Positions 1-5,087 of a stretch of 5,087 bases of DNA are shown here, one piece after another. Location of the stretch: the IMG/VR virus record IMGVR_UViG_3300000357_000189; one strand, given 5' to 3'. Each line of letters starts with the position of its first letter. Positions within the stretch are counted from its first letter, which is position 1. The DNA is from a virus. Lineage: Duplodnaviria; Heunggongvirae; Uroviricota; Caudoviricetes. The translations under genes were made by a program, and so were the position numbers. The notes beneath the pieces were generated by a model. It was given only the letters and a program-made list of their open reading frames with translations, searched no databases and was not told the DNA's origin.

Positions 1-350
1 TGGTGGAGCAGAACAGGCACACGGGCTTATTGCTGGGGGAAGTGAAACAGGAGGCCAGCGTATCGCAGTATGGAAGATTAGCGCACTGGAGGCTTAATCA
101 CCCTCACTGGTCACTGCATGACATCCGGCGCACCTTTACAACCATGCTGAACGATTTAGGCGTTGATCCGCATGTCGTGGAGCAGCTTACAGGCCACCAG
201 ATGCCAGGAATGCAGCGAGTTTATAATCATTCCCGTTATCTGGATGCGAAACGCAATGCGCTGGATATGTGGACNNNNNNNNNNNNNNNNNNNNNNNNNN
301 NNNNNNNNNNNNNNNNNNNNNNNNNNNNNNNNNNNNNNNNNNNNNNNNNN
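1..350 (+). CDS. int: Tyrosine recombinase (integrase), C-terminal fragment; 5' end lies upstream of the window and the stop codon is hidden in N-run 275-406, so the end coordinate is approximate
   Basis: Frame-3 translation of 3-274 reads ...HDIRRTFTTMLNDLGVDPHVVEQLTGHQMPGMQRVYNHSRYLDAKRNALDMW. HDIRR (His-x-x-Arg), LTGH and the Tyr in RVYNHSRY match the box II catalytic motifs of tyrosine recombinases. The post-gap continuation in the ORF track (TRSQKKIIFF...) looks non-coding. Confidence 0.85.
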
Positions 351-446
351 NNNNNNNNNNNNNNNNNNNNNNNNNNNNNNNNNNNNNNNNNNNNNNNNNN
401 NNNNNNTACCCGTAGCCAGAAGAAAATAATTTTTTTCGTGTTTTTT

Positions 447-462
447 CAGTATGCGCATACTG
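447..462. promoter_or_regulatory. Perfect 16-bp palindrome CAGTATGCGCATACTG in the int-alpA intergenic region; candidate protein-binding site
   Basis: The sequence equals its own reverse complement and follows two T6 runs (431-436, 441-446). It has no loop, so it fits a dimeric DNA-binding site better than an RNA hairpin. Confidence 0.3.
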
Positions 463-484
463 GATATGCGAACAGATACAACGT

Positions 485-522
485 GCAACAATGAGCAACA
501 ATGTGGAACAACTACGAACAAG
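485..522 (+). repeat. Four direct repeats with an AACAA core at exact 10-bp phasing
   Basis: AACAA occurs at 487-491, 497-501, 507-511 and 517-521 within gcAACAAtg / agcAACAAtg / tggAACAAct / acgAACAAga. Helical-turn spacing is typical of arm-type or iteron-like recombinase/regulator binding sites. Confidence 0.35.
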
Positions 523-794
523 AGGCGAAAAAGCGTACGGATTTATAAGTAGCTGATTTTTAATGTGTTACTGGTTTTTTGTACACTAGCGAATCACTCT
601 TTAAAGAGCGAGAAAAAAGGCATGGAACAATATTTTATGCCTTTGTATTAACGTGAATTTAAAAGATTTTATTCTTACTGTTTCATTTTCTGTAAATCAT
701 ACATCCTCAGTATTTGCCATTCATCACTCTAGCGGGAACAATACGACACAATAAGACACCTGATGACTCTTTAAGAAACGAAAGGGGGGCAATA

Positions 795-983
795 GTGTTA
801 AGCACTGATCGGTTTATACGTGAAAAAGAATGCGAAAAACTAACCGGCCTTAGCCGTACGTGTCGCTACCGCCTGGAAAAGGCCGGACAATTCCCATCAC
901 GTCGTAAACTTGGCGGTCGTTCCGTTGGCTGGTCTTTATCCGAGGTTCTGGCCTGGAAGGATAGCTGCAAGGCAGTTCATTAA
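795..983 (+). CDS. alpA: AlpA-family (Vis/excisionase-like) small DNA-binding transcriptional regulator, 62 aa
   Basis: GTG start at 795 follows the Shine-Dalgarno AGGGGGG (784-789). Translation VLSTDRFIREKECEKLTGLSRTCRYRLEKAGQFPSRRKLGGRSVGWSLSEVLAWKDSCKAVH matches the AlpA pattern (HTH ...TGLSR.T.Y.L...FP...LG.RSVGW...E...W). The ORF-track start at ATG 714 has no RBS and would give an atypically long N-terminus. Position directly downstream of int is as in CP4-57/P4-like elements. Confidence 0.8.
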   Translation: MLSTDRFIREKECEKLTGLSRTCRYRLEKAGQFPSRRKLGGRSVGWSLSEVLAWKDSCKAVH

Positions 984-1040
984 TCACGCTGGCGGCACGC
1001 AGCCGCCACACATCAATCATCTGAACACAGAGCTATAACC

Positions 1041-1212
1041 ATGAAGATTGAATATACGCCANNNNNNNNNNNNNNNNNNNNNNNNNNNNNNNNNNNNNNN
1101 NNNNNNNNNNNNNNNNNNNNNNNNNNNNNNNNNNNNNNNNNNNNNNNNNNNNNNNNNNNCGTTCGCCCTGGTGAAACTGAAAAACAACAAAATTGGGGTT
1201 TTTCAGGTATAA
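1041..1212 (+). CDS. Possible small hypothetical ORF (about 56 aa) spanning N-run 1062-1159; low confidence
   Basis: ATG at 1041 (MKIEYTP...) runs into the gap. After the gap a different frame reads ...[16 protein letters not shown] with stop TAA 1210-1212, immediately before the hairpin at 1218-1238. The SD is weak (GAG at 1030-1032). Continuity depends on a frame change across the N-run, which is seen at other gaps in this window. Confidence 0.2.
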
Positions 1213-1244
1213 AAAAAGCGGCCCCGAACTGGAGCCGCCTTTCT
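1211..1244 (-). terminator. Intrinsic (rho-independent) terminator for the leftward transcript; possibly weakly bidirectional
   Basis: Stem GCGGC(c)CC / GG(a)GCCGC (1218-1225 with 1231-1238) around loop GAACT (1226-1230). The A7 run 1211-1217 gives a U7 tract directly after the hairpin on the minus strand. On the + strand the hairpin is followed by CTTTCT (1239-1244). It lies about 90 nt downstream of the minus-strand stop at 1334-1336. Confidence 0.55.
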
Positions 1245-1333
1245 GAACAGATAACCCGCTGCGCCGTTTGTGTGTGTGATCCCAAACATAAGCACGGGGA
1301 TGATAGCCGTTATCAGGCTGGTGGGCAATGCAA

Positions 1334-1507
1334 TCAGTCTGGTTCAGTTCGTTGCCATACCTGCAATGAGCGCTTTTCCCTGTACTCTTTAAGGAATTGC
1401 TCAAGGGCAAAAGCACATGGCGCGAATCTTTCTGATTCATGCTCTATCTTTCTGCGCCGTCTTTTCCGTGCCGGTGATAATGTTTTGGTCAATTCTTTAT
1501 CGGTCAT
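1334..1507 (-). CDS. Small basic hypothetical protein, 57 aa from ATG 1507 (alternative start ATG 1522 gives 62 aa)
   Basis: Minus-strand translation [63 protein letters not shown] (complement of 1515-1518) sits 7 nt upstream of ATG 1507; the upstream ATG 1522 has no SD. It lies 57 nt downstream of the RHH gene and upstream of the terminator. Family not recognised. Confidence 0.55.
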
Positions 1508-1564
1508 TGTGTTGTCCTGCATAGCAATGCGCCGTAATACCTTACACCACGGCGCTGATGGTGA

Positions 1565-1744
1565 TTACTCTGGTTCTTTGGCCTTGCGCCGCTGGCGATA
1601 TTCAACTTCTCGTTTTAATGCCGCAGTAACAAATTGCCCCGTACTTTCGCCAGGCATTTTTACCGCCTCAACATTGTTCATAACTTCATGCGGAACCCTT
1701 GCCGCAACGGTTTGTGATTTTGCGTTTACCGCTTTTGTCGCCAT
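1565..1744 (-). CDS. Ribbon-helix-helix (Arc/MetJ/CopG-like) putative transcriptional repressor, 59 aa
   Basis: Minus-strand ORF below the ORF-track size cutoff: ATG at 1744-1742, stop TAA at 1567-1565. Translation [59 protein letters not shown]. The layout beta-strand ([10 protein letters not shown]), helix A (MNNVEAVK), G-x-S/T turn (PGEST) and helix B ([14 protein letters not shown]) fits an RHH fold. SD GAGGGG sits 8 nt upstream of the ATG. It is transcribed divergently from the palindrome-bearing promoter region. Confidence 0.65.
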
Positions 1745-1773
1745 GTGGTGTACCCCTCATAAAAAACAAATGC

Positions 1774-1847
1774 AGTATGCAGGAAAAAAAATAAGTGTTC
1801 AACACTTGACGTGTTTAACACCTGGGTTTAAATTGGTGTTCAACACC
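1774..1847. promoter_or_regulatory. Divergent promoter/operator region with three GTGTT-N-AACAC palindromes overlapping sigma70-like promoter elements
   Basis: Palindromes at 1795-1805 (aaGTGTTcAACACtt), 1811-1821 (GTGTTtAACAC) and 1836-1846 (gGTGTTcAACACc). Rightward promoter: -35 TTGACG 1806-1811, 17-bp spacer, -10 TAAATT 1829-1834. Leftward promoter on the minus strand: -35 TTGAAC (complement of 1797-1802), 17-bp spacer, -10 CATACT (complement of 1774-1779). Operators overlap both -35 elements and the rightward +1 region. Confidence 0.55.
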
Positions 1848-1943
1848 TTGTTGGCGCAAGGTGCAGAAACGACGAAACCCGGCAGTGCGCTAACACTAAC
1901 CGGGCTTCTAACCACCAACGATAGCGAAAGTATCGAGGTAGCT

Positions 1944-2139
1944 ATGAGAAATCATACCACACACCCGCAAGGGCGGGACTCGCACAACCTGAATAAATAC
2001 ATNNNNNNNNNNNNNNNNNNNNGCACAACCGCGCGTGATTACCATTGAGGCCACCAGCGAACAGGAAGCACGCCAGCAATCTCCGGCTGGCTGCGTGATG
2101 GTATTTGCTGCCCGTATTCGTCAGGGGGTAGGCTTATGA
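1944..2139 (+). CDS. Hypothetical small protein, first gene of the rightward operon; spans N-run 2003-2022
   Basis: ATG 1944 follows SD GAGG (1935-1938): [19 protein letters not shown]... After the gap, another frame reads [38 protein letters not shown] with stop TGA 2137-2139 overlapping the next ATG (ATGA). The only frame open before the gap is the one containing ATG 1944. Confidence 0.45.
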
Positions 2140-2451
2140 GCCAGGAAATCACACTACAACAGGCAGCNNNNNNNNNNNNNNNNNNNNNNNNNNNNNNNNN
2201 NNNNNNNNNNNNNNNNNNNNNNNNNNNNNNNNNNNNNNNNNNNNNNNNNNNNNNNNNNNNNCCACCAAATCGAAGTTATTTGCGCACTGGCAGAGGATTA
2301 CCCTAGCATGATGACCGACAGCGAATCAGGGGCAATCATCGGCTTACTTAAACGCCTTAGCGGTGAGGTCTGCGTATTCCTGAGCGATGAACAGGAAAGA
2401 AGAACGCTTATTTCTAACGAAAAAAAATGCGGAGGGGTACATGTGCAATAA
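2136..2451 (+). CDS. Hypothetical protein (about 105 aa); spans N-run 2168-2261
   Basis: ATG 2136 follows SD GGGGG (2124-2128): [10 protein letters not shown]... After the gap: HQIEVICALAEDYPSMMTDSESGAIIGLLKRLSGEVCVFLSDEQERRTLISNEKKCGGVHVQ with stop TAA 2449-2451. It overlaps the next start by 11 nt. Confidence 0.5.
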
Positions 2452-2662
2452 AACCACACCGGACGCAGCCGCCGCCGCGCTCACTACGCTGATGCACGCG
2501 CTTATTGATATTTCTGTTATTGCTGACAGGGCGCATAAACACGCAGCCAGAGAATCAGAATGCATCTTCCATTTAGCATTTGTGCAGCTAAAAGCCGATC
2601 AGGCACTGGATAAGGCCGGAAAAATTATCATGGCTGATGTGCAGGAGGTGCACCATGCATAA
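2441..2662 (+). CDS. Hypothetical protein, 73 aa
   Basis: ATG 2441 follows SD GGAGGGG (2431-2437): MCNKTTPDAAAAALTTLMHALIDISVIADRAHKHAARESECIFHLAFVQLKADQALDKAGKIIMADVQEVHHA. The stop TAA 2660-2662 overlaps the next start (ATGCATAA). The ORF-track start at 2387 is less likely because it lacks an RBS. Confidence 0.6.
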   Translation: MCNKTTPDAAAAALTTLMHALIDISVIADRAHKHAARESECIFHLAFVQLKADQALDKAGKIIMADVQEVHHA

Positions 2663-3020
2663 TCTGTCAATTTCTGACCTTAACAGCATTCAGTTTGATG
2701 AGAAATTTACCGGGCAGTTGCTGGTCAATGTGGAGAACGGGCGCATAGTGCGTAATTATCACCTGCCGGATGGTGCAATTGCCGGAAGCGTTGAAGCATT
2801 GCTGGAACTGGCGGAACGTGCGCGACTGATTAAGCCGTCAACGAGCCATCACGATGATGATCTGCATTTTACCGGATGTATGGTGAGTCACTACGAAAAC
2901 GGCGTCGAGGTATCCTGTGAACGGCTGCGTGATGATTGCTGTTTCGGCACACTGCCGGAATTTATCGAGTTGCTGACCAGTTGCGGTTATCAGGTCATTC
3001 AGGGGGGTAAACATGCGTGA
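2655..3020 (+). CDS. Hypothetical protein, 121 aa, with a His/Cys-rich C-terminal half
   Basis: ATG 2655 follows SD GGAGGT (2644-2649): MHNLSISDLNSIQFDEKFTGQLLVNVENGRIVRNYHLPDGAIAGSVEALLELAERARLIKPSTSHHDDDLHFTGCMVSHYENGVEVSCERLRDDCCFGTLPEFIELLTSCGYQVIQGGKHA. Uninterrupted by N-runs. The stop TGA 3018-3020 overlaps the next ATG 3013. Confidence 0.65.
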   Translation: MHNLSISDLNSIQFDEKFTGQLLVNVENGRIVRNYHLPDGAIAGSVEALLELAERARLIKPSTSHHDDDLHFTGCMVSHYENGVEVSCERLRDDCCFGTLPEFIELLTSCGYQVIQGGKHA

Positions 3021-3331
3021 TGATCGTTTTAATTCCCTGAAACAGGAATTTTCCGGCGTTCCTGATGATGCGGCTGATGCGCTTTCGTCAATGCNNNNNN
3101 NNNNNNNNNNNNNNNNNNNNNNNNNNNNNNNNNNNNNNNNNNNNNNNNNNNNNNNNNNNNNNNNNNNNNNNNNNNNNNNNNNNNNNNATTAGAGCGGCTT
3201 TTTTCTTACTTTCCACGAGAGAATATAAATCAACGGGGCTTGATGTACTGAATATCGCCGCCGATTATGCGGAATATGTGGCAGAGGCGCGTTATAGAAG
3301 AAAATTTCCTGAGGATGTAAGCCATGCGTGA
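3013..3331 (+). CDS. Hypothetical protein (about 105 aa); spans N-run 3095-3187
   Basis: ATG 3013 follows SD AGGGGGG (3001-3007): MRDDRFNSLKQEFSGVPDDAADALSSM... After the gap: IRAAFFLLSTREYKSTGLDVLNIAADYAEYVAEARYRRKFPEDVSHA with stop TGA 3329-3331 overlapping the next ATG 3324. Two separate short genes cannot be excluded. Confidence 0.45.
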
Positions 3332-3645
3332 TATTTACCACGAAACAATAGACCGCGCATTTCTTGCACTTTCTCACAGTGAAAACATGCTGGAAATATT
3401 GCGNNNNNNNNNNNNNNNNNNNNNNNNNNNNNNNNNNNNNNNNNNNNNNNNNNNNNNNNNNNNNNNNNNNNNNNNNNNNNNNNNNNNNNNNNNNNNNGCT
3501 TGAAACACTTGGCGACAATGAACGCGACAAACAAAAATCAAGAATTGCCACGGCATTAATAACGCTTCTTGAGCCTGTAATAATGGAACTGCAAGAAATA
3601 GATCTATTGCACGACAGATATAAAGAACAGCACACCGGAGAATAA
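3324..3645 (+). CDS. Hypothetical protein (about 105 aa); spans N-run 3404-3497
   Basis: ATG 3324 follows SD GAGGA (3311-3315): MRDIYHETIDRAFLALSHSENMLEILR... After the gap: LETLGDNERDKQKSRIATALITLLEPVIMELQEIDLLHDRYKEQHTGE with stop TAA 3643-3645. The frame differs across the gap. Confidence 0.45.
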
Positions 3646-3650
3646 AAATA

Positions 3651-4035
3651 ATGAAACTTAAATATTCTGGCTTAACTGCCAGTGGCAACACTCACCCTAA
3701 ATTTACGCGCGGCGATATTTACCGCGACCAGTACGGCGGCACGGTAATGATTAAGGGCGTGGAAGAACGGCGCGTAACCTACCGCCGTGAAGGTTACGAA
3801 TATGATTGCGTGATGCCTGTTTATCAGTTCCGGCGTGATTTTTCTCTGGTACAGACCGCGCCGCATAACGTGTCCACCAGCAACGCCAGGGCACGGGCAA
3901 ACATCCAGAAGCTGAAAACCATGATTAACGGANNNNNNNNNNNNNNNNNNNNNNNNNNNNNNNNNNNNNNNNNNNNNNNNNNNNNNNNNNNNNNNNNNNN
4001 NNNNNNNNNNNNNNNNNNNNNNNNGTAAAAAATGA
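3651..4035 (+). CDS. Hypothetical protein (about 125 aa); 3' end within or just after N-run 3933-4024
   Basis: ATG 3651 follows SD GGAG (3637-3640): MKLKYSGLTASGNTHPKFTRGDIYRDQYGGTVMIKGVEERRVTYRREGYEYDCVMPVYQFRRDFSLVQTAPHNVSTSNARARANIQKLKTMING... After the gap, either TAA 4026-4028 or TGA 4033-4035 is the stop; the latter overlaps ATG 4032 as ATGA, like other junctions in this operon. Confidence 0.55.
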
Positions 4036-5087
4036 AACTGGCACCGAACGTAAAACAGCAGTCACGCGGCATAAAACACAAAGAAACAGAAGTCATTATT
4101 TTTGCGGGTAGTGATGCCTGGTCACACGCAAAACAATGGCAGGAACATGACGCGCGTATGGCCGGAGATAATGAGCCTCCTGTGTGGCTTGGGGAGCAGC
4201 AGTTATCCGAACTGGATAAGCTGCAAATTGTGCCNNNNNNNNNNNNNNNNNNNNNNNNNNNNNNNNNNNNNNNNNNNNNNNNNNNNNNNNNNNNNNNNNN
4301 NNNNNNNNNNNNNNNNNNNNNNNNNNNNNNNNCGCATATTCAGGGCCGGATATCTTGCGCCAGTAATGATAAAGGCGATTGGTCAGAAGCTGGCGGCAGC
4401 AGGCGTACAGGATGCAAATTTTTACCCTGATGGTATGCACGGTCAGAAGGTGGAGAACTGGCGCGAATATCTGGCCCGTGAGCGCCAGAATCTTTCTGAT
4501 GGTCTGGTCATTGAGCTTCCGGTAAAGCAAAAGGCGCAACTTTCGCAGATGGCGGANNNNNNNNNNNNNNNNNNNNNNNNNNNNNNNNNNNNNNNNNNNN
4601 NNNNNNNNNNNNNNNNNNNNNNNNNNNNNNNNNNNNNNNNNNNGCGCGCAGCTGCTTGCCGATCGCTTTGATGGCGTTTGCGTACATCCTGAAAGTGAAA
4701 TCGTTCACGTATGGCGCGGCGGGGTATGGTGTCCGGTCAGCACAATGGAACTTAGCCGCGAAATGGTGGCGATCTATTCAGAGCACAGGGCCACTTTCAG
4801 CAAGCGCGTAATCAATAACGCCGTGGAAGCGTTAAAAGTTATTGCCGAACCAATGGGCGAGCCGTCCGGCGATTTGTTGCCGTTCGNNNNNNNNNNNNNN
4901 NNNNNNNNNNNNNNNNNNNNNNNNNNNNNNNNNNNNNNNNNNNNNNNNNNNNNNNNNNNNNNNNNNNNNNNNATGGTGCGCTTGACCTGAAAACGGGGGA
5001 ATTTTCCCCGCACACGCCGGAGAACTGGATCACCACGCACAACGGCATTGAGTACACGCCACCAGCACCAGGGGAGAACATCCGCGA
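4032..5087 (+). CDS. Primase/helicase-type replication protein (P4-family primase / D5_N-like region), 3' end outside window; interrupted by N-runs 4235-4332, 4557-4643 and 4887-4972. The first segment (4032-4234) could be a separate upstream ORF.
   Basis: Coding-looking segments in successive frames: MKLAPNVKQQSRGIKHKETEVIIFAGSDAWSHAKQWQEHDARMAGDNEPPVWLGEQQLSELDKLQIV (4032-4234); ...YLAPVMIKAIGQKLAAAGVQDANFYPDGMHGQKVENWREYLARERQNLSDGLVIELPVKQKAQLSQMA (4333-4556); AQLLADRFDGVCVHPESEIVHVWRGGVWCPVSTMELSREMVAIYSEHRATFSKRVINNAVEALKVIAEPMGEPSGDLLPF (4646-4886); GALDLKTGEFSPHTPENWITTHNGIEYTPPAPGENIR (4975-5085). LADRF...W..W and G.LDL.TGE..PH.PE motifs are, from memory, characteristic of the D5_N / P4-type primase C-terminal region. 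Confidence 0.6.

Follow-up and report, generated by a model that had tools for sequence, protein, structure and literature searches.

Left half of an Escherichia coli satellite of the EcCICFT073 PICI family, with a putative YlcI/YnfO-family repressor and a predicted cis-antisense RNA

The window, i.e. the whole stretch of 5087 nt analysed here, contains ten runs of N, each longer than the sequence it replaces. Outside these runs it is 100% identical to E. coli EcPF5 (NZ_CP054236.1), where the same stretch measures 4342 nt and forms the left part of an 11.4-kb island. The runs of N break the frames of the ORFs that they interrupt, and these ORFs were read from this unmasked identical record (L001). 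The gene layout proposed in the initial annotation (int, alpA, a leftward gene, a control region, an operon, and a primase gene) is real, with significant matches, and comprises the following features:

1..429, plus strand: 3' end of a tyrosine integrase gene, partly masked by a run of N (275-406), stop codon at 427-429
471..522, plus strand: five to six (R)AACAA(C) repeats in exact 10-bp phasing, directly after int
714..742, plus strand: weak sigma70-like promoter candidate (TTGCCA-17-AACAAT) 5' of alpA, a consensus match only
795..983, plus strand: alpA, 62 aa, GTG start (Pfam Phage_AlpA, 5.4e-17)
1041..1212, plus strand: truncated remnant of a variable gene after alpA (RefSeq "Icd-like, incomplete")
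1212..1244, minus strand: intrinsic terminator of the ylcI-orf62 transcript (GC-rich hairpin with a U7 tract behind it)
1334..1522, minus strand: orf62, a small basic ORF 3' of ylcI (phrog_21027, 1.6e-15)
1565..1744, minus strand: ylcI, leftward YlcI/YnfO-family gene, 59 aa (NCBIfam YlcI_YnfO_N, 59.7 bits; cutoff 30)
1745..1943: divergent control region of 199 bp between ylcI and the Icd-like gene
1774..1802, minus strand: candidate ylcI promoter (-35 TTGAAC at 1802-1797, 17-nt spacer, -10 CATACT at 1779-1774)
1795..1805: putative operator O1, GTGTTCAACAC, overlapping the -35 element of the ylcI promoter
1806..1834, plus strand: sigma70-like rightward promoter P_R (TTGACG-17-TAAATT) for the operon from the Icd-like gene to the primase gene
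1811..1821: putative operator O2, GTGTTTAACAC, between the -35 and -10 elements of P_R
1836..1846: putative operator O3, GTGTTCAACAC, over the predicted transcription start of P_R
1864..1944, minus strand: predicted cis-antisense RNA of about 80 nt with two hairpins (structure, covariation, Rfam symR match)
1944..2139, plus strand: Icd-like gene, 66 aa, first of the rightward operon (NF033153, 69.9 bits), with a run of N inside (2003-2022)
1951..1959, minus strand: candidate extended -10 element TGGTATGAT for the antisense RNA, 7 nt upstream of its 5' end
2136..3645, plus strand: five small overlapping ORFs of unknown function (RefSeq CDSs; 2136-2451, 2441-2662, 2655-3020, 3013-3331, and 3324-3645)
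3651..4035, plus strand: RgdR (DUF4222), 99 aa, with RGD at residues 20-22 (Pfam DUF4222, 1.6e-24)
4032..5087, plus strand: 5' part of a D5/P4-type primase/replicase gene (584 aa in full; D5_N, DUF5906, and Pox_D5 domains)

The island carries int, alpA, ylcI, icd-like, RgdR, and pri and, downstream of the window part, genes for SSB, a lambda E-like capsid protein, D-like decoration, and RppA, the last of which matches the solved RppC structure 6hlk (4.5e-31). Among the island ORFs, RefSeq CDSs and domain searches revealed neither terL nor any gene for tail, lysis, or portal, and a full phage structural module is lacking. The proposal of a phage satellite is borne out by the flanks, which show an att duplication together with the packaging and capsid genes. 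EcCICFT073, EcCI042, and EcCIK1516, which are Gram-negative cos-type PICIs (Fillol-Salom 2018, 2019), have the same gene order and the same size (11.4 kb). Compared with EcCICFT073, the products of eight genes are 91-99.5% identical: Int (91%), AlpA (93.5%), capsid (94.6%), RgdR (95%, to CFT073 C1493), Icd-like protein (98.5%), RppA (98.6%), primase (99.5%), and decoration protein; orf62 is 100% identical. The island differs from EcCICFT073 in its attachment site (tqsA instead of ycfD-phoQ), its type of YlcI/operator immunity (59% identity of YlcI), the truncated gene after alpA, one extra small ORF, and the lack of perC. The element is already catalogued, as an EcCICFT073-type E. coli satellite at the same tqsA site, and we consider it probable that the window represents the integration, regulation, and early-replication (left) half of such a Gram-negative PICI, an assessment which applies jointly to this identity and to the model of silencing and switching described below.

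The initial annotation had placed the element with P4 and the CP4-type cryptic prophages, which would imply Sid/Psu/Delta capsid redirection, CI RNA immunity, and P2-type helpers. It had correctly recognised AlpA and a primase related to P4 alpha (40% identity over aa 141-579), and int, alpA, and primase are, according to the SatelliteFinder authors, common to P4-like elements and PICIs. Against this assignment, the island ORFs include no homologues of sid, psu, delta, or epsilon, no match to C4, CI, or isrK RNA was found even at E=10, the integration site is neither a tRNA nor a tmRNA gene, and the element carries lambda-type capsid E/D homologues and RppA, besides its 91-99% identity to EcCICFT073. 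A P4-like or CP4-type identity is rejected by this gene content and is highly improbable. Still less credible is a decayed lambdoid prophage in which int, a regulator, a primase, and two head genes happen to have survived. The two head genes, for capsid and decoration, do belong to the lambda E/D families, and O-island 51 and other related islands carried the annotation of defective prophages for a long time, but the att duplication is precise, 84 genomes share the compact 11-kb architecture with at least 99% identity and about 1800 have it in a looser form, a megablast search against 50,697 phage records gave no match, and the near-identical EcCICFT073, a mobilised PICI, has been experimentally induced, replicated, and packaged by helpers.

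The attachment site was expected just upstream of the window, and it is indeed found about 1.06 kb to the left as a 9-bp att duplication, ATAACAGCA, whose precision is revealed by the empty site in K-12; the tRNA or tmRNA target that had also been anticipated is instead the coding sequence of tqsA. For EcCI042 and EcCIK1516, this core and this site have been published (Table S1, PMC6092414), and the att alignments in PMC10111431 show them as well. The island would have integrated at this core by means of its own tyrosine integrase, which comprises 409 aa in the identical E. coli record (Phage_integrase, 1e-15; Arm-DNA-bind_3, 1e-18) and whose window part is identical to L001 16001-16344. In the repeat array behind int, ACAA recurs at window positions 478, 488, 498, 508, and 518; EcCICFT073 displays identical 10-bp phasing, and the array is a candidate binding site for AlpA or an accessory factor.

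The leftward gene facing the rightward operon, proposed earlier to encode a ribbon-helix-helix (RHH) repressor, is plausible in this role. Its presence had been called an unusual combination, a view that does not hold, as the prototype EcCICFT073 has a leftward YlcI-type gene, and so do about a third of the complete E. coli genomes. The control region contains three copies of GTGTT(C/T)AACAC, i.e. GTG-N5-CAC sites. As a group they overlap the rightward promoter, with O1 lying on the -35 element of the candidate ylcI promoter. The ylcI promoter is a candidate read from the sequence, and a conserved AGTATA(C) block occupies its position in at least 30 loci. We compared 34 loci from many Enterobacterales genera, namely from E. 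coli, Edwardsiella, Pectobacterium, Kosakonia, Yokenella, Serratia, Xenorhabdus, Proteus, and Klebsiella, in which the sites lie at fixed positions from the ylcI ATG (O1 at 21 or 50, O2 at 66, O3 at 88-91) and the -35 element of P_R sits 61 nt from this ATG in nearly all cases.

The central bases of the operators co-vary across these loci with residues of the N-terminal strand of YlcI; no such co-variation was found with AlpA or the Icd-like protein. Between loci that differ in at most one of YlcI residues 9-16, the operators are 0.69 apart on average (n=74 pairs), compared with 4.07 (n=441) for pairs with three or more differences. The distance is 0.86 (n=28) where the strand residues are the same and the rest of YlcI has diverged, and 3.7 (n=18) where the strand residues differ and the rest is similar. 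The signal is partly confounded by co-inheritance, since the Mantel correlation is positive not only for the strand residues (r 0.48) but also for the rest of the protein (r 0.41). These comparisons suggest that the YlcI/YnfO-family protein is probably an RHH repressor and immunity determinant, which would bind all three operators, with residues 11-15 of the strand reading the central 5 bp of each, so that every island would possess its own immunity type. O2 and O3 would cover the -35/-10 spacer and the start of P_R, the driver of the operon from the Icd-like gene via RgdR to the primase gene, and O1 would cover the promoter of the repressor itself.

Binding of these sites by AlpA or the Icd-like protein, with another role for YlcI, has in its favour that AlpA is the published master regulator and that the Icd-like protein matches phrog_6196 and phrog_1743, which bear the PHROGs label "transcriptional repressor". 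We consider it very unlikely, as between EcPF5 and CFT073 the operators change (GTGTTCAACAC versus GTGGGCCACAC) along with YlcI (only 59% identical), while AlpA and the Icd-like protein are nearly constant at the identities given above; between EcPF5 and Edwardsiella, conversely, YlcI residues 1-57 and the operators are the same, while AlpA and the Icd-like protein have diverged to 31% and 54% identity. It is also rather unlikely, though less so, that the leftward genes are an autoregulated toxin-antitoxin pair, with YlcI as RHH antitoxin and orf62 as toxin, that does not control the island operon. Homologues of orf62 occur in E. coli elements only, and there only in some loci; 3' of ylcI they were found in none of 24 non-E. 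coli loci, 17 of which have no ORF at all at this position. Moreover, two of the three operators lie on P_R rather than on the leftward promoter, and this geometry is conserved. The putative repressor resembles Arc and Mnt (P22 immI), CopG, omega, and RHH antitoxins in its small size and its predicted strand-helix-turn(G-x-S)-helix pattern, and in the putative autoregulation through short repeated or palindromic operators over promoters.

The arrangement had been judged less reminiscent of the RNA-based immunity of P4 than of the SaPI stl/str system, but RNA control is not absent. The minus strand of 1864..1944 folds with -37.7 kcal/mol (z -4.2), compared with a z of -0.7 for the plus strand, and is complementary to the leader, the Shine-Dalgarno sequence, and the start codon of the Icd-like gene. 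In the alignment, 98% of the cells are paired, 11 of the 21 pairs show compensatory changes, and none of 500 shuffles did as well. This conserved, strand-specific, covarying structure is strong evidence for a likely cis-antisense RNA over the start of the Icd-like gene. A TAnnnT hexamer stands at the same distance from the RNA 5' end in all 22 distinct sequences and suggests a candidate promoter, although this -10-like element also lies within coding sequence. Rfam symR matches the region with 33 bits, below its gathering score of 61 bits, and the RNA model R1 finds the genuine K-12 symR with 30.6 bits, likewise below the curated threshold. The predicted RNA thus shares with SymR-SymE, a type I toxin-antitoxin system of E. 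coli K-12, the two hairpins, the length of about 80 nt, and a 5' end at the target start codon; it differs in its target, the Icd-like protein being unrelated to SymE.

The structure might alternatively act in the sense mRNA leader by processing or translational control, with no antisense RNA being formed. An active P_R would certainly place the region in the 5' UTR of the operon transcript, and hairpin stems are possible on both strands. This alternative is unlikely, if less so than those discussed above, as the consensus energies are -25 to -39 kcal/mol on the minus and -10 to -18 kcal/mol on the plus strand, and as 69 G-U cells (56 in alignment A7 with 21 sequences) would become A-C mismatches on the plus strand, the opposite kind numbering 2. 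The single-sequence z-scores point in the same direction, as do the reciprocal matches with SymR, a proven antisense RNA in the same register to the start codon. We therefore retain the antisense reading, in which the RNA would begin just inside the Icd-like gene, pair with its ribosome binding site and start codon, and keep this probably toxic gene untranslated in the manner of SymR-symE. The predicted control, at the RNA level, of an Icd-type gene that comes first in an immunity region recalls the P4 CI RNA and the C4 RNA of P1/P7 (icd-ant control), and C4/isrK-type RNAs are carried by other Gram-negative PICIs (PMC10111431). The CI and C4 RNAs, however, are processed out of the sense leader and have their trans targets at nearby sites, whereas the structure described here lies on the opposite strand and matches neither C4 nor isrK.

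The likeness to the Stl-Str region of SaPIs and Gram-positive PICIs, noted earlier, holds in that a small leftward repressor gene faces a rightward replication operon, with operators in the divergent region and repressor sequences that are hypervariable between elements. It does not extend to the protein, which is RHH-like and not HTH, nor to int and alpA, which are oriented rightward, convergent with the repressor gene, instead of being co-transcribed with it; moreover, no helper antirepressor is known here, the published trigger being AlpA. In EcCICFT073, a lambdoid helper phage turns on alpA, whose product activates its own promoter; AlpA is the published activator of the PICI cycle, its overexpression by itself induces the element, and the published model requires AlpA only (PMC6092414). 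The element then excises, replicates with Pri, and employs RppA to retarget the small terminase of the helper to the cos site of the island. Since AlpA alone suffices for induction, it must be able to override a repressor, if there is one. Terminator 1212..1244 folds with -24.5 kcal/mol (z -3.6) on the minus strand and is weak in the rightward direction (-15.4 kcal/mol, z -1.05). In the most speculative step of our model, AlpA-driven rightward transcription would run antisense through orf62 and ylcI because it meets no good terminator, and would lower the repressor level and open P_R. The YlcI repressor and the antisense RNA, both deduced from sequence comparison, could explain how EcCICFT073-type satellites stay silent; we found no description of such a repressor with its operators or of this RNA in the open-access literature, though one could exist elsewhere.

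The remnant after alpA represents an internal deletion relative to EcCICFT073, the homology ending at L001 17004 and resuming at 17150. The five small operon ORFs match only PHROGs of unknown function and no Pfam family. RgdR, encoded behind them, is known from E. coli PICIs as a regulator of motility and of LEE/type III secretion (PMC3378721).

The window corresponds to part of an island in Escherichia coli EcPF5 (NZ_CP054236.1), the best E. coli match, which on alignment was 100% identical to every unmasked stretch. Ten runs of N interrupt the window (275-406, 1062-1159, 2003-2022, 2168-2261, 3095-3187, 3404-3497, 3933-4024, 4235-4332, 4557-4643, and 4887-4972), nine of which are far longer than the sequence they replace, e.g. 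132 N for 47 nt, so that the coordinates are inflated by 745 nt (5087 nt versus 4342 nt in NZ_CP054236.1) and ORFs crossing a mask are out of frame. For this reason such ORFs were read from the EcPF5 region carrying the island (L001) and their coordinates were mapped back to the window. With this correction, the gene layout described in the initial annotation is present. When the window was searched by megablast, none of 50,697 phage records matched. The genes are the following:

1-429: 3' end of the integrase gene (int)
795-983: alpA (Pfam Phage_AlpA, 5e-17)
1041-1212: shortened ORF downstream of alpA (L001 16956-17150)
1334-1522, leftward: orf62
1565-1744, leftward: 59-aa gene of the YlcI/YnfO family (ylcI)
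199 bp between ylcI and the Icd-like gene: divergent region
1944-2139, rightward: Icd-like gene, which opens the rightward operon
between the Icd-like and DUF4222 genes: five small ORFs of unknown function
3651-4035: DUF4222 gene (rgdR)
from 4032: gene of a D5-type primase (pri)

The 36-kb context of the EcPF5 island places it inside a split tqsA gene. The primase gene is followed by a small ORF, genes for an SSB, a lambda E-family major capsid protein, and a lambda D-family decoration protein, and three further ORFs, one of which encodes a 144-aa HTH protein. The capsid and decoration genes are the only structural genes, and tail, lysis, holin, portal, and large terminase (terL) genes were not found in the 11.4-kb island. 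An identical gene order, including the conserved set of integrase, alpA, and pri, occurs in EcCICFT073, the published prototype of Gram-negative phage-inducible chromosomal islands (PICIs), and the protein identities are high (Pri 99.5%, RppA 98.6%, Icd-like 98.5%, decoration 97%, RgdR 95%, capsid 94.6%, AlpA 93.5%, Int 91%). The 144-aa protein is the counterpart of CFT073 RppA (98.6% identical) and matches the RppC structure 6hlk (E 4.5e-31); as Rpp proteins of cos PICIs heterodimerise with the TerS of the helper (Fillol-Salom 2019), TerS binding is predicted for this RppA homologue as well. In its organisation, in its lack of further structural genes, and in its specific att site the island agrees with the description of Gram-negative PICIs by Fillol-Salom 2018, and its 11.4 kb were counted as compatible with the about 12-15 kb given there. 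The element is thus an already catalogued Gram-negative PICI; helper-dependent induction, replication, and high-frequency packaging were demonstrated experimentally for EcCICFT073 only, a close relative.

The initial annotation had been right in seeing a satellite, the family being a different one: gene content and identity to EcCICFT073 assign the element to the PICIs and not to the P4/CP4 group. With P4-like satellites the island shares int, alpA, and the helicase part of the primase only, the similarity to P4 alpha (40% identity) being confined to that part, and sid, psu, delta, and epsilon genes are absent from it. An Rfam search of a 1.1-kb stretch for the P4 CI, C4, and isrK RNAs was negative even at E=10. 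Membership in the capsid-forming PICIs (cf-PICIs) was rejected because the island has no terL, portal, protease, or head-tail connector genes of its own.

The island junctions were set by comparison with the uninterrupted tqsA of K-12, homology reaching to L001 14940 on the left and resuming at 26343 on the right. The 9-bp sequence ATAACAGCA is present at both ends, and this att duplication together with the lack of a full phage structural module in the flanks is what an extension of the window had been expected to reveal. The target, for which a tRNA or tmRNA gene had been considered, is tqsA, and a scan of the window detected neither type of gene. The same site with the same 9-bp core is used by EcCI042 and EcCIK1516 (11.4 kb) (Table S1, Fillol-Salom et al. 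2018, PMC6092414), and the same flanks appear in the att alignments of Williams and co-workers (PMC10111431). The insertion splits tqsA, which encodes an autoinducer-2 exporter, after about 48 codons into two pieces (L001 14034-14939 and 26336-26479), both annotated as pseudogenes in RefSeq, so that carriers probably lack TqsA. Just inside each island end and outside the window lies a 23-bp direct repeat, CGGTGTAGTCACTGGTGTAGTCA (L001 15067-15089 and 26246-26268), which consists of two copies of GGTGTAGTCA(C) and probably represents arm-type integrase sites. A long imperfect inverted repeat with CTACC-type iterons is located just after pri (L001 21369-21450, also outside the window), where the PICI replication origin has been reported (PMC6092414); its match to the mir-135 model is at chance level.

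The regulatory region between alpA and the rightward operon had been compared with the stl/str switch of SaPIs. In that system, the master repressor is an HTH protein whose gene has the orientation of int and diverges from the xis-rep operon, and a helper protein relieves the repression. The arrangement in the EcPF5 island differs, as the leftward protein is not of the HTH type and int and alpA run in the opposite direction. Nor is the combination of genes unusual, as had been supposed: the current RefSeq annotation of EcCICFT073 shows a leftward YlcI/YnfO gene together with orf57, and the regulatory cassette is found in roughly one third of complete E. coli genomes as well as in many Enterobacterales. 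The leftward protein passes the NCBIfam model NF041551 (YlcI/YnfO) with 59.7 bits (cutoff 30). Sequence searches gave no significant match to an RHH family or to a relative of solved structure, the hits to DNA polymerase beta and Med10 being spurious. It is also distinct from RgdR, which is the 99-aa DUF4222 ORF just before the primase gene. In the divergent region, the following elements were recognised:

1806-1834, rightward: sigma70-like promoter P_R, TTGACG-17-TAAATT
1795-1805: operator O1, immediately upstream of the -35 element
1811-1821: operator O2, within the P_R spacer
1836-1846: operator O3, on the predicted start site
1802-1774, leftward: candidate promoter TTGAAC-17-CATACT, overlapped by O1

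The putative operators O1 to O3 are palindromes of the sequence GTGTT(C/T)AACAC. In EcCICFT073, both flanks are near-identical to those of the EcPF5 island, while the YlcI-like proteins share only 59% identity (strand residues SQTVAAR in EcPF5, SQALKAR in CFT073) and GTGGGCCACAC takes the place of the EcPF5 repeats at the corresponding positions. The comparison was extended to 34 loci, comprising ten E. coli variants and 24 usable loci of other Enterobacterales, nearly all of which have alpA on one side, most of them also int; in about half of them, an Icd-like gene or a primase could be recognised on the opposite side (3-kb flank). Counted from the ylcI ATG, the elements keep fixed positions (O1 at 21 or 50, -35 at 61, O2 at 66, O3 at 88-91). 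The outer GTG...CAC of the operators and residues K9, S10, and R16 of the YlcI-like protein are conserved, and the central 5 bp of the operators vary jointly with residues 11-15.

Strand residues of YlcI-like proteins and the operators seen with them (strand residues; operator; occurrence where noted)
SQT[VLI]AAR; GTGTTCAACAC; E. coli, Edwardsiella, Pectobacterium, Kosakonia
SQ[AS]LK[AS]R; GTGGGCCACAC; E. coli CFT073, Dryocola, Yokenella
S[KR]KLEAR; GTGGCTGACAC; E. coli, Pectobacterium, many Xenorhabdus
SKR[IF]D[AV]R; GTGTCCGACAC
SQKLQ[AT]R; GTGGAGTCCAC
SQKMSAR; (A/C/G)TGGGTGCCAG

In plain pairwise comparisons, the mean operator distance was 0.69 (n=74) for locus pairs with at most one difference in residues 9-16 and 4.07 (n=441) for pairs with three or more. 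The distance stays low (0.86, n=28) when the strand residues are the same and the rest of the protein has diverged, and the likeness is lost (3.7, n=18) when the strand differs and the rest is similar. AlpA and the Icd-like protein were also considered as readers of the operators, but the sites change in CFT073 while both proteins stay alike, and they are unchanged in Edwardsiella although AlpA is 31% and the Icd-like protein 54% identical. Operator binding through an N-terminal strand, which characterises RHH proteins, is thus indicated on comparative grounds by the covariation of operator cores with residues 9-16 across the 34 loci. We infer that the YlcI-like protein is an RHH-type repressor, which would occlude P_R via O2 and O3 and regulate its own synthesis via O1.

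In E. coli Nissle, PS10-3, M505, and 382634_2f (L006, L007, L008, and L010), the YlcI-like protein is longer (100-101 aa): about 40 residues, helical in appearance, are inserted ahead of its basic C-terminal tail, and the operators are less regular. The idea that a helper-encoded YlcI/YnfO homologue heterodimerises with the repressor and so inactivates it was dropped because tblastn searches of phage records revealed no homologue except in one 16.5-kb cf-PICI-like entry. The second leftward ORF, orf62, has homologues in some E. coli loci only and is absent from most loci, which makes a toxin-antitoxin pair of YlcI and Orf62 unlikely. Leftward transcription is predicted to end at a strong terminator (window 1212-1244, minus strand, -24.5 kcal/mol followed by U7), which was missed by the promoter and terminator scan and confirmed by folding; in the rightward direction, for transcripts coming from alpA, this hairpin makes a poor terminator.

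The sole Rfam match in the island, a weak one, is to SymR (RF01809) on the minus strand and ends exactly at the start codon of the Icd-like gene, its score of 33.3 bits lying below the gathering threshold of 61. The minus strand of this stretch folds at -37.7 kcal/mol (z -4.2, 0 of 200 shuffles), compared with z -0.7 for the plus strand, and consensus folding likewise favoured the minus strand, both for nine E. coli sequences (-39.4 versus -18.0 kcal/mol) and for 22 diverse ones (-25.2 versus -10.1 kcal/mol). Of the cells in predicted pairs, 69 are G-U, a combination that would mismatch on the plus strand, versus 2 that are A-C. In an alignment of 21 sequences, pairing holds for 98.2% of the cells, and compensatory changes occur in 11 of the 21 pairs; neither value was reached in 500 shuffles, and shifted pairings gave 48% at most. 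A covariance model built from these sequences matches window 1864-1944 on the minus strand (92 bits), EcCICFT073, the 'phage' vB_KppS-Ant, and also the genuine symR of K-12, for which coordinates and strand agree with the annotation (30.6 bits, E about 1e-4). In CFT073, the predicted RNA corresponds to NC_004431.1 1380771-1380852. A hexamer of the type TAnnnT, TGGTATGAT in the window (1959-1951), is located 7 nt upstream of the RNA 5' end in 22 of 22 sequences and is a candidate promoter element. Taken together, folding and covariation point to a cis-antisense RNA that would mask the AUG of the Icd-like gene together with its Shine-Dalgarno sequence; the RNA resembles SymR on symE in its presumed action, without being a certified member of that family, and SymE and the Icd-like protein share no similarity.

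The unit of ylcI, operators, and RNA may be mobile. In Edwardsiella hoshinae (NZ_BAUC01000010.1, L012), only window 1575-1997, that is this unit, is matched, with 93% DNA identity, while the neighbouring AlpA, Icd-like, and Pri proteins are only 31-54% identical to their E. coli counterparts, which suggests that satellites of different genera swap this control cassette.

For EcCICFT073, helper-induced expression of alpA, autoactivation by AlpA, excision and replication dependent on int and pri, and retargeting of packaging by RppA-TerS have been published. The founding paper on Gram-negative PICIs left it unclear whether a global repressor exists and described the elements as transcribed one way only; a 2026 survey lists 'YlcI/YnfO family protein' and 'Icd' among the accessory genes of cf-PICIs, and later searchable papers treat both merely as such. 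Among the searchable open-access papers, none gives YlcI/YnfO a function in satellites or reports an antisense RNA or a repressor here; the element is known, its regulatory layer apparently unrecognised so far. We tentatively propose, at slightly less than even chances, that enterobacterial PICIs and cf-PICIs have their missing master repressor in the YlcI/YnfO-type protein, with residues 11-15 as a modular code for the central 5 bp of the operators, an exchanged cassette, and a SymR-like RNA as a second lock, and that AlpA overrides this lock, e.g. by convergent transcription rather than by simple activation. As the more likely part of the mechanism, silence would be kept at P_R by the RHH repressor and at the first gene by the antisense RNA, the strand/operator code would set immunity types, and the ylcI-operator-RNA unit would move as a cassette; more speculatively, AlpA-driven transcription might pass the weak rightward terminator, collide with ylcI transcription, and relieve repression. 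A small repressor with such a code, together with an antisense RNA, would help to explain in a testable way why satellites this common remain silent and by what means helpers induce them. It would also allow co-resident satellites to be sorted into 'immunity types' and supply compact orthogonal repressor/operator pairs for the engineering of PICI-based delivery vehicles.

The entry LR881103.1 (L044), 'Escherichia phage vB_KppS-Ant', is a 16.5-kb induced prophage with the gene content of a cf-PICI (terS, terL, portal, capsid, connector, int, and primase). It contains an unannotated leftward YlcI-like ORF (8988-9185, minus strand; a weak match with 39% identity, E 5e-4) and a match to the antisense RNA (9290-9370, minus strand, 80 bits), across which the depositors annotated a 324-aa plus-strand ORF.

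As an element, the EcPF5 island is nothing out of the ordinary: the PICI is catalogued, brings along the virulence regulator RgdR, and interrupts tqsA, the gene of the AI-2 exporter. RgdR (ECs1581/C1493), an experimentally studied regulator of LEE and motility (PMC3378721), is carried by 'all analysed E. coli PICIs'; the island protein has 99 aa, the R20-G21-D22 motif, and A10, as in the UPEC variant C1493. Because of this motif and A10, the island should be capable of influencing LEE and motility phenotypes in the published manner. The region after alpA has been termed a 'dynamic Bro zone' (PMC10111431); the gene located here is shortened by an internal deletion relative to EcCICFT073, and in other E. 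coli strains, in which the match to the window spans 4799 bp, the Icd-like or BRO-N gene that follows alpA is intact. Just past the int stop codon (window 471-522) there are five to six (R)AACAA(C) repeats spaced exactly 10 bp apart, and two further ones are located at the putative alpA promoter (738-751). The 10-bp phasing is kept in EcCICFT073 and not in the distant loci examined, and AlpA or another factor may bind to these repeats.

Follow-up and report, generated by a model that had tools for sequence, protein, structure and literature searches.

What is a perfect palindrome of 16 bp doing just downstream of the integrase gene of a mobile element? The sequence in question, CAGTATGCGCATACTG, lies at positions 447-462 of a viral contig of 5,087 nucleotides (IMG/VR record IMGVR_UViG_3300000357_000189; we will call this whole stretch of DNA the window). 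It is a non-coding, exact inverted repeat whose 8-nt arms adjoin directly. It starts 18 nt past the stop codon of the integrase gene (TAA, 427-429), in the spacer between int and alpA (which starts at 795). The original prediction, which was made from the window alone, had both the palindrome and its place in the int-alpA spacer right. It had also described two runs of six T's just before the palindrome. There are indeed two runs, but they are T7 and T6 (T7-CGTG-T6, 430-446).

The palindrome and the island that carries it

Outside its N-runs, the window is 100% identical to E. coli EcPF5 (NZ_CP054236; we will refer to this locus as L001). In the annotation of NZ_CP054236, int is at L001 12794-14023, and window positions 407-1061 correspond to L001 14001-14655. 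The runs of N in the window (for example, 275-406 and 1062-1159) do not preserve length: the 132 N's at 275-406 stand for 47 real bases. Because the masking alters the length, open reading frames that read through N-runs are artefacts, and window coordinates shift relative to the source genome.

The host island, of about 11.4 kb, sits in tqsA. It is annotated with int, alpA, Icd-like genes, a YlcI/YnfO gene on the minus strand, small ORFs, and genes for a P4-alpha-type primase, an SSB, a major capsid protein, and a head-decoration protein, and with no tail genes. Within the window, the 3' part of the tyrosine integrase gene occupies 1-429 on the plus strand (with 275-406 masked). This integrase is P4-like and contains Arm-DNA-bind_3 and Phage_integrase domains. 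The alpA gene (795-983, plus strand) encodes a protein of 62 amino acids that matches Phage_AlpA in Pfam (E=5e-17). Directly after the primase gene, at L001 18970-19210, there are dense GGTAGA(T/C)A iterons in both orientations, which are a probable origin of replication. We do not consider the palindrome to be an iteron, as the origin after the primase gene uses GGTAGAYA.

As far as can be judged from sequence, this organization is that described for Gram-negative PICIs (PMC6092414, PMC10111431): int, alpA, and the primase gene are co-oriented, the island is about 11 kb, the origin follows the primase gene, and att arms are present. As in the family of EcCICFT073 and EcCIEDL933, a unidirectional island of about 11 kb runs from int through alpA, an Icd/Bro-like zone, the primase gene, and the origin to the capsid gene. 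This likeness concerns the host island, not the palindrome. Close relatives of the island are found at other chromosomal sites, such as between roxA and phoQ in O157:H7. AlpA is the activator that is required for the induction of Gram-negative PICIs, and in EcCICFT073 it activates its own promoter (PMC6092414). The AlpA antiterminator of P. aeruginosa, which acts with the ABE (GGGACG), is apparently a different protein with the same name (residues are numbered up to H142, versus 62 amino acids here), so we set it aside.

Is the palindrome too long to have arisen by chance? No palindrome in the window is longer, and a scan of L001 12600-24020 found just one other of 16 bp. (This second perfect palindrome, TATGGGGATCCCCATA at L001 23801-23816, is toward the right end of the island and about 75 bp short of the attR-arm repeats.) But of 3,000 first-order Markov simulations of the window's 4,193 non-N bases, 8.8% had at least one perfect palindrome with arms of 8 or more (P≈0.09). 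Across 596 Gb of genome contigs there are 77 copies of the exact 16-mer, where about 139 are expected by chance, so it is not enriched. The sole homologous occurrence among the 77 is in Shigella flexneri. Matches cluster in Methylococcaceae and Psychrobacter, in what is apparently a conserved coding region, and those in Psychrobacter are unrelated to the element. The improbability of such a palindrome in 5 kb is thus a weak argument, of mild significance.

In IMG/VR, 40 of the 42 exact occurrences of the 16-mer are within this element family. The other two are unrelated chance matches, and this exact search of IMG/VR gave no operator that is common to phages. The palindrome's sequence was not found in the literature that we searched, and two papers on PICIs (PMC6092414 and PMC10111431) mention neither the palindrome nor the GNAACAA arrays that we describe below. 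We also considered a coding role and rejected it: an ORF of 33 amino acids from position 451 has no Shine-Dalgarno sequence, and in haplotypes with GTGAAAC an in-frame TGA shortens it.

Two alleles of the integrase 3' flank

We aligned the spacers from 11 E. coli genomes, 77 loci from IMG/VR (retrieved with the Int protein), and 20 metagenome contigs. The 3' flank of int has two alleles, which we call P (with the palindrome) and S (without it). The P block is a 30-mer that comprises CGTGTTTTTT, the palindrome, and GGATA. With at most one mismatch, it is present in 731 of 5,426 complete E. coli genomes, and in 570 of these it is perfect. The S allele reads TTTTTCAG-GATGCG-GACAACGTG, or AACGGACACAACGTG and similar, and it contains neither a palindrome nor a hairpin (hairpin z about 0). 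In elements with the S allele, Int is 84-91% identical and AlpA is 90-94% identical to the proteins of P elements, and the int-alpA architecture is the same. Because the S clade has the same genes and the same architecture but no palindrome, the palindrome is optional for the family as a whole. Aligning related spacers had been suggested as a check on whether the palindrome is conserved: it is invariant in diverged P-clade sequences and absent from sisters with the same architecture, so that half of the outcome named in advance as refuting the prediction has been seen.

The two alleles are related by a single insertion. In a gap-aware pairwise alignment, P equals S plus the 21 bp GTATGCGCATACTGGATATGC (449-469), and once these are removed, both flanks align closely with the S2 subtype. 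Most of the palindrome is inside this insertion, by which the two clades can be told apart. In S elements, the homologous linker differs freely from subtype to subtype.

The P block is found with both alleles of the Int arm site (GGTGTAGTCAC, the GTCAC type, and GGTGTAGTTAA, the GTTAA type), with both alpA-proximal alleles, and with many cargo modules. Across the 41 palindrome-bearing contigs from IMG/VR, only Int (at least 88% identity) and AlpA (at least 95%) are universal. The P block is thus distributed independently of the island's other modules.

Two contigs deserve mention here. In IMGVR_UViG_3300045988_152974 (L100 / L133), an attL-type arm motif is preceded, 233 bp upstream, by one of the attR type. 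This looks like a rebuilt attP junction, which would fit a circular or concatemeric (excised) P-type element in the metagenome. In the metagenome contig OOCM01002889.1 (L236), the sequence diverges fully at exactly the junction of the T-tract and the palindrome and continues into an unrelated coding region. This junction is either a rearrangement breakpoint or a chimeric assembly.

To judge how constrained the palindrome is within the P clade, we compared six diverged E. coli sequences with the P allele. None of the 16 columns of the palindrome varies. In the same sequences, the variable fraction of third codon positions is 0.31 in int and 0.39 in alpA, and about 0.33 of the columns of the spacer vary (averaged over segments). 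If the 16-nt stretch is taken as specified in advance, the absence of variation in it has P≈0.002. The palindrome is also inside the longest invariant run of the spacer (27 nt, 440-466). Three deeply diverged haplotypes carry the identical block, and their markers are linked across it on both sides, so a recently transferred patch is less likely. The palindrome block therefore looks as if it is selectively maintained within the P clade, although a short block that is spread by gene conversion could look constrained too.

Among all of the loci that we examined from E. coli, IMG/VR, and metagenomes, only two variants of the palindrome were seen, T4C and G9A. T4C is found in the element of O157:H7 PA20 and in two contigs. 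G9A alters a central base; it is the commonest variant, and it arises in at least two backgrounds. Each is a single asymmetric change that breaks the symmetry, and we saw no symmetric variation that altered both arms. The density of rare variants in the palindrome is similar to that in the adjoining T-tract and GGATA.

These observations bear on the possibility that the palindrome has no function. A template-switch or snap-back mutation (an inverted duplication) may have made the palindrome as part of the 21-bp insertion, which was then inherited, or spread by recombination, with the 3' end of int. The structure of the insertion fits this well: it holds the left arm and its exact inverted copy, with the flanking direct repeat TATGCG...TATGCG. 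Copying predicts symmetry through the very center of the palindrome, and no function requires it. Its absence from sister elements, whose linker is unconstrained, is also as expected of a relic, as is the persistence of single substitutions that break the symmetry, including in O157:H7. Nor did we find compensatory changes, partner sites, or genome-wide enrichment of the 16-mer. Against this, no column of the palindrome varies across haplotypes in which 31-39% of synonymous sites do, and the linked markers on both sides argue against a recently transferred patch. We consider a neutral relic to be a real possibility, but a somewhat unlikely one.

Whatever its origin, the palindrome is a real cis element that is specific to one clade: it exists at a fixed position, it is restricted to P elements, and it is invariant within their diverged haplotypes. 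It is a lineage-specific element within the integration module of a mobile element.

Phased repeats, hairpins, and other neighbors of the palindrome

The insertion lies between two features that are conserved in both clades. To its left are the T-tracts (430-446), which are about one helical turn apart and might bend the DNA. To its right, on the plus strand at 470-522, is an array of about six direct repeats, (G/A)AACAA(C/T), with exact 10-bp phasing. The bases between the repeat cores vary freely, while the cores are kept. One element (L115 / L145) has an extra 10-bp unit, GAGCAACAAT, in this array, which implies that the array grows or shrinks by whole units.

The repeats are not confined to this spacer. 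The pattern TTGTTNC-N3-TTGT has 13 matches in L001, versus 2.7 expected, and none of 100 shuffles reached 13. Ten of the 13 are in four clusters: the attL arm (L001 12704-12737), the int 3' flank (inverted; window 470-522), the alpA promoter (window 733-759), and the attR arm (L001 23883-23906). In both att arms, TTGTNNC repeats adjoin a doubled GGTGTAGTCAC motif. At the promoter-like site of alpA (TTGCCA-17-AACAAT, plus strand, 714-759), two or three further GNACAAT repeats overlap the promoter, and TTTGCCA is invariant.

Recombination directionality factors such as Xis, Cox, and Vis bind arrays of direct repeats that are phased by about 10 bp and lie beside arm-type Int sites. Given this analogy, and because AlpA activates its own promoter, the GNAACAA repeats are probably sites for AlpA as a recombination directionality factor or activator.

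The palindrome itself contains no GNAACAA unit. Viewed in reverse orientation, it adjoins the TTGT array at the place where the att arms hold the doubled arm motif. The locus thus resembles the intasome arrays of lambda Xis, P2 Cox, and P4 Vis, as well as the attP of HE-PICIs, for which a doubled arm motif has been described (PMC10111431), in that the palindrome abuts a phased array whose repeats also lie beside the doubled GGTGTAGTCAC motif in both att arms, a geometry that mirrors the doubled motif of HE-PICI attP. It differs from them in that the palindrome contains neither the repeat nor the arm motif. Also, unlike intasome arrays, the array after int is not part of an att site: it is 1.3 kb from attL, downstream of int, and inverted. 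By eye, the palindrome has no similarity to the att crossover region (ATAACAGCA), so we rejected the idea that it is a pseudo-core att site.

Further along the spacer, at 616-649 on the plus strand, there is a hairpin (AAAGGCAT/ATGCCTTT) with a U-rich tail, which is conserved in both P and S elements. Its variants keep the pairing via G·U pairs or compensated changes (GGCGTAAA/TTTACGCC; judged by eye). This hairpin is a probable terminator, either of int or of a short transcript from the spacer. A -10-like TATAAG at 544-549 follows just after the repeat array, and together with the hairpin it could define a small RNA of about 100 nt that depends on AlpA.

Other palindromic sequences were also noticed. 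A quasi-palindrome, CACTCTTTAAAGAGCG, is at 594-611; in relatives it is a perfect 16-bp palindrome, CACGCTTTAAAGCGTG, with changes in both arms (T->G with A->C), and it shows no conservation in the S clade. Between the minus-strand YlcI/YnfO gene and the plus-strand Icd-like operon are three more palindromic boxes, GTGTT(C/T)AACAC (1795-1805, 1811-1821, and 1836-1846), which look like the operators of a divergent promoter. A half-site of our palindrome, CAGTATGC (1773-1780), is beside these boxes. The leader of the Icd-like operon also has a weak symR-like match in Rfam (L001 15384-15456, minus strand; window ~1871-1943), which is below threshold (33 bits versus a gathering cutoff of 61; E=0.0035).

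Since the first terminator-like hairpin after int is the one at 616-649, the palindrome is probably transcribed with int. It might then act in RNA, as a hairpin of 8-10 bp in the int 3' UTR (UUCAGUAU-GCGC-AUACUGGA) that stabilizes or processes the int mRNA, either by retroregulation like that of lambda sib or by protecting the 3' end. The sib/tI element of lambda is an RNA hairpin after int that acts as a retroregulator, and the palindrome resembles it in being a hairpin-capable inverted repeat directly 3' of an integrase gene. The local fold has a minimum free energy of -12.2 kcal/mol (z=-2.0), and the commonest variant, G9A, would lie in the predicted loop. Moreover, a related family of integrases (75% identity; L182-L204 from IMG/VR) has a strong hairpin in the same place: ACGGCTGT...ACAGCCGT, within the first ~50 nt past the int stop codon (-23.6 kcal/mol, z=-5.5). 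A sub-variant of that family has a different hairpin there, GGCTGTTTTTC-TTCG-GGAAAATAGCC, followed by short direct repeats (AATATC or AGTTCG).

Several observations argue against a role in RNA. The S clade has no hairpin at this position. The outer stem differs between P haplotypes, and there are no compensatory or G·U substitutions, while T4C, which breaks a pair of the stem, persists. A loop has no need to be self-complementary. When 294 nt of context are folded, the result is not significant, and the hairpin is lost from the minimum free energy structure. No family in Rfam 15 overlaps the spacer at E<=1. Also, in contrast to lambda sib/tI, the stem is short, with no U-tract, no extended duplex of the RNase III type, and no covariation. 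We think that a functional RNA hairpin is unlikely.

An intrinsic (Rho-independent) terminator of int is far less probable still. A hairpin is possible 18 nt past the stop codon, but the T-runs are 5' of the stem, and neither strand provides a U-tract: the plus strand continues as GAUAUGCG and the minus strand as AAAAAACACG (an A-run). The stem would have 6-8 bp with just 2-3 G-C pairs and a GCGC loop. A terminator scan of 400-1060 reported no site here, and the hairpin at 616-649 is a better conserved candidate. These findings effectively refute a terminator.

Candidate proteins for the palindrome

With RNA-level roles disfavored, we return to the palindrome as a DNA site. As originally predicted, it is not a terminator, and a site for a dimeric protein is still the likeliest single reading, even though the sister clade lacks it. 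We tentatively propose that the palindrome is an accessory DNA site for a dimeric protein, while recognizing that the chances of this are below even. Both the binding and the identity of the protein are inferred.

The palindrome has the dyad that is expected of an operator for a dimeric regulator (12-20 bp): its arms match at 8 of 8 positions, with no spacer. Like the operators of LacI/GalR-type repressors (16-20 bp, with a central CpG) and of lambdoid phages (14-17 bp), it is a perfect dyad, of 16 bp, with a central C|G step. It also resembles the operators of dimeric repressors in being intergenic, in lying in a regulatory spacer of a mobile element, and in being conserved within a lineage. 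Also, at two helical turns, the 21-bp insertion keeps the T-tracts and the array in the same helical phase, which we count in favor of a DNA site.

There are differences as well. Besides being absent from sister elements, the palindrome lacks the overlapping promoter, the second operator or half-site, and the linked regulator gene of a typical dimeric repressor. A promoter scan found no promoter-like site above threshold at 430-480. We found no second copy and no co-varying half-site: CAGTATGC at 1773 is in only a subset of the palindrome-bearing elements. By our own comparison, AGTATGC matches the half-site pattern of the LacI family only partly.

We propose the following mechanism. The insertion would sit between the phased T-tracts and the putative AlpA array, both of which are family-wide. 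A symmetric dimer would bind the palindrome as an accessory site at the level of DNA, and the bound dimer may modulate assembly on the adjoining repeat array or transcription through it. The protein would be encoded outside the variable modules of the island, which points to a factor from the host or a helper phage, or, less likely, to Int.

Of the island's proteins that had been suggested as binders, AlpA and the RHH protein did not fare well. AlpA is unlikely because nearly the same protein is found with and without the palindrome, and because its likely sites, the direct repeats, share no motif with the palindrome. The RHH/YnfO-type module is variable. It is present in 31 of the 41 palindrome-bearing elements, with identities down to 34%, and presence of the half-site at 1773 does not track that of the palindrome, so we rejected this protein as the binder. 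We also rejected recognition by the arm-binding domain of Int, as the palindrome occurs with both alleles of the arm motif.

Could the host factor be LexA? A weak LexA-like box, TACTGGATATGCGAACAGAT (CTG-N10-CAG, 458-477), overlaps the right arm of the palindrome as well as a weak potential promoter (-35 TTTTCG at 433-438, a 17-bp spacer, and -10 CATACT at 456-461). If these were functional, then the insertion would give P islands a LexA-repressed transcript that runs rightward toward alpA. The CTG-N10-CAG spacing is correct, and in the left half 9 of 10 positions agree with the consensus. This left half is identical to that of the ruvAB box. A natural variant, G463T, turns it into a perfect left half, TACTGTATAT. 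By an approximate matrix, which we built from SOS boxes, this site has the second-best LexA-like score in the window. The ends of the box (CTGGATA and ACAGAT) are conserved across P haplotypes, and its center is variable. Also, a far better LexA-like box precedes the capsid operon of this island, which makes SOS control of the island plausible.

But the score is borderline, and the matrix is approximate: CTGG-N8-ACAG at 458-477 scores 10.5-11.3, versus 0.7-9.2 for the 19 training boxes. Beyond CTGT, the right half is a poor match, the promoter falls short of the scan's threshold, and the invariance of the left arm is left unexplained. The palindrome itself is not a LexA box. The 20-mer that is centered on it, TTCAGTATGCGCATACTGGA, is identical at 15 of 20 positions to the recA operator (TACTGTATGAGCATACAGTA), but the essential trinucleotides are swapped: it has CAG-N10-CTG where LexA needs CTG-N10-CAG, and its HI-like score is 16-18 (approximate matrix). 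Furthermore, alpA of EcCICFT073 was reported to be SOS-independent (PMC6092414). Overall, we regard control of this spacer by LexA as improbable.

The box near the capsid operon is outside the window, at L001 20280-20329. There, a TTGCAC-N17-TATAAT promoter is followed by the good LexA-like box, AGCTGGATGAACATCCAGTT, 34 nt upstream of the operon, and a 14-bp palindrome, CTGATTATAATCAG, adjoins the box. This arrangement suggests SOS control of the packaging genes. Operon I of SaPIs is under SOS control.

We also compared the locus to the dif and cer sites at which Xer recombinases resolve multimers. Window positions 450-477 match E. coli dif at 17 of 28 positions, including 8 of 11 in the XerC arm and 5 of 6 in the center, and just 2.2% of shuffles reach this score. 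However, the match in the XerD arm is only 4 of 11, on which ground we rejected a dif-like site, and the overall match is due to a shared TGCGCATA core. P haplotypes differ from one another in the right-hand part, and in the S clade the site is missing. A role in Xer recombination is hardly credible.

The way in which helper phages turn on Gram-negative PICIs via alpA is only partly understood. Should the palindrome prove to be a true binding site, then P and S are a natural on/off polymorphism of 21 bp, which could help to identify a new regulator of excision or induction. At its most speculative, the insertion would be a modular sensor: an operator for a dimeric regulator from the host or a helper phage (possibly LexA), placed in helical phase beside the AlpA array, so that binding gates the assembly of an AlpA filament or the activity of a cryptic rightward promoter. 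We view this as a long shot. If it were true, P-type islands would respond to a signal that S-type islands ignore, which would be a new layer of control over PICI induction, one that could be told apart between natural alleles. If the palindrome instead has no function, it cleanly illustrates how template switching makes a palindrome.

Either way, the map of phased GNAACAA arrays, at both att arms, the int 3' flank, and the alpA promoter, is the more useful result. These arrays are good candidates for undescribed binding sites of AlpA in this family of PICIs, and together with the P/S polymorphism, they are more useful leads than the palindrome itself.

What the first reader, a model, noticed from the sequence alone, without database searches (positions are those of the whole stretch)
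485..522. Four AACAA-core direct repeats at exact 10-bp (helical) phasing
AACAA starts at 487, 497, 507 and 517. Same-face phased repeats are the usual signature of arm-type integrase sites, excisionase (Vis/AlpA-type) sites or iterons. If they are recombination arm sites, the att core may be closer to this side of int than a CP4-57-like layout predicts.
Basis: partly seen in the sequence, partly recalled or inferred. Interest (0 to 1): 0.45.

Follow-up and report, generated by a model that had tools for sequence, protein, structure and literature searches.

The report
Phased AlpA-type boxes downstream of integrase
The four evenly spaced AACAA repeats are real and conserved, and they are a third copy of a box array found beside the integrase sites at both ends of this E. 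coli phage satellite, so they are most likely docking sites for its small excisionase/activator AlpA rather than arm sites of a nearby att core or replication iterons.

Summary
AACAA starts at 487, 497, 507 and 517, and a fifth box (ACAAC, 478) lies in the same register. The array is five 10-bp units, GnAACAAnnn, at 475-524.

The window is the left part of an 11.4-kb EcCICFT073-family phage-inducible chromosomal island inserted in E. coli tqsA. The array lies 46 bp after the int stop and 271 bp before alpA.

A matrix trained only on this array, in five lineages, picks out both att arms of the element in reverse orientation (29-32 bits; background at most 4.8). There the boxes abut a doubled 12-bp motif, GGTGTAGTCAC x2, which co-varies with the integrase N-terminal domain and is the likely true arm-type site.

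Across nine lineages the ACAA cores are nearly invariant while the spacers drift. The box number (5-6) changes only in whole 10-bp steps.

The att core is the 9-bp ATAACAGCA, 175 bp upstream of int and 1,450 bp from the array. The origin iterons (AGGTAGAYA) lie after the primase gene.

Best reading (0.58): this is an operator array for the 62-aa winged-helix AlpA, which acts as excision factor at the att arms and as autoactivator here. Binding is inferred, not shown. This is a new member of a known kind.

The parts
475..524 (+). Distal box array: five head-to-tail 10-bp units GnAACAAnnn (475-484, 485-494, 495-504, 505-514, 515-524). This is the finding, extended by one unit to the left.
   Evidence: Searches show the sequence, the phasing and 0/200 shuffles. 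Searches show invariant cores and variable spacers in nine lineages. One search shows it is the top phased-triple score (33.6 bits) in the 28.6-kb locus.
1..429 (+). 3' part of the tyrosine integrase gene (P4-type, with an Arm-DNA-bind_3 N-terminal domain in the full protein). The stop codon TAA is at 427-429 and 275-406 is masked with N.
   Evidence: RefSeq annotation of the identical locus L001 12794-14023. Pfam PF13356 plus PF00589.
447..462 (.). Perfect 16-bp palindrome CAGTATGCGCATACTG between the int stop and the array. It is present only in the lineages with five boxes. EcCICFT073-type relatives have two further boxes at this position.
   Evidence: (I9).
616..644 (.). Conserved hairpin (AAAGGCAT...ATGCCTTT, up to 12 bp) with an invariant A-run before it and a T-rich stretch after it. 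It is probably a bidirectional terminator that separates int from alpA.
   Evidence: Fold z = -3.7 (+ strand) and -2.5 (- strand). The stem is kept through a two-sided change in L009. The simple terminator scan does not call it.
714..742 (+). Candidate alpA promoter TTGCCA-17 nt-AACAAT. Other lineages have CACAAT with an upstream TG.
   Evidence: It is the only sigma-70-like site found at the equivalent place in four lineages. This is a consensus match only and no transcript start has been mapped.
735..764 (+). Proximal, weaker phased boxes (GGAACAATAC, GACACAATAA, GACACCTGAT). They overlap the candidate -10 and the start of the leader. Relatives carry 3, 4 or 5 copies.
   Evidence: Phased-triple score of 13.7 bits, fourth in the locus. 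TRF reports period 10 at 738-759. Indels come in 10-bp steps, and L010 has +10 bp.
795..983 (+). alpA: a 62-aa winged-helix protein of the Phage_AlpA family, the proposed binder of the boxes.
   Evidence: Pfam PF05930, E = 5e-17. 45% identity to P4 Vis. AlphaFold model with pLDDT 86; the best PDB matches are excisionases (8c3t TM 0.83, RdfS, Pukovnik Xis, TorI).

Best explanation
The array is a cis-acting operator made of five (six in EcCICFT073-type relatives) head-to-tail boxes, one per helical turn. It is bound cooperatively by the island's own 62-aa winged-helix protein AlpA.

AlpA has two roles. At the two att arms, four-box arrays of the same sequence lie directly beside the doubled integrase arm-type sites; there AlpA would act as the recombination directionality factor that lets Int excise the island. 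At this third array, between int and alpA and in inverted orientation, an AlpA filament would bend the DNA and raise transcription of alpA and the downstream early operon (positive autoregulation). Excision and island gene expression would then switch on together once a helper phage has triggered the first AlpA.

Shown here:
- the array, its phasing and its selective conservation;
- its identity with the att-arm boxes;
- the position of the att core, the arm-type motif and the origin;
- the fold and family of AlpA.

Taken from published work on the same island family:
- AlpA is needed for induction;
- AlpA with Int is sufficient for excision;
- AlpA activates a reporter fragment that contains the array.

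Inferred:
- AlpA is the protein that binds the boxes;
- the distal array, rather than the weaker proximal boxes, mediates the autoactivation.
For: 1. The boxes form a direct-repeat array at an exact 10-bp period, and only the cores are conserved. This is the binding mode described for excisionase-type factors: lambda Xis, Gifsy-1 and Pukovnik Xis, Apl and Cox (PMC7498355). TorI sites I3-I5 in KplE1 attL read GTTCGtcatgGTTCGcttcaGATCG, also at exactly 10 bp (PMC2951348).

2. A matrix trained only on distal arrays ranks the P' arm (31.6 bits) and the P arm (29.1 bits) directly after the array itself (33.6 bits) in 28.6 kb on both strands. The next unrelated site scores 4.8.

3. The only 8-mers shared by both arms and the intergenic region are box words, apart from one isolated TGTTTCAT that lies outside any array.

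4. In both arms the boxes abut the doubled motif that co-varies with the Int N-terminal domain, whereas the boxes themselves do not change. L001 and L003 have identical AlpA but different Int and a different doubled motif. The layout matches Xis sites next to Int arm sites.

5. AlpA is a Vis/Xis-type winged helix. No other excisionase-like gene is annotated in the island.

6. EcCICFT073 primers map perfectly onto relatives L006 and L007. The published PalpA-lacZ fragment runs from 33 bp before the int stop to alpA codon 19, so it contains the whole array. It is activated by AlpA supplied in trans. The longer pJP1290 fragment, which starts at the same primer, responds to helper phages. AlpA plus Int causes excision (PMC6092414).

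7. Similar GAACAA-type boxes lie next to doubled arm motifs upstream of int in AlpA-bearing islands of Kosakonia, Phytobacter, Buttiauxella, Erwinia, Hafnia and a deltaproteobacterial MAG.

8. An AlpA-family factor of the ROD21 island binds both att regions in several complexes (PMC8844411).
Against: - No binding data exist. AlpA is nearly invariant among all relatives that carry the array, so co-variation between protein and box could not be tested.
- The array is centred about 250 bp upstream of the start expected from the only conserved promoter-like site, with a terminator-like hairpin in between. That is an unusual distance for a simple activator site.
- The weaker proximal boxes at 735-764 could be the real autoregulatory site.
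- In EcCICFT073, AlpA did not change expression of a Pint fusion that contains the P' arm boxes (PMC6092414). Binding there, if it occurs, has no transcriptional effect.
- P4, whose Vis is 45% identical, and CP4-57 show no comparable arrays with this matrix.
Confidence: 0.58

Rival explanations
1. The boxes are the landing site of a helper-phage protein, the still unidentified inducer (for example a phage excisionase-like or other small DNA-binding protein). This protein would switch on alpA, as P2 Cox does by binding 10-bp phased boxes upstream of vis at the P4 PLL promoter. AlpA might share the site or might not bind it.
For: Reporter pJP1290, whose fragment contains the whole array, is induced by lambda and phi80 independently of SOS, and the inducer is unknown (PMC6092414). 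In P4, three 10-bp repeats CCACTTAAAG/TCATTTAAAG/CCACTTAAAG lie 146-175 bp upstream of vis. From my own knowledge they match the Cox box TTAAAGNCA (Saha et al. 1989, not readable here). Excisionase cross-talk between a PICI and its helper has been reported (PMC11773190).
Against: The same boxes flank the Int arm sites in both att arms, which points to the island's own excision factor. AlpA alone, without a phage, activates the fragment and drives excision (PMC6092414). Helpers as different as lambda, phi80 and the CFT073 prophages would all have to encode a protein with this specificity.
Confidence: 0.12
2. The boxes are additional integrase-binding sites (arm-type or accessory). They would be used for intasome architecture or for Int autoregulation from the 3' side of its gene.
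For: The same boxes occur in both arms within 90-150 bp of the core. P4 has an arm-type repeat annotated inside its int gene, away from the arms.
Against: The motif that changes together with the Int N-terminal arm-binding domain and with the integration site is the doubled GGTGTAGT(CAC/TAA), not the boxes. That doubled motif is absent from the intergenic region. It has the 12-bp tandem-pair layout of the P4 arm repeats and of the HE-PICI motif (PMC10111431). The array is 1,450 bp from the core on the far side of int.
Confidence: 0.07
3. The array has no dedicated binder. It would be a relic of a duplicated att arm, a patch of intrinsically bent DNA, or a target of a host nucleoid or response-regulator protein that likes phased TGTT-type repeats.
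For: The spacers also resemble those of the arms: GATACAACGTGAAACAA in L005 against GCTACAACGTGAAACAA in the P' arm. This is compatible with common descent by duplication. Many winged-helix response regulators bind 10-11 bp direct repeats (own knowledge).
Against: The cores are kept and the spacers drift across lineages that are only 67-80% identical. The array gains or loses whole units while keeping its phase and its distance to the downstream block. That pattern indicates ongoing selection on the boxes. There is no significant RNA structure either.
Confidence: 0.1
4. The repeats are iterons of a replication origin bound by the island's primase/helicase.
For: Only the form: short direct repeats at helical phasing. 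The reverse complement TGTTCCAC loosely resembles the P4 type 1 iteron TGTTCACC.
Against: Multiple AGGTAGAYA iterons in both orientations lie directly after the primase gene. That is where the origin of EcCICFT073 was mapped functionally (PMC6092414). The array is the same in relatives with a primase (L001, L004, L006) and with a RepA-type helicase (L003, L005).
Confidence: 0.02

Closest known systems
Operator arrays of dual-purpose recombination directionality factors: phage 186 Apl, P2 Cox, P4 Vis
   Same: A small excisionase-type protein binds head-to-tail to direct repeats one helical turn apart. One array lies at att and another, of similar sequence and arrangement, lies in a regulatory region of the same element (PMC7498355). 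Vis is 45% identical to this AlpA.
   Different: In those phages the regulatory array lies between or over the regulated promoters and mostly represses. Here it lies about 250 bp upstream of the only recognisable alpA promoter, is inverted relative to the att arrays, and the published effect of AlpA is activation. Both att arms carry boxes, whereas most such factors have sites in one arm only. Binding is untested.
TorI sites in KplE1 (CPS-53) attL
   Same: Sites I3-I5 are pentamer cores (GTTCG/GATCG) at an exact 10-bp period. They sit next to integrase arm-type sites upstream of the integrase gene (PMC2951348). The core resembles GTTCC/GTTCG within the boxes found here. TorI is among the structural matches of the AlpA model.
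   Different: TorI is only weakly related in sequence (29% over 42 residues). Its gene is at the other end of the prophage. No third array near torI is described. TorI represses PintS, whereas AlpA had no effect on Pint in EcCICFT073.
Lambda Xis X1-X1.5-X2 micro-filament beside arm site P2
   Same: Three phased winged-helix binding sites lie directly beside an Int arm-type site, and they bend the DNA for the excisive intasome (PMC7498355). The doubled motif here (TAGTCACTGG) resembles the lambda arm-type consensus CAGTCACTAT as I recall it.
   Different: Lambda has Xis sites in one arm only and none outside att. Lambda Xis is not a transcriptional activator of its own gene.
P2 Cox boxes upstream of the P4 PLL promoter and vis
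   Same: An array of 10-bp direct repeats lies upstream of the alpA homologue of a satellite (P4 9176-9205). It is used to switch the satellite on.
   Different: The binder there is the helper's protein, not the satellite's own. The box sequence is unrelated (TTAAAGNCA, from my own knowledge). Those boxes are not found in the P4 att arms.
Doubled attP motif of helper-embedded PICIs (tgTGTATTGCa x2 at -81 and +132)
   Same: The doubled motif found here has the same 12-bp tandem-pair design, co-oriented on both sides of the core at similar distances (about -88 and +143) (PMC10111431).
   Different: That motif corresponds to the neighbouring doubled motif, not to the finding's boxes. The phased boxes beside it and the third array were not described in that paper.

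Membership tests
Binding-site arrays of excisionase-type (winged-helix) recombination directionality factors | Three or more direct, head-to-tail repeats spaced one DNA helical turn (10-11 bp) apart | tested here: met
   Five boxes at exactly 10 bp, and six in EcCICFT073-type relatives.
Binding-site arrays of excisionase-type (winged-helix) recombination directionality factors | The same boxes are present in the att arm(s), next to integrase arm-type sites | tested here: met
   Phased-triple scores are 31.6 bits (P' arm) and 29.1 bits (P arm) against a background of at most 4.8. In both arms the boxes end 4 bp before the doubled motif.
Binding-site arrays of excisionase-type (winged-helix) recombination directionality factors | The element encodes a cognate small basic winged-helix protein that is required for excision | tested here: met
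   PF05930. The fold matches excisionases 8c3t, 8dgl, 4j2n and 1z4h. The requirement for excision is taken from PMC6092414 for the same island family (primer mapping).
Binding-site arrays of excisionase-type (winged-helix) recombination directionality factors | Physical, cooperative binding of the factor to the boxes, with DNA bending | not testable with these tools
   This needs EMSA or footprinting with purified AlpA.
Binding-site arrays of excisionase-type (winged-helix) recombination directionality factors | For dual-purpose factors: the non-att array controls a promoter | tested here: inconclusive
   The array lies inside the published AlpA-responsive fragment. It is about 250 bp upstream of the start expected from the only conserved promoter-like site, beyond a hairpin.
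Integrase arm-type sites | Located in the P or P' arm, within roughly 200 bp of the crossover core | tested here: not met
   The core ATAACAGCA is at L001 12611-12619 and the array at L001 14069-14118. They are 1,450 bp apart with int in between.
Integrase arm-type sites | The sequence co-varies with the integrase N-terminal arm-binding domain | tested here: not met
   The boxes are unchanged between integrase types. The doubled GGTGTAGT(CAC/TAA) motif is the one that changes with the N-terminal domain.
Replication-origin iterons | Clustered at the origin next to the initiator gene, flanking an AT-rich stretch | tested here: not met
   AGGTAGAYA iterons lie after the primase gene at L001 18969-19206. 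The origin of EcCICFT073 was mapped there (PMC6092414).
Replication-origin iterons | The sequence changes with the initiator protein | tested here: not met
   The same boxes occur with a primase-type and with a RepA-helicase-type replication module.
AlpA binding element of the Pseudomonas aeruginosa antiterminator AlpA | A single 6-bp element (GGGACG) between -35 and -10, read by a Q-like protein of more than 140 residues that loads onto RNA polymerase | tested here: not met
   The protein here has 62 residues and is a bare winged helix. The site here is a five-box array far from any -35/-10 pair. Description from PMC9371919.

The most novel reading that the evidence does not exclude
The distal array is the point where the island senses its helper. 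A phage-encoded excisionase-like or other small DNA-binding protein made early in the helper's lytic cycle would occupy the AlpA boxes and fire alpA. EcCICFT073-type islands would then eavesdrop on helper recombination or early functions, as P4 does with P2 Cox. AlpA would take over the same boxes for positive feedback and for excision.
Probability: 0.1. Interest if true: 0.8.

Novelty: new member of a known kind. Interest (0 to 1): 0.42.

Why it matters
AlpA is the master switch of Gram-negative phage-inducible chromosomal islands. In the papers I could search and read, however, its DNA target is not described, and it is unclear how one 62-residue protein both excises the island and turns on its genes. 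This analysis proposes a concrete box, GnAACAAnnn at a 10-bp period. It also proposes three arrays: both att arms and the int-alpA spacer. These can be tested directly with the existing EcCICFT073 reporters. It separates the probable integrase arm sites (the doubled GGTGTAGTCAC) from the probable AlpA sites. It also defines the DNA in which the unknown helper-phage induction signal must act. The principle is familiar from P2/186/P4 and KplE1, so this is a useful map rather than a surprise.

Tried and rejected
- Origin iterons. The initial lead was that the reverse complement TGTTCCAC resembles the P4 type 1 iteron TGTTCACC. It was rejected because the real iterons lie after the primase gene and the array is independent of the replication module.\n- Antitermination by AlpA, as in P. 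aeruginosa. Rejected because that AlpA is a different, larger Q-like protein with a single ABE.\n- RNA-level function. The array region folds no better than shuffles on either strand (z = -0.45 and +0.34). Rfam gives nothing there.\n- Co-variation of box sequence with AlpA sequence. This was not possible. All relatives that carry the array have nearly the same AlpA. More distant AlpA loci from other genera have another gene between int and alpA and no distal array.\n- Scan of viral contigs for the four-box pattern. It returned 120 or more unrelated low-complexity hits, mostly giant-virus contigs, and was not informative.\n- P4 and CP4-57. Neither shows arrays that match this matrix, so the well-studied Vis and AlpA prototypes give no direct support.\n- A second promoter just after the array. 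TATAAG at 544-549 keeps a fixed distance from the last box, but the hexamer is poorly conserved (TGTAAG, TAATAA and CTAAAA in relatives). It was left as a possibility.\n- Literature. The Vis binding-site papers (Cali 2004, Saha 1989) are not held. No held paper was found that describes AlpA footprints.

Full report
**1. The observation**

The + strand reads GATACAACGT GCAACAATGA GCAACAATGT GGAACAACTA CGAACAAGAG from 475 to 524. AACAA starts at 487, 497, 507 and 517, as reported. A fifth unit with ACAAC at 478 lies in the same register.

The four-box pattern is absent from 200 dinucleotide-preserving shuffles. Tandem Repeats Finder calls a period-10 array. The finding is real and should be extended by one unit to the left.

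**2. What the window is**

The 654 bases around the finding match 877 of 5,426 complete E. coli genomes. The identical locus in strain EcPF5 (L001; window position = L001 position minus 13,594) shows the following gene order:
- integrase;
- the 365-bp spacer that holds the finding;
- a 62-aa helix-turn-helix gene;
- Icd-like and YlcI/YnfO-like genes;
- small ORFs;
- a D5-type primase;
- SSB;
- major capsid and head-decoration genes.

All of this lies between two halves of tqsA. The int stop is at window 429 and the alpA start (GTG) is at 795.

Primers published for EcCICFT073 map without mismatch on relatives L006 and L007. The element is therefore a member of the EcCICFT073 family of phage-inducible chromosomal islands (PMC6092414).

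**3. Where the att core is**

The two tqsA junctions share the 9-bp ATAACAGCA (L001 12611-12619 and 24022-24030). I joined the left flank, one copy of the core and the right flank. The result is a 240-bp sequence that matches intact tqsA at 100% in strains such as Nissle 1917. In all, 5,170 of 5,426 genomes carry the uninterrupted site.

The core is thus 175 bp upstream of the int start and 1,450 bp from the array. It is the ordinary P4/CP4-57 arrangement, and the repeats are not arm sites of a nearby core.

**4. Two kinds of repeat in the att arms**

Both arms contain a co-oriented module of about 64 bp. It consists of four 10-bp units with a TTGT core, then 4 bp, then GGTGTAGTCAC twice at a 12-bp period.
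- P' arm units: CTTGTTCCAG CTTGTTTCAC GTTGTAGCCC TTTGTGCAAC.
- P arm units: CTTGTGTCTA TTTGTTCCAC GTTGTTTCAT ACAGTGCACC.

The doubled motif is GTCAC in islands inserted in tqsA. It is GTTAA in islands inserted next to roxA or abgR, and it changes together with residues of the integrase N-terminal arm-binding domain. AlpA can be identical between the two types, as in L001 and L003.

Its design matches the 12-bp tandem arm repeats annotated in P4. It also matches the doubled motif reported at -81 and +132 in helper-embedded PICIs (PMC10111431). I therefore take the doubled motif to be the integrase arm-type site.

**5. The finding's boxes are the other repeat**

The TTGT units are the reverse complement of the finding's AACAA boxes. 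I trained a 10-column matrix only on distal arrays of five lineages and scanned the 28.6-kb locus on both strands for three boxes in 10-bp phase. The scores were:

| Site | Score (bits) |
|---|---|
| Distal array itself | 33.6 |
| P' arm | 31.6 |
| P arm | 29.1 |
| Weaker array just upstream of alpA (window 735-764) | 13.7 |
| Near-core array in the P' arm | 11.2 |
| Best unrelated site | 4.8 |

The only 8-mers shared by both arms and the spacer are box words, apart from one isolated TGTTTCAT. Single boxes occur at random about once per kilobase, so only the arrays stand out.

**6. Conservation**

Nine lineages from three integration sites were compared, at 67-100% identity in the spacer. All carry the array, with five or six boxes at exactly 10 bp.
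- The ACAA columns have a mean entropy of 0.06 bit and the spacers 0.70 bit (p = 1.3e-4).
- EcCICFT073-type relatives have two extra boxes on the left, where this window has the palindrome CAGTATGCGCATACTG. They lack one box on the right.
- The distance from the last box to the conserved downstream block is kept.
- The proximal boxes vary between 3, 4 and 5 copies in 10-bp steps.

This pattern points to selection on phased boxes, not to a decaying relic.

**7. What binds them**

The array is independent of the replication module (primase or RepA helicase) and of the packaging module. It travels with int and alpA.

The origin is elsewhere: AGGTAGAYA iterons in both orientations follow the primase gene, where the EcCICFT073 origin was mapped (PMC6092414).

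The boxes do not follow the integrase type.

AlpA is a PF05930 protein and is 45% identical to P4 Vis. Its model (pLDDT 86) matches solved excisionases best: GIsul2 Xis (TM 0.83), RdfS, Pukovnik Xis and TorI.

Factors of this kind bind head-to-tail to direct repeats one helical turn apart. Several of them (Apl, Cox, Vis, RdfS) have one array at att and another in a regulatory region (PMC7498355, PMC11963761). TorI sites I3-I5 are GTTCG-type cores at exactly 10 bp beside arm-type sites (PMC2951348).

In EcCICFT073, three published results bear on this (PMC6092414):
- alpA is essential for induction;
- AlpA with Int suffices for excision;
- AlpA activates a lacZ fusion whose insert runs from 33 bp before the int stop to alpA codon 19, which contains the entire array.

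The simplest reading is that the boxes are AlpA sites. This step is inferred.

**8. How the distal array may work**

The only promoter-like site conserved in four lineages is TTGCCA-17-(A/C)ACAAT at 714-742. The array is centred about 250 bp upstream of the start expected from this site.

A conserved hairpin at 616-644 lies between them. It is stable on both strands and is kept through a two-sided change. It looks like a bidirectional terminator.

Activation from the array would therefore need strong bending or looping to the proximal boxes. Alternatively, the proximal boxes may be the working site and the distal array may serve as a reservoir or threshold-setting site. I commit to autoregulatory operator as the most likely role, but this is the weakest link. 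AlpA had no effect on a Pint fusion containing the P' arm (PMC6092414). At att, therefore, the boxes would serve recombination rather than transcription.

**9. Rivals**

- A helper-phage protein as the binder is attractive by analogy with P2 Cox at P4 PLL. P4 has three 10-bp repeats 146-175 bp upstream of vis. That they are Cox boxes is my own knowledge. The att-arm location of the boxes and the phage-independent action of AlpA argue for the island's own protein.
- Integrase binding, a relic or host-factor site, and iterons are less likely, for the reasons given in sections 4 to 7.
- The P. aeruginosa AlpA antiterminator is an unrelated, larger protein with a single 6-bp site (PMC9371919). It does not apply here.

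**10. Verdict**

It is wrong about a nearby att core and about iterons.

The kind of element is well known from P2/186/P4 and KplE1. Three things appear to be new relative to the papers I could read:
- the concrete box;
- the three-array layout in a much-studied PICI family;
- the separation of the boxes from the arm-type motif.

Interest is moderate.

Noticed in passing
L001 12747-12770 and 23926-23949 (outside the window; window -847..-824 and 10332..10355): A doubled 12-bp motif, GGTGTAGTCAC x2, lies in both att arms in the same orientation, about -88 and +143 from the core. It reads GGTGTAGTTAA x2 in islands inserted at roxA or abgR and changes together with the integrase N-terminal domain, so it is probably the arm-type site.
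   Followed up: yes
L001 12630-12680 (outside the window, P' arm 15-65 bp from the core): A further run of about five 10-bp units with an nTGTTTCAnn core (GCTGTTTCATAATGTTTCAGGCTGTGCATTATGTTTTG) lies right next to the crossover core. Its phased-triple score is 11.2 bits.
   Followed up: partly
window 616-644: A conserved hairpin lies between int and alpA. The A-run before it is invariant, which gives a T-run on the minus strand. The stem is kept through a two-sided change in L009. It looks like a bidirectional terminator and would end any leftward transcript at about 610.
   Followed up: partly
window 666-697, minus strand: A possible leftward promoter faces away from the alpA promoter. TTTACA (697-692) and AATAAA (673-668) are both in invariant blocks, and the spacer between them is variable in sequence. 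Together with the hairpin this would give a transcript of about 50 nt. The match to consensus is weak and no data support it.
   Followed up: no
window 447-462: A perfect 16-bp palindrome, CAGTATGCGCATACTG, lies just after int. It is present in the five-box lineages and is replaced by two more boxes in EcCICFT073-type relatives. It may be a site for a dimeric regulator or a by-product of array turnover.
   Followed up: no
window 764-780 and 593-611: GACTCTTTAAGAAAC directly upstream of the alpA ribosome-binding site is nearly invariant in all nine lineages. A related ATCACTCTTTAAAGAGCGA lies 170 bp upstream.
   Followed up: no
window 1793-1849 (L001 15384-15456, minus strand): GTGTTCAACAC occurs twice (1795-1805 and 1836-1846) between the divergent YlcI/YnfO-like and Icd-like genes, which looks like a repressor operator pair. 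The same stretch gives a sub-threshold Rfam match to the SymR antitoxin RNA (33 bits, gathering score 61).
   Followed up: no
L001 18969-19206 (outside the window): A dense set of AGGTAGAYA iterons in both orientations lies directly after the primase gene. This is the expected island origin of replication.
   Followed up: partly
L012-L018, about 15-60 bp upstream of alpA: In AlpA-bearing islands of Kosakonia, Enterobacter, Phytobacter, Buttiauxella, Erwinia and Hafnia, a GC-rich hairpin sits immediately before the alpA start codon. Its stem shows compensatory changes (GCCCTCG/CGAGGGC versus GCTCTCG/CGAGAGC) and it is followed by a T-run. An extra ORF overlaps or follows int in these islands.
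   Followed up: no
window 275-406 and ten further runs: The window contains masked N runs. The first covers the integrase C-terminus. None touches the finding, and the unmasked sequence was read from the identical locus L001.
   Followed up: yes

Follow-up and report, generated by a model that had tools for sequence, protein, structure and literature searches.

Helically phased direct repeats overlap a predicted alpA promoter in an EcCICFT073-type phage satellite and may form a platform for AlpA

What is the role of short direct repeats that stand, one helical turn apart, directly in front of alpA? The repeats concern the promoter region of this gene, which is the master regulator of a phage satellite, and we have addressed the question in a 5,087-nucleotide stretch of DNA from a Caudoviricetes virus record (the whole stretch analysed, referred to here as the window). 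The alpA gene and the cis-elements located in the window (repeats, promoter hexamers, leader box, Shine-Dalgarno run, conserved block, hairpin and distal array) are all given on the + strand.

The alpA gene (795..983; RefSeq CDS WP_000953272.1) begins with a GTG and encodes a protein of 62 amino acids. Residues 5-54 matched the Phage_AlpA winged-helix family (Pfam PF05930) with 61.8 bits against a cut-off of 21 (E=5.4e-17), which places the protein in this family, and the closest solved structure was 8c3t, an 'AlpA family phage regulatory protein' (E=2e-6). Bases 407-1060 of the window matched the chromosome of E. coli EcPF5 at 100% identity. Related sequence was found in 877-904 of 5,426 complete E. 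coli genomes, and the alpA promoter type of the window in 904 of the 5,426.

The EcPF5 element is about 11.4 kb long and interrupts tqsA. A 9-bp direct repeat, ATAACAGCA, flanks it (L001 10611 and 22022) and tqsA is split, as at the insertion site of a phage-inducible chromosomal island (PICI). The gene order is a tyrosine integrase, a gene for a 62-aa helix-turn-helix protein, Icd-like and YlcI/YnfO genes, DUF4222, a primase, a single-strand-binding protein, a capsid-like gene and a head-decoration-like gene. These PICI genes lie within about 11 kb, with no tail or lysis genes, and their order is that of EcCICFT073 (CFT073 1377930-1388654). Since the gene order matches and AlpA differs from the EcCICFT073 protein at only four residues (58/62 identical), we assign the window, on sequence grounds, to an EcCICFT073-type PICI. 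The insertion sites are different, as the window-type element sits in tqsA while EcCICFT073 lies next to roxA. Helper-phage induction, packaging and transfer have been published only for EcCICFT073, EcCIEDL933 and EcCIMP1. The tyrosine integrase gene (int) has its 3' end at window position 429, which leaves an int-alpA spacer of 365 bp, and the int-alpA spacer of EcCICFT073 is homologous to it.

The original prediction had raised three possibilities for alpA, namely dependence on an activator, auto-regulation by AlpA and a signal from a helper phage. All three have been published for EcCICFT073. There, AlpA supplied in trans activates a promoter-alpA::lacZ fusion, an alpA reporter responds to mitomycin C only when the strain is a lambda or phi80 lysogen, and over-expression of AlpA leads to excision and replication of the element (PMC6092414). 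The phage inducer of alpA was left unidentified in that study (PMC6092414). EcCIMP1 behaves alike, its alpA induction being helper-dependent and partly AlpA-dependent (PMC11773190). When the primers of the EcCICFT073 fusion were mapped, the fragment was seen to begin within int and to end at about codon 20 of alpA. As it holds the entire spacer, the published reporter cannot localise the sites, nor can it separate the repeat tract from the distal array described below. In the literature searched, we found no paper that maps the alpA transcription start or the AlpA sites.

We observed the three repeats exactly at the positions and at the 10-bp phasing that had been described for them: GACAC at 745-749, GACAC at 755-759 and GACTC at 765-769, with 25 nt between position 769 and the GTG at 795. 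They turned out to be part of a larger tract of five units in the same 10-bp register (735..779), with GGAAC at 735, GACAC at 745, GACAC at 755, GACTC at 765 and GAAAC at 775. Of the five direct repeats of the tract, which are spaced by one helical turn, three are perfect and two degenerate. The pattern GACWC-N5-GACWC-N5-GACWC occurs once in the window and in none of 200 shuffles (with one mismatch allowed it reaches GAAAC at 775-779), although this test is post hoc, the pattern having been picked after it was seen. We therefore also used a test that is agnostic of the motif, in which any 5-mer had to occur three times at 10-bp intervals, with four or more of its five positions identical. In the whole window this description fitted just two places, 479-521 and 743-769. 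In 2000 shuffles of the 365-bp spacer, the mean number of matches was 0.025, and since 2.3% of the shuffles gave at least one match, the triple by itself is only moderately unlikely. At the level of sequence, it is conservation in the relatives, and not these chance tests, that settles the reality of the repeats.

For the comparison, we used 69 loci from viral contigs (with AlpA 87-98% identical), 12 loci from E. coli genomes sampled across the identity range, and CFT073. A scan for AlpA in species-representative genomes had given only 3 loci, and the viral contigs and complete E. coli genomes were used instead. The 82 scorable loci fell into 22 distinct promoter-proximal haplotypes. A tract in the 10-nt register was present at the alpA promoter position in 82/82 loci, while its length, measured from the -10 hexamer to a conserved box in the leader, was 23, 28, 33 or 43 nt across the 22 haplotypes, i.e. 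whole- or half-unit steps. Read in the 10-nt register from the -10 region, the units of the window are GGAAC, GACAC, GACAC, GACTC and GAAAC. The commonest relative has GACAC, GACAC, AACGC, AACAC, AACTC and GAAAC, and EcCICFT073 has GACAC, GACAC, AACCC, TCCAC, GACTC and GAAAC. The locus L082 carries one unit more, with GACAC, GACAC, GACAC, AACCC, TCCAC, GACTC and GAAAC.

Between the -10 element and the box, consecutive units of the four main array lineages (A-D), as well as those of the six-unit L082, keep the core [G/A]AC.C, while the remainder of the unit diverges. Among the 11 internal units of the four lineages, the majority base at positions 2, 3 and 5 (A, C and C) was found in 10, 11 and 11 units, respectively. 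Mismatches to the majority base numbered 9/55 in the 5' half of the unit and 24/55 in the 3' half (Fisher p=0.003, a value that is descriptive only as the units are related). The four main lineages thus show a conserved core with a free spacer. The 28-nt haplotypes lose the register after the second unit; they carry a 5-nt deletion that breaks it between the promoter-proximal units and the box, which indicates that strict phasing of the whole tract is not required. Inside one lineage, the core also varied (GACAC against GACCT, GACCC and GACTT). Coding constraint by an 89-aa open reading frame (from a TTG at 714) was rejected, since the relatives carry 5- and 10-nt insertions or deletions inside the frame and the differences in tract length are not multiples of three. 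The alpA region of CP4-57 (K-12) was uninformative as a comparison, as it has a 43-nt spacer and no comparable array.

Where does the tract lie with respect to the promoter? No sigma70 pair had been recognised upstream of alpA in the original prediction. A promoter scan nevertheless returned TTGCCA at 714..719 and AACAAT at 737..742, separated by 17 nt and matching 9/12 positions of the sigma70 consensus. TTTGCCA is invariant in 22/22 haplotypes and the -10 hexamer always follows TTGCCA after 17 nt, so that TTGCCA-17 nt-(A/C)ACAAT holds throughout the 22 haplotypes with sigma70-type hexamers and spacing. In most relatives the -10 hexamer is CACAAT preceded by TGA, forming an extended -10 (TGACACAAT); the window variant has GGG there. 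The pair ranked first by position-weight score in each of seven haplotypes tested. The score itself was no better than background (10.9, against a median best match of 10.1 in the shuffled spacer), so the assignment rests on conservation, and a sigma70-type alpA promoter at 714-742 is plausible on these grounds. The hexamers and their distance are constant although the 17 nt between them occur in three unrelated versions (TTCATCACTCTAGCGGG, ACTCTGAATCATCCTGA and TTCCAYAAACACCCTGA). A second conserved promoter-like pair, TTTAAT-17-TACACT (-10 at 582-587), was set aside, as it scored below the shuffled median and would fire into hairpins.

From the -10 hexamer at 737-742, we infer a transcription start near 748. 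The three repeats would then lie at about -3 to +2, +8 to +12 and +18 to +22, and the tract overlaps the -10 element together with the predicted start and the first part of the leader. The distance from the last repeat (769) to the Shine-Dalgarno G-run (784..789; 4 to 7 G among near-identical relatives) is only 14 nt, and the repeats cannot for this reason be classical activator sites upstream of a promoter. This placement goes against the earlier proposal that the repeats are upstream binding sites for an activator, as it fits neither a class I nor a class II arrangement. Could alpA have no promoter of its own, so that the repeats are classical sites in front of an activator-dependent promoter or the gene is reached by read-through from int? 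The -10 hexamer is indeed weak (4/6), the window variant is without the TG extension, and alpA of EcCICFT073 is activator-dependent. However, a conserved -35/-10 pair lies directly upstream of the repeats and overlaps them, and a core promoter with its leader cannot be fitted into the 14 nt to the Shine-Dalgarno run, or the 25 nt to the GTG. Read-through, which had also been suggested, is unlikely given a conserved 12-bp hairpin at 616-644. It is terminator-like, with an A-tract before and a T-rich stretch after it, it separates int from the alpA promoter, and folds of 20 variants showed compensatory GGCGT/ACGC changes in it. We consider an arrangement of this kind very improbable.

Two known phage motifs, searched for by eye, were also rejected. 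A lambda CII-type TTGC-N6-TTGC at the -35 lacks the second TTGC in all variants. A P2 Ogr or P4 delta-type TGT-N12-ACA at about -55 showed no dyad; only TTCTGTAAA is conserved there. This block (689..697) is strictly conserved in an alignment of 24 haplotypes and lies about 56 bp upstream of the predicted start.

Downstream of the start, the third repeat forms the first five bases of a box, GACTCTTTAAGAAA (765..778), that is almost invariant in the alignment. It is present in all 22 haplotypes as ACTCTTTAAGAAA, followed by the G-run and then the GTG, and a partial copy of it lies at 593-611 (direct repeat D4). The sequence ACTCTTTAAGAA in this region is boxA-like and resembles the rrn boxA GCTCTTTAACAA. 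A boxA/nut site was nonetheless rejected, as no boxB hairpin follows in the leader folds and the upstream copy is not conserved in relatives. Folding of the leader RNA of ten variants gave z values of -0.6 to +0.6, with nothing shared beyond a weak CTCTTT/AAAGGG pairing. A search of Rfam gave no match for the whole element, nor for the spacer at a relaxed threshold.

These properties would also suit a quite different explanation, in which no protein binds and the tract is a slippage-prone, CA-rich and unstructured 5' leader, i.e. a variable-number tandem repeat. The period would be a relic of the repeated duplication of a 10-nt unit containing the -10 hexamer, and any function would be at the RNA level, for example as an unstructured leader or a translational enhancer. 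Whole units are gained and lost (the extra unit of L082 is GACACAATCC), and so is a 5-nt sub-repeat; the tract is downstream of the predicted start; in EcCICFT073 it is extremely rich in C and A and poor in G; and the leader has no significant structure. The box beside the ribosome-binding site also contains CTTTAAGAA, which we take to be a sequence known from the phage T7 gene 10 leader. Against this, neutral decay should affect all ten positions of the unit equally, yet positions 2, 3 and 5 are nearly invariant while the 3' half varies freely. Nor does a role in the RNA account for a 10-nt period, and the tract has been kept in all 82 loci despite the wholesale replacement of neighbouring spacers. 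On balance, we regard a repeat-rich leader of this sort as unlikely, though it is the strongest of the competing explanations.

The -10-like character of the units suggests another possibility, that repeated ACAAT/CACAAT sequences cause sigma70-dependent pausing for the loading of an antiterminator, in the style of a lambdoid Q protein or of P. aeruginosa AlpA. CACAAT at 747-752 would stand at about -2 to +4, to be compared with the pause element at -1 to +5 of P. aeruginosa alpB, and L082 has a second CACAAT exactly 10 bp past the -10 hexamer. The P. aeruginosa system at alpB shares with ours the name and a -10-like hexamer at the start region (PMC9371919). However, P. aeruginosa AlpA is much larger, with eight helices, DNA contacts up to residue 142 and a Q-like N-terminal ring in the RNA exit channel (PMC9371919). 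It has no detectable sequence relation to the AlpA studied here, with its 62 residues, and was not returned when we searched solved structures with the latter. The binding element of the P. aeruginosa protein is between the -35 and the -10 (PMC9371919), and the corresponding spacer, the expected loading site, is the one that exists here in three unrelated versions. Nor was an intrinsic terminator-like site found between the promoter and alpA, and a scan of 407-1060 gave only weak ones inside the gene. We rejected Q-like antitermination because of the size of the protein, the absence of homology and a spacer that is not conserved, and consider it extremely improbable.

The second place returned by the motif-agnostic test is a distal array between int and alpA (478..527), made up of five ACAA(C/T) units at an exact 10-bp period, in which the ACAA core was invariant in 19 distinct units. 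We scanned the 24.6-kb EcPF5 locus for any 4-mer present at least four times at a 10-bp period. Phased arrays were seen only inside the satellite, and none in shuffles. They comprised ACAA x5 (window 478-521), TTGT x4-5 directly upstream of int (L001 10694-10737), and GTGAC x4-5 at the right end of the element (L001 21564-21607); TTGT x3 lies on the attR side (L001 21884-21910). The ACAA/TTGT core is phased in both att arms of the element of the window and also of EcCICFT073.

Both TTGT arrays adjoin a doubled motif, GGTGTAGTCAC, which resembles the lambda arm-type consensus (AGTCACT). In EcCICFT073 the TTGT arrays are the same, but the doubled motif is GGTGTAGTTAAT, and the integrase and the insertion site are different. 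As the TTGT arrays stay constant while the doubled motif changes with the integrase, these observations fit a reading in which TTGT/ACAA is a site for an excisionase-type protein (AlpA) and the doubled motif an integrase arm site. In the L088 satellite, which has a distant AlpA allele, the two att arms each carry TTGTTCG x3-4, and CGAAC x3 lies upstream of alpA.

Since its core is shared with the att arms, it is the distal array at 478-527, and not the reported tract, that is the clearest candidate for auto-regulation by AlpA and the best candidate for an excisionase-type site upstream of alpA. The tract itself does not share the att-arm core: the arms carry TTGT (= ACAA) and not GAC.C. As the excisionase must act at these arms, the GAC.C core is without an independent link to AlpA. 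The two are nevertheless related at some points. In the first two units of the tract (735-754), ACAAT occurs with the orientation and phasing of the distal array, and GACACAAY units inside the distal array of some relatives link the tract to it.

The difference between the cores also raises the possibility that some protein other than AlpA binds the units (an inducer from the helper phage, a further protein of the satellite or a nucleoid protein of the host), with the helper signal being read there. Besides the core itself, this is consistent with helpers inducing alpA without the SOS response and, in EcCIMP1, partly without AlpA, and with the GTGAC x5 array at the right end of the element being a second GAC-type phased array. 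However, no candidate protein is known, and the GTGAC array is absent from EcCICFT073. The helpers that induce alpA are varied, lambdoid as well as P22-like, which speaks against a single sequence-specific phage factor, and the invariant TTCTGTAAA block would be better placed for an activator. We also evaluated the protein of the palindromic GTGTTNAACAC operators (1795-1846), which share an AACAC half-site with the tract. These operators become GTGGGCCACAC in EcCICFT073 while the tract persists there, and without such co-variation the same protein was rejected. Binding by some other protein thus appears rather improbable to us.

How does the tract compare with known systems? The EcCICFT073 alpA region (PMC6092414) is homologous DNA with TTGCCA-17-CACAAT, the box, the ribosome-binding site and a tract in the 10-nt register. 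Compared with it, the window is one unit shorter (23 vs 33 nt from the -10 to the box), has another -35/-10 spacer and lacks the TG extension. Recombination directionality factors bind direct repeats one helical turn apart (PMC7498355). Such short direct repeats, like those of the tract, make up the pR-pL operator of coliphage 186 Apl, the Cox boxes of P2 and the X1/X1.5/X2 sites of lambda Xis; at promoters and att sites, these operators are occupied by a small winged-helix protein in head-to-tail polymers (PMC7498355 and PMC3936717). The Apl, Cox and Xis arrays mostly repress the promoters they cover and their binding has been demonstrated, while the tract is a candidate site, with a GAC.C core unlike the TTGT/ACAA of the att arms.

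A further parallel is TorI at attL of the prophage KplE1, a small excisionase-type protein with 5-nt cores (GTTCG, GATCG and GTCCG) arranged in blocks that overlap the intS promoter, as the tract overlaps the alpA promoter (PMC2951348). The TTGTTCG/CGAAC arrays of L088 recall the GTTCG cores of TorI. TorI, however, has a different core sequence from the tract and represses intS (PMC2951348), while AlpA has been described as activating its own gene. Excisionases similar to Kapi1 Xis have been annotated as AlpA family (PMC11773190), and Kapi1 Xis is identical to the TorI structure 1Z4H. RdfS and RdfS1271 of Mesorhizobium integrative conjugative elements are oligomeric winged-helix recombination directionality factors that are also transcription activators. 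An RdfS-family activator has one site about 170 bp upstream of a target gene and one directly before the start codon over the ribosome-binding site, which resembles a distal array together with a proximal tract (PMC11963761). RdfS differs in that no consensus motif was found for it, in an extra N-terminal helix, and in an unrelated host and element type (PMC11963761).

Judged by its sequence, the tract would be either an operator of phased direct repeats for a regulator of the excisionase type or a leader rich in repeats. A small DNA-binding protein probably docks along the repeats, which would make them a control element of an ordinary kind, and we tentatively favour, at somewhat less than even odds, a helically phased platform on which a winged-helix protein oligomerises, with AlpA as the likeliest candidate. 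Besides the periodicity, the conserved register, the winged-helix family of AlpA with its binding habits and the ACAAT core shared with the distal array, further observations speak for this platform. A conserved core with a variable spacer at the helical period is typical of phased protein sites, and is clearer still in the ACAA array; the L088-type PICI shows the same logic of arrays at the att arms and at alpA; and the homologous EcCICFT073 fragment, which includes the tract, is activated by AlpA.

Such a platform could operate as follows. Half-sites on one face of the helix would load a small winged-helix protein that polymerises head to tail. This protein would most likely be AlpA, as its family (TorI, Xis, Apl, Cox and RdfS) binds short cores one helical turn apart. 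Occupancy of the tract may then modulate open-complex formation or promoter escape at PalpA, and the tract may act jointly with the stronger distal ACAA array. A helper phage would give the first push, after which an auto-regulatory loop of AlpA would switch the satellite on.

Some observations weigh against a platform for AlpA. The published effect of AlpA is activation, but sites over the -10, +1 and +30 usually repress. The gain and loss of units, and the 5-nt deletion that breaks the register, are also expected from replication slippage without selection, and core positions vary inside one lineage. One way in which activation might still come about, from an unusual position on the promoter, is that an AlpA filament nucleates on the distal ACAA array and extends over, or also loads, the units at -14 to +30. 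It would then help by counter-silencing, or in opening or escape, and not by classical recruitment of RNA polymerase, and the number of units (3 to 6) would set the threshold of induction. We consider this detailed scheme speculative and improbable as it stands.

AlpA is the master switch of widespread Gram-negative phage satellites, which transfer genes for virulence and defence and also interfere with phages. It is already known that both helper phages and AlpA turn alpA on; for the phage inducer, the operators and the start, no mapping was found in the literature searched. The present analysis supplies cis-elements that can be tested, namely a promoter pair, a phased tract with a variable number of units, a distal ACAA array and a conserved block at about -56. 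These candidate elements bear on how Gram-negative satellites sense a helper phage and, if unit number does set the threshold of induction, E. coli satellites would differ in how easily a helper phage triggers them.

We observed five ACAA(C/T) units with an exact 10-bp period directly 3' of int (window 478-527). The ACAA core was unchanged across 19 distinct units when four haplotypes (distinct spacer variants among related loci) were compared, and the version of this array in EcCICFT073, the prototype E. coli satellite, had six units. The array at window 478-527 is a likely candidate for an AlpA (excisionase-type) binding array.

The ACAA core was also phased in both att arms, there in reverse orientation. 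At the EcPF5 locus (L001), where both arms fall outside the window, one arm carried a phased array of four to five TTGT units with a doubled motif (L001 10694-10769), and the other carried three phased TTGT units with a doubled motif (L001 21884-21948). The array in each arm adjoins this motif, GGTGTAGTCAC-T-GGTGTAGTCA, which is similar to the lambda integrase arm-type core. The TTGT arrays were identical between CFT073 and L001; however, the doubled motif differed, together with the integrase.

Between int and alpA, a conserved 12-bp hairpin was seen at window 616-644 (AAAGGCAT...ATGCCTTT), with an A-tract on its 5' side and T-rich sequence 3' of it. Some relatives had compensatory GGCGT/ACGC changes in this hairpin, which looks like a (bidirectional) terminator. 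The same spacer contained a palindrome, CACTCTTTAAAGAGCG, at window 595-610, with compensated forms in relatives (CACGCTTTAAAGCGTG). Its left half, along with flanking bases, partly duplicated the leader box ATGACTCTTTAAGAAACGA (window 762-780), the conserved sequence before the alpA ribosome-binding site.

Closer to alpA, TTCTGTAAA (window 689-697) was unchanged in all haplotypes. This block, centred some 56 bp 5' of the point where alpA transcription is predicted to start, is a candidate site for a helper-phage inducer. The Shine-Dalgarno G-run of alpA (window 784-789) varied from 4 to 7 G in otherwise near-identical relatives, a homopolymer length change beside the start codon. Directly 3' of the alpA stop codon, we observed a GC-rich hairpin, GGCGGCACGCAGCCGCC (window 989-1006), with no T-run 3' of it; a counterpart of its sequence was found in EcCICFT073 too.

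An 11-bp palindrome, GTGTT(C/T)AACAC, occurred three times at window 1795-1846 (starts at 1795, 1811 and 1836), while none would be expected by chance. The set sits in the divergent region between a YlcI/YnfO-like gene and the rightward operon, and overlaps a promoter-like pair, TTGACG-17-TAAATT (window 1806-1834). At the same position, EcCICFT073 instead had two copies of GTGGGCCACAC. These palindromes probably make up an operator set of the immunity type that exists in more than one allele.

Phased arrays were also seen elsewhere. Five G(T/C)GAC units with an exact 10-bp period were present 3' of the element's last gene in L001 (21564-21607, outside the window), but this array was absent from EcCICFT073. 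In L088, the locus of a satellite with a distant AlpA allele, the int-alpA interval held two unlike phased arrays, four AATATC and three CGAAC units (L088 2039-2071 and 2258-2290), the CGAAC core being common to that element's att-arm arrays (TTGTTCG). Since the L088 arrays also lie between int and alpA, it seems that these int-alpA spacers generally carry phased arrays.

Follow-up and report, generated by a model that had tools for sequence, protein, structure and literature searches.

The window analysed here, a stretch of 5,087 nucleotides, carries a phage-inducible chromosomal island (PICI) of E. coli of the EcCICFT073 type, in which the order of the genes is int, alpA, a leftward module, and a rightward operon of icd-like and primase genes. 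Positions 1160-2003 of the window match the chromosome of E. coli EcPF5 with 100% identity; the annotated neighbourhood there comprises an integrase, an AlpA-type regulator, the module, the icd-like gene, several small ORFs, a DUF4222 gene, a primase, an SSB, and capsid and decoration genes. Of 5,426 complete E. coli genomes, about 1,800 contain related sequence. The experimentally studied element EcCICFT073 has the same module, and there both leftward genes are annotated (C_RS30120 and C_RS30800). Since the runs of N in the window do not preserve true length (98 N replace 17 nt, and 20 N replace 25 nt), an unmasked copy of the locus, L001, was used for the analysis; the window coordinate is the L001 coordinate minus 6841, a conversion which is valid for 1160-2003. 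The island activator gene alpA lies at 795-983 on the plus strand (Pfam PF05930, E = 5e-17; role from PMC6092414), and the icd-like gene, which is the first of the rightward operon, lies at 1944-2139 on the plus strand (NCBIfam NF033153, E = 1e-19; PGAP WP_001375911.1).

The promoter-proximal gene of the leftward module, at 1565-1744 on the minus strand, encodes a protein of 59 amino acids and has a GAGGGG Shine-Dalgarno sequence 8 nt upstream of its ATG at 1744. The protein belongs to the YlcI/YnfO family, as given by the NCBIfam model NF041551 (score 59.7 bits, cut-off 30, E = 2e-16, residues 9-50), with which the gene name assigned by PGAP agrees, and it is also matched by phrog_949 (E = 9e-22). 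The E. coli K-12 proteins from which the family takes its name, YlcI (DLP12) and YnfO (Qin), have the N-terminal 42-residue domain described by NF041551 in common with the window protein. Pfam DUF3950 is matched by only 1 of 35 homologues, the phage collection contains a single weak match to YlcI, in a 16.5-kb “induced prophage”, and the literature that was searched reports no function for YlcI, YnfO or DUF3950.

The AlphaFold model of the YlcI monomer (35 homologues, pLDDT 78) predicts an extended N-terminus followed by two helices, beyond which only about nine residues remain. This is the beta-alpha-alpha arrangement of a ribbon-helix-helix (RHH) fold of about 45 residues, and the predicted structure matches those of RHH repressors. 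In alignments of the family the near-invariant positions are M1, A2, T3, N7, K9, S10, R16, P18, H19 and the triplet G32-E33-S34, while the hypervariable stretch consists of residues 11-15, which fall within the strand that is predicted to read DNA. The first-pass annotation had called this gene RHH-like. The ORF and its Shine-Dalgarno sequence are confirmed, and the fold as modelled by AlphaFold bears the name out, but a matching RHH profile was not obtained: the window protein has no significant match to a curated RHH family in Pfam, a comparison of YlcI with Arc by hhalign gave a probability of 5%, a profile search of the PDB yielded no sequence match to solved structures, and Foldseek found nothing. 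A few YlcI homologues have weak matches of RHH type (PSK_trans_fac, 0.017; CB_ParB_C, 0.15; HicB_lk, 0.22).

The spacer between ylcI and the divergent rightward operon contains three exact copies of the 11-bp palindrome GTGTTYAACAC, for which 0.11 matches are expected by chance. These copies are candidate operators of the form GTG-N5-CAC: O1 at 1795-1805, O2 at 1811-1821 and O3 at 1836-1846. Interleaved with them on the plus strand is the rightward promoter P_R of the icd-like/primase operon, a sigma-70-type promoter located by promoter scan (TTGACG-17-TAAATT, 1806-1834), so placed that the operators would adjoin its -35 element, lie between its -35 and -10 elements, and cover its predicted start site, with the -10 element bracketed by two of them. 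On the minus strand a leftward promoter P_L at 1774-1802 can be read from the sequence, with a -35 element TTGAAC inside O1 and a -10 element CATACT (1779-1774); it was not recovered by the promoter consensus scan, and P_L is for this reason treated as putative. Its -10 motif (cAGTATAc or cAATATAc) is retained in all spacer types and is the sole conserved motif in the left half of the spacer. A fourth look-alike of the operators, at the start codon of alpA, shows no covariation and is probably due to chance.

When loci are compared, the divergent spacer always contains three and sometimes four copies of GTG-N5-CAC in a sequence which is otherwise highly variable. Measured from the ylcI ATG, the copies are located at about 21 or 50, then at 66 and 91 nt, and the TTGAC of the -35 element at 61 nt in nearly all loci; the offsets of 66 and 91 nt and that of TTGAC are invariant in more than 40 loci. 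The central five nucleotides of the operators co-vary with residues 11-15 of YlcI in about 12 specificity classes distributed over more than 12 genera, and the same beta strand is paired with the same operator across genera. The strand QT(V/I/L)AA accompanies the operator GTGTTCAACAC in E. coli, Salmonella, Klebsiella, Serratia and Pectobacterium; KKLEA accompanies GTGGCTGACAC in Proteus and Xenorhabdus (10 loci); KRIDA and KRFDV accompany GTGTCCGACAC in E. coli and Salmonella; QALKA and QSLKS accompany GTGGGCCACAC in E. coli and Dryocola; and QSVTA and QSLTA accompany GTGTAAGACAC in E. coli. When 31 loci of species representatives were examined as a blind set, the same pairings were found again and new classes appeared; the set also extended the first pairing to Edwardsiella and Kosakonia, that of KRFDV to Leclercia and Pectobacterium, and that of QSLKS to Yokenella. 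Covariation of this kind suggests that the N-terminal strand of YlcI reads the bases of the palindromic sites.

The second leftward gene occupies 1334-1507 on the minus strand. The minus-strand ORF as a whole extends from 1334 to 1522 (62 aa), and an internal ATG at 1507, with an AGGA ribosome site 7 nt upstream, gives the 57-aa form. This ATG is kept in all 15 of the E. coli loci examined, as is the 57-aa ORF itself (44-100% amino acid identity), whereas that at 1522, further upstream, is not kept. Indels in the gene are in-frame, a core motif is invariant, and dN/dS is 0.15-0.6. PGAP annotates the gene in CFT073 (C_RS30800) and in other genomes; EcPF5, the exact-match genome, has no annotation for it. 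The region 1334-1507 is a real protein-coding gene, as the first-pass annotation had proposed, and the conservative quality of its amino acid replacements, which is taken up below, is part of the evidence. The arginine- and lysine-rich tract RKRRRRK, which that annotation had singled out as a sign of nucleic-acid binding, is not the key feature of the protein: one allele group has TNREHEN in its place, a distant member has the tract at the C-terminus, and the conserved core lies elsewhere.

The family of this small protein is restricted to E. coli, and it is missing beside ylcI in other genera. The protein is matched over residues 1-45 by phrog_21027 (E = 1e-15), a family to which no function is assigned; it has no match in Pfam, in NCBIfam, in the toxin and defence families of PADLOC, or in the phage collection. 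A deep profile search found nine clusters among 1.8 billion representatives, one of which is a chance repeat protein, and so gave no distant connection to any known family. The AF2 model (pLDDT 71) consists of two helices and is most confident over the conserved core. We read the protein as an accessory partner of the repressor candidate and not as a toxin. The model suggests a mostly helical, cytoplasmic protein, for which the most likely mode of action, offered as a low-confidence guess, would be protein-protein contacts made through the conserved amphipathic helix.

The two leftward genes are separated by a conserved intercistronic spacer of 57 nt (1508-1564, minus strand), recognized by comparison across loci, which contains a hairpin (GCGCCGT...ACGGCGC) and the AGG(A) site of the small gene. 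A spacer of equal length and almost identical sequence is found behind the short form of YlcI, the long form of YlcI, and Arc-like RHH genes, and in E. coli the small gene always lies 3' of an RHH gene across this spacer. The partner can change: in EcCIEDL933 the small gene follows an unrelated Arc/HicB-like gene, an identical small protein follows ylcI alleles which are only 60% identical, and tandem double cassettes of an RHH gene and a small gene occur. Conversely, ylcI is a single-gene unit that ends at a terminator of its own in at least five further genera (Salmonella, Proteus, Xenorhabdus, Serratia and Pectobacterium), it lacks the small gene in Dryocola as well, and in Klebsiella an unrelated gene of 84 aa occupies the slot after it. 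This slot would thus appear to be an accessory position which is co-expressed with the repressor. In the window the operon ends at an intrinsic terminator at 1211-1243 on the minus strand, a hairpin of 12-13 bp followed by U7 (-22.4 kcal/mol, z = -4.1) which none of 200 shuffled sequences equals in folding; read as the plus strand, the same DNA folds weakly (-14.6, z = -2.0) and lacks the run of U, and in other loci non-homologous hairpins of the same polarity occupy this position. The single terminator that the first-pass annotation had assigned to both genes is therefore confirmed in this minus-strand hairpin.

The module is crossed on the opposite strand by a long open frame (1041-2139, plus strand), which opens shortly downstream of alpA and continues into the icd-like gene. 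In the unmasked sequence it has 340 aa and is in frame with the icd-like gene; the version in the window has 335 aa and ends at 2048 because the runs of N do not keep the true length. The Icd profile covers only the last 48 residues of the 340, and the remaining translation is rich in cysteine and serine and, where loci differ on the opposite strand, shows no relationship between them. The frame is nevertheless open. The icd frame is free of stops for 150-600 codons upstream of the icd ATG in 13 of the 15 E. coli loci, and the same is true of Proteus, Xenorhabdus, Pectobacterium, Serratia and Dryocola. In 11 diverged spacers it contains no stops at all, as against 54 and 74 in the other two plus-strand frames, and the shuffle P for stop-free spacers is 0.005-0.05 each. 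The spacers have ten different lengths, all congruent to 1 mod 3, so that ylcI is held in the least-constraining antisense phase, and none of 167 codons preceding CAN or TAN ends in the base that would create a stop in the plus frame. Resampling of synonymous codons shows that the openness within the gene is only moderately unlikely (about 0.4-0.5 per ylcI allele). In an independent sample at species level, 9 of 13 loci are stop-free and open through ylcI, and the summed stops in the three frames are 10, 86 and 46.

The open frame usually starts at the end of the upstream rightward gene, and in eight loci it does so with a strong Shine-Dalgarno sequence and an ATG that overlaps the stop codon of that gene; in L001 and CFT073 the first ATG of the frame has no Shine-Dalgarno sequence. 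In EDL933, Klebsiella, Salmonella and some GTDB loci the icd frame is broken, and the region is covered by another plus-strand frame or by a relay of overlapping ORFs, the alternative cover ending 18-29 nt before icd. Parts of the frame have been annotated, by PGAP among other callers, as an “Icd-like” pseudogene, as a hypothetical protein of 247 aa, and as proteins of 158-195 aa; the “Icd-like pseudogene” that PGAP places at 1122-1569 on the plus strand of the window is an artefact. The judgement of the first-pass annotation that this ORF is spurious holds for its protein, which is not conserved and changes by radical replacements, but not for the frame, which in most loci stays free of stops across the promoter, the operators and both leftward genes: the protein sequence is not under selection, and the openness of the frame is, across many genera.

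The region 1334-1744 is, on the whole, probably best explained as the leftward two-gene immunity operon of an EcCICFT073-type PICI. Judged from the sequence comparisons, YlcI is very probably the immunity repressor of the island, a DNA-binding switch that keeps the island silent, and for a computational result the assignment is a strong one. In the proposed mechanism a dimer of YlcI would read the central five bases of the three operators with residues 11-15 of its N-terminal strands. Since the operators lie over P_R, and O1 overlaps the -35 element of the putative promoter of ylcI itself, we propose that YlcI silences the icd-like/primase replication operon and also regulates its own synthesis. 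The first-pass annotation had taken the RHH gene for a repressor acting on the rightward operon at the palindromes in 1795-1846, and had likened its position to that of SaPI stl or of a lambda-type immunity region; the covariation of operator and beta strand speaks for the former and the gene order for the latter. The divergent position of the regulator and the placement of operators over P_R would fit a PICI master repressor; published induction depends on AlpA. The current regulatory model of Gram-negative PICIs includes the activator AlpA but no repressor, which is reported there as unclear (Fillol-Salom et al.), and in the literature that was searched neither an RHH repressor nor an overlapping plus-strand ORF is described in E. 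coli PICIs. According to the published model, AlpA alone induces EcCICFT073, and a repressor is not needed (PMC6092414); this counts against the repressor reading of YlcI. The prototype cf-PICI EcCIEDL933 has no ylcI, which also counts against that reading, although a different RHH-like ORF occupies the same slot.

Other interpretations of the module would assign a different function to YlcI, to the pair of genes, or to the strands themselves. Proteins of RHH type may bind repeats for purposes other than repression, and YlcI could accordingly serve in partition, as a centromere-binding protein resembling ParG or omega, or in the control of replication. We consider this quite improbable: two of the sites bracket the -10 element of a good sigma-70 promoter at distances that do not vary in more than 40 loci, no partition ATPase is encoded nearby, the element is integrated, and omega itself acts as a transcriptional repressor. 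The suggestion that the genes are a type II toxin-antitoxin pair, in which an RHH antitoxin precedes a basic toxin of 57 aa, had been put forward in the first-pass annotation as an alternative, and it fares still worse. The occurrence of ylcI without the small gene elsewhere implies that the repressor can do without the small protein, which makes a toxin-antitoxin pair very unlikely; the two genes are not co-inherited as a pair, since the same small protein is found behind divergent ylcI alleles and behind the unrelated gene of EDL933, and the second gene belongs to no toxin family in the collections searched. In addition, the few residues that follow helix 2 of YlcI are too few for a toxin-binding tail, and the genes lie 57 nt apart and do not overlap.

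The question of which strand is coding requires more care, because the plus frame shares its third codon positions with both leftward genes, so that neither dN/dS nor in-frame indels can decide between the strands. The use of dN/dS as a strand discriminator was accordingly dropped and replaced by the scoring of replacement quality together with resampling of synonymous codons. It could be supposed that the small ORF is untranslated, and that its openness and low dN/dS are by-products of constraint on the plus frame; for a given protein sequence the shadow frame is in fact open by chance with P of about 0.7 in the resampling, and the exact-match genome leaves the ORF unannotated. The mean BLOSUM62 score of replacements, on the other hand, is -0.08 for the small gene (35% positive) and +0.12 for ylcI (44%), which serves as the control gene, as compared with -1.18 for the plus frame (10%), and the small gene thus carries the same signature of an invariant core and conservative replacements as that control gene. 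Its ATG is fixed at one position with an AGG ribosome site, which the upstream ATG is not, it is called by PGAP in CFT073 and other genomes, and a divergent paralogue keeps the motif FALExF(L/V)xKY behind a second RHH gene at the same spacing of 57 nt. We therefore regard an untranslated small ORF as improbable. The more radical supposition, that the plus-strand ORF is the only real gene and both leftward ORFs are its shadows, can appeal to the openness of the frame in nearly all loci, to its starts with Shine-Dalgarno sequence and ATG, and to the pieces of it that are annotated by PGAP and other callers. It is nonetheless the reading to which we give the least credence of all, because replacements in the plus frame are radical (mean of about -1.1, 9-10% positive) while those in the leftward frames average about 0 (35-44% positive), because the Icd profile and the locus-specific translation leave the bulk of the ORF without a conserved product, and because YlcI has an independent family, fold and set of co-varying operators.

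In phage P1 the translation of icd governs Rho-dependent polarity, that is, whether transcription continues. In the islands, AlpA activates its own promoter and also a reporter placed in the gene after alpA (PMC6092414). Together these suggest that the stop-free frame is a path for translated read-through from alpA into icd, which we put forward as a proposal; the alpA transcript is the likely source of the rightward read-through. Transcripts driven by AlpA and reading through from alpA (or from ant/bro) would be translated antisense across the module and into icd, the ribosomes passing over the terminator, the small gene, the repressor gene, the operators, the structured leader of icd, and icd itself. 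Translation along this path would allow the transcript to evade Rho-dependent termination and to reach the operon independently of P_R, bypassing the RHH repressor there as well as any RNA-level block of the icd ribosome site, and the read-through would meanwhile interfere with transcription of the repressor gene. The frame would then be selected for its translatability and not for its product, as a conduit for ribosomes on AlpA-driven transcripts that circumvent repression at P_R; this remains a tentative account, to which we assign somewhat less than an even chance. The plus-strand RNA has no marked rut-like excess of C over G, and the skew, being unremarkable, was not used as support. That result, the lack of a Shine-Dalgarno sequence at the ATG in L001 and CFT073, and the several loci in which the icd frame is broken all count against read-through. 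A weaker alternative, which we consider unlikely, is that the frame is kept open because the read-through product is itself functional, as a long isoform of Icd with an N-terminal extension. The continuity of the frame with icd in most loci and the conserved phase, with spacers congruent to 1 mod 3, would be accounted for in this way, but the extension has no conserved sequence, and in the EDL933, Klebsiella, Salmonella and GTDB loci described above the ORF lies in another frame and ends short of the icd ATG, or is replaced by a relay.

Several known systems resemble parts of this arrangement. The immI region of phage P22 contains the RHH repressors Mnt and Arc, the divergent promoters Pmnt and Pant, and the sar antisense RNA. 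The island module would work in a similar manner, but its repressor candidate belongs to a different family (YlcI/YnfO/DUF3950, with no significant match to Pfam Arc), it has three operators at fixed spacing where the P22 repressors have one each, its operon starts with the icd-like and replication genes, its host element is a satellite controlled by AlpA, and an antisense frame without stops runs through the entire module. In phages P1 and P7 immI comprises the c4 antisense RNA, icd and ant, and in P4 immunity is exerted by the CI RNA. An icd-like gene as the first gene of the controlled operon is common to P1/P7 and the island, and the polarity logic of P1 icd is the one proposed here; control in the island differs in that it includes a candidate protein repressor, and in that the structured leader element favours the opposite strand. 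No C4 or CI RNA (Rfam C4, RF01695) was found by cmscan at E up to 1 in the 7 kb of L001 6000-13000, the only match being sub-threshold, SymR-like and on the opposite strand (33 bits, where the gathering score is 61). The cI-rexAB operon of lambda provides the precedent for accessory genes that are co-transcribed with a prophage repressor. There, as in the island, variable cargo lies between repressor and terminator and would be expressed in the quiescent state; the cargo slot of the island is filled by the 57-aa gene in E. coli and by the unrelated gene of 84 aa in Klebsiella, and it is empty in other genera. The island cargo differs from rex in being a predicted soluble helical protein of 57 aa with no known exclusion function, behind a 57-nt spacer which is unusually conserved. 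Finally, Stl of the SaPIs and Rpr of Gram-positive PICIs (PMC6092414) are similar in their position between int and the replication operon, in their divergent transcription, and in a presumed role in maintaining quiescence which YlcI would have in common with them. The Stl proteins are large helix-turn-helix repressors which are removed by helper-phage proteins, whereas the candidate in the island is an RHH protein of 59 aa which is not known to interact with an antirepressor, int and alpA point in the other direction, and induction is reported to proceed through AlpA.

Gram-negative PICIs, including those that form capsids, are major vehicles of gene transfer, and the presence of the module in the reference element EcCICFT073 supplies a concrete candidate repressor for a regulatory model that has been without one. 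The recognition code that relates residues 11-15 of YlcI to the operator centre predicts the immunity groups of these satellites, and a candidate function is obtained for the uncharacterised YlcI/YnfO/DUF3950 family. Annotation errors which have been propagated also come to light, namely the “Icd-like” pseudogene and long hypothetical proteins on the wrong strand. The plus-strand ORF that had been dismissed nonetheless hides the most unusual feature of the locus. If the path for translated read-through exists as proposed, it would be a rare instance of an ORF conserved for its openness alone, and a mobile element would have in it a new means of overriding its own repressor.

The + strand opposite the small leftward gene (57 aa, window 1334-1507) is labelled by PGAP as "host cell division inhibitor Icd-like protein, pseudogene" (window 1122-1569 (+), or 7963-8410 in L001, the unmasked version of the locus). 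The match to the Icd model is confined to residues 293-336 of the long stop-free + frame that runs from after alpA into the icd-like gene, and the pseudogene label is therefore a propagated annotation artefact, which hides the small leftward gene. In EcCICFT073 of E. coli CFT073 (L027 7767-8240 (+)), the N-terminus of the long + frame contains what is left of an Ant/BRO-N antirepressor domain (phrog_130, E 1e-5); other loci have an intact BRO-N or AntA gene at this position. The runs of N in the window (1062-1159, 2003-2022 and others) do not preserve the real length of the sequence that they replace, the 98 N of one run standing for 17 nt and the 20 N of another for 25 nt, so window coordinates and reading frames of any ORF that crosses a mask are unreliable.

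A + strand ORF is also what RefSeq annotates (247 aa) at the corresponding slot of EcCIEDL933, the prototype capsid-forming PICI, from E. coli O157:H7 EDL933. The place of ylcI, the RHH gene upstream of the small partner, is taken there by an unannotated 63-aa Arc/HicB-like RHH ORF on the - strand (L015 2867-3058), whose match to HicB (E 5e-4) falls just under the cut-off, and two GTGGTCACC sites lie beside the promoter. The 57-nt spacer that separates the RHH gene from the small partner (window 1508-1564, - strand), which carries the hairpin GCGCCGT...ACGGCGC, is kept in both length and sequence even downstream of non-homologous RHH genes, and it could be an element for processing, stability or attenuation. 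Tandem double cassettes are found at L010 2615-3866 and at the equivalent positions in L002 and L008, and in each cassette an RHH gene is followed, after the 57-nt spacer, by a small partner. In L010 the partner in the second cassette is 75 aa long and retains only the FALEDFVDKY motif. The long form of YlcI has 101 aa, with a 42-residue insert preceding the conserved RRKAKE tail.

Directly beyond the small ORF stop lies a Chi site (GCTGGTGG, window 1317-1324 (+)) that is kept in all of the E. coli loci, and a second copy is present in two loci. The 5-kb window holds four Chi sites against 0.14 expected, the others being at 2051-2058, 3874-3881 and 5059-5066, all on the - strand. The sequence GTGTTAAGCAC at the GTG start codon of alpA (window 795-805), one mismatch from the operator, was rejected as an operator and is probably a chance resemblance, because it belongs to the conserved alpA coding sequence and is unchanged whatever the ylcI allele.

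The segment at window 1866-1946 (L001 8707-8787) folds more stably as the - strand (-36.5 kcal/mol, z -6.2) than as the + strand (-20.5 kcal/mol, z -2.2). Of the 14 pairs in its second hairpin, which is conserved, 10 show compensatory changes, and G-U pairing is better accommodated on the - strand (262 of 279 cells, compared with 232 of 279 on the + strand). A SymR-like Rfam match lies below threshold (33 bits, with a gathering score of 61), and an extended -10 element, TGgTATGAT, is present on the - strand at window 1959-1951. The - strand of this segment may encode a cis-antisense RNA that would cover the icd leader and its ribosome site.

Follow-up and report, generated by a model that had tools for sequence, protein, structure and literature searches.

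Several described systems resemble parts of the locus that we analyzed. The immI region of phage P22 has two ribbon-helix-helix (RHH) repressors, Arc and Mnt, acting at the divergent promoters Pant and Pmnt, but it has no significant sequence similarity to our locus and its predicted RHH protein, YlcI. The P22 repressors bind as tetramers to single operators of 21 and 17 bp, whereas our locus and its relatives have three or four separate boxes of 11–13 bp, with a variable core and flexible orientation. Also, P22 is a phage, while our locus lies in a satellite, and the operon that it would control leads to a primase. The binding sites of the RHH proteins Omega (of pSM19035), CopG, and ParG are built from short units that need not be palindromic, that are arranged as direct or inverted repeats over promoters, and that each bind one RHH dimer. 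This is similar to what we propose here, except that those units are contiguous 7-bp heptads, while ours are 11-bp units with GTG/CAC ends that lie 16–46 bp apart.

Among satellites, the Stl/Rpr repressors of Gram-positive phage-inducible chromosomal islands (PICIs; the SaPIs) share the logic and the position of the switch proposed here: the repressor gene is divergent from the excision/replication operon (PMC6092414). As with our cassette, the location is between int and pri, and there are many specificities (PMC6092414). However, Stl is a large helix-turn-helix protein that is unrelated to RHH proteins, and its derepression by helper proteins has been demonstrated. For repressors of Gram-negative PICIs, we found nothing in the literature that describes a YlcI-type repressor. 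The “repressor” of EcCIMP1 is PerC/ANR-like and unrelated to YlcI.

The immunity regions of P4 (PLE, CI RNA, and seqA/seqB/seqC) and of P1 (immI, with c4 RNA-icd-ant) are found in the same genomic slot as our locus (PMC10111431). In each case, an early promoter precedes a kil-like or icd-like gene and the primase, and follows a vis/alpA homolog. P4 and P1 also have an RNA layer that acts on the leader (PMC10111431). In contrast, the RNA that we predict in our locus comes from the opposite strand and would thus be a true cis-antisense RNA, and our locus contains a proposed protein repressor cassette as well. P4-like satellites (L046 and L047) carry the YlcI cassette too.

The stretch of DNA that we analyzed (the window; 5,087 nt) appears to belong to a Gram-negative PICI of E. 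coli, with int, alpA, primase, and capsid genes. Gram-negative PICIs span 10–20 kb; their int, alpA, and pri genes share one direction, and a capsid gene is often present (PMC6092414, PMC10111431). E. coli EcPF5 has the identical locus, as an island of ~11.4 kb inserted in tqsA, with int, alpA, primase, SSB, major capsid, and decoration genes; via this identical locus, both the gene content and the size fit the description. Induction and packaging of the window's element by a helper phage are putative. Of 5,426 complete E. coli genomes, 487 carry the 116-bp switch (9%; this counts only the TTCAA box type, named for the central bases of the box). For a sister box type, more than 5,000 assembly blocks were listed.

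Sites and promoters in the window

These genes surround the proposed switch:

795 to 983, plus strand: alpA (Pfam Phage_AlpA, E = 5e-17), converging on ylcI
1334 to 1522, minus strand: ORF62 (phrog_21027), co-directional with ylcI and downstream of it
1565 to 1744, minus strand: ylcI, encoding a 59-amino-acid protein of the YlcI/YnfO family, a predicted RHH DNA binder and proposed repressor
1944 to 2139, plus strand: icd-like gene (host cell division inhibitor Icd-like; NCBIfam NF033153, 69.9 bits; RefSeq annotation of the identical locus)
2136 to 5087, plus strand: rest of the rightward operon, with six small genes, DUF4222 (from 3651), and the primase (from 4032 to beyond the window's end)

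The rightward operon begins with the icd-like gene, in which a masked run of N does not preserve length. From icd-like to primase, the eight genes lie end to end or overlap, and no gap exceeds 6 nt (as seen in L001), which supports the claim of the first-pass annotation that the rightward promoter heads an operon leading to the primase. ORF62 probably follows ylcI on the leftward transcript, as a second gene; it occurs only in E. coli lineages and not in other genera.

Between ylcI and the icd-like gene are the sites and the promoters, whose positions are all consensus predictions:

1774 to 1779, minus strand: predicted −10 of the leftward promoter, CATACT, which aligns with a TATACT that is nearly invariant across 25 loci
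1793 to 1807, no strand: site 1, AAGTGTTCAACACTT, a 15-bp palindrome over the leftward −35 and next to the rightward −35
1797 to 1802, minus strand: predicted −35 of the leftward promoter, TTGAAC, read from the sequence, 17 bp from its −10
1806 to 1811, plus strand: −35 of the rightward promoter, TTGACG, from a promoter scan; TTGA is invariant across the aligned loci
1811 to 1821, no strand: site 2, GTGTTTAACAC, between the −35 and −10 of the rightward promoter (about −30 to −20)
1829 to 1834, plus strand: −10 of the rightward promoter, TAAATT, from the promoter scan; TAnnnT is conserved at 17-bp spacing
1835 to 1847, no strand: site 3, GGTGTTCAACACC, a 13-bp palindrome over the predicted rightward transcription start
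1844 to 1863, plus strand: inverted repeat CACCTTG-TTGGCG-CAAGGTG, a predicted 5' hairpin of the rightward mRNA that overlaps the right arm of site 3

A pattern search of the window found exactly three copies of GTGTT-N-AACAC (1795–1805, 1811–1821, and 1836–1846), and on direct reading, all three palindromes of the first-pass annotation are present, including the extended copies of 15 and 13 bp. In a repeat search, the three copies came out as a single family, spaced 16 and 25 bp apart; these distances are not helically phased. For the pattern GTGTTNAACAC, the window has three exact matches and one match with a single mismatch; we expected 0.12 matches with at most one mismatch and fewer exact ones, and four were reached in 0 of 200 shuffles. 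The inexact match (795–805) is on the start codon of alpA. We considered it as a fourth site but treated it as a chance match, because no relative carries a copy of its own box near alpA or outside the switch. (In the 3–19 kb of each locus, we found just one other match, with one mismatch, in L049.)

The rightward promoter has 17 bp between its −35 and −10, and we infer that transcription starts at about 1841. As had been proposed, sites 1 and 2 flank the rightward −35 (TTGACG), and both abut it. Site 3 begins 1 bp past the −10 (TAAATT) and covers the predicted start, as had also been proposed. The leftward promoter implied by the first-pass annotation, with its −35 under site 1, matches the consensus at just 8 of 12 positions, which is below the threshold of the promoter scan, so the scan did not report it. 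However, its −10 is at the position of the family-wide TATACT. The leftward promoter is weak in the window.

Site 1, whose center is 56 nt from the ATG of ylcI, is conserved in TTCAA-type elements from E. coli, Edwardsiella, Kosakonia, and Klebsiella, and in one P4-like element. Across 12 elements of the same box type, just 6 of 39 columns within the boxes are variable, versus 56 of 77 columns elsewhere in the intergenic region (Fisher p = 3.5e-9). The variation inside the boxes is mostly at the unconstrained central base. By inspection, relatives also have an equivalent of the inverted repeat at 1844–1863, changed in sequence.

Box types and YlcI across relatives

More broadly, about 45 related loci, spanning about 15 genera, share an 11-bp frame, GTG-N5-CAC, whose positions around the conserved rightward promoter and around the leftward −10 are fixed. 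Inside each locus, the five bases at the center do not vary, but between loci there are at least 13 types. In the 33 typed loci, box centers are found only at about 27, 56, 72, and 94–107 nt from the ATG of ylcI, and the boxes are locked to the conserved TTGAnn −35, the TAnnnT −10, and the leftward TATACT. The box at the position of site 2 (center at 71–73 nt) is present with at most one mismatch in 30 of these 33 loci, and the other three have a degenerate copy. The box equivalent to site 3 has its center at 93–107 nt in relatives and occurs in either orientation: the third box is inverted in L017, L039, L044, and L048. Among relatives, the R1–R2 spacing varies from 22 to 35 bp.

The first-pass annotation proposed a search for the same palindrome in related genomes. 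The positions and the GTG/CAC ends are kept, but the core and the palindromy vary by type. Palindromy is special to the window's box type, and most relatives have asymmetric direct repeats. The general unit is thus an 11-bp GTG-N5-CAC box that is mostly asymmetric, in direct or inverted orientation. Most relatives also have a presumed autoregulatory box on the predicted leftward transcription start, which is missing from the window. Judging from this comparison, the window has lost the leftward-start box, and only the leftward −35 box is retained. A literature search with the box sequences returned only unrelated primers.

What might read these boxes? YlcI matches NCBIfam NF041551 at 59.7 bits (cut-off 30) over residues 9–50, and the identical protein in RefSeq is named as a member of the YlcI/YnfO family. 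We predict that its fold is RHH-like. A fold search with the YlcI model returned RHH proteins, and an alignment puts YlcI in a register that agrees with Arc and CopG. G32-E33-S34 are invariant and T35 is nearly so, corresponding to the G-x-S/T-x turn that caps helix B. In the strand, polar residues alternate, with an invariant S10 and R16 and hypervariable residues at 12 and 14. The prediction that the leftward protein is an RHH protein draws on the fold search, the helix-B turn, and the strand pattern. At the sequence level, Pfam's RHH models had no match at E ≤ 5 to any of 29 members of the YlcI family (including the window's protein), a PDB sequence search with the family profile gave only noise and no sequence relative, and hhalign of the family against RHH proteins gave probabilities of just 3–5%. 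(We left out the leftward “protein” of L038, which is an assembly artifact of poly-A/T and simple repeats.)

We found nothing relevant in the literature on the function of YlcI, YnfO, or DUF3950. We rejected YnfO from E. coli K-12 as a model for the satellite proteins: it adjoins a lambda-type cos site and has no boxes near it, so the satellite YlcI proteins are a distinct subgroup.

The box core, with its 13 or more variants, tracks a hypervariable island at residues 11–15 of YlcI. It does not follow AlpA, the Icd-like protein, ORF62, or the replicase. When we predicted the box type from the protein sequence beforehand, we were correct in 3 of 3 cases: TTCAA for KSQTIAAR (Klebsiella), TCCGA for KSKRFDVR (Salmonella), and GCTGA for KSRKLEAR (Salmonella). 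The smallest unit of natural swaps is codons 1–30 of ylcI plus the boxes. The window and L044 are 78–100% identical in the flanks but just 50–64% identical across 1650–1850, which comprises these codons and the boxes, and the boxes of L044 are changed to GTGTAAGACAC. Since L030 and L032 have the same beta-strand (KSQKIQAR) and different, although related, cores, specificity is not set by the strand alone. The N-terminus of ylcI and the boxes are within 200 bp of each other, and linkage alone would give co-inheritance.

We argue that YlcI is the reader because the 3–4 boxes of each locus are identical in concert and because other readers encoded by the element are excluded. (ORF62 was considered as a specificity partner and was rejected because it is 100% identical between TTCAA-box and GCTGA-box elements.) The sites are repeated over core promoter elements and co-vary with the predicted DNA-reading part of the adjacent regulator. 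The proposal that they are operators of the leftward RHH protein at back-to-back promoters thus has strong comparative support from the co-variation with residues 11–15. We estimate a probability of about 0.77 that the three GTGTT-N-AACAC sites are operators of YlcI and that the window is the regulatory core of a PICI.

Alternatively, YlcI might bind the boxes without being a simple repressor, which we consider unlikely. The center of site 1 is near −41 of the rightward promoter, which is the position of a class II activator, so YlcI could activate the rightward promoter or its own. However, site 1 is limited to one box type, and the boxes that essentially all relatives have in common are those in the spacer and at the start, which are repressor positions. 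YlcI might also be the autoregulating antitoxin of a type II toxin-antitoxin pair, but this is unlikely: YlcI has only the RHH core and a basic tail, without the C-terminal toxin-binding extension, and outside of E. coli there is no conserved downstream partner.

It is quite improbable that ylcI is merely linked to boxes that are read by a host or helper-phage protein, so as to match the helper's regulator. Satellites are known to sense helper proteins, and linkage within 200 bp would yield the co-inheritance. But residues 11–15 of YlcI sit where RHH proteins read DNA, and they predict the core across genera. A host reader cannot account for 13 types in one species. As for helpers, 50,697 phage records contain essentially no close relatives of YlcI; the single, distant hit is itself a 16.5-kb element, so helper-borne homologs are not an explanation.

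The first-pass annotation had named AlpA binding as an alternative. AlpA, a helix-turn-helix activator or excisionase encoded 800 bp upstream, might bind the palindromes and activate or repress the rightward operon. No other regulator of this island class has been established by experiment (PMC6092414), and the inexact copy of the motif (795–805) is on the alpA start codon. Yet the relatives have no copy of their own box near alpA, and the identity of AlpA is similar in same-box pairs (mean 52%) and different-box pairs (mean 45%), reaching 100% in both. The boxes differ between L001 and L042, and between L016 and L032, even though AlpA is 100% identical in each pair; conversely, L001 and L002 have identical boxes and identical YlcI, while their AlpA proteins are just 32% identical. 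Because the box type tracks residues 11–15 of YlcI and not AlpA, we view the switch model as supported and reject AlpA as the reader, with hardly any weight left for it.

We give equally little credence to a product of the rightward operon as the reader, with the Icd-like protein as a Cro-like feedback regulator (phrog_6196 and phrog_1743 carry the label transcriptional repressor) or the replicase using the boxes as iterons (their repetition is iteron-like), because Icd-like proteins that are 92–100% identical to the window's accompany three other box types (GGCCA, TATTT, and GTGACCACC), a single box type is paired with DUF927, AAA_25, or D5_N replicases, the same cassette also precedes a KilA-N gene where icd is absent, and the origin of Gram-negative PICIs is downstream of pri (PMC10111431).

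A putative antisense RNA over the icd-like leader

Besides YlcI and its boxes, the comparison suggests a second layer of control, which the account of the first-pass annotation does not include:

1863 to 1944, minus strand: putative cis-antisense small RNA of ~80 nt, from covariation, a strand test, and folding
1951 to 1959, minus strand: its predicted extended −10, TGgTATGAT, read from the sequence, inside codons 3–6 of the icd-like gene

The predicted RNA has two 5' helices, a GC-rich terminator hairpin, and a U-rich tail, and it is complementary to the Shine-Dalgarno sequence and the AUG of the icd-like gene. The alignment favors the minus strand: its structure has 25 pairs with 96.4% pairing, versus 80.9% for the plus strand at the same place, and 16 of the pairs have compensatory changes. 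The values for the minus strand were reached in 0 of 500 shuffles. G:U cells number 118 on the minus strand and 2 on the plus strand. In the window, the minimum free energy is −36.5 kcal/mol for the minus strand (z = −5.55) and −20.5 for the plus strand (z = −1.53). At the column of the antisense −10, TAnnnT is invariant in 30 loci, and the TG extension is found only in the window's lineage.

Given the P4-like and P1-like slot, we also considered an immunity RNA of the C4/isrK/P4 CI type on the sense strand. We rejected it: Rfam's C4 and isrK had no match in the window at E ≤ 1, and none at gathering score in 18 sequences (17 relatives and the window), and the structure favors the opposite strand. 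Instead, the Rfam model for symR (RF01809) matches at this place over its full length (model positions 1–77) in six sequences, all below threshold: the window scores 33.3 bits and five relatives score 28–40 bits, against a gathering threshold of 61 bits.

In the symE-symR locus of E. coli, as reportedly described by Kawano, Aravind and Storz in 2007, an RNA of about 77–80 nt is antisense to the 5' UTR and start codon of symE. This RNA is said to have its promoter just inside the coding sequence and to end in a terminator hairpin, while the symE promoter is reportedly held off by LexA. Our locus has a SymR-like layout, with a predicted structured RNA that is antisense to the 5' UTR and the start codon and has a terminator hairpin at its end. 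Both cases would combine a small gene for a toxic protein, an antisense RNA, and a protein repressor, which is LexA there and, we propose, YlcI here. On the other hand, the Icd-like protein is unrelated to SymE, and our locus is on a mobile element. Overall, we predict a SymR-like antisense RNA, supported by covariation, over the ribosome-binding site of the icd-like gene.

Proposed mechanism and meaning

Binding, the sign of regulation, and the transcription starts are all inferred from comparisons of sequences, and the following model is conditional on them. YlcI dimers would read each 11–13-bp box by placing the N-terminal beta-ribbon in its major groove, with the variable residues 12 and 14 and the invariant R16 in register with Q9, N11, and R13 of Arc. 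Occupancy of site 2 (in the spacer) and site 3 (at the start) would block RNA polymerase and keep the operon from icd-like to primase off. Site 1, over the −35 of the ylcI promoter, would give negative autoregulation. The antisense RNA, if made constitutively, would act in cis on the ribosome-binding site of the icd-like gene as a second, post-transcriptional lock on a first gene that is probably toxic. The N-terminal half of YlcI and the boxes would form a specificity (immunity) cassette of ~200 bp, with at least 13 types, that is exchanged between satellites. This cassette would probably keep the E. coli phage satellite silent, a type of element that is not known to have a described repressor. 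As candidates for induction, AlpA might drive read-through from upstream, antisense through ylcI and into the operon, or a helper phage might provide an antirepressor.

We tentatively suggest, at somewhat less than even odds, that this ~200-bp cassette is what has been missing from Gram-negative satellites (PICIs as well as P4-like elements): their immunity or master repressor. It would have at least 13 heteroimmune specificities, would be layered with the antisense RNA as a lock on an Icd-like toxin, and would be relieved via AlpA read-through or inactivation of YlcI by the helper.

Gram-negative PICIs are currently described as unidirectional and activated by AlpA, which is the known activator of this island class (PMC6092414). 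We find that such elements carry a divergent, uncharacterized protein of predicted RHH fold, along with matching predicted operators at the replication operon's promoter. If our suggestion is correct, then the activator-only model of Gram-negative PICIs would be reconciled with the repressor model of Gram-positive PICIs. If YlcI is a repressor, then it would define satellite immunity groups and would explain the co-residence of several related islands in a single genome. It would also provide a handle on the helper's inducing signal: one protein, 11-bp sites, and a two-residue island of specificity. With the putative antisense RNA, mobile elements would gain an RNA family that has no annotation so far and is perhaps related to SymR. 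Finally, at least 13 natural pairs of protein and operator on one scaffold would amount to a recognition code for RHH proteins and could be a source of orthogonal repressors.

The island and its proposed switch

Positions 1200–2003 of the window are 100% identical to a locus in E. coli EcPF5, where an island of ~11.4 kb is inserted in tqsA. The island contains genes for an integrase, AlpA, a leftward YlcI/YnfO-family protein, and an Icd-like protein, along with six small genes and genes for DUF4222, a primase, SSB, major capsid, and decoration proteins. This gene order is the organization of a Gram-negative phage-inducible chromosomal island (GN-PICI). The leftward ORF, which we call ylcI (59 amino acids, 1565–1744), scores 59.7 bits against the NCBIfam model YlcI_YnfO_N, and the first rightward ORF, with its ATG at 1944, is Icd-like. 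The eight genes from icd-like through the primase overlap or abut and are most simply one operon, in agreement with the rightward operon leading to the primase that the first-pass annotation described. The runs of N in the window (e.g., 1062–1159 and 2004–2022) do not preserve length, and coordinates across them are unfit for reading frames: icd-like has 196 nt in the window versus 201 nt in the identical EcPF5 locus, and between alpA and position 1200 there is a difference of 81 nt from that locus.

The first-pass annotation reported three GTGTT-N-AACAC palindromes over back-to-back promoters. Direct reading of the window confirmed all three:

1793–1807: site 1, AAGTGTTCAACACTT
1811–1821: site 2, GTGTTTAACAC
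1835–1847: site 3, GGTGTTCAACACC
1806–1811 and 1829–1834, plus strand: rightward promoter from the promoter scan (-35 TTGACG, 17 bp, -10 TAAATT)
1774–1779 and 1797–1802, minus strand: predicted leftward promoter (-10 CATACT, 17 bp, -35 TTGAAC, both as reverse complements)

A pattern search with GTGTTNAACAC found three perfect matches (sites 1–3) and one match with one mismatch, at 795–805; 0.12 matches are expected, and four were reached in 0 of 200 shuffles. A repeat finder also placed sites 1–3, which are spaced by 16 and 25 bp, in one repeat family. Given the coordinates from the scan, the rightward -35 is flanked and touched by sites 1 and 2, as had been proposed. Site 2 fills the spacer of this promoter, while site 3 begins at the base after the -10 and spans the predicted start near 1841, which is where it was thought to lie. 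The predicted leftward promoter, whose -35 lies within site 1, matches at only 8 of 12 positions and is absent from the promoter-scan output for the window, but its -10 coincides with an element that is conserved family-wide.

An inverted repeat (CACCTTG/CAAGGTG; 1844–1863, plus strand) overlaps site 3 in its right arm, where the 5' end of the rightward mRNA is predicted. Relatives have an inverted repeat of other sequence in this place, in some cases with G:T on the plus strand. The repeat may form a stabilizing 5' hairpin.

Box types and the protein that probably reads them

We compared 36 loci with YlcI relatives from other genera and further loci from E. coli, Salmonella, and Klebsiella. 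The aligned ylcI-proximal intergenic regions have a single architecture throughout. Rightward from the ylcI start codon, the order is:

a box next to the near-invariant ACAGTATAC (TATACT on the other strand, which is the leftward -10), covering the leftward promoter from about -8 to +3
an A/T-rich stretch
a conserved -35, TTGAnn
a second box directly after the -35
a -10, TAnnnT, at 17-bp spacing
a third box on or just past the -10

All boxes have the frame GTG-N5-CAC, or now and then CTG-N5-CAG. The core (the central five bases) is the same in all boxes of one locus and differs between loci. There are at least 13 cores: those in the table below and GAACA, TACTC, GAATC, and TCCG(A/T). Asymmetric cores are the majority, and their copies are direct repeats (with the third box inverted in some loci), so palindromy is a property of the TTCAA type, which includes the window, and not of the whole system. 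Related loci do keep boxes around the same promoter, but the palindromes as first described are restricted to this type.

Allowing up to one mismatch, copies of each locus's own box lie at centers ~27, 56, 72, and 94–107 nt from the ylcI ATG, with one exception elsewhere in the 3–19 kb per locus. The start-site box was lost in the lineage of the window, which retains site 1, an extra box on the leftward -35 that is specific to the TTCAA type. Four boxes, including both of these, occur in Kosakonia, Klebsiella, Pectobacterium, and a P4-like element. The copy with one mismatch at 795–805, GTGTTAAGCAC, overlaps the GTG start codon of alpA. In the relatives scanned, no copy of the locus's own box is near alpA; because their boxes are confined to the switch positions, the match at 795–805 is most likely a chance event.

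Within the TTCAA type, the boxes are conserved among related elements: across 12 diverse sequences, 6 of 39 box columns vary, as compared to 56 of 77 columns elsewhere (p = 3.5e-9), and the variation in the boxes is mostly in the central unconstrained base. The first-pass annotation had named non-conserved palindromes as a refuting outcome, and the sites withstand this check. The 116-bp switch is present in 487 of 5,426 complete E. coli genomes (254 at 99% identity or above and 224 at 90–95%). The cassette is not limited to one satellite family: the TTCAA version, with four boxes, is also found in two P4-like satellites of E. coli (L046 and L047), whose genes include those for a P2-type capsid, a Toprim primase, and "Derepression" (epsilon-like).

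By sequence comparison, box cores track the N-terminal part of YlcI. Residues 11–15 are highly variable in the family alignment, with entropy peaks at 12 and 14, and this variable island is flanked by the invariant residues N7, K9, and S10 and R16, P18, and H19.

Table. YlcI strand and box core.
SQT[VIL]AAR: TTCAA
S[KR]KLEAR: GCTGA
SQSLKSR: GGCCA
SKRFDVR: TC(C/G)GA
SQKLQ[AT]R: GAGTC
SQKMSAR: GGTGC
SQSVTAR: TAAGA
SQALRAR: TAGAC
SQMTTVR: TATTT

The assignment of GCTGA is consistent across Xenorhabdus, Pectobacterium, E. coli, and Salmonella. The mapping was also used to predict the core for three proteins before their loci were inspected, and all three predictions were correct: TTCAA in Klebsiella, and TCCGA and GCTGA for two different Salmonella proteins. 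Over residues 1–30 of YlcI, pairs with the same box average 81% identity (60–100%), versus 56% (37–87%) for pairs with different boxes. The corresponding values for AlpA are 52% (23–100%) and 45% (18–100%).

Binding of the boxes by AlpA had been suggested as an alternative, and we reject it. The AlpA proteins of the window's element and of L042 are 100% identical, but the boxes are TTCAA versus GCTGA; similarly, L016 and L032 have 100% identical AlpA and different boxes. Conversely, YlcI and the boxes are identical between the window's element and an Edwardsiella locus, in which AlpA is 32% identical and Icd is 55% identical. The other element-encoded candidates are ruled out as well: Icd-like proteins with 92–100% identity to that of the window occur behind boxes of other kinds (GGCCA, TATTT, or GTGACCACC), ORF62 (a leftward gene) is 100% identical across two box types, and three different replicase families occur with one box type.

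One locus (L044) has a replacement that is limited to 1650–1850 (50–64% identity to the window's element), which corresponds to ylcI codons 1–30 and the intergenic boxes; its flanks are 78–88% identical at 1500–1650 and 92–100% identical at 1850–2100. Its boxes are GTGTAAGACAC in place of the window's type. Together with the dissociations, this swap implies that specificity maps to the N-terminal half of YlcI and the boxes, which move as one cassette. Of the proposal that a ribbon-helix-helix (RHH) protein reads the operators, autoregulates, and represses, the reading is thus what the co-variation of core and YlcI supports.

YlcI does not match any of the Pfam RHH models or any PDB sequences. 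Its invariant G32-E-S34-T is the usual helix B cap. Aligned by profile with Arc and CopG, YlcI has weak statistical support but the canonical register, with its T12, A14, and R16 on Q9, N11, and R13 of Arc, which are DNA-reading residues. The putative N-terminal strand is not drawn in the monomer model, as would be expected of a sheet that forms between two subunits. YlcI belongs to the YlcI/YnfO family by curated model and seems RHH-like by fold, but by no curated RHH sequence model. The family is narrow, with only 81 clusters at 50% identity among 1.84 billion representatives, and it is essentially absent from 50,697 phage records.

An E. coli VCSW7 island (L040) lacks ylcI. At 2230–2470, the same slot has an unannotated CopG-like RHH ORF (MRISPELKEQFDKEAQSDGISLANWLKELGRKELL...), opposite to which RefSeq annotates a pseudogene, and two GTGACCACCT boxes of its own around the same promoter, so the slot is a general RHH-plus-operator position. 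In another E. coli locus (L041, GCA_003176855.1, 3000–3370), the interval from alpA to ylcI has a second module, apparently vestigial, with a SymR-like RNA sequence, a 59-amino-acid CopG-like RHH protein, and repeats of its own. Similarly, positions 1041–1560 of the window ("Icd-like pseudogene") may be the remnant of an older module that was displaced by cassette insertion. RefSeq places this pseudogene on the plus strand and lacks ORF62 (62 amino acids, 1334–1522, minus strand; phrog_21027, E = 1.6e-15), which is downstream of ylcI in the same direction, is 100% identical in E. coli islands of another box type, and is absent outside E. coli.

The namesake YnfO, from the Qin prophage of K-12 (L058, 4368–4990), directly adjoins a lambda-type cos site and a nohA fragment and has no repeated boxes upstream, so prophage members of the family may differ in role from satellite members. 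In NZ_AP042637.1 (L038, 1442–2389), a leftward "hypothetical protein" of 316 amino acids consists of poly-A/T and simple repeats after MAT and is almost certainly an assembly artifact that destroyed a ylcI gene. A Xenorhabdus element (L022, 5019–5087) has the Rfam int-alpA RNA (RF02996; 42 bits, above the gathering score) in its int-alpA spacer; the same spacer in the window, which is partly masked, has no match to RF02996.

A predicted antisense RNA over the icd-like leader

The 100-nt leader of icd-like is strongly conserved. Covariation, a strand bias of G:U pairs, and sub-threshold matches to SymR from Rfam point to an unannotated RNA:

1863–1944, minus strand: predicted cis-antisense RNA, ~80 nt

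The SymR match in the window is full-length (minus strand, 1943–1871, 33 bits), and five relatives have a match at the same place (28–40 bits); at Rfam thresholds, there is no membership in the C4, isrK, or SymR families. The leader alignment of 30 loci folds at -32.9 kcal/mol on the minus strand versus -9.9 on the plus strand. The 25 pairs of the minus-strand fold are 96.4% paired, with compensatory changes in 16; none of these measures was reached in 500 shuffles. On the plus strand, the same pairs are 80.9% paired, and there are 2 G:U cells, versus 118 on the minus strand. The window alone folds at -36.5 kcal/mol (z = -5.55) on the minus strand and -20.5 (z = -1.53) on the plus strand.

The RNA would start near 1944 and end near 1863, after a GC-rich hairpin and a U-rich tail. 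Upstream of the predicted start is a conserved TAnnnT inside icd codons 3–5 (TGgTATGAT in the window; 1951–1959, minus strand). The icd-like Shine-Dalgarno sequence and AUG lie within the stretch to which the predicted RNA is complementary. The arrangement predicted here parallels that of symE-symR, reportedly a small toxic gene with a repressor-controlled promoter and a cis-antisense RNA across its start (Kawano et al. 2007). The antisense RNA may be a second regulatory layer, which the first-pass annotation missed.

Proposed mechanism and relation to known switches

The boxes have fixed positions on conserved promoter elements, are identical within a locus, and co-vary with YlcI, and other element-encoded proteins are excluded. 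We propose that each box is bound by a YlcI dimer. Sites 2 (about -30 to -20) and 3 (about -6 to +7) would occlude the rightward promoter and silence the operon from icd-like to the primase. Site 1, on the leftward -35, would give negative autoregulation; in relatives, the start-site box would have that role.

AlpA is required in this class of islands, and helpers turn on the alpA promoter (PMC6092414). With alpA upstream and ylcI facing it, read-through driven by AlpA would cross ylcI in antisense and enter the operon in sense orientation. Induction by this route and by a helper antirepressor, which the first-pass annotation suggested, are equally possible. Apart from the sign of regulation and the route of induction, the original interpretation is supported.

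The logic of the switch is classical, and resembles the Arc/Mnt immI region of P22 and the omega/CopG-type RHH regulators. Its slot is held by Stl/Rpr in Gram-positive PICIs and by the PLE/CI RNA in P4. We did not find any literature on the function of the YlcI family, these boxes, or a protein repressor of Gram-negative PICIs (most subscription journals were outside the scope of this search). The YlcI protein family, the modular specificity cassette with at least 13 types, and its pairing with an antisense RNA appear to be undescribed so far. The cassette is common to GN-PICIs and P4-like satellites, and would confer immunity-type specificity.

Follow-up and report, generated by a model that had tools for sequence, protein, structure and literature searches.

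The seven small genes that lie between the regulatory switch and the primase gene of this 5,087-nt stretch of viral DNA (the window) are, judged from their sequences, the early, replication-proximal operon of an EcCICFT073-type Gram-negative PICI, an E. coli phage satellite. The genes are uncharacterised, yet they do not represent a new kind of system. We consider it probable that the operon corresponds, in PICIs, to the left operon of satellite phage P4 (vis-eta/kil-epsilon-orf151-orf106-alpha) and that it works in the manner proposed below.

Identity of the element

All ten unmasked segments of the window match E. coli EcPF5 (NZ_CP054236.1, locus L001) at 100% identity; there they belong to an 11-kb island (about 11.4 kb between both tqsA halves) inserted in tqsA, with the gene content int-alpA-...-pri-ssb-capsid-decoration-rpp. 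By protein identity this island and EcCICFT073, the prototype Gram-negative PICI, are mosaic siblings, with 99.5% identity for the primase, 98.6% for RppA and 93.5% for AlpA. The PICI core int-alpA-pri is present in a single orientation according to both annotation and family matches, its three proteins being 91–99.5% identical to those of EcCICFT073; the island lies within the 10–20 kb size range of PICIs and occupies its own attachment site in the chromosome. Annotation and family matches revealed no tail, lysis or large-terminase genes, and the late region of the island holds only lambda E/D-like capsid and decoration genes, a protease-like gene and an rppA-like gene. The product of the latter, a 144-aa protein 98.6% identical to EcCICFT073 c1503/RppA, is the predicted Rpp of the island; Rpp redirects the helper TerS to the island cos site (PMC6739421). 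None of the P4-like capsid-hijacking genes sid, delta and psu was annotated or detected in the island.

A megablast search against annotated phages gave no match for the window, concatenated tblastn gave nine weak records only, and a primase-anchored scan of one genome per species gave three loci only, too small a sample for cross-species synteny. The first-pass annotation had offered the operon as an undescribed functional module. As sequence, it is instead the operon of EcCICFT073, which has six of the seven genes at 50–99% identity, and parts of it were found in 1821 of 5426 complete E. coli genomes (about one third). Homology of all seven products to P4 or PICI core proteins, which would have counted against the first-pass proposal, was not found: a P4 homologue exists for ORF1 only.

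Anatomy of the operon

With EcPF5 as the unmasked reference for reading through the N-runs of the window, all seven ORFs were confirmed on the + strand at the starts originally given, running into the primase gene. The N-runs differ in length from the sequence that they mask (94 N stand for just 9 nt at window 2168–2261), and for this reason the sizes of 65–125 aa first reported were inflated for five of the ORFs; the unmasked products have 66, 76, 73, 121, 77, 77 and 99 residues. In window coordinates, the genes are as follows.

1944..2139, + strand: ORF1, 66 aa, pI 10.7; Icd-like, P4-Kil homologue, nested at the 3' end of a long frame
2136..2451, + strand: ORF2, 76 aa unmasked (231 nt), acidic; phrog_1478, E = 3e-28
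2441..2662, + strand: ORF3, 73 aa; phrog_5146, E = 2e-41; dN/dS 0.42
2655..3020, + strand: ORF4, 121 aa; two tandem copies of a module (beta-hairpin and helix) about 45 aa long
3013..3331, + strand: ORF5, 77 aa unmasked, acidic; phrog_24341 and phrog_2512, E = 1e-41 to 1e-49; dN/dS 0.37
3324..3645, + strand: ORF6, 77 aa unmasked, acidic; phrog_2196, E = 8e-42; dN/dS 0.32
3651..4035, + strand: ORF7, 99 aa unmasked, pI 10.2; DUF4222; stop overlaps the replicase start (ATGA)
4032..5087, + strand: pri, 5' part; 584-aa primase/replicase, last gene of the operon; phrog_864, E = 1e-175

The stop/start overlaps described earlier were recovered when the junctions were read in the unmasked sequence.

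ORF1/ORF2: ATGA
ORF2/ORF3: overlap of 11 nt
ORF3/ORF4: ATGCATAA
ORF4/ORF5 and ORF5/ORF6: ATGCGTGA
ORF6/ORF7: gap of 5 nt
ORF7/primase: ATGA

G-rich Shine-Dalgarno (SD) sequences likewise precede all seven ATG starts (GAGGT, AGGGGG, GGAGGGG, AGGAGG, AGGGGGG, GAGGATG and GGAGA, respectively), which leaves intact the original description of a co-directional, overlapping operon, flanked in this phage satellite by the divergent regulatory switch on one side and the primase gene on the other.

The ORFs are short and most of them lack a curated family, so that some might be untranslated, as chance frames or decaying pseudogenes; truncated or frameshifted copies do occur at three related loci (L005, L010 and L011). 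We regard this as very improbable. Every one of the seven has, besides its SD sequence, a PHROG family match (E = 1e-28 to 1e-49), and the cassette matrix is strictly collinear across related islands, divergent ones included. Across nine related loci the median pairwise dN/dS of ORF1 and ORF3–7 is 0.08–0.42, far under 1 at dS values of up to 1.2, and ORF3–6 are under purifying selection. The measure is uninformative for ORF2, since the three available copies are too similar, but ORF2 has homologues of about 40% identity in phages.

No paralogy was found among the seven ORFs. Sequence searches of the PDB gave no relative for any of them, and the PADLOC-DB defence models gave no match at E ≤ 0.1 for ORF1–7 or for the divergent YlcI/YnfO-family protein. 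None of the products had been recognised at first; profile searches nevertheless supplied family names for two, ORF1 (Icd-like/P4-Kil family, NF033153) and ORF7 (DUF4222), while ORF2–6 found no relative in Pfam, NCBIfam, PADLOC or the PDB.

ORF1 is the end of a long open frame

ORF1 matches NCBIfam NF033153 with 69.9 bits (cut-off 25), its residues 19–62 aligning with model positions 1–48; with this model P4 Kil reaches 76.1 bits. The match of ORF1 to phrog_6196 has E = 1e-45. On this evidence ORF1 is a homologue of the P4 cell-killing peptide Kil, and its product is a predicted cell-division inhibitor or killing peptide. Such activity is known for P1 Icd and P4 Kil (PMC10111431) and has been inferred for a protein of strain ECOR61 (Silas et al.). 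The ORF, with its own SD sequence and ATG kept in six loci and a dN/dS of 0.31, is present in 1305 of the 5426 genomes. It exists as the first ORF of the operon, as had been stated, but is not free-standing, for it is the 3' tail of a frame of 340 codons, which begins at window position 1041.

1041..2139, + strand: long eta-like frame, 340 codons unmasked (L001 8423-9445), ending as ORF1

The long frame begins 58 nt past the alpA stop and crosses the promoter/operator region and, in antisense, two minus-strand genes. In EcPF5 it has no internal stop, whereas the two remaining forward frames have 21 and 23. Under a null simulation 9.1 stops were expected, and none of 20,000 runs was stop-free (p < 5e-5 in each of two loci). 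In seven of nine related loci the frame is open for 308–608 codons from alpA (or ant), against 18–45 stops in the other forward frames; it is interrupted in the remaining two. PGAP annotates a 305-aa form in strain EH031, and a cf-PICI encodes a 324-aa protein with a C-terminal Icd-like domain, followed by two small ORFs and then the primase. P4 eta consists of an Ash domain plus an Icd-like domain, and ORF1 is arranged within the long frame as P4 kil is within eta, as the last 66 codons of a frame kept open from alpA. No domain was detected over most of the long frame, the composition of which is odd and Cys-rich, and its start codon has a weak SD sequence. Genuine minus-strand genes lie opposite about 370 nt of the frame; for that part alone P is about 0.31, and its openness could be a by-product of the shared-wobble register.

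The upstream switch

The region upstream of ORF1 contains the following features.

795..983, + strand: alpA, AlpA/Vis-family regulator with a GTG start, 5' of the operon; Pfam Phage_AlpA, E = 5e-17
1334..1522, - strand: 62-aa basic ORF, second gene in the leftward transcript; annotated as 57 aa in CFT073
1565..1744, - strand: YlcI/YnfO-family gene, divergent from the operon; NCBIfam NF041551, 59.7 bits; phrog_949
1795..1846, no strand: operator palindromes, three copies of the 11-bp GTGTT(C/T)AACAC at 1795, 1811 and 1836
1806-1834, + strand: sigma-70-like promoter, TTGACG-17-TAAATT, flanked by the palindrome triplet
1871..1943, - strand: candidate cis-antisense RNA, covering leader and RBS of ORF1; sub-threshold Rfam symR match

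AlpA is the master activator of expression downstream of alpA in EcCICFT073 (PMC6092414), and the window protein is 45% identical to P4 Vis. The 62-aa ORF is 100% identical over 57 aa to CFT073 WP_000130015.1 and had no match in the family search. The YlcI/YnfO-family product looks by eye like a ribbon-helix-helix protein and is a candidate operator-binding repressor. The palindromes are non-random, with 0.12 matches expected by chance and four reached in none of 200 shuffles. The triplet was found only in loci with the same YlcI allele, whereas other YlcI alleles are accompanied by different repeats at the same position, so that YlcI allele and operator repeats co-vary.

Over the ORF1 leader the symR match reaches 33.3 bits, where the gathering score is 61 (E = 0.0035), and folding gave z = -4.4 for the antisense strand and z = -3.2 for the sense leader; the match is confined to near-identical leaders and thus lacks independent support. 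Models for the C4, isrK and c4-a1b1 immunity RNAs gave no match at E ≤ 1 in L001 6400-18000, whereas C4/isrK/CI-type models score 76–80 bits in the related locus L012. Because P4-type immunity RNA is missing from the EcPF5 island, its control circuit differs from that of P4.

The accessory cassette, ORF7 and the primase

ORF2–6 appear from their distribution to form a collinear, modular cassette that is swapped between islands. Four of the five proteins have a pI of 4.8–5.1, and that of ORF3 is 6.3. The homologues of ORF2 (260 of 5426 genomes) with about 40% identity come from Fels-1 and Klebsiella phages, where they are part of early-left gene arrays. ORF3 (572 genomes) is strongly allelic, with only 50% identity to the EcCICFT073 copy; ORF5 (768 genomes) differs from its EcCICFT073 counterpart at the C-terminus; and ORF6 (750 genomes) is present in eight of nine sampled elements. 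ORF2–6 gave no match to the Derepression (PF25738), Ash, Ant or Bro families, and BLAST revealed no homology of ORF2–7 to P4 epsilon, orf151 or orf106. A literature search found no functional study of the genes between alpA and pri, and the genes cloned by Fillol-Salom in 2019 were those downstream of ori only (PMC6739421).

ORF4 is sporadic, being missing from EcCICFT073 and present in 347 of the 5426 genomes, and an exhaustive profile search recovered only 31 representative clusters among 1.84e9 proteins. Two "distant" profile matches were dismissed as low-complexity or LRR artefacts. Its two repeats match each other by BLASTP with E = 1e-5, and the AF2 model shows duplicated secondary structure, with a pLDDT of only 50 that makes it too poor for a fold search. 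The His/Cys-rich C-terminal half had been put forward as a possible metal site, and the EcPF5 allele does contain five Cys and seven His that might bind Zn or Fe. Across 30 homologues, however, the candidate ligands are substituted or deleted: Cys 75 and Cys 89 are Arg in most, the CC pair varies (YC, CH), as does the HHDDD run (PHDN, PRDN), and residues 45–95 are deleted in many natural variants, which are single-module proteins of 73–97 aa. In this region the N-terminal module recurs as a second copy in diverged form, and no Pfam zinc-finger match was obtained. With its ligands not conserved, metal binding by ORF4 is effectively refuted, and we give it next to no credence.

ORF7 matches Pfam PF13973 (DUF4222) with 85.7 bits (gathering 27), residues 16–68 aligning with model positions 1–53. 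Its fold, a small SH3/Tudor/KOW-like beta-barrel with a C-terminal helix, is too generic to point to a function; the gene always lies directly 5' of the replicase gene. A weak match to P4 orf151 (E = 0.11) was unconfirmed by Pfam and was rejected as evidence of homology. Pri is 40% identical to P4 alpha over 440 aa.

Proposed working of the operon

By analogy with P4, two kinds of transcript would reach the operon. One would start at an AlpA-activated upstream promoter and be translated through the long frame, so that ribosomes shield it from Rho across the switch region, where it runs antisense to the YlcI/YnfO gene. The other would start at the internal promoter between the three GTGTTnAACAC operators, with only the short Kil-like ORF1 being translated; repression by the divergent YlcI/YnfO-family protein, and perhaps by antisense RNA too, would limit it. 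The overlapping stops and starts seen in the sequence would then hand ribosomes from ORF1 through ORF7 to pri by coupling, in which case primase synthesis would need translation of the whole string. The Kil-like peptide may arrest division or kill the cell upon island induction, the small, mostly acidic accessory proteins ORF2–6 probably bind or inhibit proteins of the host or helper, and the DUF4222 barrel protein may be a fixed partner of whichever replicase comes next. The anti-termination logic of P4 kil/eta is summarised in PMC10111431, and work by Silas et al. speaks for a toxic or effector role of Icd-like genes in those satellite operons that contain a primase.

A more speculative version, in which three proposals are taken jointly and which we think rather unlikely as a whole, makes the long frame a translated "anti-termination track" rather than a usual protein, the swappable acidic ORF2–6 a reservoir of inhibitors of host or helper functions, and DUF4222 a universal replicase co-factor. 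The track would be stop-free so that ribosomes can escort AlpA-driven transcripts through the opposed operon of YlcI/YnfO and the 62-aa ORF; its transcription and translation would silence the YlcI/YnfO repressor through head-on collision and antisense pairing, and the same event would unlock the Kil-like gene, the accessory cassette and the primase. If the track reading is true, it would constitute a commit switch for Gram-negative PICIs, with protein-based, allele-specific immunity in place of the RNA immunity of P4.

The operon could instead serve mainly in abortive infection or superinfection exclusion, a phage accessory protein triggering the Icd-like peptide, the small proteins and the primase to kill or arrest the cell, so that the population is protected. 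We hold this to be a real possibility, though an unlikely one. It draws on strain ECOR61, in which the determinants of cell death triggered by the phage gene orf24 were mapped to an Icd-like gene together with two small ORFs, and on the P4-type satellite of ECOR15, in which suppressor insertions fell in int, AlpA, the Icd-like (eta-type) gene, a small ORF and the primase (Silas et al., bioRxiv 10.1101/2023.04.06.535777). The arrangement in ECOR61, by which alone the loci were compared, differs in that the two small ORFs lie 5' of a 122-aa Icd-like gene, and none of the seven ORFs belongs to a PADLOC defence family. The phenotype could also be mere unscheduled satellite induction, which would make abortive infection a consequence of the P4-like explanation and not an alternative to it. 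That at least one of ORF2–6 is directed at the helper, as a derepressor of lambdoid helpers (an analogue of P4 epsilon/Ash) or as an inhibitor of helper replication or late functions, which is in line with the first-pass annotation, seems to us improbable. The position of these genes equals that of epsilon in P4, they encode small, mostly acidic proteins, islands exchange the cassettes as would be expected of arms-race genes, and ORF2 has relatives in phage early-left accessory arrays. The lack of Derepression, Ash, Ant and Bro matches, however, argues against such a role; moreover, the interference of EcCICFT073 with lambda is fully accounted for by RppA, encoded 3' of ori (PMC6739421), and induction runs from helper to PICI via alpA, not the reverse (PMC6092414).

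The P4-like reading matters because the operon sits in the best-studied Gram-negative PICI and its parts are so widespread in E. coli. A Kil homologue within an eta-like frame provides a testable model of how AlpA induction reaches the primase, and with it a mechanistic link between PICIs and P4, and the Kil-like ORF1 may account for the harm to cells on forced EcCICFT073 induction. The divergent YlcI/YnfO gene with its allele-specific operators may be the seat of the Gram-negative PICI "global repressor", and among the variable small proteins one may reasonably look for new inhibitors of host or helper, as well as for the source of the cell-death phenotypes of Silas et al.

Comparison with known systems

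The closest system is EcCICFT073 itself (E. coli CFT073, NC_004431.1 1377930-1388654), which has the same order of int, alpA, divergent YlcI/YnfO plus small ORF, Icd-like gene, small ORFs, DUF4222, pri, ssb, capsid, decoration and rppA. In addition to Pri (99.5%) and RppA (98.6%), identities are 98.5% for ORF1, 98.7% for ORF2, 95% for ORF7 and about 90% for ORF5 and ORF6, and the long frame from alpA to the Icd-like gene is likewise open, over 428 codons. EcCICFT073 differs in lacking ORF4, in having an extra PerC gene, in carrying other alleles of ORF3 (50% identical) and YlcI (59%), the latter with other operator repeats, and in its site beside roxA/phoQ, the EcPF5 island being in tqsA.

The P4 left operon has an AlpA/Vis homologue at its 5' side (45%), a string of small overlapping ORFs, a primase homologue as its last gene (40%) and a Kil/Icd-like peptide of 65–66 aa nested 3' in a longer frame that starts beside vis/alpA. 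P4 has a CI/C4/isrK immunity RNA and the sid, delta and psu genes, all lacking in the EcPF5 island; the long frame of the window has no Ash domain and its operon no epsilon, orf151 or DUF5375 homologues. The window has, in turn, a divergent protein-coding switch (YlcI/YnfO plus the 62-aa ORF) antisense inside the long frame.

In P1 immI (c4 RNA-icd-ant), which Riedel et al. are said to have described in 1993, icd is reportedly translated first, overlaps the next gene and gates downstream expression. The likeness lies in a small Icd-family protein coming first, and the name of the NCBIfam family NF033153 stems from it; downstream, P1 has an antirepressor in place of the small-ORF cassette and primase, and its control is by C4 RNA, which is missing here. 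The "superinfection exclusion" locus of the ECOR61 prophage and the ECOR15 P4 satellite (Silas et al. 2023) resemble the window by gene content alone, as satellite-type operons with an Icd-like gene, small ORFs and a DNA primase; the Icd-like gene of ECOR61 has 122 aa and follows two small ORFs. The early-left arrays of lambdoid phages (for example Fels-1 and the CFT073 helper prophage at icd) adjoin recombination/excision genes rather than a replicase and have only two of the seven families in common with the operon, yet they too are runs of small overlapping genes, ORF2-like and DUF4222 genes among them.

Reading frames through the masked sequence

The window carries ten N-runs (275–406, 1062–1159, 2003–2022, 2168–2261, 3095–3187, 3404–3497, 3933–4024, 4235–4332, 4557–4643 and 4887–4972), and its unmasked segments all match E. 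coli EcPF5 (NZ_CP054236.1; locus L001) at 100% identity. The length of a mask does not correspond to that of the sequence it hides, as runs of 20–132 N stand for 3–47 bases; the 94 N at 2168–2261 replace 9 real bases, and one 20-N run hides 25. Because the N-runs are not length-true, ORF lengths and reading frames taken from the window are wrong across each mask, and the sizes of ORF1 to ORF7, the seven small forward ORFs preceding the primase/replicase gene pri, were read through the masks with EcPF5 (Table). ATGA forms both the first and the last of the junctions from ORF1 to the primase; between them come, in order, an 11-nt overlap, ATGCATAA, ATGCGTGA at two successive junctions and a spacer of 5 nt. 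The stop/start arrangement given in the first-pass annotation holds on this re-reading.

The seven forward ORFs are real genes, as had been claimed: a G-rich Shine-Dalgarno sequence precedes the ATG in each, all seven products match a PHROG family (E = 1e-28 to 1e-49), and the median dN/dS is 0.08–0.42 for ORF1 and ORF3–ORF7. Their products had been described as unrecognised. That description fails for two of the seven, ORF1 (Icd-like) and ORF7 (DUF4222), and stands for ORF2, ORF3, ORF5 and ORF6, for which no relatives were found in Pfam, NCBIfam, PADLOC or PDB. Homologues of ORF2 with ~40% identity are present in Fels-1 and Klebsiella phages.

Table. Properties of ORF1–ORF7: length (aa); identity to the EcCICFT073 protein; median dN/dS (nine related loci); number of complete E. 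coli genomes, out of 5426, that match the ORF's allele
ORF1; 66; 98.5%; 0.31; 1305
ORF2; 76; 98.7%; outside the test, sampled copies too similar; 260
ORF3; 73; 50%; 0.42; 572
ORF4; 121; absent from EcCICFT073; 0.08; 347
ORF5; 77; about 90%; 0.37; 768
ORF6; 77; about 90%; 0.32; 750
ORF7; 99; 95%; 0.27; 1238

The element and its modular cassette

The element is an EcCICFT073-type PICI. The EcPF5 island that holds the window is ~11.4 kb long and splits tqsA; in order, it contains int, alpA, a divergent YlcI/YnfO-family gene, ORF1–ORF7, pri, a small ORF and ssb, then genes for a lambda-E-like major capsid protein, a D-like decoration protein, a protease-like protein and a 144-aa TerS-N-like protein, followed by one more ORF. 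EcCICFT073, the prototype Gram-negative PICI, has the same architecture (PMC6092414), and the satellite early operon that had been guessed as the context was guessed correctly. Direct comparison with CFT073 gave, besides the values in the Table, identities of 99.5% for Pri, 98.6% for RppA (c1503) and 59% for YlcI.

The alpA-to-primase stretch of Gram-negative PICIs has been described as a dynamic 'Bro zone' (Tommasini et al., PMC10111431). Within it, the ORFs form a strictly collinear, modular cassette under purifying selection, in which the pairing of DUF4222 with the replicase is fixed. The order of the ORFs is as follows.

This island and strain EH031: 1-2-3-4-5-6-7
EcCICFT073: 1-2-3-5-6-7
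L012 and L013 (related loci): 1-3-5-6-7
L014 (related locus): 1-6-7

Only 128 of the 5426 genomes carry 80% or more of the complete operon. The helper-type lambdoid prophage of CFT073, located at icd, has its own divergent DUF4222 gene beside xis (L002 15192–15431), and DUF4222 is thus common to satellites and helpers. In three further loci (L009 5293–6690, L010 4991–6391 and L011 5188–6993) the same Icd-like...DUF4222 operon lies before unrelated replicases (RepA-family helicase, DUF5906), a sign that modules are exchanged where DUF4222 meets the replicase.

ORF4 (2655–3020), for which metal binding through its His/Cys-rich C-terminal half had been proposed, consists of a ~45-aa module duplicated in tandem ('FTGxxLVxVENG...', a helix, '...VIQG'; repeat against repeat, E = 1e-5), and its AF2 secondary structure is a hairpin plus helix twice, at low confidence. 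The Cys/His positions are not conserved in the homologue alignment and natural single-module variants exist; together with the duplication, this led us to reject the metal-binding proposal. In natural variants of 73–97 aa, recombination between the repeats seems to have removed a module, and genuine distant relatives contain one to three modules. The family comprises only 31 representative clusters in 1.84e9 proteins. Two close homologues have a precomputed Pfam hit to PF27490.

ORF1 and the long frame

ORF1 is a member of the Kil/Icd family, scoring 69.9 bits against NCBIfam NF033153 (Icd-like), to which P4 Kil (65 aa) scores 76.1 bits. Its PHROG label, 'transcriptional repressor', is probably inherited from 'cI ORF', the old annotation of the eta frame of P4; eta is the longer P4 frame and consists of an Ash domain and then an Icd-like domain. 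The P4 kil/eta mechanism reportedly goes back to an original paper by Forti et al. in 1999. In P4, eta starts beside vis and has at its 3' end kil, the first gene translated after the internal promoter PLE, and translation of kil/eta blocks Rho-dependent termination so that the transcript gets to the primase gene (PMC10111431). The features of the corresponding region here are listed below.

1041–2139 (+): long open frame, with ORF1 in frame
1334–1522 (−): 62-aa ORF
1565–1744 (−): YlcI/YnfO-family gene
1795–1846: three GTGTT(C/T)AACAC palindromes
1806–1834: sigma-70-like promoter, TTGACG-17-TAAATT
1871–1943 (−): symR-like match, antisense to the ORF1 leader/RBS

The long frame has 340 codons (L001 8423–9445), starts 58 nt past the alpA stop and crosses the repressor-like YlcI/YnfO gene and the 62-aa ORF in antisense, with the third codon positions of both strands coinciding. 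Its EcCICFT073 counterpart has 428 codons. The nested frame is conserved, being open over 308–608 codons in seven of nine sampled loci, where it begins at the point where alpA or an ant gene ends, or close to it; the two loci lacking it intact, Shigella L005 and L013, both look decayed. Over the same stretch the other two forward frames contain 18–45 stops. A null model that kept both minus-strand proteins, resampled synonymous codons and shuffled intergenic DNA predicted 9–13 stops, and in 20,000 runs for each locus no stop-free frame arose; the overlap with the minus-strand genes, taken by itself, does not reach significance (P about 0.31). Most of the length of the frame lacks any recognisable domain, as would be expected if selection acts to keep the frame open and not to preserve a fold.

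The alignment to phrog_6196 starts 24 residues ahead of the ORF1 ATG, with a gain of about 29 bits; in strain EH031, PGAP annotated a long form of 305 aa; and in a Klebsiella cf-PICI, two small ORFs and the primase come after the gene for a 324-aa protein that has an Icd-like domain at its end. ORF1 retains its own Shine-Dalgarno sequence and ATG in six loci. Downstream of the alpA stop and ahead of the first ATG in the long frame there is a GC-rich hairpin (GGCGGC-ACGCA-GCCGCC, 989–1010).

The switch

The sigma-70-like promoter lies between the YlcI/YnfO gene and ORF1 and is bracketed by the three palindromes, for which 0.12 chance matches were expected and whose observed count was reached in none of 200 shuffles. 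This triplet is restricted to four loci with an essentially identical YlcI allele. With other alleles, this position holds different repeats: two copies of GTGGGCCACAC in EcCICFT073 (L004 3719–3763) and three of GTGCGATTCA in L013 (3159–3249). Since the repeats differ with the allele, they point to the YlcI/YnfO protein, ribbon-helix-helix by eye, as a candidate operator-binding regulator, and this covariation suggests that E. coli PICIs may fall into allele-specific immunity groups. A one-mismatch operator palindrome, GTGTTAAGCAC, is positioned exactly over the alpA GTG start codon (795–805), through which the same regulator could act on alpA. The leftward YlcI transcript likely terminates at a GC-rich minus-strand hairpin, seen by eye and followed by a T-run (1212–1246), some 90 nt beyond the 62-aa ORF; the terminator scan omitted this hairpin because its loop exceeds the limit of the scan.

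With Rfam models, no C4/isrK/CI-type RNA was detected in this island. L012, an island at tRNA-Pro with a YlcI gene and the same operators, has isrK (80 bits), C4 (76 bits) and an a1b1 target at 3792–3990, inside an Ash-type long frame and upstream of the Icd-like gene. The operon family therefore varies in carrying RNA-based immunity elements. The Rfam int-alpA RNA (RF02996) occurs in L011 (419–486; 45.5 bits, exceeding the gathering score) and was not detected in the window's island. The symR-like match scores 33 bits, below the gathering score of 61, and is without independent support; the antisense strand folds well (z = −4.4), and it may be an antisense RNA that covers the Kil-like gene in the manner of a type-I toxin-antitoxin pair. 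By eye, this region has an extended −10 (TGGTATGAT) within ORF1 codons 2–5, as well as a U-rich tract behind a GC hairpin.

Proposed mechanism and comparison with known satellites

P1 is, with P4, an analogue for the mechanism proposed here, which also builds on the activator role of AlpA in EcCICFT073. There AlpA activates the downstream genes (PMC6092414). In this island, AlpA-driven transcripts would be translated along the long frame and thereby escape Rho, as in P4; the internal promoter would yield the short Kil-like product only, under YlcI control; stop/start overlaps would couple translation all the way to pri; and the Kil-like peptide would stop division or kill the cell. Satellite operons with an Icd-like gene, small ORFs and a primase can be cell-death effectors once phage accessory genes trigger them (Silas et al., 10.1101/2023.04.06.535777), an outcome that fits either a consequence of unscheduled induction or a selected defence role.

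Interference was assayed only for genes downstream of ori by Fillol-Salom 2019 (PMC6739421), and later PICI engineering work left the alpA-pri region untouched. The long frame is analogous to P4 eta. The operon itself is not the undescribed module for which it had been put forward as a candidate, since the prototype PICI and a large share of E. coli genomes already carry a nearly gene-for-gene version of it.

Follow-up and report, generated by a model that had tools for sequence, protein, structure and literature searches.

Frame changes in a phage-satellite replication gene are made by N-runs that very probably stand as placeholders of the wrong length in a single intact pri-rep

The window analysed here is a stretch of viral DNA of 5,087 nt (IMG/VR record IMGVR_UViG_3300000357_000189), in the last part of which, from position 4032 to 5087, a replication gene reads in a different frame in each unmasked segment. 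We conclude with high confidence that the N-runs interrupting this part are placeholders that do not preserve length, and that 4032-5087 represents codons 1-272 of one intact pri-rep gene. Judged by its sequence, the gene is the pri-rep of a Gram-negative phage-inducible chromosomal island (PICI) of the EcCICFT073 type, that is, of a kind that is already known and experimentally characterised. The frame pattern hence does exist in the window as it stands, yet its source is the N-runs rather than the gene.

The window contains ten N-runs, three of which fall inside 4032-5087 (Table 1). Upon three-frame translation, every unmasked segment of this part offers one stop-free frame, with 1-6 stops in each of the remaining frames, and both the coordinates and the order of frames (3, 1, 2, 1) in the original prediction turned out to be correct. 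That the segments are genuine coding sequence follows from their 100% identity to a CDS that is annotated and intact. The path from frame 3 to 1, 2 and back to 1 arises because the three N-runs exceed the sequence they replace by 79, 79 and 83 nt, which corresponds to +1, +1 and +2 modulo 3. The frame changes that had likewise been reported across the N-runs of the smaller genes are also borne out, as the excess is not a multiple of three in six of the seven upstream N-runs and only the run at 1062-1159 (excess 81) preserves the frame.

The true lengths beneath the N-runs can be read from close relatives. A megablast search with 4025-5087 against complete E. coli genomes returned a match in 1165 of 5426 genomes, the best matches being 100% identical, and the 1063-nt query spans just 822 nt in those records. 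In E. coli EcPF5 (NZ_CP054236.1; locus L001, whose coordinates are used below), all 11 unmasked segments of the window (3,993 nt) map once, exactly, colinearly and with 100% identity. The ten N-runs, the first of which lies at 275-406, comprise, in order, 132, 98, 20, 94, 93, 94, 92, 98, 87 and 86 N, and their equivalents in EcPF5 measure 47, 17, 25, 9, 8, 6, 7, 19, 8 and 3 nt. The excess is thus nearly constant, at 79-88 nt, in nine of the ten runs, the one exception being the run at 2003-2022, which is shorter than its equivalent (20 N for 25 nt, a difference of -5).

For the three N-runs within pri-rep, the same spacings were found throughout the relatives (41 fetched ones plus EcPF5), counted where the sequence on either side gave an end-to-end alignment. 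The 19-nt spacing is present in 42 of 42 relatives (26/26 viral or genomic loci and 16/16 metagenome contigs), the 8-nt spacing in 30 of 30 (19/19 and 11/11) and the 3-nt spacing in 27 of 27 (16/16 and 11/11). The suggestion in the original prediction that the N-runs differ in length from the sequence they stand for is therefore correct, with 98, 87 and 86 N standing for 19, 8 and 3 nt in a 100% identical genome as well as in the relatives. N-runs were seen in none of the 25 loci matched by an exact 43-mer in viral contigs and in none of the 16 in metagenome contigs. The exact 43-mer had no match in genome contigs, and a pattern spanning the 98-N run had none in metagenome contigs or genome contigs. 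From the identical relatives we infer the bases beneath the window's own N-runs. An over-estimated scaffold gap would be the most plausible cause of the excess, and arbitrary padding would fit as well.

Table 1. Position of pri-rep, its unmasked segments, N-runs and upstream neighbour in the window, and domains and matches of the encoded protein (Pri-Rep).
Feature	Window position	Strand	Residues of Pri-Rep	Remarks
DUF4222 gene, upstream neighbour	3651..4035	+		Contains N-run 3933-4024 (stands for 7 nt)
pri-rep, 5' 46% (codons 1-272 of 584)	4032..5087	+		Three N-runs; runs off the window end; 100% identity to WP_000761836.1
pri-rep codons 1 to 68 (second base)	4032..4234	+		Window frame 3; ATG at 4032 is the annotated start
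N-run, 98 N for 19 nt GGAAGGCAGAAAATCCGTG	4235..4332	.	P68-R75	Excess 79, apparent frame +1
pri-rep codons 75-149	4333..4556	+		Window frame 1
N-run, 87 N for 8 nt CAGTGAGC	4557..4643	.		Excess 79, apparent frame +1
pri-rep codons 152-233	4644..4886	+		Window frame 2 (stop-free stretch scored 4646-4886)
N-run, 86 N for 3 nt (CCA)	4887..4972	.		Excess 83, apparent frame +2
pri-rep codons 234-272	4973..5087	+		Window frame 1 (stop-free stretch scored 4975-5087)
N-terminal alpha/beta domain (predicted)	4083..4500	+	~18-130	Without Pfam family; spans first N-run; modelled fold weakly Toprim-like
D5_N (PF08706)	4646..5087	+	153-282	58.7 bits, E = 1.1e-15 on full protein; window cuts at aa 272
DUF5906 (PF19263)	beyond window		316-417	Pfam, 40.4 bits; P-loop core of D5/SF3 helicases
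Pox_D5 (PF03288)	beyond window		487-576	Pfam
TIGR01613 'phage/plasmid primase, P4 family'			229-495	NCBIfam, 109.1 bits against a cutoff of 108.7
PDB 7ola ('DNA primase' chain)			194-432	Match to chain residues 404-639, E = 3.8e-15
PDB 1ka8 ('putative P4-specific DNA primase' fragment)			488-579	E = 7e-07

The corresponding CDS of EcPF5, WP_000761836.1 ('DNA primase family protein'), is intact with 1755 nt and 584 aa, and its start is the ATG at position 4032 of the window, which encodes aa 1-68, 75-149, 152-233 and 234-272 of this protein. The upstream DUF4222 gene ends with a TGA at 4033-4035, so that its stop and the pri-rep ATG at 4032-4034 overlap in the sequence ATGA. A complete 584-aa ORF also exists in CFT073 and in 24 other fetched loci, and seven further fetched loci (L004, L010, L011, L015, L017, L019 and L034) carry a 604-aa variant. 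Among the fetched loci, truncated copies are confined to two short contigs, L016 (131 aa) and L035 (282 aa). Public data do hold copies that are truly frameshifted or truncated (proteins P0024, P0038, P0072 and P0082; loci L016 and L035), mostly on low-coverage contigs, and the sequence of the window's copy gives no sign that it is one of the broken ones. Programmed frameshifting was considered as well and rejected, since the unmasked ORF is continuous.

One of the readings put forward in the original prediction was that of a real pseudogene, with the frameshifting indels hidden beneath the N-runs. The frames indeed differ between the segments, and broken copies of the gene occur in public data. 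However, the unmasked bases of pri-rep contain neither a stop nor an indel that is not divisible by three, the flanking sequence matches an intact gene with 100% identity, and the length of the N-runs minus the true length of the gaps fully accounts for the frame path. In addition, six other genes show the same apparent shift, at all but one of the seven upstream N-runs, so that nearly every gene of the island would have to be broken exactly at its N-runs. As EcPF5, CFT073 and the 24 other complete copies all have an uninterrupted unmasked ORF of 584 aa, we regard a pseudogene as very improbable.

We would give even less credit to the idea that the N-runs are length-preserving masks over real insertions of ~80-88 nt unique to this copy. 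The uniform excess in nine of the ten runs could in principle represent one repeated inserted element, yet this would take nine near-identical insertions in 5 kb, all within coding sequence, in an element that is otherwise 100% identical to insertion-free copies. Wherever the flanks aligned, no insertion was present at any of the three N-run sites of pri-rep among the 42 relatives, and the run of 20 N is shorter than the 25 nt it replaces. The chance that 4032-4234 forms a small gene of its own ahead of the replication gene, as had also been proposed, appears similarly negligible. This segment opens with an ATG and is set apart by an N-run and a change of frame, but its codons specify aa 1-68 of Pri-Rep itself. 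The ORF of the unmasked relative is free of stops from codon 1 to 584, the predicted N-terminal domain draws its strands from both sides of the N-run, and phrog_864 aligns with aa 3-581 as one protein. From our point of view, the N-runs are thus best regarded as placeholders of the wrong length within a single intact gene, and frame, spacing or length arguments that reach across them are invalid, both for pri-rep and for the six upstream genes, as these N-runs are no ruler.

With the full protein at hand, the domain make-up of Pri-Rep can be described beyond the end of the window. Profile searches agree with the earlier mention of D5_N-like motifs, since PF08706 matches aa 153-282 and TIGR01613 is matched as well. 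The helicase that had been expected just beyond the window is found there in the form of an SF3 P-loop domain at aa 316-417, the window ending at aa 272, and its P-loop, GDGGSGKST (aa 317-325), begins about 45 codons past the window end. Based on these matches, Pri-Rep combines D5_N with an SF3 P-loop helicase core of the P4-alpha/D5 type, only the D5_N part of which lies inside the window. The fragment in PDB 1ka8, which we take to be the winged-helix origin-binding domain of P4 alpha, matches the C-terminal end of the protein, as does Pox_D5, and points to a P4-alpha-like origin-binding domain of the winged-helix type, again outside the window.

The N-terminal part is of a different nature. 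Searched on its own with Pfam at E-values up to 10, aa 1-160 gave no match, and an AlphaFold model of aa 1-184 reaches a pLDDT of ~90 over aa 1-130, where it predicts one alpha/beta domain whose strands come from either side of the first N-run. The 604-aa variant (L004 4265-6079) is 97.7% identical to the 584-aa form over aa 1-130, and beyond this part the identity drops to 33.8% for D5_N, 53.9% for the helicase region and 33.0% for the C-terminal domain. On sequence grounds this indicates a modular exchange, and the variant probably has a different origin specificity. The same N-terminal domain precedes, in the proteins P0054 and P0059, a C-terminus for which an AAA_25 (PF13481) hit is precomputed, occurs in P0055 under the source name 'helicase RepA family', and is followed by yet another, different C-terminal sequence in P0012 and P0033. 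One could speculate that the domain is not a primase but a module that is exchanged on its own and has a conserved partner, serving for example in the recruitment of the host primase or replisome or in the response to the helper phage. We consider this reading a tentative and rather unlikely one; if it were true, the 'primase' label of the Pri-Rep proteins of Gram-negative PICIs would be a misnomer.

A candidate origin is located 3' of pri-rep. In EcPF5, the pri-rep stop is followed by an intergenic region of 288 nt (L001 7763-8050), and the motif YTVTCTACC has nine exact sites in the 12.8-kb locus, all of them at L001 7776-8003. The expected number is 0.27, and nine sites were not reached in any of 200 shuffles; degenerate copies, at least two in number, exist besides. 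These iterons point both ways and surround an AT-rich stretch whose GC content is 0.37 (L001 about 7700-7899). This region of iterons and AT-richness starts 14 nt past the pri-rep stop, so that the check for iterons and AT-richness supports the prediction of an origin beyond the window, but places it about 0.95 kb past the window end and not immediately beyond. It is 97% identical to the ori region of EcCICFT073, and the EcCICFT073-type layout, in which an AT-rich stretch between two sets of iterons lies immediately 3' of the gene, is present in L001.

The surroundings of the gene in EcPF5 and CFT073 bear on the identity of the island. In EcPF5, the island has a size of ~11.4 kb (L001 1419-12816), lies inside tqsA and contains int, an alpA-like HTH gene, icd-like genes, small ORFs, DUF4222, pri-rep, ssb, a lambda-E-like capsid gene and a lambda-D-like decoration gene. 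The order in CFT073 (L028) is as in EcPF5, namely int, alpA-like, icd-like, DUF4222, primase, ssb, capsid E-like and decoration D-like. We place EcCICFT073 at 1.378-1.389 Mb of the CFT073 chromosome (L028 17930-28654); the region at 1.395-1.440 Mb was rejected as its site, as a lambdoid prophage is found there. EcCICFT073 has been described as carrying a capsid gene (c1499), a head decoration gene (c1500), pri-rep and a 3' origin with iterons and an AT-rich region, the latter being flanked by two iteron sets 3' of rep (Fillol-Salom et al., 2018, ISME J, PMC6092414). Its pri-rep-ori segment drives plasmid replication, and both its helper-phage-dependent induction and its autonomous replication have been demonstrated (PMC6092414). 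Gram-negative PICIs of this type are recognised by unidirectional transcription in the order int, alpA-like, further genes, pri-rep, ori and packaging or interference genes (PMC6092414), and the annotation of both L001 and CFT073 L028 follows this unidirectional layout.

Compared with the EcPF5 copy, the Pri-Rep of EcCICFT073 (WP_000761835.1) is identical at 581 of 584 aa (99.5%). The two differ by three substitutions, all of them C-terminal and outside the window, and every residue that the window encodes is identical. The islands themselves occupy different sites, that of EcPF5 being inside tqsA, which is split, and EcCICFT073 between roxA and phoQ; the two island integrases carry different accessions.

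The similarity to the better-known satellite P4 is more limited. Residues 324-762 of P4 alpha (777 aa; primase, helicase and origin binding) are 40% identical to aa 141-579 of Pri-Rep, which cover D5_N, the SF3 helicase and the C-terminal region. In contrast, the N-terminal region of ~320 aa ahead of the aligned part of P4 alpha gives way in Pri-Rep to an unrelated domain of ~130 aa, without detectable sequence similarity between the two. In both systems the gene is closely followed by short iterons that occur in either orientation, but the iteron sequences differ, with crr type-1 TGTTCACC repeats in P4 and YTVTCTACC in the island. The chain in PDB 7ola/7om0 (797 aa), presumably the PriRep of a staphylococcal pathogenicity island (SaPI), is detectably similar to Pri-Rep only in the helicase core, i.e. 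the D5_N/SF3 part, while the N-terminal domains differ.

By analogy with EcCICFT073 Pri-Rep and P4 alpha, we infer how the origin might fire. The helper phage would first induce the island, whereupon the C-terminal domain of Pri-Rep would bind the iterons just 3' of its own stop codon. Pri-Rep would then open up the AT-rich stretch next to them and load itself, serving as a replicative helicase of the hexameric SF3 kind.

Several other features of the window deserve mention. The palindromic 11-mer GTGTTYAACAC occurs three times at 1795-1846, with 0.11 matches expected in the whole window. The copies are intergenic, between a leftward gene of the YlcI/YnfO family (1565-1744, minus strand) and a rightward, intact icd-like gene (1944-2139), and look like putative operator sites of a divergent promoter region. 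This icd-like gene is the second of its kind, the other being an icd-like pseudogene at 1041-1569 (plus strand) that lacks its C-terminus according to RefSeq and lies next to the convergent YlcI/YnfO-family gene. Tandem repeats of 10 nt are found in the intergenic region from int to the alpA-like gene (430-794), with 2.7 copies of GCAACAATGA at 485-511 and 2.2 copies of ACAATAAGAC at 738-759, and these could be candidate arm-type integrase sites or regulator sites. A scan of the window and L001 with Rfam found no family at the gathering score, such as a C4-type antisense RNA.

Overall, there is nothing surprising about the locus in biological terms. It represents a further copy of a well-studied phage satellite replicon of E. 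coli, which finds a match in about a fifth of the complete genomes of this species.
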